DNA of 41,888 bases from Thermoanaerobaculia bacterium (GTDB taxonomy: Bacteria; Acidobacteriota; Thermoanaerobaculia; Gp7-AA8): assembly GCA_016650215.1 (NCBI GenBank), contig JAENWF010000010.1, forward strand, positions 1 to 41,888, written 5' to 3'. This document shows positions 1 through 41,888 of the stretch, piece after piece. A model generated the notes under the pieces. That model was not told the origin of the DNA and ran no database searches. It was given only the letters and a program-made list of their open reading frames with translations. Each line of letters starts with the position of its first letter. The first letter of the stretch is position 1. The position numbers and the translations under genes are program-made.

Positions 1-719
1 CCCTGCGCGATTCGAAACACCGCGCGTGCGGTCGCGAAGAGTCCTGCGTTCCCGGCGGTGCCGCCGAGGTGGTGCGAGTTGCCGTCGTGTGTATCTCCCC
101 AGATCAGTCCTTCGCGGAACCCGTTGAACAAGACTCCGCGCTCCGCGCACATGCCCCTTTCGTATCGCTGACCCCACTCGGTTGCCGCGATGCGCGGCCG
201 CAGCGAAGCGGCCGGACGGAACATCGCGTCCGTCAGTCCGAGCGGTTTGAAGATCCGCGACTCCGCGAGCGCCACGTAATCGCCGTAGATCCGCGTCAGC
301 GCGAGGTACAGCAGCACGAAATTGAGATCGGAGTAAACAACGCGTGTCCCTGGCTCGTACTCCGCGCCATGCTCGAGAATCGCACGGAGGTAATCGGGAT
401 AGGAATAGAGCGGCAACCACGCGCGCAGCCCCGAGGTGTGGGTGAGCAGCCGGCGATACGTGAATCCTTCGAATGAATCGTCGAGCGAGATCTTCCCTTC
501 GCTCACCGCCTGCATGACCAGAGCGCCGGTGATCAGCGGCTTCGTGATCGACGCGCAGTCGTAAATCGTGTCGAGCGTCGCCGGCACACGAAAGGGAACG
601 GCGACCGCGTGCCCGAGTGCGTTTTCCCGCTCGATCCCGCGTGACGAGCCGATGGCGTACACCGCCCCGGGAAAGCTCCCGACCTCGATTTCGCGGCGAA
701 GGAAATCATCCACGGACAT
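1..719 (-). CDS. Serine hydrolase, beta-lactamase/AmpC-like family; 3' end runs off the window
   Basis: Not in the ORF track (no stop in window). Manual translation from ATG at 719 gives MSVDDFLRREIEVGSFPGAVYAIG..., with SxxK (ASITK), LLTHTSGL, YSDLNF and AGNAGLF motifs. Confidence 0.9.
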   Translation of the reverse strand, partial: MSVDDFLRREIEVGSFPGAVYAIGSSRGIERENALGHAVAVPFRVPATLDTIYDCASITKPLITGALVMQAVSEGKISLDDSFEGFTYRRLLTHTSGLRAWLPLYSYPDYLRAILEHGAEYEPGTRVVYSDLNFVLLYLALTRIYGDYVALAESRIFKPLGLTDAMFRPAASLRPRIAATEWGQRYERGMCAERGVLFNGFREGLIWGDTHDGNSHHLGGTAGNAGLFATARAVFRIAQ

Positions 720-798
720 CGCGCGATTCTATGGGGTTCCATGGGCGTTCATGTCAACGGAGACATTCCTCGGAGGACGTGCTAAACACGCACAATCA

Positions 799-3700
799 AT
801 GTTCCGCCTCGAAAAACTCGAAATTGCCGGTTTCAAGTCATTCTACGAACCCGCTCTACTGACGTTCCCCGCACCGATGACCGCGGTCGTCGGGCCGAAC
901 GGCTGCGGCAAGTCGAACATCTGCGACGCCATCATCTGGGTCCTCGGCGAGAACCGCGCCGCGCACATCCGCGGCGAGACGATGGACGACGTCATCTTCC
1001 AGGGCTCTGCGCGCCGCCGACCACTCTCGATGGGCGAAGTCACGCTCACGCTCAAGAGCGAGAACGGCCATCCCGCCGCCGACGACGGACGCATCACGCT
1101 CAACCGCCGCGTCTTCCGCACCGGCGAGTCGGAGTTCCGCCTCAACGGCAAACGCGTCCGGATGAAGGACATCTCCGACATCCTCATGGACACCGGCCTC
1201 GGCATCCGCAACTACTCCGTCATGGAGCAGGGGAAGATCGATCTGATCCTCTCCAACAAGCCGCAGGACCGCCGCCGCCTGATCGAGGAAGCGGCCGGGA
1301 TCACGAAGTACAAAACGAAGCGCCGCGCGGCCGAGATGAAGCTCGAAGAGACGCAGCAGAACCTGCTGCGCATCGACGACACGCTCTCCGAAGTCACGCG
1401 CAACCTGAACTCACTCAAGCGGCAGGCGGGAAAAGCGCGCCGCCATCGCGAAGTCGCCGAGGAGCTCTCGACGGCGAAGCGGACGCTATACAAGGGACGC
1501 ATCGTCGCGGCGCGGAGCGAACAGCAAGCGGCGCAGCTCGCAGTCGCCGACGCGCAGGCGCGCGAGAGCGAGATCGCCGCGCAGCTCGCAACCGATGAGG
1601 CGGAGCTCGCCGAAACGCGCACGACACACGCCGGACGCGCGAGCCGCGCATCAGCGGTCCGCGAAGAGATGGCCGGCCTCACCGCCGGCGTCGAGCGCCT
1701 CCGCTCGTTTCTCCAGCAGTCCGAGACCAACCTCGGCGATCTCATTCAGCGCATCGACGGGGCGCGAACGCAGATCACGACGCTCGAGTCCGAAGCCGCC
1801 GAACAGCAGTCGCAGCTCGAAGAGAAAACGCGCGCACTCGAAGCCGCGCGAACGGAGCGCAACCAGCTCCGCGAGGGCGCCGACGCAGTCGAGCGCGATC
1901 GCCAGGAGCACTCGGACGAAGTGCGGCAGCACGAGAAGGCTGTCGCCGACGCGCGCGAATCGCTCATGCGGACGATCGCACGCATCTCCGAGTCGCGGAA
2001 TCAGGTGCATCAGATCGAGATCGCCGTCGAAAAGTGCGAGTTCTATCTGACGAAGCTCAGCGAGAACGCTCGCAAGGCGGCGGTGAGCCGCGACGGCGCG
2101 CGCGCGACGATGAACGACTGGGACGCGCGCGTGCAGCAGGCCGAGCAGGTGCTCGCCGCCGCGCAGCAGAAGGCGCGTGAAACGCTCGCGCAGCGCGACG
2201 GGCTCAACGCGAGCCGCGACGGGATGCGCGAGTCGCTCTCATCCGCGCGCGACCGCGTCTCGCAGACCACCTACAAGATCGATTCGCTCCGCACGCTCCT
2301 CACCTCGCTCGAGTCGCAGGACGAAGATGTCCGCCGCGCGATCCTCGAGATCATCCCGAACGCAGCGGCCGCCGCCGAATCGGTGCGCGCTGCCGAAGGC
2401 TACGAAGCGGCGCTCGACACGCTGCTGCGCGAAGTGTCGAAAGCAGTCGTGCTCGCGAGCAGCGACACGGCGATCGAAGCGATCCAGCGCTTGCGCGAGC
2501 GCGGCGCGGGACGCGGCGCGTTCATCACGCTCGACTACCAGCCGGGCGGCGAAGGATCGCGTCGCGGCGATGCGGCGTACTCGGTCGTCGGCGACGGCCC
2601 GGTCGCCGAAGCGGTGCGGCAGGCCATCCCCGAGGCGTACATCGTCAGCGATCTGCGCCAGGCGATCGATCGCGCGAAAGAGCGTCCGCATGCGACGTTC
2701 GTCACGCTCGAAGGCGATGTCGTCCGCGGCCCGCTTCTCGTCGGTGGAAAGACCGAAGGCGCCACGCCCGGCGTCTTCTCGCTCAAGCGGCAACTGAGCG
2801 ACCTCGAGTCGCTCCTCGGCAATGAAGAGACGCGCGCGAGCAGACTCGCGGCCGAACTGCAGAGCGTCGAAGAGGAGGCGCGCGCCGCGGATGACTCGCG
2901 GATCCTTGCGGAAGAGCGCGCGCGTGCGGCCGATGGTGATCTGCGCGAGCAGCGCAGTGATCGCGATCGCGCAAATGCCGAGCTTCAGCGTTTCGAGAAG
3001 GACCTCGCGGTCGCATCGGAAGAGCAGACGCTCTACGTCGAAGAAAAAGAGCAGCTCATCGCGCGGAAGAATGCCGCGATCGCCGAGCTGCAGGCGCTCG
3101 AGAAGACCGAGCGCGACACGCAGGAGACGATCCGCTCGCACGAGGAGCAGCTCACGACGCTGCGCGCCTCGTTCGAGGAGATCACGCAGGTCGCCTCGAA
3201 GGCGCGCGTCAACGTCGAGGCGGCGGGCGGCAACGTCAACGCGATCCAGCGCGAGCACGAGAATCTGACGCGCGTCGTCGTCTCCCTCGGCGCGCGCGTC
3301 AAGCAGCTCCAGGTTGAGATCGAGACCCTCGGCACGAAGCAGACGGAGACCGAAAAGGCTGTCGAGGATGCGCGTGCGCAGCTCGCGACGTCGATCTCGC
3401 GGTCGCATGAGTTGTCGGAAACGCGCATCGCGCTCGAAGCCGAAGTTGCGGATCTCGAGACGCGCGTCCAGGAGCTCGAAGCGCGCGCCGTGAATTCGCG
3501 TGAGGTGTGGAACACCGCGAAGACTTCGCTCTTCGAGTCGGAGCGGCGTGCGGATCGCGCGACGTCGGCGTTCGAATTGCTGCGCGAGCAGATCGCGCTC
3601 GACCTGCATGCGGGAGTCGATGCGCTGGCCGAGGTCGAGCCGCCGGCGGATGACGAAGCGCGGTTCAACCTCGAGTCGGAAGTGAACAAGCTCGCCGACC

Positions 3701-4317
3701 AGCTCGAGAAGATCGGGCCGGTGAACGTGCTCGCGATCGACGAGCACCAGGAGCTCGAGGGACGGGAGTCATTTCTGCGGACGCAGCGCGACGACCTCGT
3801 GCAGGCGATCGACTCGCTGCGCGGCACGATCCGGAAGATCAACCTCACCTCACGCGAGCTTTTCCGTGAGGCGTTCAATGCGGTCAACGAGTCGTTCACG
3901 CAGATCTTCATGTCACTCTTCGGCGGCGGCACCGCGAAGATGCAGTTGCTCGATGAGGAGGATGTGCTCGAGAGCGGCATCGAGCTCATCGCACAGCCGC
4001 CAGGAAAAAGAAACCAGTCGATCGCGCTGTTGTCAGGCGGCGAGCGTGCGCTGACCGCGCTCGCACTCCTCTTCGCGATCTTCCGCTACAAGCCGTCCCC
4101 GTTCTGCATCCTCGACGAAGTCGACGCCCCGCTCGACGAAATCAACAACGAGAGATTCGTGCGCCTCGTCCGCGACATGTCGCGCGACACGCAGTTCATC
4201 GTGATCACGCACTCGCGCCGCACAATGGAAGCCGCGGATGTGCTTTACGGAGTCACGATGGAGGAGGCAGGATGTTCGAGGCTGGTGAGCGTGCAATTCG
4301 CCGATCTGGAAGGGTAA
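799..4317 (+). CDS. smc: Chromosome segregation protein SMC
   Basis: MFRLEKLEIAGFKSF start, Walker A GPNGCGKSN, long coiled coils, hinge, LSGGE signature, Walker B/D-loop ILDEVDAPLD. Start moved to ATG 799. Confidence 0.97.
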   Translation: MFRLEKLEIAGFKSFYEPALLTFPAPMTAVVGPNGCGKSNICDAIIWVLGENRAAHIRGETMDDVIFQGSARRRPLSMGEVTLTLKSENGHPAADDGRITLNRRVFRTGESEFRLNGKRVRMKDISDILMDTGLGIRNYSVMEQGKIDLILSNKPQDRRRLIEEAAGITKYKTKRRAAEMKLEETQQNLLRIDDTLSEVTRNLNSLKRQAGKARRHREVAEELSTAKRTLYKGRIVAARSEQQAAQLAVADAQARESEIAAQLATDEAELAETRTTHAGRASRASAVREEMAGLTAGVERLRSFLQQSETNLGDLIQRIDGARTQITTLESEAAEQQSQLEEKTRALEAARTERNQLREGADAVERDRQEHSDEVRQHEKAVADARESLMRTIARISESRNQVHQIEIAVEKCEFYLTKLSENARKAAVSRDGARATMNDWDARVQQAEQVLAAAQQKARETLAQRDGLNASRDGMRESLSSARDRVSQTTYKIDSLRTLLTSLESQDEDVRRAILEIIPNAAAAAESVRAAEGYEAALDTLLREVSKAVVLASSDTAIEAIQRLRERGAGRGAFITLDYQPGGEGSRRGDAAYSVVGDGPVAEAVRQAIPEAYIVSDLRQAIDRAKERPHATFVTLEGDVVRGPLLVGGKTEGATPGVFSLKRQLSDLESLLGNEETRASRLAAELQSVEEEARAADDSRILAEERARAADGDLREQRSDRDRANAELQRFEKDLAVASEEQTLYVEEKEQLIARKNAAIAELQALEKTERDTQETIRSHEEQLTTLRASFEEITQVASKARVNVEAAGGNVNAIQREHENLTRVVVSLGARVKQLQVEIETLGTKQTETEKAVEDARAQLATSISRSHELSETRIALEAEVADLETRVQELEARAVNSREVWNTAKTSLFESERRADRATSAFELLREQIALDLHAGVDALAEVEPPADDEARFNLESEVNKLADQLEKIGPVNVLAIDEHQELEGRESFLRTQRDDLVQAIDSLRGTIRKINLTSRELFREAFNAVNESFTQIFMSLFGGGTAKMQLLDEEDVLESGIELIAQPPGKRNQSIALLSGGERALTALALLFAIFRYKPSPFCILDEVDAPLDEINNERFVRLVRDMSRDTQFIVITHSRRTMEAADVLYGVTMEEAGCSRLVSVQFADLEG

Positions 4318-4362
4318 GGATTTCATGAAGCAACCGCCGGAAGGCGGCAGTCGTACCCCAAC

Positions 4363-4786
4363 ATGCGTCTTGGCCTTATCTTGCTGCTGGTGAACGGCGT
4401 CGCATTCGGCGTCTTCCTCATCGCGCGTCCTTCCGAGGCGGCGGAACTTGACCGTAAAGATGTTCTCTTTCGGCAGAGGTGCCTTTGAAATGAGTTCCGG
4501 CGATCCTTGGACCTACATCGCTGCTCGACCGCTCCATAACTGGAGCGAGTGGCATGGCGGCGAGCTCTCGTGGGTTAAGGCCATCGAGATTGCCAATTGG
4601 CCGGCGTTAGTCACCGCAATCATCGCAACCGAAGCGCTCGGTGGTACGTTCTCCCTCGGCTATCTTCGCGCTTCATGGGTTCGCGCGGTCTTCTTCGCAA
4701 TCCTGACAACTCTGCAGTGGTTGAGCGCAGGGTTCGTCGTTGATCGCGCCATCCGAAAGCGGCGTTCTTCCAGAAGCGCCGTCTAA
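4363..4786 (+). pseudogene. Frameshifted small membrane protein (cassette-like ORF 1)
   Basis: ATG 4363 gives MRLGLILLLVNGVAFGVFLIARP... (signal/TM-like) and stops at 4488. The +1 frame (track ORF 4448-4786) continues with hydrophobic segments and ends in GTCTAAC. Confidence 0.55.
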
Positions 4787-4871
4787 CTGTTGCACCTCAG
4801 GAAATGTGGGGGCAGGTCTCCACTCTGCTCAATGTGGAAAACGGCACACGTGAACGCGTGATACGTTGGGT
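4781..4871 (+). other. Degenerate attC-like site 1, interrupted by an IR element
   Basis: R''-like GTCTAAC (4781-4787) holds the stop codon. TGTTGCACC pairs imperfectly with ACGTGAACG with a bulged G. R'-like GTTGGGT at 4865-4871. The R''-L'' spacer is shorter than canonical. Confidence 0.5.
4801..4842. repeat. Partial copy A of the GGGGTCAGGTCTCCAC IR element
   Basis: 4801-4831 equals 6035-6066 except for one missing T. The right arm is decayed (GTGGAAAAC). Confidence 0.85.
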
Positions 4872-4877
4872 GGCGCC

Positions 4878-5336
4878 ATGACACTTCGCGATCATCTTCG
4901 CCTTCGACTTGAGACGATCCGCTTCGAATCATGGGCGCCAGTAGTCGTGGCAGTAGGTGCGTTCGGCGAAATCCTCGAACGGGTCGGCGCTCTATCACCG
5001 GAGGCTGAGACTCGCATTGGAATGCTGCCTATCGCTTCCGTCCTTGAGCGAGTCATGCCGGGCGAGGGTGGGTTCTTCACCGTTCCCGAAGCACAAGCGA
5101 GACTCCTCGGCGGCTCGCGAGCCTTCCTAGCCTCGGCTGCACGAAACCTCTCCTTTGTCGGTGTCGTCGGTGAAGGCACGCGCGAAGCAACTCTCACGTC
5201 GGCTCTACGAGCTCTCGCTGCTGAGATTGATTCTGCCTTACATAGACCAAGGCCGTCAGACGGTGGTGGAGGTGACGAGGCTGTCGCGTGGCTATCCGTT
5301 GCGGACCTAGGCGGCAAGAAGTCGCCGTCCAACTAG
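4878..5336 (+). CDS. Hypothetical protein (cassette-like ORF 2)
   Basis: 152-aa ORF starting 7 nt after GTTGGGT and ending at GTCCAAC-TAG. Codon usage looks less GC-biased than host genes. No family recognised. Confidence 0.65.
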   Translation: MTLRDHLRLRLETIRFESWAPVVVAVGAFGEILERVGALSPEAETRIGMLPIASVLERVMPGEGGFFTVPEAQARLLGGSRAFLASAARNLSFVGVVGEGTREATLTSALRALAAEIDSALHRPRPSDGGGGDEAVAWLSVADLGGKKSPSN

Positions 5337-5546
5337 CGATGCACCGGACGCAGGTCGCTCCGCCGCCGACGCGAGGAAATGCGGGCGTCAGGTCTCCACA
5401 CTAGTCAGAATCATTCAACTGCCGGTGGAGACCTGACCCCATTCGCGGGGCCCCGGCGCTTCCGCGCTTCGCTCGACCCGGCCAACATGTTCGTCGCCCG
5501 TGACAGGCGAAATTGGTAACGCAGCTCAATGTCAGATACGTTAGGA
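5327..5546 (+). other. Degenerate attC-like halves flanking IR element copy B
   Basis: 5' half GTCCAAC-TAGCG-ATGCACCGGAC (5327-5349) and 3' half GCAGCTCAATGTCAGATAC-GTTAGGA (5521-5546). The L boxes do not match well, so the halves may come from different sites. Confidence 0.5.
5376..5447. repeat. Copy B of the IR element (MITE/REPIN-like)
   Basis: 13-bp perfect IR, GTCAGGTCTCCAC (5387-5399) / GTGGAGACCTGAC (5425-5437). The 25-nt spacer resembles the start of the copy C spacer. Confidence 0.9.
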
Positions 5547-5560
5547 CGACCACAACATTC

Positions 5561-5953
5561 ATGTCGGAAATGGAAAAGCTTGATCGAACAATTCTCCTCG
5601 GCAATATCTCGGCAATTGCGCTCGCAATCGCAGGAGCTGCACTTGTTTTTGTCGTGTGGCAGTGGGTGTCGAGACACTCTCAGTTGCAGCTGCTGGTTGG
5701 GGTCGCTGCGACTCTAGCTCTTGCTGTTGTCTACGTGGCTGCAGCATCGCGGATCGTTAGTGGCGCGTATCAAGTAAACGGTTCCACGGCGACGGAGCAT
5801 GATTTTGCCAGCACTGCGTACGTTCATGCCGGTCCGCTTGTGCAGCTCGCACCGGTCGTGGCAATCGTGTCAACGTGGGCGGTCCTGGTTGTCGCCTCGC
5901 GCAGGTTCGCTCGCCGCGATAGCCGCGGCCCAAACTCCACGCGCAGCAGCTGA
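5561..5953 (+). CDS. Hypothetical membrane protein, about 3 TM segments (cassette-like ORF 3)
   Basis: ATG 5561 follows GTTAGGA. Three hydrophobic stretches. The 3' end runs through GCCCAAAC...GCGCAGCAGCTGAC, which resembles an attC 5' half. Confidence 0.7.
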   Translation: MSEMEKLDRTILLGNISAIALAIAGAALVFVVWQWVSRHSQLQLLVGVAATLALAVVYVAAASRIVSGAYQVNGSTATEHDFASTAYVHAGPLVQLAPVVAIVSTWAVLVVASRRFARRDSRGPNSTRSS

Positions 5954-6034
5954 CACGGCCCGACGCTGGCCCGGCAGCCGAGCTGCCCTGAGTCCAAAAA
6001 GCTAGAATGAGTCACGTCTTCGGCAAGGCGAATC

Positions 6035-6182
6035 GAAATGTGGGGGTCAGGTCTCCACTCTGCTCAGAATCCCTTCAGCTTCCAATCCAACAGTGCGCAT
6101 CGGTGTGCGACTAACTTAACGCAGCACCTTGGACAGCGAGGTGGAGACCTGACCCCGTTCGCGCCCGTTCGCGCCGTTCGCG
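6035..6182. repeat. Copy C of the IR element with a triplicated right flank
   Basis: 16-bp perfect IR, GGGGTCAGGTCTCCAC (6043-6058) / GTGGAGACCTGACCCC (6141-6156), 82-nt spacer, then CCGTTCGCG three times to 6182. Confidence 0.9.
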
Positions 6183-6228
6183 TGGCCTCGGAAGTCGGTG
6201 AATAGTCATCTGGTTGTATCCTTACGAA

Positions 6229-6438
6229 ATGAGCGAGTTCACCGTTGAGATCGAGCGCGAAGAGGATGGCCGTTGGATCGGAGAAGTCGCCGATCTGCCT
6301 GGCGTCCTTGCGTACGGATCCACACGCGAAGAAGCGGTCGCCAGGGCGAAGGCTCTCGCCTTTCGCGTGCTTGCCGATCGGATTGAGCACGGCGAGGACA
6401 TTCCAGAGATTCGCGGCGTTTTCGCTGTTCACGGATGA
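6229..6438 (+). CDS. hicB: Type II TA antitoxin, HicB family (short, RNase H-like domain only)
   Basis: EIEREEDGRWIGEVADLPGVLAYGSTREEAVARA is the typical HicB N-terminal pattern. ATGA overlap with hicA. Confidence 0.9.
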   Translation: MSEFTVEIEREEDGRWIGEVADLPGVLAYGSTREEAVARAKALAFRVLADRIEHGEDIPEIRGVFAVHG

Positions 6439-6647
6439 ATTGGCCTTCGTCCAAAGCGTCGCGCGTTCTAGCGGCGCTACTTCGGATCGGGTGGTCGGTA
6501 AAGCGCCAGGCGGGTGGGTCGCATCGTGTGCTTTCCAGAGTGGGCTGGCCGGACATCATTTTCGCGTTCCATGACCAGGAAGAGATCGGTCCGCGCATGT
6601 TGTCGCGCATCGCGAAGAAAACGGGGCTGACCGCGTCAGACCTGTAG
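6435..6647 (+). CDS. hicA: Type II TA toxin, HicA family mRNA interferase
   Basis: 70 aa with GW...GGSH motif, a second His (AFHD) and EIGPRMLSRIAKKTGL C-terminus. Confidence 0.92.
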   Translation: MNWPSSKASRVLAALLRIGWSVKRQAGGSHRVLSRVGWPDIIFAFHDQEEIGPRMLSRIAKKTGLTASDL

Positions 6648-6680
6648 CAACCGAAGATGACCTCGAGGGCAATCACCCCA

Positions 6681-6845
6681 ATGAAGAAAGAGATGTTCGC
6701 CGAACTTCTTGAGAGTGTGAAGGAGGCTGGCCGGATCCACCGCGGCGAAGCACGTCCGTCTCGCGAGTATGTTTTCAAAGCGCGCGGTGTGGCGAGCGGG
6801 CTGCGCGGCAGCAAGTGCGGATCCGTTAAGCGGACGCGCGTTTAA
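6681..6845 (+). pseudogene. Truncated XRE/HigA-like (NadS/YiaG-type) antitoxin, N-terminus only
   Basis: MKKEMFAELLESVKEAGRIHRGEARPSR resembles the N-terminal helix of HigA-type HTH antitoxins. The HTH part and the upstream toxin are missing. Confidence 0.6.
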
Positions 6846-7086
6846 GTTCTTCGCGGACGACTCGGCGCAAGATTTTCTCGATCGGTTCGGTCTGGTTGTT
6901 CACATACTCTCGCAGCGCGGCATTGATCATGGTTTGATAGTTCCCACCGCCAGCCTTGTTCACTTGCTCGCGAAACCAGTCGAGAACATCCGTATCGAAC
7001 CGAATTGTGATCCGTGTTTTTCCGGGTTCGGACGGAACTACCGCGCCCCGCTTGCCTTTCTCAAAATCGTATTCGCGTTTCATCAT
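6826..7086 (-). CDS. brnA: BrnA-family antitoxin (RHH), orphan
   Basis: EYDFEKGKRG, KTRITIRFDTDVLDWFR and GNYQTMINAALREY motifs. Confidence 0.9.
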   Translation of the reverse strand: MMKREYDFEKGKRGAVVPSEPGKTRITIRFDTDVLDWFREQVNKAGGGNYQTMINAALREYVNNQTEPIEKILRRVVREELKRASA

Positions 7087-7100
7087 TCATCCACGAGTTC

Positions 7101-7129
7101 AGTATATGCACACACGTATGCACGTGCAA
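7101..7129 (-). promoter_or_regulatory. Sigma70-type promoter of the brn module with a palindromic operator
   Basis: Minus strand TTGCAC-17 nt-TATACT. The spacer contains the imperfect palindrome TGCATAC-GT-GTGTGCA. Confidence 0.75.
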
Positions 7130-7204
7130 CGTGCCTATCTGTTGCGTCTCGGGCCGCCGCCGACGGAGGCAGTCTGTCGAAGCAGATGTTGATTGGCTAC
7201 GGAG

Positions 7205-7230
7205 CGCCGCCGCGGGGCGGCGGCGCCACA
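7205..7230. repeat. GC-rich REP-like hairpin, possible terminator
   Basis: GCGCCGCCGC-GGG-GCGGCGGCGC 10-bp stem followed by CAC (GTGG tag on the minus strand). Confidence 0.55.
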
Positions 7231-7255
7231 CAGAGTCAAAAGCAGAGCTTCCTGC

Positions 7256-7477
7256 TTATGCGATCAGGGGGACGATGACCATTTCGCCGTCGTCGTTGGT
7301 GATCAGGCGGAAGAGGGAGGTTTCGCTCAGGTCCGCGAGGCGCGCTTCGGAGCCGCAGCGTTTGCATTCGCTGGCAGCAGGCGTCGTGCCTTTCGGGATG
7401 AAGTGGAAGCGCTCTTTGCGGCAATCGTCGCAAAGCTCGCGGACTACGTCGTGGTGAAACAGAGTCAGGCGCTTCAT
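7256..7477 (-). CDS. Small zinc-ribbon-like protein
   Basis: 73 aa with CDDC and CKRC pairs. Start abuts the PAP2 stop, so it is the last gene of the operon. Confidence 0.7.
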   Translation of the reverse strand: MKRLTLFHHDVVRELCDDCRKERFHFIPKGTTPAASECKRCGSEARLADLSETSLFRLITNDDGEMVIVPLIA

Positions 7478-8365
7478 TCAATCCTGCTGAATTGCATCGT
7501 AGGTGCCGCCATCGTTCTCACGCGTGACCGGGGTCACGGAGGCAGCCGCGACTGACGCGGCGAGCAGCCCGATGAGGGCGGATGCGACGACGTCCGAGGG
7601 CCAGTGGCGGAATGCGAGGACGCGCGAGAGGCCGACGCCGATCGCGAGCAGAAACGCGATGATGCGCATCGGCCAGCTTCGCGATGCGATGATCAGCACT
7701 CCGGCGAGCGCGAACGCGCCGACGGTGTGGCCGCTCGGAAACGAGACCGCGCCTCCTCCTGCGTAGTGATACGGACCGAGCCACAGCTCCGGGCGCGTGC
7801 GGCCGACAACAAACTTGAGCAGGTGCGCGATCGCGCCCGCGCCGATGCCCGCAATCGCCATCGCGGCGGCGTACACGACCCACCGCGCGTGTCTGTATGC
7901 GATGCCGGCGAGGAGGAAGAAGATCACGATCATCGGCGGGTTCATTCCGCCGCTGAGACGGTTCGTCAGACGGATCAGCGACTCGACGGTCTCCGAGTGA
8001 ATCGCGACGGACCACGCCATCATCGGCGCGTCGGCGTAGATCCACGTGATCGCGACGGCAATCGCGGCCACGGCCACAGCGATCAGCGCTCTTATCGGTT
8101 TCAGCGCCGGCTTCATGACGCTTATTTTCGGACGCGCAGGCTCGCCGGAGTGGACGATCGCGAGCGCCAGCAATCCCGCGATGAACCAGAAGACGACATC
8201 CCACGATGGTGCTTCGCGTCCGAGGAACGAGAGCTCGTCGACACCAAGCGGCTCGTTGCAACAGAGGCGGTTCGACGAGACGATCGGCGACGGCCAGAAT
8301 ACCGCGAGGATCAGCAGCGTGATGAACGCGGCCGCGGCGTAACGTCGCTTAGCGTCGATAGACAT
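7478..8365 (-). CDS. PAP2-family membrane phosphatase
   Basis: K-x6-RP (KFVVGRTRP), SFPSGH and SRVLAFRHWPSDV motifs, several TM helices. Confidence 0.93.
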   Translation of the reverse strand: MSIDAKRRYAAAAFITLLILAVFWPSPIVSSNRLCCNEPLGVDELSFLGREAPSWDVVFWFIAGLLALAIVHSGEPARPKISVMKPALKPIRALIAVAVAAIAVAITWIYADAPMMAWSVAIHSETVESLIRLTNRLSGGMNPPMIVIFFLLAGIAYRHARWVVYAAAMAIAGIGAGAIAHLLKFVVGRTRPELWLGPYHYAGGGAVSFPSGHTVGAFALAGVLIIASRSWPMRIIAFLLAIGVGLSRVLAFRHWPSDVVASALIGLLAASVAAASVTPVTRENDGGTYDAIQQD

Positions 8366-9878
8366 CGAACCATTTCCCGATCATCCGGAACTCATCGACT
8401 TTGCGATATCCGCCGAGGTGCGCGGCGATGTCGGAGCTGCGTCGCCGGCTCGTCACGATGACTTCGTGTAGTTCCGCCGACGACACCTCGATCGTCTTCA
8501 CGCGCTCGAGCGCCGGATCCATCCCGCGCGCCCAGATATGCGGCATGAAGTACACGCCGACGAGCTCCGGCGCGACGCGCTGCTTCTCGATCGCTGCGAT
8601 GAACCGGCGCGTCGATGCGAGCTCGTTGGCGATCGGAATGAGCGCGATCGCGGCGTAGACGAATGCGACGAGCGGCACCGCACCGACCAGCAGCGTCGAC
8701 GTCAGCAGGCGGCGCGAGCGGATCGCGATCACGAGCGCGATCACCCCAGCGCCGGCGAGGATCCAGAAAAGCATGCGCACGCGCGGATCGCTCGCGAGCG
8801 CGGCTTCCGGACCTTTGATCTGCGCCGGCGAGACGATGAGTCCTGCCGCACCGATGCCGGCGAGGATGCCGAGGGTGAGGATGTTCGCGCGCCAGCCCCA
8901 GCGCGACCAGGTGTCGTCGGCGCCGTGTCCCGCGAAGCGCGCGACGATCAGCGCGACCGGCGGGATCATCGCCATCATGTAGATGTCGAGCTTGCTGCTG
9001 AGCAGCGAGTACGGAACGAGCACCGCGAGGATCCAGCTCACGCAGAACTTGGCGCGCTCGTCGCGGCGCTTGTACGCGGCGATGAGTGCGACGACGGCGA
9101 GAAAGAACCAGGGGAAGAGATCGCCCGGCGCGTGCGTGACGTAGAACCACGGTGCGGCCTTGTGGACCCAGGCGCCGACCGCGCGGCCTGCAGTCTGCTT
9201 CACGACCACCTCGCGCGTGTACTCATCGCCGCCCGCCATCATCGCCGGCACGAACCAGAGGAGCGGGATGATGATCATCGCGGCAATCGCCGGGACGTAG
9301 TTCGCGCGCGGTGCGCTTCGCCGGCGGATCCGCTCGAAGATGAAGAGCGCGACGATGATCACGGGCGCCATCGGTCCCTTCACGAGCGTCGCGATGCCGG
9401 TCGCGATTCCGCAGAGCATCAGGTCGCGCGGTTGTCCTTCATCGAAGAAGAGCCAGAGCCGCCACGCGGCGAACACGAGAAGCGCGGTGAAGCTCACATC
9501 CATCCGCGCCGTCTGCGCGGAGCCCCAGATCATGAGCGCCGTGCCGCAGATGAACGCGGCGAGCGGCCCGCCCATCCGCCACATCAGCCAGAGCATCGCG
9601 ACGAACGCGAGAATCGATGGGATGACATACGGCCAGATCGAGTAAGTGCCGAGCGGATAGGTCAGCGCGTCGATCATCCAGAAATGAACCGGCGGCTTGT
9701 GCGTGAACGGCTTGCCGTGCAGCGGCGGGAAGAGGAACGAGCCGCCCGCGCGCATCTCGCGGATGATCTGCGAGTACTTCGTTTCATCGCCGACGTAAAG
9801 CTCGCGCTGGAGGGGCGTAATGAGCGCAGAAATTGCGACGAGCGCGACGAGAATCAGAAGGAGCCGCTCGCGAGGCAT
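8349..9878 (-). CDS. ArnT/PMT-family (GT-C) glycosyltransferase
   Basis: DETKY, KPPVHFW, ARMD, LVKGP and SSKLDIY motifs, many TM helices. Confidence 0.9.
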   Translation of the reverse strand: MPRERLLLILVALVAISALITPLQRELYVGDETKYSQIIREMRAGGSFLFPPLHGKPFTHKPPVHFWMIDALTYPLGTYSIWPYVIPSILAFVAMLWLMWRMGGPLAAFICGTALMIWGSAQTARMDVSFTALLVFAAWRLWLFFDEGQPRDLMLCGIATGIATLVKGPMAPVIIVALFIFERIRRRSAPRANYVPAIAAMIIIPLLWFVPAMMAGGDEYTREVVVKQTAGRAVGAWVHKAAPWFYVTHAPGDLFPWFFLAVVALIAAYKRRDERAKFCVSWILAVLVPYSLLSSKLDIYMMAMIPPVALIVARFAGHGADDTWSRWGWRANILTLGILAGIGAAGLIVSPAQIKGPEAALASDPRVRMLFWILAGAGVIALVIAIRSRRLLTSTLLVGAVPLVAFVYAAIALIPIANELASTRRFIAAIEKQRVAPELVGVYFMPHIWARGMDPALERVKTIEVSSAELHEVIVTSRRRSSDIAAHLGGYRKVDEFRMIGKWFDVYRR

Positions 9879-9993
9879 GCGCGGGGCATTCTAGCCCAAA
9901 TATCTGAGAGTGCTAGGCTTATCTCCTTGTTCCAAACTTTACCCGCGGTGCTAAAATTCTTTCAGCAAGGTGCGTCGAAGGAGGAAAAGATCG

Positions 9994-10230
9994 ATGTCGA
10001 ATCGTACCGCTGACATTCAACAGGTTCTCAGCACGGAAGACCCGGAATTTCGCGAGTGGATCGAAGAGCATCACAGGTGCGAACACCGCCTGAACGAGCT
10101 CACCGCCAAACACGAGGTCACTACGGATGAGGAACTCGAAGAGAAAACCTTGAAGAAGCGGAAACTCCTACTCAAAGATCACATGGCCGAGCGGATTCGA
10201 ACCTACGAAACCTCGCACGCAAACGCCTGA
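9994..10230 (+). CDS. YdcH/DUF465-family small coiled-coil protein
   Basis: EHHRCEHRL...LKKRKLLLKD pattern. Strong SD AAGGAGG upstream, terminator downstream. Confidence 0.85.
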   Translation: MSNRTADIQQVLSTEDPEFREWIEEHHRCEHRLNELTAKHEVTTDEELEEKTLKKRKLLLKDHMAERIRTYETSHANA

Positions 10231-10254
10231 CGACACAACACCGTGACCGAAAAG

Positions 10255-10284
10255 AAAGCCCCGGAGAAATCCGGGGCTTTTTTT
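10255..10284 (+). terminator. Rho-independent terminator
   Basis: AAAGCCCCGGA-GAAA-TCCGGGGCTTT followed by a T run. Confidence 0.9.
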
Positions 10285-10378
10285 CAACATTCAACACTCA
10301 ACATTCAACATTTAACATTCCGCTTCGGAGGTCACAAGGACACGGGAATGTTAAATGTTGAATGTTGAGTGTTGAATG
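10284..10378. repeat. Inverted array of tandem heptamers, (TCAACAT)n / (ATGTTGA)n
   Basis: Perfect 34-bp IR (10288-10321 / 10345-10378) with a 23-nt loop. Confidence 0.95.
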
Positions 10379-10433
10379 CTAAAACCCGCCCCCCTTTGCA
10401 TTACCATCGCCGGATGCCGAGCGAGGGATCCGC

Positions 10434-11243
10434 ATGAAGCGCGCTGATGTCGGGCGTGGCCTGCGTCGCGGGGTCTTCGTCATCCCGACGTTCCTCACGG
10501 TCATGAATCTTTTCTTCGGCTTCCGCTGCATGATCAACAGCACGCGGGCGCTGCAGGCGATCACCGAGGGGAACAATGCGGCGGCGATCGACTTCTTCGA
10601 GAAGGCTTGCTTCGCGCTTTTCGTCGCGGCGATCTTCGACACGTTTGACGGCCTGATCGCGCGGCAGCTTCACGCGACGAGCGAGTTCGGCAAGGAGTAC
10701 GACTCGCTCGCCGACGTCGTCACGTTCGGCGCCGCCCCCGCGCTCCTCGTTTACGCATGGGGTCTCCGGACCCTCGGCAATCTCGGCGGCGCAATCGCGT
10801 TTCTATTTCTCGTCGCCGTCTCGCTCCGCCTCGCTCGCTTCAACGTGATGACCGGCAAGAGCGACCATCGATACTTTGTCGGACTCCCGAGCCCTGGCGG
10901 TGCGCTGACGATTGCGTCGATCGTCAACTTCGCTCACGCGCCGGTCTTCCAGCATGACTTCGCGATGGTGATGCTCATCGTGACGACGGTCGTCGCGTTC
11001 TCGATGGTCTCGCCGATCCGCTACCGCAGCCAGAAGGGTCTGAACCTGCAGAAGGAACGCTCGCTCATGTATTTCGTGATGCTGGCGCTGATCGTCGGCG
11101 TCGCGAGCAAGTGGCCGAAGGAGTTCTTCTTCGCCGGCGCGATTCTCTATCTGGTATCGGGACCGCTGATCAAGCTCTGGTCGGTCGCATTCCCGTCGCG
11201 ATCGCTCCCGCCTGAAGTGCTCGAGCCGATCGAGGCGCCTTGA
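10434..11243 (+). CDS. pssA: CDP-diacylglycerol--serine O-phosphatidyltransferase
   Basis: DTFDGLIAR...SEFGKEYDSLADVVTFGAAPA, LRLARFN and FVGLPSP motifs. Confidence 0.92.
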   Translation: MKRADVGRGLRRGVFVIPTFLTVMNLFFGFRCMINSTRALQAITEGNNAAAIDFFEKACFALFVAAIFDTFDGLIARQLHATSEFGKEYDSLADVVTFGAAPALLVYAWGLRTLGNLGGAIAFLFLVAVSLRLARFNVMTGKSDHRYFVGLPSPGGALTIASIVNFAHAPVFQHDFAMVMLIVTTVVAFSMVSPIRYRSQKGLNLQKERSLMYFVMLALIVGVASKWPKEFFFAGAILYLVSGPLIKLWSVAFPSRSLPPEVLEPIEAP

Positions 11244-12226
11244 AGAAAGACGCAGGCCCGCGCCTCGGCATCGTCAATCCGCTGACGCTCGTAGGAAACG
11301 AGATTCGCTCGATCCTGCGCGAGCGCTCGTTCCCGTTCGCGAAGGTGGTGCTGCTCGACACTTCGGGCGAGAGCGCGGGCGCGGTCACCGAGCTCGGCGA
11401 CGAGCCCATGATCGTCGCGCCGGCGTCGGCCGTGGAGCTCGACGATCTCGATCTGGTCTTTTTCTGCGGCGCGCCAGCGAGCAATCGCGAGTGGATCGAC
11501 AGGCATGCCGAGGGTAAATTCATCGCGATCGATCTCTCGCAGCCGTCGTCAACCGAAGACGGCCGGCTGGGCATCGCGGGACTGAACCTCGACGAGCTCG
11601 CTGGCGAGCCGGTCGTCATCTCGCCGCATCCGGTCGCGATTCCGATCGCGCTGATCCTCGAGCAGATCGCGAAGGTGGGATCGATCGCGAGCTGCACGGC
11701 GACGGTCATTCAGCCTGCGTCGGAGCTCGGGCAGGAAGCGATCGAAGAGCTCGCGCGGCAGACCATCAGCGTGCTGAACGTCCAAACAGTGCCGACCCAG
11801 GTCTTCGACCGCCAGGCCGCGTTCAATCTCTACCCGGCGCTCGAGCGGCACGAGGAGCTCATCGTGAAGCAGGTGCGCGCGCTGACCGACCCGAAGATCG
11901 AGCTCGCGCTATTCGTCACGCAGGGGACGATCTTTCACAGTCACACGTTCTCGCTGTTCATCAGGATGCGGAAGCCGATCGGAATCGAGAAGATCACGCA
12001 GGCTCTGCGCGGAAATCCGGCGCTCGCGTTCCCCGAAGGCGACCAGGCATTCGGAACGATCGACGCCGCCGGACGCGACGAGGTGCTCATCGCCGAGGTC
12101 CGCGCCGATCCGACGATTGAAGGCGGATTCTGGGTCTGGGCCGTTTGCGATAACCTCCGGCGCAGTTCGGCGCTCAACGCCGTGCTCATCGCCGAAAAGC
12201 TGCTGTTCGACGTTGCGACGAATTAG
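11240..12226 (+). CDS. Aspartate-semialdehyde dehydrogenase-like (USG-like) protein, probably non-catalytic
   Basis: Asd fold cues: DLVFFCG, AIDLS, AIEELARQT, AFNLYP, WAVCDNLRRSSALNAV. The catalytic NPNC motif appears as SPHP. Confidence 0.8.
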   Translation: MKKDAGPRLGIVNPLTLVGNEIRSILRERSFPFAKVVLLDTSGESAGAVTELGDEPMIVAPASAVELDDLDLVFFCGAPASNREWIDRHAEGKFIAIDLSQPSSTEDGRLGIAGLNLDELAGEPVVISPHPVAIPIALILEQIAKVGSIASCTATVIQPASELGQEAIEELARQTISVLNVQTVPTQVFDRQAAFNLYPALERHEELIVKQVRALTDPKIELALFVTQGTIFHSHTFSLFIRMRKPIGIEKITQALRGNPALAFPEGDQAFGTIDAAGRDEVLIAEVRADPTIEGGFWVWAVCDNLRRSSALNAVLIAEKLLFDVATN

Positions 12227-12242
12227 CCAGGAGGAAATCGAC

Positions 12243-12716
12243 ATGCAGGACTACTACGAGCCGAAGGTCGGCGATGCTGCGCCGAACTTCAGCCTTCCAT
12301 CGACGCGTGGCAAGCAGCTCACGCTGAAGGAGTTTCGCGGCAAGGACGTGATCCTCTATTTCTATCCGAAAGACGACACGCCCGGATGCACCGCTGAAGC
12401 CTGCTCGTTCCGCGATCACGAAAGCGATCTGACGAAGCACGGCGCGGTTGTCCTCGGCGTCTCGACCGACTCGCTCGAGAGTCACGCGAAGTTTCTCGAC
12501 AAGCACAGCCTCAACTTCCCGCTGCTTTCCGATCAGACAGCCGACGTCGCAAAGATGTTCGGCGCGTGGAAAGAGAAGAACATGTATGGTCGGCGCACCT
12601 GGGGCGTCGCGCGCACCACGTTCTGGATCGGCGGCGACGGCCGCATCAAGAAGATCTACAAGAAGATCGATACGGCAAAGCACGCCGAGGACATCCTGGC
12701 GGACATGAAAAAATAG
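12243..12716 (+). CDS. bcp: Thioredoxin-dependent peroxiredoxin BCP/PrxQ
   Basis: LYFYPKDDTPGCTAEACSFRD motif. SD AGGAGG before ATG 12243. Confidence 0.95.
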   Translation: MQDYYEPKVGDAAPNFSLPSTRGKQLTLKEFRGKDVILYFYPKDDTPGCTAEACSFRDHESDLTKHGAVVLGVSTDSLESHAKFLDKHSLNFPLLSDQTADVAKMFGAWKEKNMYGRRTWGVARTTFWIGGDGRIKKIYKKIDTAKHAEDILADMKK

Positions 12717-12892
12717 AATGGGGTCAGGTCTTCGTTTCGCTGGTTCTCTACACATTGTGGCGAACCGCGAACGAATACCTGGCCTCCTCAAGCCTTCGCC
12801 AGGAAAATGGGTCACGTATTCGTTCGCTGGTTCTCTACGCATTGTGGGGAACCAGCGAAACGAAGACCTGACCCCCTCAAGCTCTCGCCAGG
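12717..12892. repeat. Doublet of GGGGTCAGGTCT-type palindromes (REPIN-like) between convergent genes
   Basis: Perfect 27-bp outer IR (12720-12746 / 12849-12875). Inner arms 12767-12784 / 12810-12827 pair at 16 of 18 positions. Confidence 0.92.
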
Positions 12893-14022
12893 CGCGTCCC
12901 TGCCTCTTCCAGCGCCGCGAAGTCTTTCGCGAAGCAGAAGCGGAGCAGCCTGTCGCCTCGATCCGACGCGTAGAACGACGGGCCCGGCACCGACGCGATG
13001 CGCGACTCTTCGATGAGCGACATCGCGGCTTCACGAGCGTCGCGATAGCCGGCTGGAATCTCGGCGAGCATGTAGTACGCCCCCTGCGGCACGAACGGTT
13101 TGAAGCCGGCGTGGCGGAGCGCGGCGGCGAGCATGTCGCGCTTCTTCTCGTAATCGGCCGCGAGGTTGCGGTAGTACTCCTCACCGATCTCGAGCGCGCG
13201 CGCCACACCCCACTGCAGCGGCGTCGGCGCGCAGACGTAGAAGAGATCGTTCACGAGTCCGATCGCCTCTGCGATCTTCGCATCCGCAGCGACGTATCCG
13301 ATGCGCCAGCCGGTGATCGAGAAGGTCTTCGAGAAACCTGAGATGGTGATCGTCACGTCACGGCACGACTCAATCGAGGCCATCGACAGATGGCGCTTGC
13401 CGTCGTACACGATGTACTCGTAGATCTCATCGGTGAACGCCCACGCGCCGAACTCGCGGCAGAGAGCGCCGATGCGCTCGAGCTCATCGCGCGTGAAGAC
13501 TTTGCCGCACGGATTCGACGGCGTGCAGACAACGATCGCCCTGGTCCGCTTCGAGAACGCGCGGCGCAGCTCGTCGAAGTCGATCGACCAGCCGGGCATC
13601 CGCAGCGGAACGAACTTCGTCTCGATGCCGAGGACTTTGAGCGTGTTGAGGTGGTAGCCGTAGTACGGCTCAAAAAGGATTACCTCGTCGCCGGGATTCA
13701 GAGTCGCCATCGCAGCGGCGGCGAATCCGCCGGTCGAGCCGACGGTGACGACAAGCTCCTTCGCCGGATCGACCCGGAAGCCGTTGAAGTGCTCGATTTT
13801 TCGCGCGATCCGCTCGCGCAGAAGATCGATCCCTTCGAACTTCGAGTACGTCGCCTTCGATCCCGCAATCGCCTCGGTCGCCCCTTCGATCAGCTCGGGG
13901 ATCGTCGGCAGGTCGCAGATCCCCTGCCCGAGGTTGATGCCGCCGACCCGCTCGCACTCGCGGGACATGCGGCGAATGTCGGACTGCACGAGGCCGGAGA
14001 GACGATTGCTGATCTGAGTCAT
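12877..14022 (-). CDS. PLP-dependent aminotransferase, class I/II
   Basis: INLGQG, TPSNPCGK, DEIYEY, SGFSKTFSITGWRIGY and LRFCFAK motifs. Confidence 0.95.
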   Translation of the reverse strand: MTQISNRLSGLVQSDIRRMSRECERVGGINLGQGICDLPTIPELIEGATEAIAGSKATYSKFEGIDLLRERIARKIEHFNGFRVDPAKELVVTVGSTGGFAAAAMATLNPGDEVILFEPYYGYHLNTLKVLGIETKFVPLRMPGWSIDFDELRRAFSKRTRAIVVCTPSNPCGKVFTRDELERIGALCREFGAWAFTDEIYEYIVYDGKRHLSMASIESCRDVTITISGFSKTFSITGWRIGYVAADAKIAEAIGLVNDLFYVCAPTPLQWGVARALEIGEEYYRNLAADYEKKRDMLAAALRHAGFKPFVPQGAYYMLAEIPAGYRDAREAAMSLIEESRIASVPGPSFYASDRGDRLLRFCFAKDFAALEEAGTRLARA

Positions 14023-14074
14023 GGCGTTGAAGTGTAGCGCCGCCGGGGATGACTTCGGAATGGGACATCGGTGT

Positions 14075-14167
14075 ACGTTCGCGGAGACGACGCGAACGTC
14101 GCGAAACTCGTCTTCGCTAGTAATTCCAATGATTTAGCCGGACACAACCATCGGCACCTCGAATGCA
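14075..14167 (+). promoter_or_regulatory. Putative sigma54 promoter with an upstream IR (possible enhancer) and an AT-rich tract
   Basis: CGGCAC-N5-ATGCA (GG-N10-GC) at 14152-14167. IR ACGTTCGCG-N7-CGCGAACGT at 14075-14099. AT-rich TAATTCCAATGATTTA lies between them. Confidence 0.45.
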
Positions 14168-14195
14168 GTGAAGCGAGCTCGAAAGGAAATACCCA

Positions 14196-15131
14196 GTGAG
14201 AGCCTCCAGACTGCTTCTCGTCGCACTCGTCAGCATCGCCGCCGCGTTTTCCGCGTCGGCTCAAGTCAACGATACGTACGTGATTCCGGCAGCCGCAAAC
14301 AACAACGGCGCGTTCGGAACCCGCTGGATGACGCAGATCAGCATTTTCAATCCGCAGCTCGACTACCCGCTGCGTGTCAGCGTCGTCTTCATGCCGAGCG
14401 GCGGCTTGAAAGGCATCGAGAAGCTCGTCGACGTTCGCGCGAACTCGGTCGTCTTCTCGGACAACATCCTCGACGACCTCTTCGACGCGAGTGGCACCGG
14501 CTCTCTGCTGGTCGCAACGTTCCCCGAAGACAATCCGGGCGTACCGAACGACATGGTGTCGCGCTCGTTCCTCGTCGTCACCAATACATACAACAACCGT
14601 TCGAGCGGAACGTACGGGCAAACGATTCCCGGCGTCTGGACCGGCCTGGAAGATGACGGTATCAGCTCGATCGCGCACGGCATCCGCAACATCGCGCGTG
14701 AGGGATGGCGGACCAACGTCGGCGCGGTGAACCTCGGCCGCCAAAACGTGATGCTGCGCATGACGATCTACAACGCGAACGGCGTGAAGCTTCGCGACGA
14801 ACCGTTCGGCCTTCCGCCATTCGGTCATCTGCAGATGCCGCTTCCGATCGAAGTCGATCGCGGAACCATCGAGTTCCTCCTCGACGATCCGTCGGGCGAA
14901 GCGGTCGTGTTCCCGTACACCACGACCATCGATGCGCTCTCCGGCGACTCGATGTACCAGACTCCGATTCTCCTCGCGACCGCGAAGTCGCTCTACGGCA
15001 AGAAGGCGATCGACCCGATCGCGGGTAAGCGAATCGATACCGCGACTGCGCGTACAGTCCGCGCGACCGCGACCAGCCTCGGCGTCGCGAGTCTCGTGGA
15101 AGAAGCGAACGGATTCAGAATCGCGAAGTAG
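14196..15131 (+). CDS. Secreted hypothetical protein, beta-rich
   Basis: Signal peptide ending ASA-Q, host-like codon usage, AAAGGA SD. No enzyme motif recognised. Confidence 0.85.
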   Translation: MRASRLLLVALVSIAAAFSASAQVNDTYVIPAAANNNGAFGTRWMTQISIFNPQLDYPLRVSVVFMPSGGLKGIEKLVDVRANSVVFSDNILDDLFDASGTGSLLVATFPEDNPGVPNDMVSRSFLVVTNTYNNRSSGTYGQTIPGVWTGLEDDGISSIAHGIRNIAREGWRTNVGAVNLGRQNVMLRMTIYNANGVKLRDEPFGLPPFGHLQMPLPIEVDRGTIEFLLDDPSGEAVVFPYTTTIDALSGDSMYQTPILLATAKSLYGKKAIDPIAGKRIDTATARTVRATATSLGVASLVEEANGFRIAK

Positions 15132-15137
15132 GCCTAG

Positions 15138-15162
15138 CGTCATCCTGAGCGAAGCGAAGGAT
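15138..15162 (+). repeat. CGTC-tagged REP
   Basis: CGTCATCCTGAGCGAAGCGAAGGAT. An inverted copy is at 27121-27144 and related arms at 21456 and 33570. Confidence 0.85.
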
Positions 15163-15202
15163 TACCCTGGGTGATGCCCGGGGATGGATACAATCCGCGG
15201 TC

Positions 15203-16084
15203 ATGACTGCGGCCGTCACCCAGACTTCCCTCCCCTTTCCCCTCACGCGCCGCGGAAAGGTCCGCGATGTTTACGACCTCGGCCATACGTACCTGTTCGT
15301 GGCCACCGATCGCATCTCTGCCTTCGACGTCGTGCTGTCGCCGGGAGTGCCTGACAAGGGACGCATCCTCACGCAGATCTCGAATTTCTGGTTCAACCGT
15401 TTCAAGAACGTCGAGAACCACGTCGTCGAGAGTGACTTTGAAAAGTTCCCCGCGGCTGTGAAGGAGCATCAGGGCCTTCGTGGCCGCAGCGTGCTCGTGA
15501 AAAAGTGCGAAGTCGTCCCGGTCGAGTGCGTCGCGCGCGGCTACCTCGTCGGCTCCGGTCTGAAGGAGTACCAGCAGAACGGTGAAGTCTGCGGCATCAA
15601 GCTCGAGCCGGGCCTCACGACCGCGAGCAAACTGCCGCAGCCGATCTTCACGCCCGCGACGAAGGAAGAGTCGGGGCACGATCAGAACATCCCGTTCGAT
15701 CGGATGTCGCAGATCGTCGGCGCAGACCTCGCGAAGAAGCTGCGCGATCTGACGCTGAAGCTCTACAGCGAGGCCGCCGGCTACGCGCGCACACGCGGCA
15801 TCATCATCGCCGACACGAAGTTCGAGTTCGGATTGAAGGACGGGCGCATCATCTGGATCGACGAAGTGCTGACGCCCGACTCGTCGCGCTTCTGGCCCGC
15901 GGATCAATATGCCGTCGGAAAAAATCCGCCGTCGTACGATAAGCAGTTCGTCCGCGACTGGCTCGAATCGACGGGATGGGACAAGAATCCCCCCGCGCCG
16001 GAGCTGCCTGCTGATGTGGTCGCGAAGACGCGTGAGAAGTATCTGGAGGCGTACCGGCAGCTCACCGGGGTGGAGCTGCGTTGA
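15203..16084 (+). CDS. purC: Phosphoribosylaminoimidazolesuccinocarboxamide synthase
   Basis: RGKVRDVY, ATDRISAFD, IIADTKFEFG, DEVLTPDSSRFW and YDKQFVRDWL motifs. Confidence 0.98.
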   Translation: MTAAVTQTSLPFPLTRRGKVRDVYDLGHTYLFVATDRISAFDVVLSPGVPDKGRILTQISNFWFNRFKNVENHVVESDFEKFPAAVKEHQGLRGRSVLVKKCEVVPVECVARGYLVGSGLKEYQQNGEVCGIKLEPGLTTASKLPQPIFTPATKEESGHDQNIPFDRMSQIVGADLAKKLRDLTLKLYSEAAGYARTRGIIIADTKFEFGLKDGRIIWIDEVLTPDSSRFWPADQYAVGKNPPSYDKQFVRDWLESTGWDKNPPAPELPADVVAKTREKYLEAYRQLTGVELR

Positions 16085-16155
16085 GGTAAGAGGATAAGCC
16101 GGGCCTCTTGAACGCTTCTTTGAACGTGACCGAAGTGGGCGGAGGATAACAGAAT

Positions 16156-16830
16156 TTGACCGGAACGTCTCCTGTTTCGCCCCGACGGATGCGCCTCCGT
16201 ACTTCACTTGTCGTCATTGCCGTGATTTTCATCACAGGTGTTGGTGCATTCCTCGCCTGGCGCTCCACGCAGCGCGCGATGAGAGCCGCCGTCGCCAGCG
16301 TGATGGAGAGGAAAGAGCAGATCGTCGACCTCGGCGCGCTCGTCACGCAGGTCCGTGAGCTTTCCCGCCTCGAGACCGCGGCGATGCGGGTGATGCACGT
16401 CAGCACGATCTCGCAGTCCTACGACCTGGTACCGAACGCGCTCGCGGGCGATGAGCTGACGTTCCTCGCGACGGGCGACGTCATCGCCGGAATCGACCTC
16501 TCGCTCCTCCAGCCGAAGGACGCGTGGCGCGACACGGATGGGACGATCGTCATGCGACTCCCGCCGCCGCAGATTCTGATCACGCGCGTCGACAACCGCG
16601 AATCGAAGGTTGTCACGCGGAAGACCGGGATGCTGCGCCGCTCAGACATGAACCTCGAAACGCGCGCGCGGCAGAACGCGGAGACCGGAATCCGAACCGA
16701 GGCGCTGAAGAAGGGGATCCTGCCGATGGCCGCGAAGAACGCCGAGGCGAAGCTCGCGAAGTTCCTTCACACCGCCGGGATTCAGAAGGTCCGCTTCGAG
16801 AGCAGTTCCTTCGCAAGACCGACCGAGTAG
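16156..16830 (+). CDS. DUF4230-like protein with an N-terminal membrane anchor
   Basis: One TM helix, then RLET...ATGDVIAGIDLS...LPPPQIL...GILPMAAKNA. Start is 16156 (TTG, SD GGAGGA) or 16189. Confidence 0.8.
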   Translation: MTGTSPVSPRRMRLRTSLVVIAVIFITGVGAFLAWRSTQRAMRAAVASVMERKEQIVDLGALVTQVRELSRLETAAMRVMHVSTISQSYDLVPNALAGDELTFLATGDVIAGIDLSLLQPKDAWRDTDGTIVMRLPPPQILITRVDNRESKVVTRKTGMLRRSDMNLETRARQNAETGIRTEALKKGILPMAAKNAEAKLAKFLHTAGIQKVRFESSSFARPTE

Positions 16831-18218
16831 CGGAGGGCCGCGCTCTTGTTCAACGTCTCCTCCCACTCCGTCGCCGGATTCGAGTCGTAGACGATGCCGG
16901 CGCCAGCCTGCACATAGGCGCGCCCGTTCGCGAGCACGATCGTCCGGATCGTGATGCAGGAATCGAGATTGCCGGAAAAGCCGGCGTACGCGACCGCGCC
17001 GGCGTATGGCCCGCGGCGCGTCTGCTCGTAGTGGTCGATCAGTTCCATTGCGCGAATCTTGGGCGCGCCGCTGACGGTGCCGGCGGGAAAGCATGAGAGG
17101 AATACGTCGACCGGCGTGCGATCTTCGCGCACGACTCCTTCGACGTCGCTGACGAGGTGCATGACATGGCTGTACCGCTCGATGCGCCGGAAACTGGTCA
17201 CTACGACCGATCCGGCTCGCGCTATCCGCCCCAGGTCGTTGCGCCCGAGGTCGACGAGCATCAGATGCTCCGCGTTCTCTTTCGGATCGTCCAGGAGCGC
17301 GGTCGCGTACGCGGCATCTTCGTCCGTGGTCTTCCCGCGCGGGCGCGTTCCGGCGATCGGTCGAGTTTCTGCGCGCGTGCCGGTGACGCGGACGAGCATC
17401 TCCGGAGACGCGCCGACGAGCGTGCACTCATCGCTGCGGAGGAGAAACATGTACGGCGACGGATTCACCGACCGGAGCGCGCGATAGAGCGTCAGCGCCT
17501 CCGTTTCAGGAAACTCGGTGCTCCATCGCTGCGAGAGAACGATCTGAAAGATCTCGCCCGCGATGATTTCCTCTTTCGCCTCGCGCACCATCGACTCGAA
17601 CTGCTCGCGGGTGAAGTTCGACTCGAAGCCCGCGTCGGACGCGCTGTGCGGCAGATCGAGCAGATCGACTTCCGCTCGCCGCAGCGTCGCGATCGCCCGC
17701 TCGAGTCTTCGCTCGGCTTCCTCGACCGACGCGTTCGGATCGGACGTGAAGAGGTTCACTACGACGTAGAGCCGCTGGCGTACGTGATCGAAGACGACGA
17801 CGTTGTCGAAGAAGAGGAGCTTCGCGTCGGGCGCGCCGAAGTCGTCGGGATGTGAGTCCGGGATCTTCTCGAGCCAGCGCGAGACGCCGTAGCCGAAGTA
17901 GCCGACCGCGCCGCCGAAGAAGGGCGGGAGCGCGTCCTCGTTGTGGACGCGGAGCGGAACGAGCTCGCGATTCAGGAGTGCGGCCGGATCGGGGGTCGAC
18001 GCGTCGAACACCAGATTGCGGCGCGGCTCGAAGCCGACGAAGGAGTAACGGCCGAGGTTTTCTCCCCGCTCGACGCTCTCGAAGAGAAACGCCTCGCTGC
18101 CGGCGGGAGAGAGCGCGGCGAAGGCCGCGACCGGCGTGATCGCGTCGGCGCTCAACTCGCGAACGAACGGGATCACATCGTAGTCGCCGCGCAGCCGCTC
18201 GAATTCATCGCGATTCAT
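16782..18218 (-). CDS. trpE: Anthranilate synthase component I
   Basis: FLFESVE, GEIFQIVLS, NPSPYMF, RPIAGTRPRG, EHLMLVDLGRND, FPAGTVSGAPK and QAGAGIV motifs. The 3' end overlaps the convergent gene by 49 nt. Confidence 0.92.
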   Translation of the reverse strand: MNRDEFERLRGDYDVIPFVRELSADAITPVAAFAALSPAGSEAFLFESVERGENLGRYSFVGFEPRRNLVFDASTPDPAALLNRELVPLRVHNEDALPPFFGGAVGYFGYGVSRWLEKIPDSHPDDFGAPDAKLLFFDNVVVFDHVRQRLYVVVNLFTSDPNASVEEAERRLERAIATLRRAEVDLLDLPHSASDAGFESNFTREQFESMVREAKEEIIAGEIFQIVLSQRWSTEFPETEALTLYRALRSVNPSPYMFLLRSDECTLVGASPEMLVRVTGTRAETRPIAGTRPRGKTTDEDAAYATALLDDPKENAEHLMLVDLGRNDLGRIARAGSVVVTSFRRIERYSHVMHLVSDVEGVVREDRTPVDVFLSCFPAGTVSGAPKIRAMELIDHYEQTRRGPYAGAVAYAGFSGNLDSCITIRTIVLANGRAYVQAGAGIVYDSNPATEWEETLNKSAALRYSVGLAKELLSKRTF

Positions 18219-19545
18219 CGAAGACCTTCATGAAGAGCTCGTGCTGACGCACAGCCTGCGCGCGGAGGAGCTCGAGTCCGTCGAACACCTGTATGCCGGC
18301 GGCGCGAAGTCTCTCATGCCGCGCGGCGATCTCTGCGCCTCCATATGCGGCTTCGACGTACGCCATTCCGGCGCGTGGGGAAAACTGCACATCGCCGGCC
18401 GCTGTGGTATTGATGATGATCTCGCCGTCGAACGAGGCGAGACGTTCGAGCGGCTCGGTGCGGTCCCAGATCTTTCTCGCGTTCTCCTCGGTGCGGTTGA
18501 AGAGCGTCACGTGCATTCCGGCGCGCTGAAGCGAGACGAGCGCGGCGCGCGCAGTGCCGCCCGCGCCGATCAGCGCGACTGATTTCCGATCGCGGCCGCA
18601 GAGCTGGCTGAGGATAAAGTTGAATCCGTCGACGTCGGTGTTGTCGGCGAGGATCGTCTTCTCGAGTTTGACGAGCGTGTTGACCGCGCCGGCTTCGATC
18701 GCGTTCTCACCGATTTCGGCGTTGACCCTCTTTGCGAACGCGAGCGCGACTTCCTTGAAGGGGGCGGTGACGCTCAGTCCGCACGGCTCGCCGTTCAGAA
18801 AGTGTTCTGTGATCTCGTCGAACGATTCAATCGACGCGATCGTGTAGGCGGCCGGGACGTTCTTCTGGCGGAAGAGTGGATTGTGAATCGAGGGGGAGAC
18901 TGAGTGGCTTGCGGGGTTTCCGACGACTGCGAACACTTTTGGTTTCTGGGGGGCGGCGGCATGGCCGCCGCACTCCATATCGAGCGCGCGTTGGAGCGAG
19001 ATCTGGCCGGGGGCGGCGGCCTTATCTTCCGACGGGGCGACGAAGACCAGCTCGGAGCCGAGGAATGGCGCGAGGATTCGCGAGTAGATGCCGCGCTCGC
19101 CCATGCCGATGAGGGTGATGCGCGGCTCGTGAACGAATGAGAGCAACCGCCGGTTGTCTGCAAAGTTCCGCGGCGTCACCGCAATCTTCGCGTGTGCGCA
19201 GTTGCGCGCCAACATCGCGGGGACAAGCGCGTCGAGGTCGGGCATCCCTTCGAAATCGTGAAGCGAGAGAACCGTACGCGACGCGTCCTCGATCTCGCCC
19301 GGATACTCGACATCCACCAGTTCGATGCCGGCGTCGAGCACTCGTCGCTGCAGCGCGCGCGAAGGACTCGCTCCGCGGAAGGTCATGATGATCGTCTTGC
19401 CTGTCGCAGCGCGAAAGACCGCGGGATCGAATTCGCCGAAATGCTCCGCGCGCACTTCAACTCCGTCGTGCTCGCCGTCGATCGCGCGGATTGCGGCGAG
19501 CGCAGCTTCGGAGTTCTTCTCGAGAATCGTGACGAAGAGCTTCAT
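18205..19545 (-). CDS. Bifunctional type I 3-dehydroquinate dehydratase / shikimate dehydrogenase (AroD-AroE fusion)
   Basis: N-terminal VEVRAE, LSLHDF, AKIAV, IGMGERG, AAPGQ. C-terminal HSVSPSIHN, SVTAPFK, GAVNT, NTDVDG, IGAGGTARA. Start moved to ATG 19545. Confidence 0.9.
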   Translation of the reverse strand: MKLFVTILEKNSEAALAAIRAIDGEHDGVEVRAEHFGEFDPAVFRAATGKTIIMTFRGASPSRALQRRVLDAGIELVDVEYPGEIEDASRTVLSLHDFEGMPDLDALVPAMLARNCAHAKIAVTPRNFADNRRLLSFVHEPRITLIGMGERGIYSRILAPFLGSELVFVAPSEDKAAAPGQISLQRALDMECGGHAAAPQKPKVFAVVGNPASHSVSPSIHNPLFRQKNVPAAYTIASIESFDEITEHFLNGEPCGLSVTAPFKEVALAFAKRVNAEIGENAIEAGAVNTLVKLEKTILADNTDVDGFNFILSQLCGRDRKSVALIGAGGTARAALVSLQRAGMHVTLFNRTEENARKIWDRTEPLERLASFDGEIIINTTAAGDVQFSPRAGMAYVEAAYGGAEIAARHERLRAAGIQVFDGLELLRAQAVRQHELFMKVFDESR

Positions 19546-20222
19546 GTCTGCAGAAGCTCCATCCGCTCGCGCGCGGCGTTCGCCCGCTTCTCGTCGCCCG
19601 CGCGCAGCCACATGCTCTGCAGATTCGCCAGCACGCGCACGAGCGTCTCGCGTCCGCTCCACGAGCGGAGATGCTCGCTCGCCAATTTCCCGCGCCCGCC
19701 GGTCATCTGCGAGAGCATCGTCGCGATCTCGGGGACTGTCAGTGTTGCGCCGCCTGCGAACGGATCGACGTAGATCTCATTCAGCTCGAAGCGCACCTTC
19801 ACGATGTAGTGTCCCGGCAATCCGACGCCCGACGCGTTGAGCCCGAGACGCGCGGCAACGTGCAGAAAGATGATCGAGAGCGCGATCGGAAGACCTGCCT
19901 TCCGGTCGATCACTTCGTTGAGGCAGACGTTCCGCGGGTCGTAGTAGTTCTGGATGTCGCCGCGATAGCCATCGGCGTCGAACATTTCAGCGTGCAGATG
20001 CCCGAGGCGGAAAACGGGGGGGTCGCTGGCAGACGCGCGTTTCGCGGCGCGCGCGCCCAGATCATCGAGGCGCATCAGATACTCATCGACCGAGAGCTGC
20101 GGATAGTCCTCGAGCGCGATCAGCAGCGCGCCGCGCGCGAGGTTCTCATTCGCAATCTCCCCCGCCGCAAACTCGCGGAACTGCCGCCTCGCTTCGGCTC
20201 TGTGAACGAAGACGGAAGACAA
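19542..20222 (-). CDS. SirB1/transglutaminase-like protein
   Basis: YRGDIQNYYDPRNVCLNEVIDRKAGLPIALS and GVGLPGHY...DPF motifs. TTG start at 20222 is inferred. Confidence 0.85.
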   Translation of the reverse strand: MSSVFVHRAEARRQFREFAAGEIANENLARGALLIALEDYPQLSVDEYLMRLDDLGARAAKRASASDPPVFRLGHLHAEMFDADGYRGDIQNYYDPRNVCLNEVIDRKAGLPIALSIIFLHVAARLGLNASGVGLPGHYIVKVRFELNEIYVDPFAGGATLTVPEIATMLSQMTGGRGKLASEHLRSWSGRETLVRVLANLQSMWLRAGDEKRANAARERMELLQT

Positions 20223-20229
20223 GCGACGC

Positions 20230-20239
20230 AGTGTAACCT
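20230..20239. promoter_or_regulatory. Overlapping divergent -10 hexamers
   Basis: AGTGTAACCT holds TACACT on the minus strand and TAACCT on the plus strand. Each is 7 nt from a start codon (TTG 20222, GTG 20247). Confidence 0.55.
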
Positions 20240-20246
20240 CTGCGCG

Positions 20247-20993
20247 GTGAAGCTCGAACGAACAGAGGCGATCGTCCTCCACACCTGGCCGTCGCGCGAG
20301 CGCGACAAGATGGTCGTGTTTCTCACGCCCGACCACGGCAAGGTGAAGGGGTGGGCGTACGGCGCGCGCGGGATCAGAAGCCGCTTCGGTGCCGCGCTCG
20401 AGCCGCTCGCGAAGATCCGCGTCGGCTACGCCGAGCGCGAGTCGGAGGAGGCTGTGCGGATCGAATCGGCGGAGCTGATCCGCTCGCTCTTTCCCGCGCA
20501 GCAGAATCTCGTCAGCAGCATCGCAGCGACGTACATCGCGGAAACCGTCGATACGTTTGCCTCGTCGGGCGATCCCGCGGAGCTGATCTACCGGCTGCTC
20601 GACCGATCGACCGAGGCGCTCCTCGGGGATGTTGCGGTGCAGTCGGTCGTCGCGTATGTCGAGGTGTGGATGCTCCGGCTCGCCGGTATTTTTCCGTCGA
20701 CGAAGAACTGCATGCAGTGCGGAGAGCCGATGGGGCGGCCGCTGCGATTCGATGTGAAGCAGGAGGGTTTCATCTGCGAGTCGTGCGCAACGCGCGACGC
20801 GTTCGTCATCAGCAACGACGTCGCTGACGAGCTCGTCGCGATCGGGAGCACGCCGGTGGCCGAATACGCGTCGCGCGCGATATCTCCCGCGACAATTTTC
20901 GAGGTCCGCTCACTCGCCGGCTCGATCCGCCGCAGCTTCCTCGGGCACGAACTGAAATCGTTCGAAGTGCTTGCGAGCGTCATCGCGCGATAA
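20247..20993 (+). CDS. recO: DNA repair protein RecO
   Basis: EAIVL...ERDKMVVFLTPDHGKV...GARGIRSRFGAALEP, CMQC/CESC zinc finger and ELKS C-terminus. Start moved to GTG 20247. Confidence 0.93.
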   Translation: MKLERTEAIVLHTWPSRERDKMVVFLTPDHGKVKGWAYGARGIRSRFGAALEPLAKIRVGYAERESEEAVRIESAELIRSLFPAQQNLVSSIAATYIAETVDTFASSGDPAELIYRLLDRSTEALLGDVAVQSVVAYVEVWMLRLAGIFPSTKNCMQCGEPMGRPLRFDVKQEGFICESCATRDAFVISNDVADELVAIGSTPVAEYASRAISPATIFEVRSLAGSIRRSFLGHELKSFEVLASVIAR

Positions 20994-21000
20994 TTGCGCG

Positions 21001-21462
21001 ATGCGAACTGCACTTGCCGCTCTTCTTCTCCTCGCTGGCTGCGCAACAGTGCCCGTTGTCGACGATCGCGCAGCCATCAACACGGTGATCGATGACTGGC
21101 ACCAGGCCGCGAGCGTCGCGGACGAGTCGCGCTACTTCGAACACATGACCACCGACGCCGTCTTCATGGGCACCGATGCAACCGAGCGATGGGATCTCGC
21201 GGCCTTCCGCGCGTTCGCACATCCGCACTTTGCGAAAGGCACCGCATGGACGTTCAAGCCGCGCGGCCGGAACGTGATGGTCCATGGCGAGGTCGCCTGG
21301 TTCGACGAGGTGCTCGACAGCGCCTCATACGGCGAATGCCGCGGAACCGGAGTCCTGCGCCGGGAGGGCGGACGGTGGAAGATCGCGCACTACAACCTCA
21401 CGATCCCGATTCCGAATGATCTGGCGAAAGAGGTCGTGGCAAAAATAAGAACTCAACCCTGA
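21001..21462 (+). CDS. SnoaL/NTF2-like lipoprotein
   Basis: Lipobox LAGC, FMGTDATERW, VAWFDE and WKIAHYNL motifs. Confidence 0.9.
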   Translation: MRTALAALLLLAGCATVPVVDDRAAINTVIDDWHQAASVADESRYFEHMTTDAVFMGTDATERWDLAAFRAFAHPHFAKGTAWTFKPRGRNVMVHGEVAWFDEVLDSASYGECRGTGVLRREGGRWKIAHYNLTIPIPNDLAKEVVAKIRTQP

Positions 21463-21547
21463 GCGAAGCGAAGGGTCAACGGTGGCACCGGCAGGGTGTG
21501 CCGCGGTGCCACCGTTGATCCTTCGCCGTCTTCGCGGCTCAGGATGA
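21456..21547. repeat. CGTC-family REP doublet (REPIN-like), copy 1
   Basis: ACCCTGAGCGAAGCGAAGGGTCAACGGTGGCACCG...CGGTGCCACCGTTGATCCTTCGCCGTCTTCGCGGCTCAGGATGA. Near-identical arms occur inverted at 33473-33570. Confidence 0.92.
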
Positions 21548-21554
21548 ACCCCCA

Positions 21555-22499
21555 TCAAAACGACGTCGCCCAGGTCGCCATGAGCGCGCCCAATGTCGCC
21601 TCCCGACCCGTGAAGCTGTGGTCGGCGTTGCGCATGATGGCGAATTCGAAGTTCTCCCGAGGGCCGACTGCATCGGCCATTGCGGAAACGGCGGCGGAGA
21701 CATCGGAGAGGTACTCGTCGTTCTCGCCGTAGATCGCGAGTACCGGCTTCCGGATGGTCTTCAGACGCCAGAAGGGCGGCTTGCGCGAGAGCTTCACATC
21801 CTCGAGCGCTTCGAGAAACGGAAAGACGTTGTACTCGCCGTCGGGATTCGCCATGTCGTAGAACGAGCACCAACTCATCGGCACATCGGAGATCGCCGGG
21901 GGAACCAGCTCCATACCGCGGCGTGATTTGATCATCGCCTTCGCGCGATCGAGCGTTGCGTGGAACTTCCGCGGGCCGAGCTGTTCGTAGAACATGCCGG
22001 TATCGTCGCCGCCGGCGACGAGCAGGTAGCTCGCAACCGGATTGCGGCGCTTGAGCTGGTCGTAGATGACGATCTTGTTCGCGCCGGTCGAGTGTCCCGC
22101 GAGATGAAACCGCGAGTAGCCGCGCGCGCGAAGCTCGCGGATCGCGCCGTCGATATCGGCGACACATTCGCGAATCAATTCGAATGCCGCGCCGCCCTGC
22201 ACATGGCTGCTCCGCTTTCCTGACCGGACAGCGAGCCGCCGCATCACATGCGCGCCGCGGTTGTTGAACGGAAAGAACGCGAGGCCCTGCCGCACGATCT
22301 CTGCCGCAAGCGGATTCGTCCGCTTCGAGTCGAAGATCGACGAGCCGCCGGTGCCGTGAAGCCAGATCAATACGTCCTTCGCGGCTCGAGCCGGCTCATA
22401 AAGAAGCCCGCCGAGCTCGATGCCGTCCGCCGCCTCGAACCTTATGAGGCGGGAGGCGGGTTCCGGATGATTGCGTTTCTTCCTGAGTCCCAGCGCCAC
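21555..22499 (-). CDS. Alpha/beta-fold hydrolase (DUF1749-like)
   Basis: HGTGG, nucleophile elbow GHSTG, GENDEY and ADHSF (Ser-Asp-His triad). SD AAGGAGG before GTG 22499. Confidence 0.9.
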   Translation of the reverse strand: MALGLRKKRNHPEPASRLIRFEAADGIELGGLLYEPARAAKDVLIWLHGTGGSSIFDSKRTNPLAAEIVRQGLAFFPFNNRGAHVMRRLAVRSGKRSSHVQGGAAFELIRECVADIDGAIRELRARGYSRFHLAGHSTGANKIVIYDQLKRRNPVASYLLVAGGDDTGMFYEQLGPRKFHATLDRAKAMIKSRRGMELVPPAISDVPMSWCSFYDMANPDGEYNVFPFLEALEDVKLSRKPPFWRLKTIRKPVLAIYGENDEYLSDVSAAVSAMADAVGPRENFEFAIMRNADHSFTGREATLGALMATWATSF

Positions 22500-23359
22500 A
22501 GTTCCTCCTTCGTGAGATGCACACCGCCAAGCCAGTCGTCGATGCCATTGAGTGCGATGTCGTCTTCACCTGCGAGAACGCGCTCGCCGCTCGGTGTCAT
22601 GCTGAAGATCGCTCGCTTCTCGCTTCCTTCGGTCAGCGTGATCAGCGGAAACTGCCGGCCGGCGAGCAGATGGATGTGCCGCAGCACCTCCGTGTCGCCG
22701 AGTCCGAAGCGCGGCTGCGATGACCAGAATCGGCTGAACAGCGTCGGAAAGTCGGCCGCGCCGTCTGCGATGAACTCGAGAATCCGCTGTTCGATGATGC
22801 CGAGGCCGTTGCGCGTGGAGGGGAATCGCGCCGCGTGCAGCGCGAGACCTTCACGAAGGAACGGAAACTCGGATGCCGATCCGCTGATCAGCGCGTTGAG
22901 GACCGTCGGGTCGTGTGCGATGTACCCATCCCACGCCTCTCGCGCGAGCGATGCCATCTCGCGCGTCGCGGGGCGCCGGCGGTTGTAGAGCTTCACGAGA
23001 TCGTCGGTCTCCACCTCGGCGAACGGCTTCTCGTGCCAGACGATCGAAGTCTTGCCGACCGGGAGCCGCTGAAGCAGATAGATGAAGTGCAGCAGGCAGT
23101 AGAGATCGTGCTCGAACCAGAGCACGACCTCGTCATGCGATGCGCTGATGATCTGTTCCTGTTCGAAAAGCCGGTTGCTGACGCGCAGCAGGTCCTCGCC
23201 GTATGCGCCGGCGAGAAAGCGCGCGCGCATTTCGATCCAGGTGTCGCCCGGACGCACCGGGCCTGCGACGAGCGCCTCGCGGAAGACCACGTGCTCGCCC
23301 GGAATCCCGGAGCGCCGCGCGTGCACCGCGACGACATCTCCGTTATGAATGTGCATCAT
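22442..23359 (-). CDS. DUF1835-family protein
   Basis: MHIHNGD, REALVAGP, VVLWFEHDLYC, FPSTRNGL, GLGD and WLGGVHL motifs. ATGA coupling to the upstream gene. Confidence 0.85.
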   Translation of the reverse strand: MMHIHNGDVVAVHARRSGIPGEHVVFREALVAGPVRPGDTWIEMRARFLAGAYGEDLLRVSNRLFEQEQIISASHDEVVLWFEHDLYCLLHFIYLLQRLPVGKTSIVWHEKPFAEVETDDLVKLYNRRRPATREMASLAREAWDGYIAHDPTVLNALISGSASEFPFLREGLALHAARFPSTRNGLGIIEQRILEFIADGAADFPTLFSRFWSSQPRFGLGDTEVLRHIHLLAGRQFPLITLTEGSEKRAIFSMTPSGERVLAGEDDIALNGIDDWLGGVHLTKEELWRWDSGRNAIIRNPPPAS

Positions 23360-26106
23360 GGCCGCCACCTTAGACCGAACCACCACCTCGTGCTGCCTCG
23401 CAGCGGCTCATCGAGAATTTTTGCGGCGCCCAGTGTGACATCGAATGCCGGAAGGCGCAGCAGCGGAATCGGACCGCTTCCGATCGACCATTCGACACCC
23501 GCCAGGGCGAGCGACACGCTCCCCGTTCGGTGTTCCTGCCAGAAGAGCGAGAGCGGAAGGATCGGCGTCGTCAAACCGAAACGCAGTCCTTCGTAGTCAT
23601 CGCCCTCAAGAGTCTCCGCCTCGAGCGCCGGTTCGAAGACGCGCCGCGCGAATGCGGAGCGCGGCACGATCGACGATGGCAGACCTCCCACATCGACGGT
23701 CCCGCTGTCGCGCTGATAACGCGCATCGGCCCGCCATCCGCGGCGGCTCACCGACGCGGTGAACGCTCCGCGCGAATGGTCGTCGTCGCCGGTCTCGAGC
23801 GCGCCTTCGATTTGCTGGGAGAATCGCCAGCTGCCGAGGCGCTGCCGCGTGCGCGCGCTCACGGCAAAAAATCCGAGGTCGACGGGACGCCCAAAAAAGC
23901 CACCGGCGTCGATGGTCAGCGTCATGCGCGGGAACGTGAGCGTCCTCGCGGCGCGGACCTCGATCCCTTCGCGTTCGATGCTGCGCTCTTCGGCGTGAAA
24001 GAGATGCGCGGAGATCGCGACCGGCCATCCGTGCCATGCAGATGCGATCGCGCCGCCGCGTTGCGCGCCATCATTGCCGAGGGACGCGATCACAATCGTA
24101 TCGAGGCGCCCGACGATGTCGCCGGCGCGGATCCCGATCTCGCCGGCGCTCTGGCCGGGTGCGAACACGAAACCGGCGAGCGAGAAACGCTCCTGGCGTC
24201 CGAGGCCGTATTCGCGTGCGGGAGCGAGAGTTTCTTCCGCGAAGATCGTGGGCTGTGACGGGTTGGGCGGGAGTGCGGGGACAAGCGTGGGGTCGTACCC
24301 CGGCAGCATGACCGCGGTTTCGCCTTTCGTCATGCGGACGACGAAACCGTCGGGCTCGAGCGACATGAAGAAGAGGCGGCCGTCGGGCGAAGGGGCCGGC
24401 GCGAATGCAGCGCCCGAGCTGCGTGTCAGCGGCTGCCAGGCGCAGTCATGCAGGCGGTGAATCTCGGCGAATCCGCGCGAGGAATGCGTCGCGACGATGT
24501 CGTCGCCCTGCCATTCTGGGGAGGAGACGTTCGCGTCGATTGCAAAGGGAGACGGAAGACCGCCGGCTTGAGAGCCGGCGCCACATCGAGCGTCGCTCGT
24601 GCGCGCGTCCACGGACGATAGGTTCAATTGCCACTTGCCGTCGCGGTGCTCGACGTACGCCAGCCGTTTTCCGTCGCGGCTGACGCGGGGATGCGAGTAG
24701 ATGATGTCGAGCGATGGCTCGTTGAGCTGCGTGACCGCGCCCGACGCGAGATCGACCGACACGAGCTGCGTCAATCCGTGACGGCTTCGCACTGCGACGG
24801 CGGTCCGTCCGCCGGGATTGGGATCGGCGTCCAGAACATCGGCGAGATGCGTGACGCGCCGGTTCGCGCCGGTCGATGGCGTCCAGAGGAAGAGATCGCG
24901 ATGCAGAAAGCCGTCGCGATCCGGCTGGCGATGCGAGTAAAGGATCGAACCATCCGCGGTCCATCGCGGCGACTCGATGTCACCGCCGTCAGGCAGCCGG
25001 AACGTGTGGAGCGGTTTGCGCGGCAGCGGCTTCGTTCGCACCGGCGCGACATCGAGCGGATCGCGCGCAAGCATCTTCGCAATCCGTTCCTCGTACTTGC
25101 GCCGATCCTCCTCGGAATCTTCAGTCGCCCAGATCGCGATCTCGGCCGTCTCGTTTCGACGACGCACGACGAGCGCGATCTTCGTCCCGTCGGGAGAGAC
25201 CGCCGGCTCGCCGCTCGGCCCTGTCGTTTCCTGCCAGAGCTCCCCTTCCGCCATTGACCCGGTGCGATTCACCGTCATCGCCGATGCGGTCAGCTCCGCG
25301 ACGAACTGTCCGTAGAGGCGTCCGGGCGATTCTCCAAAGACGCCGGTGAATGCCCCGTCGAACGAGCGGCTCTGGCGCGCGGTCATGCGGCGCCAGAGAT
25401 TGTGCAGGCTCTCGGGGCCGCTCCGCTGCTCGAGCCACTCTAGAAATGCGGAGCCGGCGAGGTAGGCCATCGACATGCCGGCGAAGCGCGAGTCGGAGTT
25501 GAGCTGCCCATACGAAGGCATGCGCCCGTTCGCCGCCCACTCGCGGAGGATCGCCGCGCGCAGAGTGCTGCTCGGACGTCCCGCGCCGGTGAGGCGTCCC
25601 TCGATGACGGTCGCGTACCCCTCATGAACCCAGCGCGGTGCGCCGAGCGCGATGGTGCCCACCGGCAGGAGGGATCGCTGCAGGAGACGCCGGACGGGAT
25701 TTCGCGACGGACGCGTGAGATGGATGATGTGCGCGACTTCGTGCACGGCGAGAAGATCGATCCAGTTGTTGTAAGCACCGATCTGCTCGTCGGGTCCGGG
25801 CGGCTCGGTATAGAGGATGATGCGCGGCGCATCGAGAAGCGGCCACGCGATGCCGTTCGCGTCGGCTTCCGGGTTCGTGATCACGACATCGATGCGCTCC
25901 GGAAGGTCGTATCCGATCTCCTTGACGACCGCCGCGCGGATCGACTCCAGACGCGACGCCGCGCGCCGGCTCCACGCTTCGAACTCGTTGGGATAATGCA
26001 CACGAAAGTGTGCAGTCTCCAAGGTGCGCCAGTCATCGTGCGGCGCCTGCGCGCGAACAGAAATCGCGGCGAGCAGAACGGTGCTCAGCAGGAAAACGCG
26101 TCGCAT
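23356..26106 (-). CDS. Large exported protein: gluzincin-like (peptidase MA) domain, TolB/PD40 propeller and beta-rich C-terminus
   Basis: Signal peptide, WRTLETAHFRVHY, HEVAH...PRWVHEG, repeated SPDG/SRDG propeller motifs and an alternating C-terminal strand WWFGLRWRP. Confidence 0.85.
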   Translation of the reverse strand: MRRVFLLSTVLLAAISVRAQAPHDDWRTLETAHFRVHYPNEFEAWSRRAASRLESIRAAVVKEIGYDLPERIDVVITNPEADANGIAWPLLDAPRIILYTEPPGPDEQIGAYNNWIDLLAVHEVAHIIHLTRPSRNPVRRLLQRSLLPVGTIALGAPRWVHEGYATVIEGRLTGAGRPSSTLRAAILREWAANGRMPSYGQLNSDSRFAGMSMAYLAGSAFLEWLEQRSGPESLHNLWRRMTARQSRSFDGAFTGVFGESPGRLYGQFVAELTASAMTVNRTGSMAEGELWQETTGPSGEPAVSPDGTKIALVVRRRNETAEIAIWATEDSEEDRRKYEERIAKMLARDPLDVAPVRTKPLPRKPLHTFRLPDGGDIESPRWTADGSILYSHRQPDRDGFLHRDLFLWTPSTGANRRVTHLADVLDADPNPGGRTAVAVRSRHGLTQLVSVDLASGAVTQLNEPSLDIIYSHPRVSRDGKRLAYVEHRDGKWQLNLSSVDARTSDARCGAGSQAGGLPSPFAIDANVSSPEWQGDDIVATHSSRGFAEIHRLHDCAWQPLTRSSGAAFAPAPSPDGRLFFMSLEPDGFVVRMTKGETAVMLPGYDPTLVPALPPNPSQPTIFAEETLAPAREYGLGRQERFSLAGFVFAPGQSAGEIGIRAGDIVGRLDTIVIASLGNDGAQRGGAIASAWHGWPVAISAHLFHAEERSIEREGIEVRAARTLTFPRMTLTIDAGGFFGRPVDLGFFAVSARTRQRLGSWRFSQQIEGALETGDDDHSRGAFTASVSRRGWRADARYQRDSGTVDVGGLPSSIVPRSAFARRVFEPALEAETLEGDDYEGLRFGLTTPILPLSLFWQEHRTGSVSLALAGVEWSIGSGPIPLLRLPAFDVTLGAAKILDEPLRGSTRWWFGLRWRP

Positions 26107-26143
26107 TCAGCGTGGTAGTGTACGGGCCTCGAAGGGGAACTCA

Positions 26144-27115
26144 ATGCCGAAGCATCCGATGCTGATTCTCGCTGCGCTTTTTCTCACGGTTGCGATCGAA
26201 GCGCAGGAGTCGAAGAAGGCGATGCTCGTCGTTCATGGCGGCGCCGGAACCATCACGCGCAGCAGCATGACGCCCGAGATGGAGAAGGAGTACCGGACGT
26301 CGCTCGAGACCGCGCTGCGCACCGGCTACGCGATCCTCGCGCGCGGCGGCACGAGTCTCGATGCCGTCGAAGCGACGGTCCGTGTTCTCGAAGACAACCC
26401 GCTCTTCAACGCCGGCAAAGGTGCCGTCTTCACGCACGAGGGACGCAACGAGCTCGACGCCTCGATCATGGATGGGAAGACGAAGAAGGCGGGAGCTGTC
26501 GCTGCAGTTTCGATCATCAAGAATCCGATCTCGGCCGCGCGTGCGGTCATGGACAAATCGCCGCACGTGATGATGGCGGGACGCGGCGCTGAGCTCTTCG
26601 CGACGAAGATGGGACTCGAGATCGTAGACCCGTCGTACTTCTGGACCGAGCGCCGCTGGAAGGCGCTGCAGAAAGAGCTGCAGAAAGAGTCACAGGCGAA
26701 ACCGATCGGGACCGTCGGCGCAGTTGCAGTCGATCGCGATGGAAATCTAGCGGCAGCGACATCAACCGGCGGCATGACCAACAAGCAGTTCGGACGCGTT
26801 GGCGATACGCCGATCATCGGCGCGGGCAACTTCGCCGAGAACGAGTCGTGCGCGGTCTCAGGGACGGGACACGGCGAGTACTTTATCCGCTGGACTGTCG
26901 CGTACGACATCGCGGCCTTGATGAAGTATCGCGGCATGACCGTGCAGGCGGCAGCGGACGAAGTCGTGAACAAGAAGCTGAAGGCGGCCGGCGGCGAGGG
27001 TGGCGTGATCGCGATCGACGCCAAGGGAAACTTCGCGATGCCGTTCAACAGCGACGGGATGTACCGCGGTTACATCGGCGCCGACGGCGTGGCGAGGGTT
27101 TCGATTTATCGTTGA
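26144..27115 (+). CDS. Isoaspartyl peptidase/L-asparaginase (Ntn hydrolase) with signal peptide
   Basis: VVHGGAG, FNAGKG, ELDASIMDG, GTVGAVA (Thr nucleophile), ATSTGG and GRVGDTP motifs. Start moved to ATG 26144. Confidence 0.95.
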   Translation: MPKHPMLILAALFLTVAIEAQESKKAMLVVHGGAGTITRSSMTPEMEKEYRTSLETALRTGYAILARGGTSLDAVEATVRVLEDNPLFNAGKGAVFTHEGRNELDASIMDGKTKKAGAVAAVSIIKNPISAARAVMDKSPHVMMAGRGAELFATKMGLEIVDPSYFWTERRWKALQKELQKESQAKPIGTVGAVAVDRDGNLAAATSTGGMTNKQFGRVGDTPIIGAGNFAENESCAVSGTGHGEYFIRWTVAYDIAALMKYRGMTVQAAADEVVNKKLKAAGGEGGVIAIDAKGNFAMPFNSDGMYRGYIGADGVARVSIYR

Positions 27116-27120
27116 CTCTC

Positions 27121-27144
27121 ATCCTTCGCTTCGCTCAGGATGAC
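27121..27144 (-). repeat. CGTC-tagged REP
   Basis: Reverse complement GTCATCCTGAGCGAAGCGAAGGAT matches 15139-15162. Confidence 0.85.
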
Positions 27145-27152
27145 CCGGGGGG

Positions 27153-27182
27153 TGGACATAAAACGAACGTTCGTGCTATTTT
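27153..27182 (+). promoter_or_regulatory. Promoter with a TetR-type operator palindrome
   Basis: TGGACA-18 nt-TATTTT. The perfect palindrome ACGAACGTTCGT (27163-27174) lies in the spacer, upstream of an operon encoding a TetR. Confidence 0.7.
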
Positions 27183-27205
27183 ATCCACGCCTTAGGAGAA
27201 ACGAT

Positions 27206-27646
27206 ATGCACGACGGACTAATCGACGACCTCTTCAATCCCCGCTTCGTCTACTTTTCACCCGTTCATCTCGACGAGCTCACCACACGCGGCTACCTCGA
27301 TCGCGTCGCGTTCGCCTCGCACGTCGACGCGGCCATCGCTGCGTGGCAGATCAACATGGAGAACAAATCGGAGCAGTGTTTTGGCGTGCGCGACATCAGC
27401 GTCGAAACGCTCAGCCCCGTCGTCTCTCCGGGCGTGATGCGCGTCGACGTCTGGGTCGAGCGGATCGATGAGTCGTGCTGCGCGTTCGGATTTCTCTGCT
27501 CGAGCGAGGACGGCAACGTCGCATTCGCGCGGGGCGAACGCTCGATCACGAAGCTCGATCCGCAGTCGCATCAGCCCGCGTCGTGGAGCAAGTCGTTCCG
27601 TATCAAGCACGAGTCGTTGCAGAAAGAGCTTCACGCCTACGCATGA
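27206..27646 (+). CDS. Hotdog-fold thioesterase-like protein
   Basis: 4HBT-like layout (VHLDEL...ISVETLSPV...MRVDVWVERI...FARGERSITKLDP...PASWS). SD AGGAGA. Confidence 0.7.
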   Translation: MHDGLIDDLFNPRFVYFSPVHLDELTTRGYLDRVAFASHVDAAIAAWQINMENKSEQCFGVRDISVETLSPVVSPGVMRVDVWVERIDESCCAFGFLCSSEDGNVAFARGERSITKLDPQSHQPASWSKSFRIKHESLQKELHAYA

Positions 27647-28254
27647 AGGGTGACCGCACACGGCAGACGATTCTCGAGCGCGCAGTCGATATCGCGTCGC
27701 TCGAAGGTCTCGAGGGCCTTACGATCGGCCGTCTCGCCGACGACCTCGGCATGAGCAAGAGCGGTCTCTTCGCGCACTTTGGGTCGAAAGAGGAGCTGCA
27801 GCTGGCGACGCTCGAGGTTGCGGGCGAGCGCTTCCTCGACGCCGTGCTCCGTCCCGCGCTGAAGGAACCGCGCGGCTATCCGCGGCTAATGGCGATCTGC
27901 AGCGCGTGGATCCGATACGTCAAAGGGAGCGTCTTCCCCGGCGGCTGCTTTTTCGCCGCTGCGTCGTTCGAGTTCGACGGCCGTCCGGGTGTTGTCCGCG
28001 ACCAGCTCGCGAGCACGATGGGCGATTGGATGGCGGCCATCGAAAAGGCCGTGACGATCGCGCAGGACGAAGGCCACCTCGATCCCGAGTTCGACGCTGC
28101 GCAGCTCGCCTTTGAGATCAACTCCATCTTCTTCGGCGCGAACTTTTCGTATCAGCTTCGAGGAGACCGGAAAGCGCTTACGCAGGCAACGACGGCGATC
28201 GAGCACCGTCTCGAAGCGCTGCGGATCAAACCGAGAGCACGCCGCGCGGGATAG
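27643..28254 (+). CDS. TetR/AcrR-family transcriptional regulator
   Basis: GLTIGRLADDLGMSKSGLFAHFGSKEELQ HTH and PGGCFF motif. ATGA overlap with the upstream gene. Confidence 0.95.
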   Translation: MKGDRTRQTILERAVDIASLEGLEGLTIGRLADDLGMSKSGLFAHFGSKEELQLATLEVAGERFLDAVLRPALKEPRGYPRLMAICSAWIRYVKGSVFPGGCFFAAASFEFDGRPGVVRDQLASTMGDWMAAIEKAVTIAQDEGHLDPEFDAAQLAFEINSIFFGANFSYQLRGDRKALTQATTAIEHRLEALRIKPRARRAG

Positions 28255-28255
28255 G

Positions 28256-28432
28256 TTTTGGAGTGCGGACTCAGAGGGAACGAAAAGCCGCCGGCTGAAG
28301 CCGGCGCCACGTCATGCATGGCTCGTGGCAGCATCCGTAAGCGACGTGGCGCCGGCTTCAGCCGGCGGTTTCCGTCCTCTGTTGCGCCAGATCGCAGCGT
28401 TAGAAAGCGGCGGCGACCCGCCGCACTCCGAA
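28256..28432. repeat. Nested REP doublets: a GTGG-type pair inside a GGAGTGCGG-type pair
   Basis: 26-bp perfect IR (28288-28313 / 28343-28368), flanked by TTTTGGAGTGCGG (28256-28268) and AAAGCGGCGGCGACCCGCCGCACTCCGAA (28404-28432). Confidence 0.88.
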
Positions 28433-29218
28433 GACGTCATCGAACGCGCGTTCTGCTTCATCGCGCGATCTCGCATCGCGAAACGCGCCGGCGATCGTTG
28501 ATCCCGATCCGCTCATTCCCGCCCACGCGGCACCTGCTTCGAGCAGCCGCCGCTTCAACTCGCCGAGCCGCGGCAGCATCGCGAAGATCGGTTCCTCGAA
28601 GTCATTCACGAGCAGATCAGCATGCGCCAGAAAATCCGTCGTGAGTGCGGTGCGGAACGCCGCGATGCCGGCGGGTTTCGAATAGCGGGTGATCCTCGCG
28701 AACGCCTCGCGTGTCGATACGCGCTCCTCGGGAATCAACAACAGCAGCGCGATCTCGCTCGACGGTGCGGCGAGCGGCGTAAGCGCCTCCCCTCTCCCCG
28801 TCGCGTACGCCGTGCCGCCGTCGAGAAAAAACGGCACGTCGGATCCGAGCTGCAACGCGATCTCGTGCATTCGCACGCGCGAGGTTTTCAGCTCGAACAT
28901 CGCATCGAGCGCCATGAGCGTCGCCGCGGCATTCGACGATCCCCCGCCCAGTCCCCCGCCCGACGGGATCCGCTTCCGCAGATCGATGGCCACCGGCGGA
29001 GAGCCGAGGGCGCGCGCCGCACGGATTACGAGATTCGTGTCGTCAACGGGGATCAGCGGATCGTCGCAGGTGAGTGAAAGCCGGGCCGCCGGCTCGAACG
29101 TCAGGTCGTCGTGCAGCGAGATTGCCTGAAAGAGCGTCTCGAGATCATGGAAGCCATCCGCGCGCCGCCCAGTGATTCGCAGCGCCCAGTTGATCTTCGC
29201 ATGCGAACGGACCTTCAT
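28400..29218 (-). CDS. ispE: 4-diphosphocytidyl-2-C-methyl-D-erythritol kinase
   Basis: AKINWAL, DGFHDLET, KRIPSGGGLGGGSSNAA, LGSDVPFF and MSGSGS motifs. Confidence 0.97.
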   Translation of the reverse strand: MKVRSHAKINWALRITGRRADGFHDLETLFQAISLHDDLTFEPAARLSLTCDDPLIPVDDTNLVIRAARALGSPPVAIDLRKRIPSGGGLGGGSSNAAATLMALDAMFELKTSRVRMHEIALQLGSDVPFFLDGGTAYATGRGEALTPLAAPSSEIALLLLIPEERVSTREAFARITRYSKPAGIAAFRTALTTDFLAHADLLVNDFEEPIFAMLPRLGELKRRLLEAGAAWAGMSGSGSTIAGAFRDARSRDEAERAFDDVFGVRRVAAAF

Positions 29219-29814
29219 CGCTTCGTCGCGATCGTCTCGAGATGCTCGATCTCGAGCGTGTCGCCGCCTCGCGTCACCGTGACCTTGTGCGCCGGAAACT
29301 GCGGCGGATCGAACGACACCGTGACATCCGCAACCGACGCCCGCGCGAGTCCCATCGCGGAGGCTTCGTACAACAACTCGCGACGCGGCGGGAGGCCGAG
29401 AAGCAGCATCGCCATCTCGTACGGCTCGAGCTCGGCGGTGTAGAAGCCAAGCGATCGCGCGAGATCCTCGGCGGTCGTCTTCACCGTCGTTCCTTCGAGA
29501 TGGTTCGTGTACGAGATCCGGTCACCTTCCGCGCGAATCGTCATCGCTGCCGTTCCGATGGGCGTGTATGCGATCAGCTCCATCGTCTCAGGCTTAGTTA
29601 CGACGAGCTGCGCGCGAAACGATTGCACTTCATCGCCGCGCGTCGCGCGCACCTTCATCATGCTGCGTGCGCCGGTGAATGACGCGGCTCGCGCGTGCAA
29701 TTGCGCGAGCGCCTCGTCAGGTGACGAGGATGTCAGAGGAGCGAGCGGAGTGCCCGGGCCCAGCGACCGGCACGCCGTGAAACAGAGCGCGGCGGCGAGT
29801 GCCCATTCCCTCAC
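29215..29814 (-). CDS. Lipoprotein, LolB/DUF4292-like
   Basis: Lipobox FTAC, beta-rich LolA/LolB-like pattern (TPIGT..., LLLGLP). Located between a TPR gene and ispE. Confidence 0.7.
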   Translation of the reverse strand: MREWALAAALCFTACRSLGPGTPLAPLTSSSPDEALAQLHARAASFTGARSMMKVRATRGDEVQSFRAQLVVTKPETMELIAYTPIGTAAMTIRAEGDRISYTNHLEGTTVKTTAEDLARSLGFYTAELEPYEMAMLLLGLPPRRELLYEASAMGLARASVADVTVSFDPPQFPAHKVTVTRGGDTLEIEHLETIATKR

Positions 29815-31700
29815 CGCTGCGACTGCCGCTCGACGTCTGAAATCTTCGACCGGAGTTTCGCCCCGTCATCCGCGGAGGGATCGAACGAGAGCGCGGTTCG
29901 ATAGAGCTCGAGCGCGCGCTGCCGCTGCCCTCGCTTGAGGAGCACATCGGCGAGATGTTCGTGCACGGTCGCATCGCGTGGCAGCAGCCGCGCCGCGTCG
30001 GTCAGAAATTTCTCGGCAAGGTCGAGTTTCCCCTGGCGGTAATAAACCCAGCCGAGGGAGTCGACGTAGGCGCCGTTGCGCGGCTCCTGTGCGACGGCGC
30101 GCTGAAGCATGTCAGCGGCGCGGTCGAGATTGACGTTGCGGTCGGCCCACATGTAACCGAGGTAATTGAGGGTTCCGGCGTGCTCGGGATGCTTCTCGAG
30201 GATTTCGAGGAAGGCCTTCTCGGAGGCATCGTGACGTCCGGCGCGCTCGAGCGCCGAACCGAGCTCGAACTTCAGCTCGATCTCGTCAGGCTTCGAGGCG
30301 AGCGCGTTCTTGATCAGATCGATGCCGGCATCGTTGTCGCCCGCCTGAATGAATGCTTCAGCCGTCGCCACAACGCTTCGCGTCCCGAACTTCGCCTGCG
30401 TCGCGGCTGCAATCCGCGCCTTCTCCTTCTCGCCGGAGCGGTGAAGCATCTCGACGTAGCGCGCGTTGACGAACGGGTCCGCGGTGAAGGCGGTGGTCAG
30501 CGGCTCGAGCAATGCGACGCCTTCCGAATATTTTTTCTGTTTGCGGAGCGCCTCGAGTGCGATGTTGATCGCCTGCGCATTCGGCTTGTCGCGGAAGACG
30601 AAGACAGGCTTCGCCGCCTCGACTGCCGCGTCGTAGTTCTCGCGCTGCAGCTCGATGAACGCGAGTTGAGTCCGCGCGAGCACCGCGAGATTGTCGGGCA
30701 CGGCCTCGACCTTGAGCAGCGTGCGGAACGTCTTCTCCGCGTCGTCGAGCTTTCGCTGGCCGATCTGCGTCAGGCCGAAGCTCGCGAGCAGGTCGGGATC
30801 GCTCGGCGACTTCTCGAGCAGCTTCCGATAAATCTTGTCCGCCTCTTCGAACTGCTGGAGATCGTTGAGCGACTCGGCGAGATAGAAGAGGGATCGGGCG
30901 TCGCTCGGATCGGCATCGACGAGCGTGCGGAATGCCTTACGCGCATTCTCCGGCAATCCTGCCCGAAGATAGAAGTACGCCTGATTCCGCTGAAGCTCGA
31001 CGTTGACCGGATCCTGATCGATGAGCGGCTGCAGTACCTCGGCCGCCTTCCGCCACTCGTTCTCTTTCTGATAGATGTCGACGAGCTGCAGGATTGCGGG
31101 ACTGAACGTCGGATCGAGCAGCACGGCGCGCTCGAGGTAAACGCGCGACTCACTTCCGCGTCCAAGCTTCGTCAACACCTGCGCGTAGTTGAAGTTGATA
31201 ACGCGCTGATCGGGAGCGCGCTCGACCAGCGTTGCGAGCACCCGCTCGGCCTCGTCGGTCCGCCCGGCGGCGACGAGAAGTTGCGAGACCGTGACACCGG
31301 TCGAAAGGTCGTCGGGATTCGATTTGAACGCGGCCTGAAGGTGCTTGAGCGCTTCTTCCATCCGCGCGCGATCGCTGCCGGCGCGGTCGAGGAGCACGCG
31401 GCCGAAAATGCGCTGCGCGTCGTAGAACTCGGGGTTCGCCTGCACCAGCTTGCGCAGTTCGCTCTCGGCGCGCTCGATGCGTCCCGCGTCGAGCAGGATC
31501 ATCGCCCGTTCGTAAAGGAGGACCGGATCGGCCGGACTCTTGTCGATGACTCGGTCGATGCGGGAGAGCGCCTCATCGAAGCGCCCCTCGTCGGCAGCGA
31601 GCTTGGCAAGAACGAAGTCGTATGGCTCGGAAGGAAAGTCCTGCGCGCCGGCAATACCCACCACCGCGGCGGCCAGGACGGCCAGAATCAGCATCTTCAT
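29811..31700 (-). CDS. Exported tetratricopeptide repeat protein
   Basis: Signal peptide, many TPRs, LNYLGYMWAD and YVDSLGWVYYRQG motifs. Start moved to ATG 31700. Confidence 0.92.
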   Translation of the reverse strand: MKMLILAVLAAAVVGIAGAQDFPSEPYDFVLAKLAADEGRFDEALSRIDRVIDKSPADPVLLYERAMILLDAGRIERAESELRKLVQANPEFYDAQRIFGRVLLDRAGSDRARMEEALKHLQAAFKSNPDDLSTGVTVSQLLVAAGRTDEAERVLATLVERAPDQRVINFNYAQVLTKLGRGSESRVYLERAVLLDPTFSPAILQLVDIYQKENEWRKAAEVLQPLIDQDPVNVELQRNQAYFYLRAGLPENARKAFRTLVDADPSDARSLFYLAESLNDLQQFEEADKIYRKLLEKSPSDPDLLASFGLTQIGQRKLDDAEKTFRTLLKVEAVPDNLAVLARTQLAFIELQRENYDAAVEAAKPVFVFRDKPNAQAINIALEALRKQKKYSEGVALLEPLTTAFTADPFVNARYVEMLHRSGEKEKARIAAATQAKFGTRSVVATAEAFIQAGDNDAGIDLIKNALASKPDEIELKFELGSALERAGRHDASEKAFLEILEKHPEHAGTLNYLGYMWADRNVNLDRAADMLQRAVAQEPRNGAYVDSLGWVYYRQGKLDLAEKFLTDAARLLPRDATVHEHLADVLLKRGQRQRALELYRTALSFDPSADDGAKLRSKISDVERQSQR

Positions 31701-31819
31701 AGTTGATTTCATCGTAGCACTCGGCAGAGAGAGGAACAGCGAGTGCGGGGGGCGCATTCTGCCTGCAATCCAAACGGGGCAGGACACGGTTACCGTATTG
31801 TGTTAAAAGCGAGAAACGC

Positions 31820-33262
31820 GTGAGTCTGGAGAGGATCGAGATCACACCGTTCGCGGTGATCGTGGGAGAAATCCTGCAGAACCGCAGCACTGGGAGTCTG
31901 ACGATCATCCGTCCTCCCGTGCGAAAAGTGCTGTACTGGTCGCAAGGCGAGCTCGTCCTCATCTCGTCGGCGGCTTCTGACGATTCGCTGGCAGATTTCC
32001 TCGTGCGGCGCGGAGTGCTTCCCCCCGACCGCGCCGTGCAGATGCTCACCGAGGATCCGACCGATGTCGTTGCGAAGTTTCATGAGGCGGGGATGCTCGA
32101 GCTTTCGTGGCGGCAGACACTGCTCCGTGAATGGGTCGCGGCGCAGTTCGTGCCGCTTTTTTCACTCGACGAGGGGACCGCGGCATTCTCCGAAGACACG
32201 GCGCTCGATCCCGACAAGCGCGTCTTCCTGCAGTCGACGGCCGGCTCGATCGTCGAAGGGGTCCGCTCGATCACGAACGGGCTGGTGCTCCGCCGTTCGC
32301 TCGGCGACCTCAAGCGCGACATCGGTCCTGCCAAGAACAGCCGCTACTCGATCGATCAAGTTCCGCTCACCGAAGGAGAGCGGCAGATCGCCGCGAAACT
32401 GACGGTGCCTGAGACGATCGAATCATTCCTCAAACACTTCCACGCTGACTCGGTAACCGCTGCAAAAGTTGTGATCTCGATGATGGCGATCGGAATCTTC
32501 ACGGTTGTGGAGGTTCGCACCTCGACGCCGACCCCGATCAATTTCGACGACATGCAGCGCGACCTCGAGCTGCTCGCGGCAATCGGAGCCGACGACCAGC
32601 GCTCGCTTCGAGCGGTCGGGTACTCTCGACAACTCGACTCGATGGATCACTATCAGGTGCTCGAGGTCCCGCGAGCGGCAACGCGGGCGCAGGTCATGAC
32701 CGGCGGTGAAACGCAGTCGAAGAAGTACGACATCGCCACATTCCCGCCCGTCGTGCGCGATGCGCTTCAGGTGATCCAGCGGCGGGTCGATGAAGCGATC
32801 AACACTCTGAAAGATCCGCTTCGCCGCGCGGCCTACGACAAGCTGCTCAACGAGCGCGGCGGCCGCGGCGCCGATTCGTCAATCCAGCAGCGCGTCACGC
32901 AACGCTCGATCGCCGATCAGAACTTCAATCGCGCGCGCGATCTCTCGGTCGAAGGCGACTACTACGGCGCGATCGTGCTGCTCAAATCGACGGTCGAATA
33001 CACGCCCGACAACGCGCAGGCGTGGTACCTGCTCGGGTCGTGTCAGGAGCGCAATCCGAAGTGGCGCCGCGAAGCCGCCGAGAGTTACCAGATGGCGCTC
33101 TCGGTCGACCCCAACTTCATCGATGCGATGATCTCTCTTGGCGACCTCTACAAGCTCGAAGGCCTCGCCTCTCGCGCCCAGAGCTGCTACGAGGACGTCA
33201 TCCGCATCTCGCCCGACAACCAGCAGGCGAAATCGCGCCTGACTGCCCTCAAGAGACGCTGA
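31820..33262 (+). CDS. DUF4388/PatA-N-like domain, degenerate J-like domain and TPR repeats
   Basis: STGSLTI...VLYWSQGELV...LADFLVRRG N-domain, DHYQVLEV...LKDPLRRAAYD J-like segment and C-terminal TPRs. Confidence 0.8.
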   Translation: MSLERIEITPFAVIVGEILQNRSTGSLTIIRPPVRKVLYWSQGELVLISSAASDDSLADFLVRRGVLPPDRAVQMLTEDPTDVVAKFHEAGMLELSWRQTLLREWVAAQFVPLFSLDEGTAAFSEDTALDPDKRVFLQSTAGSIVEGVRSITNGLVLRRSLGDLKRDIGPAKNSRYSIDQVPLTEGERQIAAKLTVPETIESFLKHFHADSVTAAKVVISMMAIGIFTVVEVRTSTPTPINFDDMQRDLELLAAIGADDQRSLRAVGYSRQLDSMDHYQVLEVPRAATRAQVMTGGETQSKKYDIATFPPVVRDALQVIQRRVDEAINTLKDPLRRAAYDKLLNERGGRGADSSIQQRVTQRSIADQNFNRARDLSVEGDYYGAIVLLKSTVEYTPDNAQAWYLLGSCQERNPKWRREAAESYQMALSVDPNFIDAMISLGDLYKLEGLASRAQSCYEDVIRISPDNQQAKSRLTALKRR

Positions 33263-33292
33263 TCCGGCGCGTTCCATGCTTAGGTTCCAGGC

Positions 33293-33481
33293 ATGAGCGA
33301 CGAGAAGAAATCCACCGAAGAGCTGGTCGAGCGGATCGAAGTCATCCAAGGCGACGAAGCCCTCGGCTACACAGGCGGCAGCAAAGAAGAGCACTCCGGC
33401 GAAAACCGCCCGAAAAAATCCGGCAATTTGAAAGACGGATTGGCAGACAACAAACCGGAAGACCTGGCGTCATCATCCTGA
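33293..33481 (+). CDS. Small hydrophilic hypothetical protein
   Basis: 62 aa with plausible codon usage. TAGGTT 6 nt before the ATG. The stop codon lies inside the REP. Confidence 0.55.
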   Translation: MSDEKKSTEELVERIEVIQGDEALGYTGGSKEEHSGENRPKKSGNLKDGLADNKPEDLASSS

Positions 33482-33570
33482 GCCGCGAAGACGGCGAAGG
33501 ATCAACGGTGGCACCGGAGAGAACGCGCAACCGAGCGGTGCCACCATTGACCCTTCGCTTCGCTCAGGGT
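33473..33570. repeat. CGTC-family REP doublet (REPIN-like), copy 2
   Basis: Inverted near-identical copy of 21456-21547 with a different central loop. Confidence 0.92.
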
Positions 33571-33595
33571 GCCCTCCGCCCCGCCCTCCCCAGAC

Positions 33596-34648
33596 CTACA
33601 TCAAGTCCTTCATGATCTTGGCGAGCGCTTCTTTCGGGGGGCGCGTGCGCTCGAGCGGAAGCGTCGCGAGCACGTCGTCGGTCACATTCAGCAGGGAGAT
33701 GAAGCTCTTCTTCTGCGGGTTCAGGTGCACGAGGCCGGTGAGCATCTGGCCTTCCTCTTCGGCGCGGTGCAGGCGCTTGAGCGCTTCGATCGGGCTCGAC
33801 GCGTCGTAGTCCTCTTCGAGTTTCTTCAGCAGGATCTTCGAGCCGTCGTGCATCTCGACTTCCTTCACCGTTCCCGGCTCGTAGTCAACTTCGATCTGCT
33901 CGTACGACTGCACGAAGCCGATCTGGTGCAGCAGCTCCTGATGATCCTTTGAATACTGATAGCCCTTCGTCGATCCTTCGTGATTGTTGAACGTGACGCA
34001 GGGCGAGATCACGTCGATCACCGCCATGCCGTCGTGCGCGATTGACGCCTTCAGGATGTTGATCATCTGCTTCGGATCGCCCGCGAACCCGCGCGCCACG
34101 AATCCGCAGCCGAGCTGCACGGCCAGTGCGCAGAGGTCCATCGGATGAAGATCATTGACGACACCGGTCTTCAGCTTCGATCCTTCGTCGGCAGTCGCTG
34201 AGAACTGCCCTTTGGTCAGACCGTACACGCCGTTGTTCTCGATGATGTAGATCATCGGAATGTTGCGCCGCACCATGTGCATGAACTGCCCGAGGCCGAT
34301 CGATGCGGTGTCGCCGTCACCTGAGACGCCGATGCCCATGAGCCGGTGATTCGCGAGCATCGCGCCGGTCGCGACCGCCGGCATTCGCCCGTGAACCGTG
34401 TTGAATCCGTGCGAGCGCTGCATGAAGTACGCAGGTGTCTTCGACGAGCATCCGATACCGGAGAACTTGGCGACGCTCTCCGGCTTGATGCTCATCTCGT
34501 AGAACGCGCGGACGATCTGATTGCTGATCGCATCGTGTCCGCAGCCGGCGCAGAGCGTCGACTTGCCGCCCTGGTAGTCGCTCGACTTCAGCCCGATCCG
34601 GTTTTCCTTCGGTGCTTCGGCGGTTCCAGTCTTGAGAACGCTGTCCAT
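33596..34648 (-). CDS. korB: 2-oxoacid:ferredoxin oxidoreductase, beta subunit
   Basis: LCAGCGH, SGIGCSS, HGRMP, GDGD...NNGVYGLTKGQFS (TPP-binding) and SPCVTFN motifs. Substrate cannot be determined. Confidence 0.92.
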   Translation of the reverse strand: MDSVLKTGTAEAPKENRIGLKSSDYQGGKSTLCAGCGHDAISNQIVRAFYEMSIKPESVAKFSGIGCSSKTPAYFMQRSHGFNTVHGRMPAVATGAMLANHRLMGIGVSGDGDTASIGLGQFMHMVRRNIPMIYIIENNGVYGLTKGQFSATADEGSKLKTGVVNDLHPMDLCALAVQLGCGFVARGFAGDPKQMINILKASIAHDGMAVIDVISPCVTFNNHEGSTKGYQYSKDHQELLHQIGFVQSYEQIEVDYEPGTVKEVEMHDGSKILLKKLEEDYDASSPIEALKRLHRAEEEGQMLTGLVHLNPQKKSFISLLNVTDDVLATLPLERTRPPKEALAKIMKDLM

Positions 34649-34651
34649 GAG

Positions 34652-36493
34652 TTACGCCTCCATCCGGAGCACTTCGTTGGTGATGAACCGCGCGTCGCAC
34701 GGAAGTCCGATGTAGTGCAGCACCTTGCGGATTTTCCGCTGGTCTTCGCCTAGCTCGAGCCGGATCAGATCGCCCATCTGCCCGTCGCGGTTCTGCTCGA
34801 CCACATAAACCCTGTCGTGGGTCGCCACGAAGTCGCGCAACTCCTCGGTGAACGGCAGCGCGCGAAGCCGGAAGTAGCTGGTCTCAATGCTGCGCTCGCT
34901 CAGAAGCTGATGGCGTGCTTCTTCGAGCGCGAAATCGGTCGTGCCGTAGGCGATGAATCCGATCTTCGCGCCGTCGCGAATGTCGACGGCCGGCTTCGGC
35001 ACGTATTGCTTCGCTGTCTCGTATTTCTTCTTCAACCGGTCGACCAACGCTTTGTAGTCTTCCGGCTTCTCGGAGTAGCGCGCCTGCGTGTCGTGACCCG
35101 AGCCGCGCGTGAAGTACGAGGCGAACGGGTGATCGGTGCCGGGGAGCGTGCGCCACGGAATGCCGTCGCCATCGACATCGGCGTAGCGTCCCCACTTGCC
35201 GTTGAGCTCAGTGAGTTTCTCCTTCGTCAGCACCTTGCCGCGCGTGATCGGCTTTTCGGGATAGACGAAGGGATCCGACATCCAGTTGTTCATACCGAGG
35301 TCGAGGTCGGAGAGGACGAAGATGGGAGTCTGGAACTGCTCCGCGAGATCGAGCGCCTCGCTCGCAAAGTCGAAGCATTCGCTCACGCTCGAAGGAATGA
35401 GCACGATGTGCTGCGTGTCGCCATGCGAGAGGAGCGCGACCTGGTTGACGTCGCCCTGCGCGGTTCGCGTTGGAAGTCCCGTAGAAGGACCGACGCGTTG
35501 AATGTCCCAGATCACGCCGGGGATCTCGGCGAAGTAGCCGAGGCCGATGAACTCCGCCATGAGCGAGATGCCCGGGCCGGCGGTCGAAGTCATGGAACGC
35601 GCACCCGCCCAGCCGGCGCCCAGGACCATGCCTACCGCGGCCAGTTCATCCTCGGCCTGCACGACGGCGAACGTGGCTTTGCCGTCTTTCTCGATGCGAT
35701 GCTGCTTGAGGTAATCGATGAGCGATTCGCAAAGCGAGGAGGAAGGAGTGATTGGATACCAGGTGACCACGGTGACGCCGCCGAACATCGCGCCGATCGC
35801 GGCCGCCGCATTGCCGTCGATGATGATCTTGCCGGCAGTCTTGTTCATCCGCTCGATGCGCCAGCGGTTCTGTGAAGGAAGCGAGGAGCGCGCGAACTCC
35901 ATCCCCTTGTCGATCGCCTGCACGTTTGGTTCGATCGCTTTCGTTTTTCCCTTGAACTGCTTGTTGAGCGCGCCGTTGATCTCTTCGCGGTCGATGCCGA
36001 TCAGCTCCGCGATGATGCCGACGTAGATCATGTTCGTCAGCAGCTTGCGGAGGCGTGAGTCCGGCGTGAGCTCGCCGGCGAGTTTCGCGAAGGGGACTTC
36101 GAAAAACACGATGTCGTTGCGGATCGCTTTGCAGTTGAGCGGCGCGTCGTAGATGCAGAGCGCGCCCGGATCGAGCGCCTCCACGTCTTCCTTCGCGGTC
36201 TGCGCATTCATGCAGACCATCACGTCGACTTCTCTTTTGCGCGCGGTCCAGCCGTCCTTGTTCGCGCGGATCGTGAACCAGGTCGGCAGACCCGCGATGT
36301 TCGAGGGGAACATGTTCTTCCCGCTCACCGGCACGCCCATCTGAAAGATCGAGCGCATCAGAACGCTGTTCGACGACTGCGAGCCGGAACCGTTGACGGT
36401 TGCGACGTGAATCGTGAGGTCGTTCACAACCGGCGCGCGACCACCGCGGGCTGGCTCTTCGAGAACGGCGGTGACGCTGGACAAATCGGACAC
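34652..36493 (-). CDS. korA: 2-oxoacid:acceptor oxidoreductase, alpha subunit (gamma-alpha fused)
   Basis: YPITPSS, QAEDELAA, TSTAGPG, QRVGPSTGLPT and VVEQNRDGQ motifs. GTG 36493 with SD AAGGAG. Confidence 0.92.
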   Translation of the reverse strand: MSDLSSVTAVLEEPARGGRAPVVNDLTIHVATVNGSGSQSSNSVLMRSIFQMGVPVSGKNMFPSNIAGLPTWFTIRANKDGWTARKREVDVMVCMNAQTAKEDVEALDPGALCIYDAPLNCKAIRNDIVFFEVPFAKLAGELTPDSRLRKLLTNMIYVGIIAELIGIDREEINGALNKQFKGKTKAIEPNVQAIDKGMEFARSSLPSQNRWRIERMNKTAGKIIIDGNAAAAIGAMFGGVTVVTWYPITPSSSLCESLIDYLKQHRIEKDGKATFAVVQAEDELAAVGMVLGAGWAGARSMTSTAGPGISLMAEFIGLGYFAEIPGVIWDIQRVGPSTGLPTRTAQGDVNQVALLSHGDTQHIVLIPSSVSECFDFASEALDLAEQFQTPIFVLSDLDLGMNNWMSDPFVYPEKPITRGKVLTKEKLTELNGKWGRYADVDGDGIPWRTLPGTDHPFASYFTRGSGHDTQARYSEKPEDYKALVDRLKKKYETAKQYVPKPAVDIRDGAKIGFIAYGTTDFALEEARHQLLSERSIETSYFRLRALPFTEELRDFVATHDRVYVVEQNRDGQMGDLIRLELGEDQRKIRKVLHYIGLPCDARFITNEVLRMEA

Positions 36494-36545
36494 GTAACTC
36501 TCCTTTATTGAGCGGAGTGGGGGGAAATTGTAGCGGATATGGCCG

Positions 36546-36621
36546 GTCACGAGTGACGCGTAACGAGTGACGAGTGACGAGACCGCCATAAACCCGTCAC
36601 TCGTCACGCGTCACGCGTCAC
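36546..36621. repeat. Inverted array of tandem heptamers, (GTGACGA)n / (TCGTCAC)n
   Basis: Five left units (36546-36580), a 13-nt loop and four right units (36594-36621). Confidence 0.9.
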
Positions 36622-36677
36622 CGAATCGCCCGACGACACCTGCAGACCCGGCTGACCCCGTGCTACCCTCCGCCGCG

Positions 36678-37397
36678 ATGCTGCACACGCTCTGGGCCGC
36701 GTTCGCGGCGGTGTTGCTCACGATCCCGGCCGCGACCGCGACGATGATCGTCGCGCTGGTTCACTCCTCCTCGCCGCTGATCGATCGCATCATCCGGCTC
36801 TGGGCGAAATCGGTCGTCAAGGCCGCGGGAATCGATCTTCACGCGGAGAACGTCGAGCTGATCGAACCGTCGCAGCGCTACATCATCGTCTCGAATCACT
36901 ACAGCTACTTCGACATCCCGTGCATTTTCGCGGCGATCCCGCAGCCGATCCGTTTCATGGCGAAAGCGAGCCTGTTCAAGATTCCGATCTTCGGCTGGGC
37001 GATCGGCCGCGCCGGCTTCATCCCGATCGACCGGAAGAACCGCCGGACGGCAGTGAAGTCGTTCGATCTGGCGGCGCAGCGGATCCGCAAAGGAAACACG
37101 ATCGTCGTCTTCCCCGAAGAGGGACGCTCACGCACGCGCGAGATGAAGCCCTTTCAGCGCGGCGGCTTTCTCCTCGCGCTCAAGTCGGAGCTGCCGATCG
37201 TGCCCGTCGCCATCGACGGCACATGGAACGTCTTCCGCGCGGGCGCCCGCCGAGTGACCCCGGGCCGCGTCACCGTCCGAGTAACGCCCCCGATCCCGAC
37301 CGCCGGCCTCTCGCTCCGCGACAAGGAAGGGCTCGCTGCGGAATCGCGCAGCCGGATCGAAAAGCTGCTGTTCGGCAACACTGAACAACCGTCCTAA
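36678..37397 (+). CDS. plsC: 1-acyl-sn-glycerol-3-phosphate acyltransferase
   Basis: NHYSYFD (HxxxxD), FIPIDR, FPEEGRS and IVPVAI motifs. Start moved to ATG 36678. Confidence 0.9.
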   Translation: MLHTLWAAFAAVLLTIPAATATMIVALVHSSSPLIDRIIRLWAKSVVKAAGIDLHAENVELIEPSQRYIIVSNHYSYFDIPCIFAAIPQPIRFMAKASLFKIPIFGWAIGRAGFIPIDRKNRRTAVKSFDLAAQRIRKGNTIVVFPEEGRSRTREMKPFQRGGFLLALKSELPIVPVAIDGTWNVFRAGARRVTPGRVTVRVTPPIPTAGLSLRDKEGLAAESRSRIEKLLFGNTEQPS

Positions 37398-37458
37398 CGG
37401 TCTCGGAGTGCGCCTCGCGTCGCGCCGACTCGGGAGCTGAACAAAGAAACGCAAATTC

Positions 37459-37492
37459 TTGACGCCAGCATTATTTCTTCTACAATGTAAAA
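37459..37492 (+). promoter_or_regulatory. Promoter and near-palindromic operator of the padR operon
   Basis: TTGACG-16 nt-TACAAT, with TTCTACAATGTAAAA (37478-37492) overlapping the -10. Confidence 0.7.
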
Positions 37493-37495
37493 ACA

Positions 37496-37816
37496 ATGCG
37501 GGCTCTTGGTGACTTCGAGCGGGCCGTTCTGCTGGCCGTCGTACGGATCGAGGACGGCGCATATGGAGTCAGCATCCGGCGCGAGCTCGAGAGGATGCTC
37601 CAGCGCGATGTCTCCCTTGGCGCGGTCTACACCACGCTGGGGCGTCTTCAGGAAAAGGGTCTCGTCATTTCATACTCCGGCGATCCAACGCCGCAGCGCG
37701 GTGGCCGCGCGAAAAAGTTCTTCAAGGTTGAATCCGCCGGACGCAAAGCGCTCGACCAGGCGCGCCGCTCCGCCGAGCTTCTCGGCGCGCTGCATCCGGC
37801 GAGGGGAACCAAATGA
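37496..37816 (+). CDS. PadR-family transcriptional regulator
   Basis: LGDFERAVLLAV...AYGVSI...GAVYTTLGRLQEKG...RGGRAKKFF. Confidence 0.95.
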   Translation: MRALGDFERAVLLAVVRIEDGAYGVSIRRELERMLQRDVSLGAVYTTLGRLQEKGLVISYSGDPTPQRGGRAKKFFKVESAGRKALDQARRSAELLGALHPARGTK

Positions 37817-38745
37817 CGATCGTCAGACTGCTGCTTCCGCGAGACCGCGCCGACGCCTTCGAAGGTGACATGCAGGAAGAGCTCGCGCGCCTTGCGAGCC
37901 GGGTGGGACCACGACGCGCCACGCTCTGGCACGCGCGCGAGGTCGCGTTACTCGTCGTTCATGCCATGTGGCGGTGGCTCATGCTCGCCGTTTCGTTCGG
38001 AGCAATCACAGGAACGGTGGCTTTAGGGTTCTGGGCGCTTGATCTGGAAATCGGAACATACCTGTCATTCCCGGTCGTGATCCTGGCGCTGATGGCGCTG
38101 TTTCGGGCACGCCCGCCTCAAACGTACTTTCTTCGATTCCTCACTGCGCTCACCACATTCATGACGATGACCGTGGTGATCTACGCCGGCATCAGAAACC
38201 TCGATTCACGTGTCGCGACCATCGACCTCTGGGGACACACATGGAGGCTCTGCATGATGCTCGCGATCGGACTCGTCGCCAGCGCATGCACGGCTCTGAT
38301 GTCACCCGGAAAATCGAGCTCGCCCTATCGCGTCCCCTTCGGGCTGTCGATTCTGGGCTTCGGGGCGATCTATGTGACCCTGATGGCACGCGGGGGCTGG
38401 CTGGCCCTTGCGGTGATCGCCACCGTTCTGCTCGCGACGGCGAATTTCCTGCGCAAGCAGGATACCCAGCCGTTCGCCCGACGCTTCGTCGTCCTGTTTG
38501 GCGTGAATGCGGTCATGGCCGGGTTGACGTGCGCATTGCTTTTTTTGTTTGCTCACGACCGTTTCGCTTATCGGGCGTGGGCGGCGCTCTTTCAGAATGG
38601 GCTGTTGTATGTGGAGATCGCGGCGACGAGTCTCGCGTTCGCACTGCTCAGCAGAGTCTCCCGCGCTCCACGGTCCACTACCGGGCGAGCGCCTGATAAA
38701 CCAGATCTAGATCCGATTCCAGCAGAGTCCGCACGTCGATCGTGA
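37813..38745 (+). CDS. Multi-pass membrane protein coupled to padR
   Basis: ATGA overlap. N-terminal LLPRDRADAFEGDMQEE prefix, as in PadR-partner permeases, then about 8 hydrophobic segments. Confidence 0.75.
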   Translation: MTIVRLLLPRDRADAFEGDMQEELARLASRVGPRRATLWHAREVALLVVHAMWRWLMLAVSFGAITGTVALGFWALDLEIGTYLSFPVVILALMALFRARPPQTYFLRFLTALTTFMTMTVVIYAGIRNLDSRVATIDLWGHTWRLCMMLAIGLVASACTALMSPGKSSSPYRVPFGLSILGFGAIYVTLMARGGWLALAVIATVLLATANFLRKQDTQPFARRFVVLFGVNAVMAGLTCALLFLFAHDRFAYRAWAALFQNGLLYVEIAATSLAFALLSRVSRAPRSTTGRAPDKPDLDPIPAESARRS

Positions 38746-38787
38746 AGATTGCCGCTTTCTCGTGTCCGGTGAGAAGGACGAAAAGGC

Positions 38788-38817
38788 AAAGCGGTGGCAA
38801 GCCGCCGCACTCCGAAA
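38788..38817 (-). repeat. GGAGTGCGG-type REP
   Basis: AAAGCGGTGGCAAGCCGCCGCACTCCGAAA is similar to 28404-28432 and 18953-18977. Confidence 0.8.
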
Positions 38818-38907
38818 ACGGTCGCGCATCCAAGCCGAGTCAGTCTCAATGGACAAGCGGCGCATGGGGCCGCCCCGGCTCAATGGTCAGGCGTACAATC
38901 AATCCGA

Positions 38908-39125
38908 ATGACGACGGCGCCTCAGGTGGTTCACCGCGATCCCGGAATCATGGGCGGCGAACCGGTTTTCGTCGGTACTCGGGTTCCCGTTCGCAGTCTC
39001 TTCGAGTACCTCGAGGCGGGCGACTCCCTCGAAGTGTTTTTGGACGCGTTCCCTCGGTCACACGCAACCAGGCCATTGCGGCGCTCGAAATCGCCAGCGA
39101 TGCTTTGAGCCAGGCCGAGTCGTAA
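38908..39125 (+). pseudogene. DUF433-family antitoxin, frameshifted and orphan
   Basis: One frame gives ...DPGIMGGEPVFVGTRVPVRSLFEYLEAGDSLEVFLDAFP. The expected tail SVTRNQAIAALE is in another frame, after TTCCCTCG at about 39049-39056. Confidence 0.85.
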
Positions 39126-39138
39126 GACTCACCGGTCG

Positions 39139-40494
39139 TTAATTCAACGCCTCGCGCACCGGCCTGATGTCAGCGTCCATGAGCGTTCGCACGTCGATCG
39201 TGAAGGTGTCTTCCACAATGCGTCCGGCGATCGGAATCGGGAGCCGCAGAAATCGATCCTTGATCTCGTTCGCGTTTCCCGGGACGGTGACGGCGACCGA
39301 GGCGATCGTTTCAGATGGCGTGGTGCCGCCGCCGAGGGCGCAGCGGGTCTCGATGATCATGGAACGGGTGCCGCGGGTCAGTTCTTCGGCGCGCTGCCGG
39401 AGCTGCTCGATGGGTGTCGCGAGCATGCGATAGATCGGGATGAGCTGTTCGTGCCGTTCGGTGGCAAAGGCGCGGAGGGTTGCGCCGATCACTGCGTAGC
39501 TTTCTTTTCCAGCGCGCAGCGCGCGCATGAGCGGGTGTTTGCGGCATCGGGCGACGATCTCTTCGCGGCCGAGAATGAGGCCTCCCTGTGTTGCGCCGAT
39601 GAGTTTGTCGGTCGAGCAGGTGATCGCGTCGACGCCCAGCGCGAAGAGCTCGCGGATCGTCTCACCGCGGGAGAAGCCGTAGCGCGAGAGCTCAACGACA
39701 CGGCCGCTCCCCTCGTCGTACAGCATCGGGAGCTTATTCGCGCGCGCGACCTCGACCAGCTCCGCGACCGACGGCGTTTCGGTGAATCCGACGATGTCGA
39801 AGTTGGAGCGATGGACGCGCAGGATTGCGCCGCTCCTCCGGGATGCAGCATCCGCGTAGTCGTGCGCGCGTGTCCGGTTCGTCGTTCCGACCTCGCGCAG
39901 CTTCGCTCCGCCTTGCTGGATCACGTCCGGCACTCGGAACGCGCCACCGATCTCGACGAGCTCGCCGCGCGAGACGAGCACTTCCTTCTTCGCGGCAACC
40001 GCCGCAAGCAGAAGCAGAGTTCCCGCCGCGTTGTTGTTCGCAAGGACCGCGGCCTCGCAACCGAAAAGAGTCCGACAGACGTCAGCAAGGTGATCGTCGC
40101 GGTTTCCACGCTCGCCGCTCTCGAGATCGAACTCGAGATTCGAGTACGCCGCTACGGTGGCTGCCGCCTCGGTCCAGATCGCGGGATCGATCGGCGAACG
40201 GCCGAGGTTCGTGTGGATGATGATGCCGGTGCCGTTGATGACGCGGCGCAGCGTGGTCTCGCTCGAGATCGCAGCACGCTGGTCCATCGCGGCGAGCGCG
40301 CGCGACTCGTCATACGGAACGCGCGAGGCCCGCACTTCGTTGAGGTATGCGCCAAGAGCTGACTTCACTCCCTCGCGGCCGTACTGCCGGATGAGAGCAG
40401 CAACCGCCGGGGATGAGAGGATTCGCTCGACCGAGGGGATTGCGCGGAGGTTGCCCGCAGACGAGTCCGCTGCGGCGGCTGGCGCTTTACGCAT
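39139..40494 (-). CDS. selA: L-seryl-tRNA(Sec) selenium transferase
   Basis: RVINGTGIIIHTNLGRS, NNNAA, VSRGELVEIGGAFRVPDV, EVGTTNRT, STDKLIG (PLP Lys) and HPLMRALR motifs. Start moved to ATG 40494. Confidence 0.95.
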   Translation of the reverse strand: MRKAPAAAADSSAGNLRAIPSVERILSSPAVAALIRQYGREGVKSALGAYLNEVRASRVPYDESRALAAMDQRAAISSETTLRRVINGTGIIIHTNLGRSPIDPAIWTEAAATVAAYSNLEFDLESGERGNRDDHLADVCRTLFGCEAAVLANNNAAGTLLLLAAVAAKKEVLVSRGELVEIGGAFRVPDVIQQGGAKLREVGTTNRTRAHDYADAASRRSGAILRVHRSNFDIVGFTETPSVAELVEVARANKLPMLYDEGSGRVVELSRYGFSRGETIRELFALGVDAITCSTDKLIGATQGGLILGREEIVARCRKHPLMRALRAGKESYAVIGATLRAFATERHEQLIPIYRMLATPIEQLRQRAEELTRGTRSMIIETRCALGGGTTPSETIASVAVTVPGNANEIKDRFLRLPIPIAGRIVEDTFTIDVRTLMDADIRPVREALN

Positions 40495-40531
40495 AAGGCT
40501 CGGGGCCGTATTGTAGTGGCACAGGAACCAG

Positions 40532-41134
40532 ATGGCGCCCAAAGCAGACGAAGAACTAGACAAACTCGAGGAAGACATCCGTCGGCTGAAGAACGCGTAC
40601 GATCAGTTCTTCGCCGGCATGCAGAAGACCCCTCCGATGTTTCTACGGCGGAACATCGAGGCGAATATCCACGAGCTCAACAAGCTCAAGATGCGCGACA
40701 ACATGCGCCGCTACCGCTTCAACACTCTCATCACCCGCTTCAATCAGTTTCGCGAGATGTGGGGCCGGCGCATGCGCGAACGCGAGGAGGGTCCGCTCGA
40801 TTTTCGTAAGCGGCAGGCCGCTCTCGAAGCACCGATGGAGGCTCTGCCGCCGCCCCGCCCAACTTCATCGAGCGAAACGTCCGGCGAGGCCGATCCGTAT
40901 GTAAAGGTAGCCGGGGGCACCAGCAGTGATGAGGTCCGCAGGCTGTACGACCAGATCCAGAGCGAACACTCAAAACTCGGTAAGCCTTCGAATGTCACGT
41001 ACGAACAGCTCAGCGCCATGGTCGAGAAGCAGGGCGAGATGGTGCGCTCGAAATACAACGTCAACGCGGTCTCGTTCCGAGTCGAGACCATCGACGGCAA
41101 AGTCAAATTGAAAGCGAAGCCACTCCAGGAATGA
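40532..41134 (+). CDS. MXAN_5187 C-terminal-domain-like protein
   Basis: LKNAYDQFFAG..PP, RFNTL...W and C-terminal VSFRVETIDGKVKLKAKP, recognised from memory of this family. Confidence 0.7.
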   Translation: MAPKADEELDKLEEDIRRLKNAYDQFFAGMQKTPPMFLRRNIEANIHELNKLKMRDNMRRYRFNTLITRFNQFREMWGRRMREREEGPLDFRKRQAALEAPMEALPPPRPTSSSETSGEADPYVKVAGGTSSDEVRRLYDQIQSEHSKLGKPSNVTYEQLSAMVEKQGEMVRSKYNVNAVSFRVETIDGKVKLKAKPLQE

Positions 41135-41844
41135 TGATGAAACGAATGCTGATTCTCGCCGCGTTGATCGCGGTGACCGCCTGCGCGTCACGCCCCGACA
41201 ATCCATACGAGAAAGATCCGTTCTACGCGCGCTACCTCAACAGCGGCAGCGCGCTGGATCAGCGGATCAGCGAGACTCTCGCCGCACTCCGTACGAATCC
41301 CGATTCCCCCACGCTTCACAACAACCTCGGCCAGTTTCTCGTCGCGAAGGGTTTTCCCCAGGATGCGGAGCGCGAGTTCGAACGCGCCATCAACGAAGAC
41401 GGCCGCTTCTATCCCGCCTGGTACAACCTCGGCCTCGTCCGCGCAGGGCACGACGACTACTCCGGAGCGCGCCGGGCATTTCATCGGACGGTCCGGCTGA
41501 AAAAGGGGCATCCGCACGCGCTGTTTCAGCTTGGCTTGATCGAGGAGAAGCGCGGCGACTCCGAGCAGGCGATCGCGTACTACGCGAAAGCGATCCGGCA
41601 CAATCGCGCGATGCTCGACGTGCGGTACAACCCTCAGATCCTCGACAGCAAGCTCGTGTATCTGGTGTTGCTCGAGAACTATCCGCGCTCGCACGCACGC
41701 GACGCAGGGAAGTTCGAGATGACCCCTTCCGGCTATGTCGAGCCGCAGCGCGAAGAAGTGTCGCCCGAAGCGCAGGCCAAAGACATCGTGACACCGACCG
41801 CGCCGGTGACAGATCCCGCGACGCAGACACCGCCTCCGGGGTAA
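41131..41844 (+). CDS. TPR-containing lipoprotein
   Basis: Lipobox VTAC, three to four TPRs (LHNNLG, AWYNLG, ALFQLG) and a Pro/Thr-rich tail. Confidence 0.88.
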   Translation: MMMKRMLILAALIAVTACASRPDNPYEKDPFYARYLNSGSALDQRISETLAALRTNPDSPTLHNNLGQFLVAKGFPQDAEREFERAINEDGRFYPAWYNLGLVRAGHDDYSGARRAFHRTVRLKKGHPHALFQLGLIEEKRGDSEQAIAYYAKAIRHNRAMLDVRYNPQILDSKLVYLVLLENYPRSHARDAGKFEMTPSGYVEPQREEVSPEAQAKDIVTPTAPVTDPATQTPPPG

Positions 41845-41888
41845 CAACCGCCCAGATTCCGGACGAAGGTTTGTGTGGCGGCGGGCGC

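Follow-up and report, generated by a model that had tools for sequence, protein, structure and literature searches.

Integron cassettes are mobile only while their attC sites can fold, and the arrays that they form are familiar both as sedentary chromosomal integrons and as arrays without integrase contact (CALINs). The locus described here lies in a stretch of 41,888 nucleotides, referred to as the window, from a member of the Thermoanaerobaculia. It resembles those arrays in having co-oriented small orphan genes and a toxin-antitoxin pair with an attC after each gene, in the RYYYAAC...GTTRRRY ends of its sites, in stop codons that fall in or at the R'' box, in its foreign composition, and in the lack of an intI gene on the contig. 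It differs from both in that all three of its attCs are interrupted and no longer fold, and in that it lies in an intergenic gap between housekeeping genes rather than beside an attI site.

The interrupting sequences have their own close relatives. REP units are imperfect palindromes of 20-40 nt with GTAG at their head. Like REP sequences and REPINs with their RAYT transposases (NF047646; Pfam Y1_Tnp), the elements considered here are short, palindromic, non-coding and present in many copies, form families sharing conserved ends, have arms that begin GTGG or GTAG when read from the loop side, and include a case of a RAYT gene with inverted arms on its two sides. They differ in that a single arm is not palindromic, in their length of up to 140 nt and in the variability of their inner parts; moreover, the type found in the window (C-type) sits in cassette arrays in this genome instead of being dispersed, and the assembly has no cognate C-type RAYT.

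Autonomous elements that invade attC have been described as well, among them the IS1111-attC insertion sequences (PMC11187229). IS1111-attC elements target attC; they are autonomous and RNA-guided, with a DEDD transposase and a defined position in attC. The window elements share with them the placement of a mobile element inside attC, in one orientation relative to the cassette, but are only 79-141 nt long, contain no ORF, and lie at varying positions. The group II introns associated with attC, namely the group IIC-attC introns and group IIB introns of halophiles (PMC7923331), land in attC regions that are folded or single-stranded and occur in CALINs, but they are retroelements of about 2 kb that combine a ribozyme with a reverse transcriptase, and a search of the window at the Rfam gathering thresholds gave no matches. 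The window elements thus have neither a transposase or reverse transcriptase of their own nor one defined position in attC.

We consider that positions 4363-6213 of the window, perhaps extending to 6831, are probably a short integron cassette array of the CALIN kind, and that REPINs were later inserted inside its attCs. The sequence-only reading of this DNA had proposed an integrase-less array, which agrees with our results, but had also seen in it the best candidate for an undescribed gene-capture system; nothing points to one, the capture machinery being that of an ordinary integron, and the element is not of an undescribed kind but a REPIN-like member of the REP/RAYT superfamily. Both components are already known, and it is their combination that we did not find described elsewhere. 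REPINs nested in attC were encountered neither in the literature searched nor in the relatives' arrays examined, and this nesting, the unusual part, is observed in one genome only.

The array occupies a variable gap between convergent smc and PAP2 genes. Among 19 relatives compared, the gap ranges from about 0 to 3.4 kb, and in the wider gaps the ORFs are unrelated and the window's element is absent. No integron integrase is present on the contig (C10); across the genome, TIGR02249 picked up nothing more than remnants on C120 and, on C211, a truncated fragment (164.7 bits, model positions 14-144). GC3 is 0.56-0.78 in the array genes (0.56-0.68 in all but one) as against 0.82-0.90 in core genes, and by this measure the array DNA is foreign in composition. 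The whole case is carried by a single genome, a metagenome-assembled one of 3.19 Mb and 88% completeness. Permafrost-metagenome contigs from four runs of one study also cover the region, one of which (X1) matches 4300-6058 without difference. None of the joints in these contigs skips a REPIN, although such contigs cannot show the absence of REPIN-free alleles, and the two joints listed from them are other REPIN copies. The window's genes, attCs and REPINs given below are all on the forward strand.

The three small co-oriented ORFs and the boxes that the sequence-only reading had placed at their ends and starts (GTCTAAC at 4781, GTCCAAC at 5327, GCCCAAAC at 5928-5935, GTTGGGT at 4865 and GTTAGGA at 5540) are all present, with amendments to two of the ORF calls. 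The cassette 1 gene (4363-4786) encodes a small membrane-protein family and is split by a frameshift into frames 4363-4488 and 4448-4786. Residues from 4363-4485 match the N-terminus of the homologue P0005 (residues 1-34, 53% over 34 amino acids) and the 4448-4786 frame matches the remainder; the first ORF is a single broken gene. It has 72 homologues at E<=1e-3, 31 of them at <=1e-10, and a GC3 of 0.64-0.65, compared with 0.82-0.87 in the flanking core genes. The cassette 2 gene (4878-5336) encodes 152 amino acids with no assigned function and has one homologue, P0002, with 39% identity over 97% of its length. The cassette 3 gene starts at 5561, not at 5562 as first called, and runs to 5953, its 3' end overlapping the R''-L'' part of the third attC; its 130-residue product is a predicted membrane ORFan that matched itself and no other among 5.8 billion proteins. 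None of the three genes matched a Pfam or NCBIfam family.

To recognize attCs of this lineage, we used models (covariance models, CMs, and HMMs) trained only on sites adjoining integron integrases in related genomes, including two home-built CMs, R1 and R2. An integrase above the TIGR02249 cut-off occurs in 57 of 124 genomes of the bacterial family. The arrays of these relatives run in the same direction as intI and on its 3' side, with attCs of 98-106 nt or about 134 nt bounded by RYYYAAC...GTTRRRY; on the 5' side of intI, a strict detector gave one match in 9 loci, which we take for chance. The long-type HMM has only three matches at E<0.01 in the whole genome, two of which are the second and third junctions of the window (J2 and J3), each match stopping at a REPIN boundary. 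These two hits are about 390 nt apart, giving the two or more close attCs expected of a CALIN; the clustering limit of the IntegronFinder papers is 4 kb. The boxes themselves exceed chance by motif counts. GATACGTTRGG has two copies on both strands of the genome, both of them window sites (the 4865 and 5540 boxes); CGCCGTCYAACT has three, two of them in the window; and GCCGYCYAACT has nine, four of which fall in the window's array and a second one described below, together 0.38% of the genome. By these models, attC homology is present at all three junctions. Before the element is taken into account, whole-site attC scores are only 8-14 bits; interrupted sites of this sort escape attC finders, which may lead to an under-count of cassette arrays in soil bacteria rich in REPINs. 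That the boxes arose by chance and the element is merely a REPIN was rejected on the motif counts and on the genuine attCs of relatives.

The clearest site is J2 (5327-5546), of the long, approximately 134-nt type, in which R'' (GTCCAAC) and L'' at 5327-5361 are separated by a REPIN from the variable region, L' and R' (GTTAGGA, whose last base departs from the GTTRRRY consensus) at 5450-5546. The CM R2 matches 5413-5546 with 34.5 bits (E 1.7e-7) and the HMM gives 42.9 bits over model positions 38-133 (E 7.2e-11 genome-wide). Deleting the element in silico, a check that the sequence-only reading had proposed, restores a full-length match: with 5362-5448 (87 nt) removed, model positions 2-133 are matched at 56.8 bits. 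Random deletions have a median of 22.75 bits over the 196 scored, and the best of them remove the same interval. The REPIN itself, e2 (5369-5447), is a 79-nt hairpin with arms at 5384-5399 and 5425-5440 (minimum free energy -21.5 kcal/mol, z -4.96). The 10-nt pairing between the start and end flanks of the second ORF, GCCGTCCAAC and GTTGGGTGGC, with two G:T pairs, is as first reported. With or without the REPIN, however, J2 shows no attC fold: none of the seven R-box pairs appears in the minimum free energy structure (z -0.2 to -1.1 with the REPIN removed), and what identifies it as an attC is sequence homology and not structure. It forms only 17 of the 30 pairs of the stem, compared with 24-30 in the intact sites used for training; the attCs in the window are accordingly taken to be decayed, and the cassettes are probably immobile.

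At J1 (4781-4871), R'' (GTCTAAC) and a short piece of L'' are followed by L'-R' (GTGAACGCGTGATAC-GTTGGGT). The site is badly decayed and does not fold as an attC; the whole-site CM score of 12.2 bits (E 0.26) is not significant alone. Its right half is recognized by the HMM (19.9 bits, E 5.5e-6 in a search of the 15-kb array), and 4850-4871 agrees at 22 of 22 positions with the 3' terminus of an attC that adjoins intI in a relative (E 1.9e-4). The REPIN remnant inside it (4801-4831) is a left arm only, forming no hairpin (z -0.84) and collinear with 6035-6066 of the third element. J3 (5928-6035) retains L'', the greater part of the variable region and an R'' that carries an extra nucleotide (GCCCAAAC), and is missing L'-R'. 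The HMM recognizes it over model positions 4-103, with 20.4 bits and a genome-wide E of 6.3e-4; the CM R2 score, 13.9 bits (E 0.088), is not significant alone, and deletion of the element stretches the match only as far as model position 111. That element, e3 (6026-6166), begins where the attC homology ends and is a 141-nt hairpin whose arms (6043-6058 and 6141-6156) are 100% complementary (-33.3 kcal/mol, z -4.73). The element was originally said to follow each ORF and, at the first two junctions, to lie between attC halves; we find this, and in addition it lies at the break of the J3 attC. The insertion points differ, at about model positions 21, 36 and 103 for J1, J2 and J3, respectively.

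The arms of the C-type element consist of GGGGTCAGGTCTCCAC plus short outer extensions. With at most one mismatch, this core is found at 4808(+), 5384(+)/5425(-) and 6043(+)/6141(-); with at most three, there are seven matches in the window against 0.34 expected, a count reached by none of 100 shuffles. A MAFFT alignment of J1, J2 and J3 was uninformative, having large indels, and k-mer chains were used instead. Members of the REP superfamily share the outer 12 nt, GGGGTCAGGTCT, which has 84 matches in the genome (0 for a control), occurs in tens of copies in several relatives, and is found at least once in 35 of 61 family genomes. The palindromic elements have hairpin z-scores of -4.7 to -9.1; the arms read GTGGAG.../GTAGAG... 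from the loop side, and the hairpin is made by the pair of arms. Arms that flank a transposase, which the sequence-only reading had advised looking for, do exist in the B-type sister family: the gene at C109 5474-6460 sits between inverted B-type arms at 5467 and 6516, and its 329-residue product reaches 87.4 bits against NF047646 (cut-off 80), the family of REP-associated tyrosine (HUH/Y1) transposases. For the C-type, such an arrangement is seen only in the relative G076, where a C-type arm and another that departs from it by one base enclose a RAYT gene split between two frames (41.8 bits). Judged on its arms and their kin, the element is a REPIN-like, non-autonomous member of a REP/RAYT superfamily common in the bacterial family. 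We also considered the inverted-repeat element itself as the attC of a chromosomal integron, and rejected this, since its ends have no AAC/GTT cores and its arms are dispersed genome-wide and flank a RAYT.

A second cassette array, on contig C194, has the C-type at six of its junctions. All 18 genome matches to the C-type 16-mer (at most 2 mismatches) lie either in the window at 4.8-6.2 kb or on C194 at 12.9-20.7 kb, and the C-type is restricted to these two arrays as far as the 88%-complete assembly shows; contigs of the likely source samples contain at least two further copies with flanks absent from the assembly, so this restriction holds for the assembly alone. Model R1 finds attCs on C194 (L010) at 6567-6666 (41.8 bits), 9897-9998 (57.5) and 10528-10629 (60.8), and a fourth has been cut by a REPIN, its 3' part beginning at 17643, directly after an arm that ends at 17642. 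Of the seven recognizable attCs in the two arrays, six contain a REPIN or have one no more than about 15 nt away. One of the C194 loci (K7) folds as an attC, with 7 of 7 R pairs (z -4.2 to -4.5); at K3 and K8 the REPIN is outside an intact attC, and at K1, K2 and K5 no attC is detectable.

The nesting probably arose as follows. The cassettes came first, each with one small gene followed by an attC of the long type, about 134 nt, that the bacterial family typically has, and C-type REPIN-like copies entered the attCs later, at differing points. The copies may go back to several local insertions by a RAYT that works on single-stranded DNA, in or next to attC regions prone to extruding hairpins. 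Parting R''-L'' from L'-R' would block use by the integrase, so that the cassettes would become fixed and the sites would decay. We regard it as rather doubtful that the C-type REPIN, with an unseen RAYT, seeks out attC regions that are folded or single-stranded. If it did, it would join IS1111-attC and the group II introns as a third kind of mobile element that invades attC, would be the first non-autonomous, HUH-based one among them, and would form a link between two systems of single-stranded hairpin DNA, RAYT/REP and IntI/attC; split attCs would then freeze cassettes and seed rearrangements of the array. More generally, a palindrome landing in attC would immobilize cassettes and turn mobile genes into fixed chromosomal ones, and such repeats could reshuffle or delete cassettes.

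The same anatomy with no preference for attC at all is a less probable but real possibility: the REPINs may have been present already in the cassettes or arrays when these came from a donor whose C-type RAYT was active, or may persist there only because attC makes up nearly all of the non-coding DNA free of selection in an array that lacks an integrase. The foreign composition of the array DNA fits this, as does an assembly with no C-type RAYT detected, its sole clear RAYT having B-type arms. So do the distributional results, which temper the enrichment that the sequence-only reading had suggested counting: C-type copies are enriched in the two arrays, but none lies near the genome's other 10 attC matches (three on C120, two on C48, one each on C189, C216, C151, C184 and C33), and the relatives' arrays examined are free of REPINs. 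The exact core occurs at none of 46 array or attC loci from relatives, and a pattern that combines a REPIN arm with an attC 3' end matched only 2 of 123 relatives, neither match being attC-like by eye. A 19-mer of the C-subfamily has no match in the genome-contig collection and six in metagenome contigs, which have no GGGG start and no second arm, match neither attC model, and are taken for chance. In G076, the C-type copies occur as lone hairpins flanked by ordinary genes. Against an absence of preference stand the density of nine REPIN loci in about 12 kb of arrays, compared with roughly one element of the A- or B-type in every 80 kb elsewhere; the failure of the A and B types, abundant in the genome, to enter either array; and the variation in insertion point among the attCs. 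Each array also has its own loop variant, suggesting spread inside each array and not the import of ready-made copies.

That the element itself had joined unrelated cassette fragments, for instance by recombination between REPINs, with J2 a chimera of two attCs, was favored by the sequence-only reading on account of mismatched L boxes at J2. The mismatch is real, its halves forming just the 17 pairs noted above, and J1 resembles a deletion derivative that lost its right arm at a short shared GCTCA; direct repeats can mediate deletions. Left and right halves swapped between intact attCs of the family, however, still form 22-30 of 30 pairs, and none of 272 such combinations falls to 17 or below, so J2 looks decayed and not chimeric. 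Neither the left half of J3 with the right half of J2 (18/30) nor the left half of J2 with the right half of J1 (17/30) restores pairing, and the two flanks of e2 fit one and the same attC model in collinear order, interrupted at just one of its positions. We therefore think joining quite improbable. Least probable of all, and strongly disfavored, is a palindrome that is the native, inherited variable region of the attC: variable regions are hairpin tips that differ between lineages, and the CM did align the right REPIN arm as a surrogate L'' box, but these arms also flank a RAYT and are found in 84 copies that lie outside attCs, 38 attCs of relatives and 10 others in this genome have no palindrome, and the position of the palindrome varies by site and is outside the intact attC at K3 and K8.

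Returning to the reading of the locus as a cassette array with later REPINs, two features downstream of e3 bear on its extent. At 6761-6831 lies a possible fourth attC remnant without a REPIN, a 3' part ending in GATCCGTTAAGC; its match to the long HMM is weak, with 6.9 bits over model positions 64-133 and an E of 0.035 when the 15-kb array is searched, and its likeness to aligned attC ends was judged by eye. Between e3 and this remnant is a hicB-hicA toxin-antitoxin pair (6214-6647), with 41.3 bits on Pfam HicA_toxin and HicB-like and UPF0150 scores slightly below their cut-offs, which is possibly a fourth cassette.

Three small genes (ORF1-3) in the gap between smc and PAP2 form an ordinary, decaying integron cassette array that palindromic repeats of a known kind have invaded; the unusual part is that these REPINs are nested in attC sites. 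The sequence-only reading had the anatomy of the array right, while the new gene-capture system it proposed was not borne out. All of its boxes are found in the window, and genome motif counts argue that they are not there by chance: on both strands of the 3.19-Mb genome together, GATACGTTRGG has just two occurrences, at the junctions after ORF1 and ORF2 (J1 and J2), and two of the three genome occurrences of CGCCGTCYAACT are in the array. Outside the palindrome, J1 and J2 also share words arranged in a collinear chain.

ORF1 is frameshifted, with its N-terminus in another frame (4363-4485). It belongs to a conserved small membrane-protein family, and its homologues at E<=1e-3 number 72. A single homologue, 39% identical, was found for ORF2, a homologue search with ORF3 returned none, and none of the three matched in Pfam and NCBIfam searches. 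GC3 is 0.56-0.65 in ORF1-3, whereas smc, PAP2 and the gene that follows have 0.82-0.87. The two genes smc and PAP2 are also adjacent in 19 relatives from the family, and the distance between match ends ranges from about 0 to 3.4 kb (3.16 kb in the window), thus the interval is a variable spot; in some genera it is empty. Cassette insertion by the integrase outside att sites, the subject of a preprint (10.1101/2022.09.11.507474), could be a route of cassettes into this gap. A BrnA-type antitoxin gene (52 bits) lies at 6826-7086 on the minus strand, with no recognisable adjoining toxin partner.

The attC sites were modelled from relatives. A strict detector, calling for RYYYAAC...GTTRRRY, at least six of seven complementary bases and ends that pair when the DNA is folded, gave arrays on the 3' side of intI (seven sites in G005, seven in G041, four in G094, and others), and the cassette ORFs of relatives are co-directional with intI. 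Two covariance models were trained on relatives' sites only: R1 on 21 sites of 98-106 nt, leaving out one 64-nt, two 123-nt and two L052 sites, the 134-nt site and one probable chance match, and R2 on 17 sites of the long, ~134-nt type, with four left out of 20 fetched as poor or without clear ends. The long type is present in 33 of 124 genomes.

In the window, R2 matched 5413-5546 (34.5 bits, E 1.7e-7), while J3, the junction after ORF3, and J1 reached only 13.9 and 12.2 bits. A sequence-only HMM of the long type had three matches at E<0.01 in the whole genome, namely C33:721-838, J2 (5450-5545, model positions 38-133, 42.9 bits) and J3 (5932-6035, model positions 4-103, 20.4 bits), the last two ending at palindrome edges. 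The in silico deletion suggested by the earlier reading gave a clear answer: with 5362-5448 removed, the J2 match is full length (model positions 2-133) at 56.8 bits, as compared with a median of 22.75 bits for random deletions (200, of which 196 scored), the best of which take out the same interval. At J3 the 3' part of attC is absent even with the palindrome removed. J1 has lost most of the stem, and its last 22 nt are identical to the attC end adjoining intI in the closest relative, G021. A weak candidate at 6761-6831, 3' of hicBA, may be a fourth attC remnant. Several smaller features were seen. At 5413-5447, R2 took the loop and right arm of e2, the palindrome copy in J2, as a surrogate R''-L'' box; CTGAC is common to the REPIN arm (..AGACCTGAC..) and the attC L'' box (..GCAGCTGAC..), which may be chance. 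Three tandem copies of CGTTCGCGCC (6156-6186) lie directly 3' of the right arm of e3, the copy at J3, in the place expected for the missing attC 3' half. Two other palindromes drew model matches on both strands, one GC-rich without AAC/GTT ends (28275-28380, 19-26 bits with R1 and R2) and one AT-rich (10289-10377, 38% GC) made of ATTCAAC-like words, matching weakly.

The window attCs are decayed. Even without its palindrome J2 has no attC fold, and of the model's 30 R/L stem pairs it retains 17, versus 24-30 in the 17 relatives' sites and 28 in the genome's own C33 site. The mismatched L boxes noticed earlier are therefore real, but do not signal the joining of two sites: when halves were swapped between different intact attCs, 22-30 pairs formed and none of 272 combinations fell to 17 or fewer, so the J2 mismatch points to decay.

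The palindrome core, GGGGTCAGGTCTCCAC, lies at 4808(+), 5384(+)/5425(-) and 6043(+)/6141(-), with seven window matches at <=3 mismatches against 0.34 expected, and a repeat search of the window recovered the same arms. Hairpins at 5369-5447 (z -4.96) and 6026-6166 (z -4.73) are strong in DNA folding; at 4801 just the left arm is present, and it does not fold. Genome-wide, the 16-mer of this subfamily (C-type) occurs 18 times at <=2 mismatches, five in the window and 13 at 12.9-20.7 kb of C194, a contig with a second cassette array. Two sister families, spread over ~40 contigs, share its outer 12 nt, GGGGTCAGGTCT, which has 84 genome matches versus 0 for a control and 30-70 in several relatives. 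One sister, the B-type, has a member in an ordinary intergenic region of the window (12720-12875, arms GGGGTCAGGTCTTCGT); nested within it is a further copy, which is degenerate. On C109, inverted B-type arms flank a transposase gene: its 329-aa product scores 87.4 bits on the NCBIfam REP-associated tyrosine transposase (RAYT) model (cut-off 80) and also passes Pfam Y1_Tnp. Such nesting recurs in two relatives, G050 (74.2 bits, slightly below cut-off) and G076, where the gene, split over two frames, sits between a C-type arm and an arm one base off C-type. Elsewhere in G076, C-type copies are single hairpins among ordinary genes. The shared arms and the nested RAYT show that the element is a REPIN-like, non-autonomous member of a REP/RAYT system, an already known kind.

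In 57 of 124 family genomes an integron integrase scores above the curated cut-off; the integrase tally counts in the unpublished genomes G061, G109 and G110. Many of the relatives' contigs end within 1-2 kb beyond the 3' end of intI, which suggests that assemblies break at repeated attCs and under-sample the arrays there. The present genome has only a truncated fragment (C211 632-1033, model positions 14-144) flanked by a dipeptidase gene and a second ORF, with no array beside it, and decayed remnants on C120 (18070-20106), one of which has a TAG stop. Three good attCs (53.3, 39.5 and 55.1 bits) lie 3' of the C120 remnants; this locus is what is left of the genome's own integron, now degenerate, and it holds no REPINs.

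Enrichment near attC, which the sequence-only reading proposed to test, is seen within the two arrays and not beyond them. Six of their seven recognisable attCs carry a C-type palindrome, inside the site at J1, J2, J3 and the C194 locus K4 and within ~15 nt at K3 and K8; K7 has none. Searches with the attC models detected no attC at three of the nine palindrome loci (K1, K2, K5). All C-type copies have one common orientation relative to the cassettes, with a loop variant specific to each array. Their position inside the attC varies, which argues for several separate insertions. The other ten attC matches of the genome, three of them just beyond the C120 intI remnant, have no palindrome, which counts against a general preference for attC. 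The exact core was found in none of 46 array or attC loci of relatives, and a pattern of palindrome arm plus attC 3' end matched in two of 123 relatives, neither attC-like by eye. Scans of two public collections did not turn up the C-type subfamily; contigs of the likely source samples show at least two further copies, with flanks absent from the assembly.

Known invaders of attC are IS1111-attC elements and group II introns. PMC11187229 deals with IS1111-attC insertion sequences and PMC7923331 with attC-associated group II introns, and PMC8266576 mentions attC only to compare RAYT and IntI as proteins acting on folded single-stranded DNA. A literature search for REP/REPIN elements or MITEs within attC yielded no paper describing a REP or REPIN there.

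In the C194 array R1 found three intact attCs, each on the cassette strand (60.8, 57.5 and 41.8 bits); one of them, K7 (19897-19998), is a textbook, palindrome-free hairpin. The other two, otherwise well folded, at 6567-6666 and 10528-10629 of the fetched C194 locus (L010, own coordinates), have GCT for the conserved GTT of R', which may inactivate them. Cassette-like genes here encode a ParE-like toxin and a DpnII/MboI restriction-endonuclease domain protein (171.5 bits), from L010 regions 2610-2870 and 7672-8511. At two C194 junctions (14109-14230 and 16445-16566) a conserved spacer and a REPIN form a composite unit of ~120-130 nt, resembling a BIME-type cluster.
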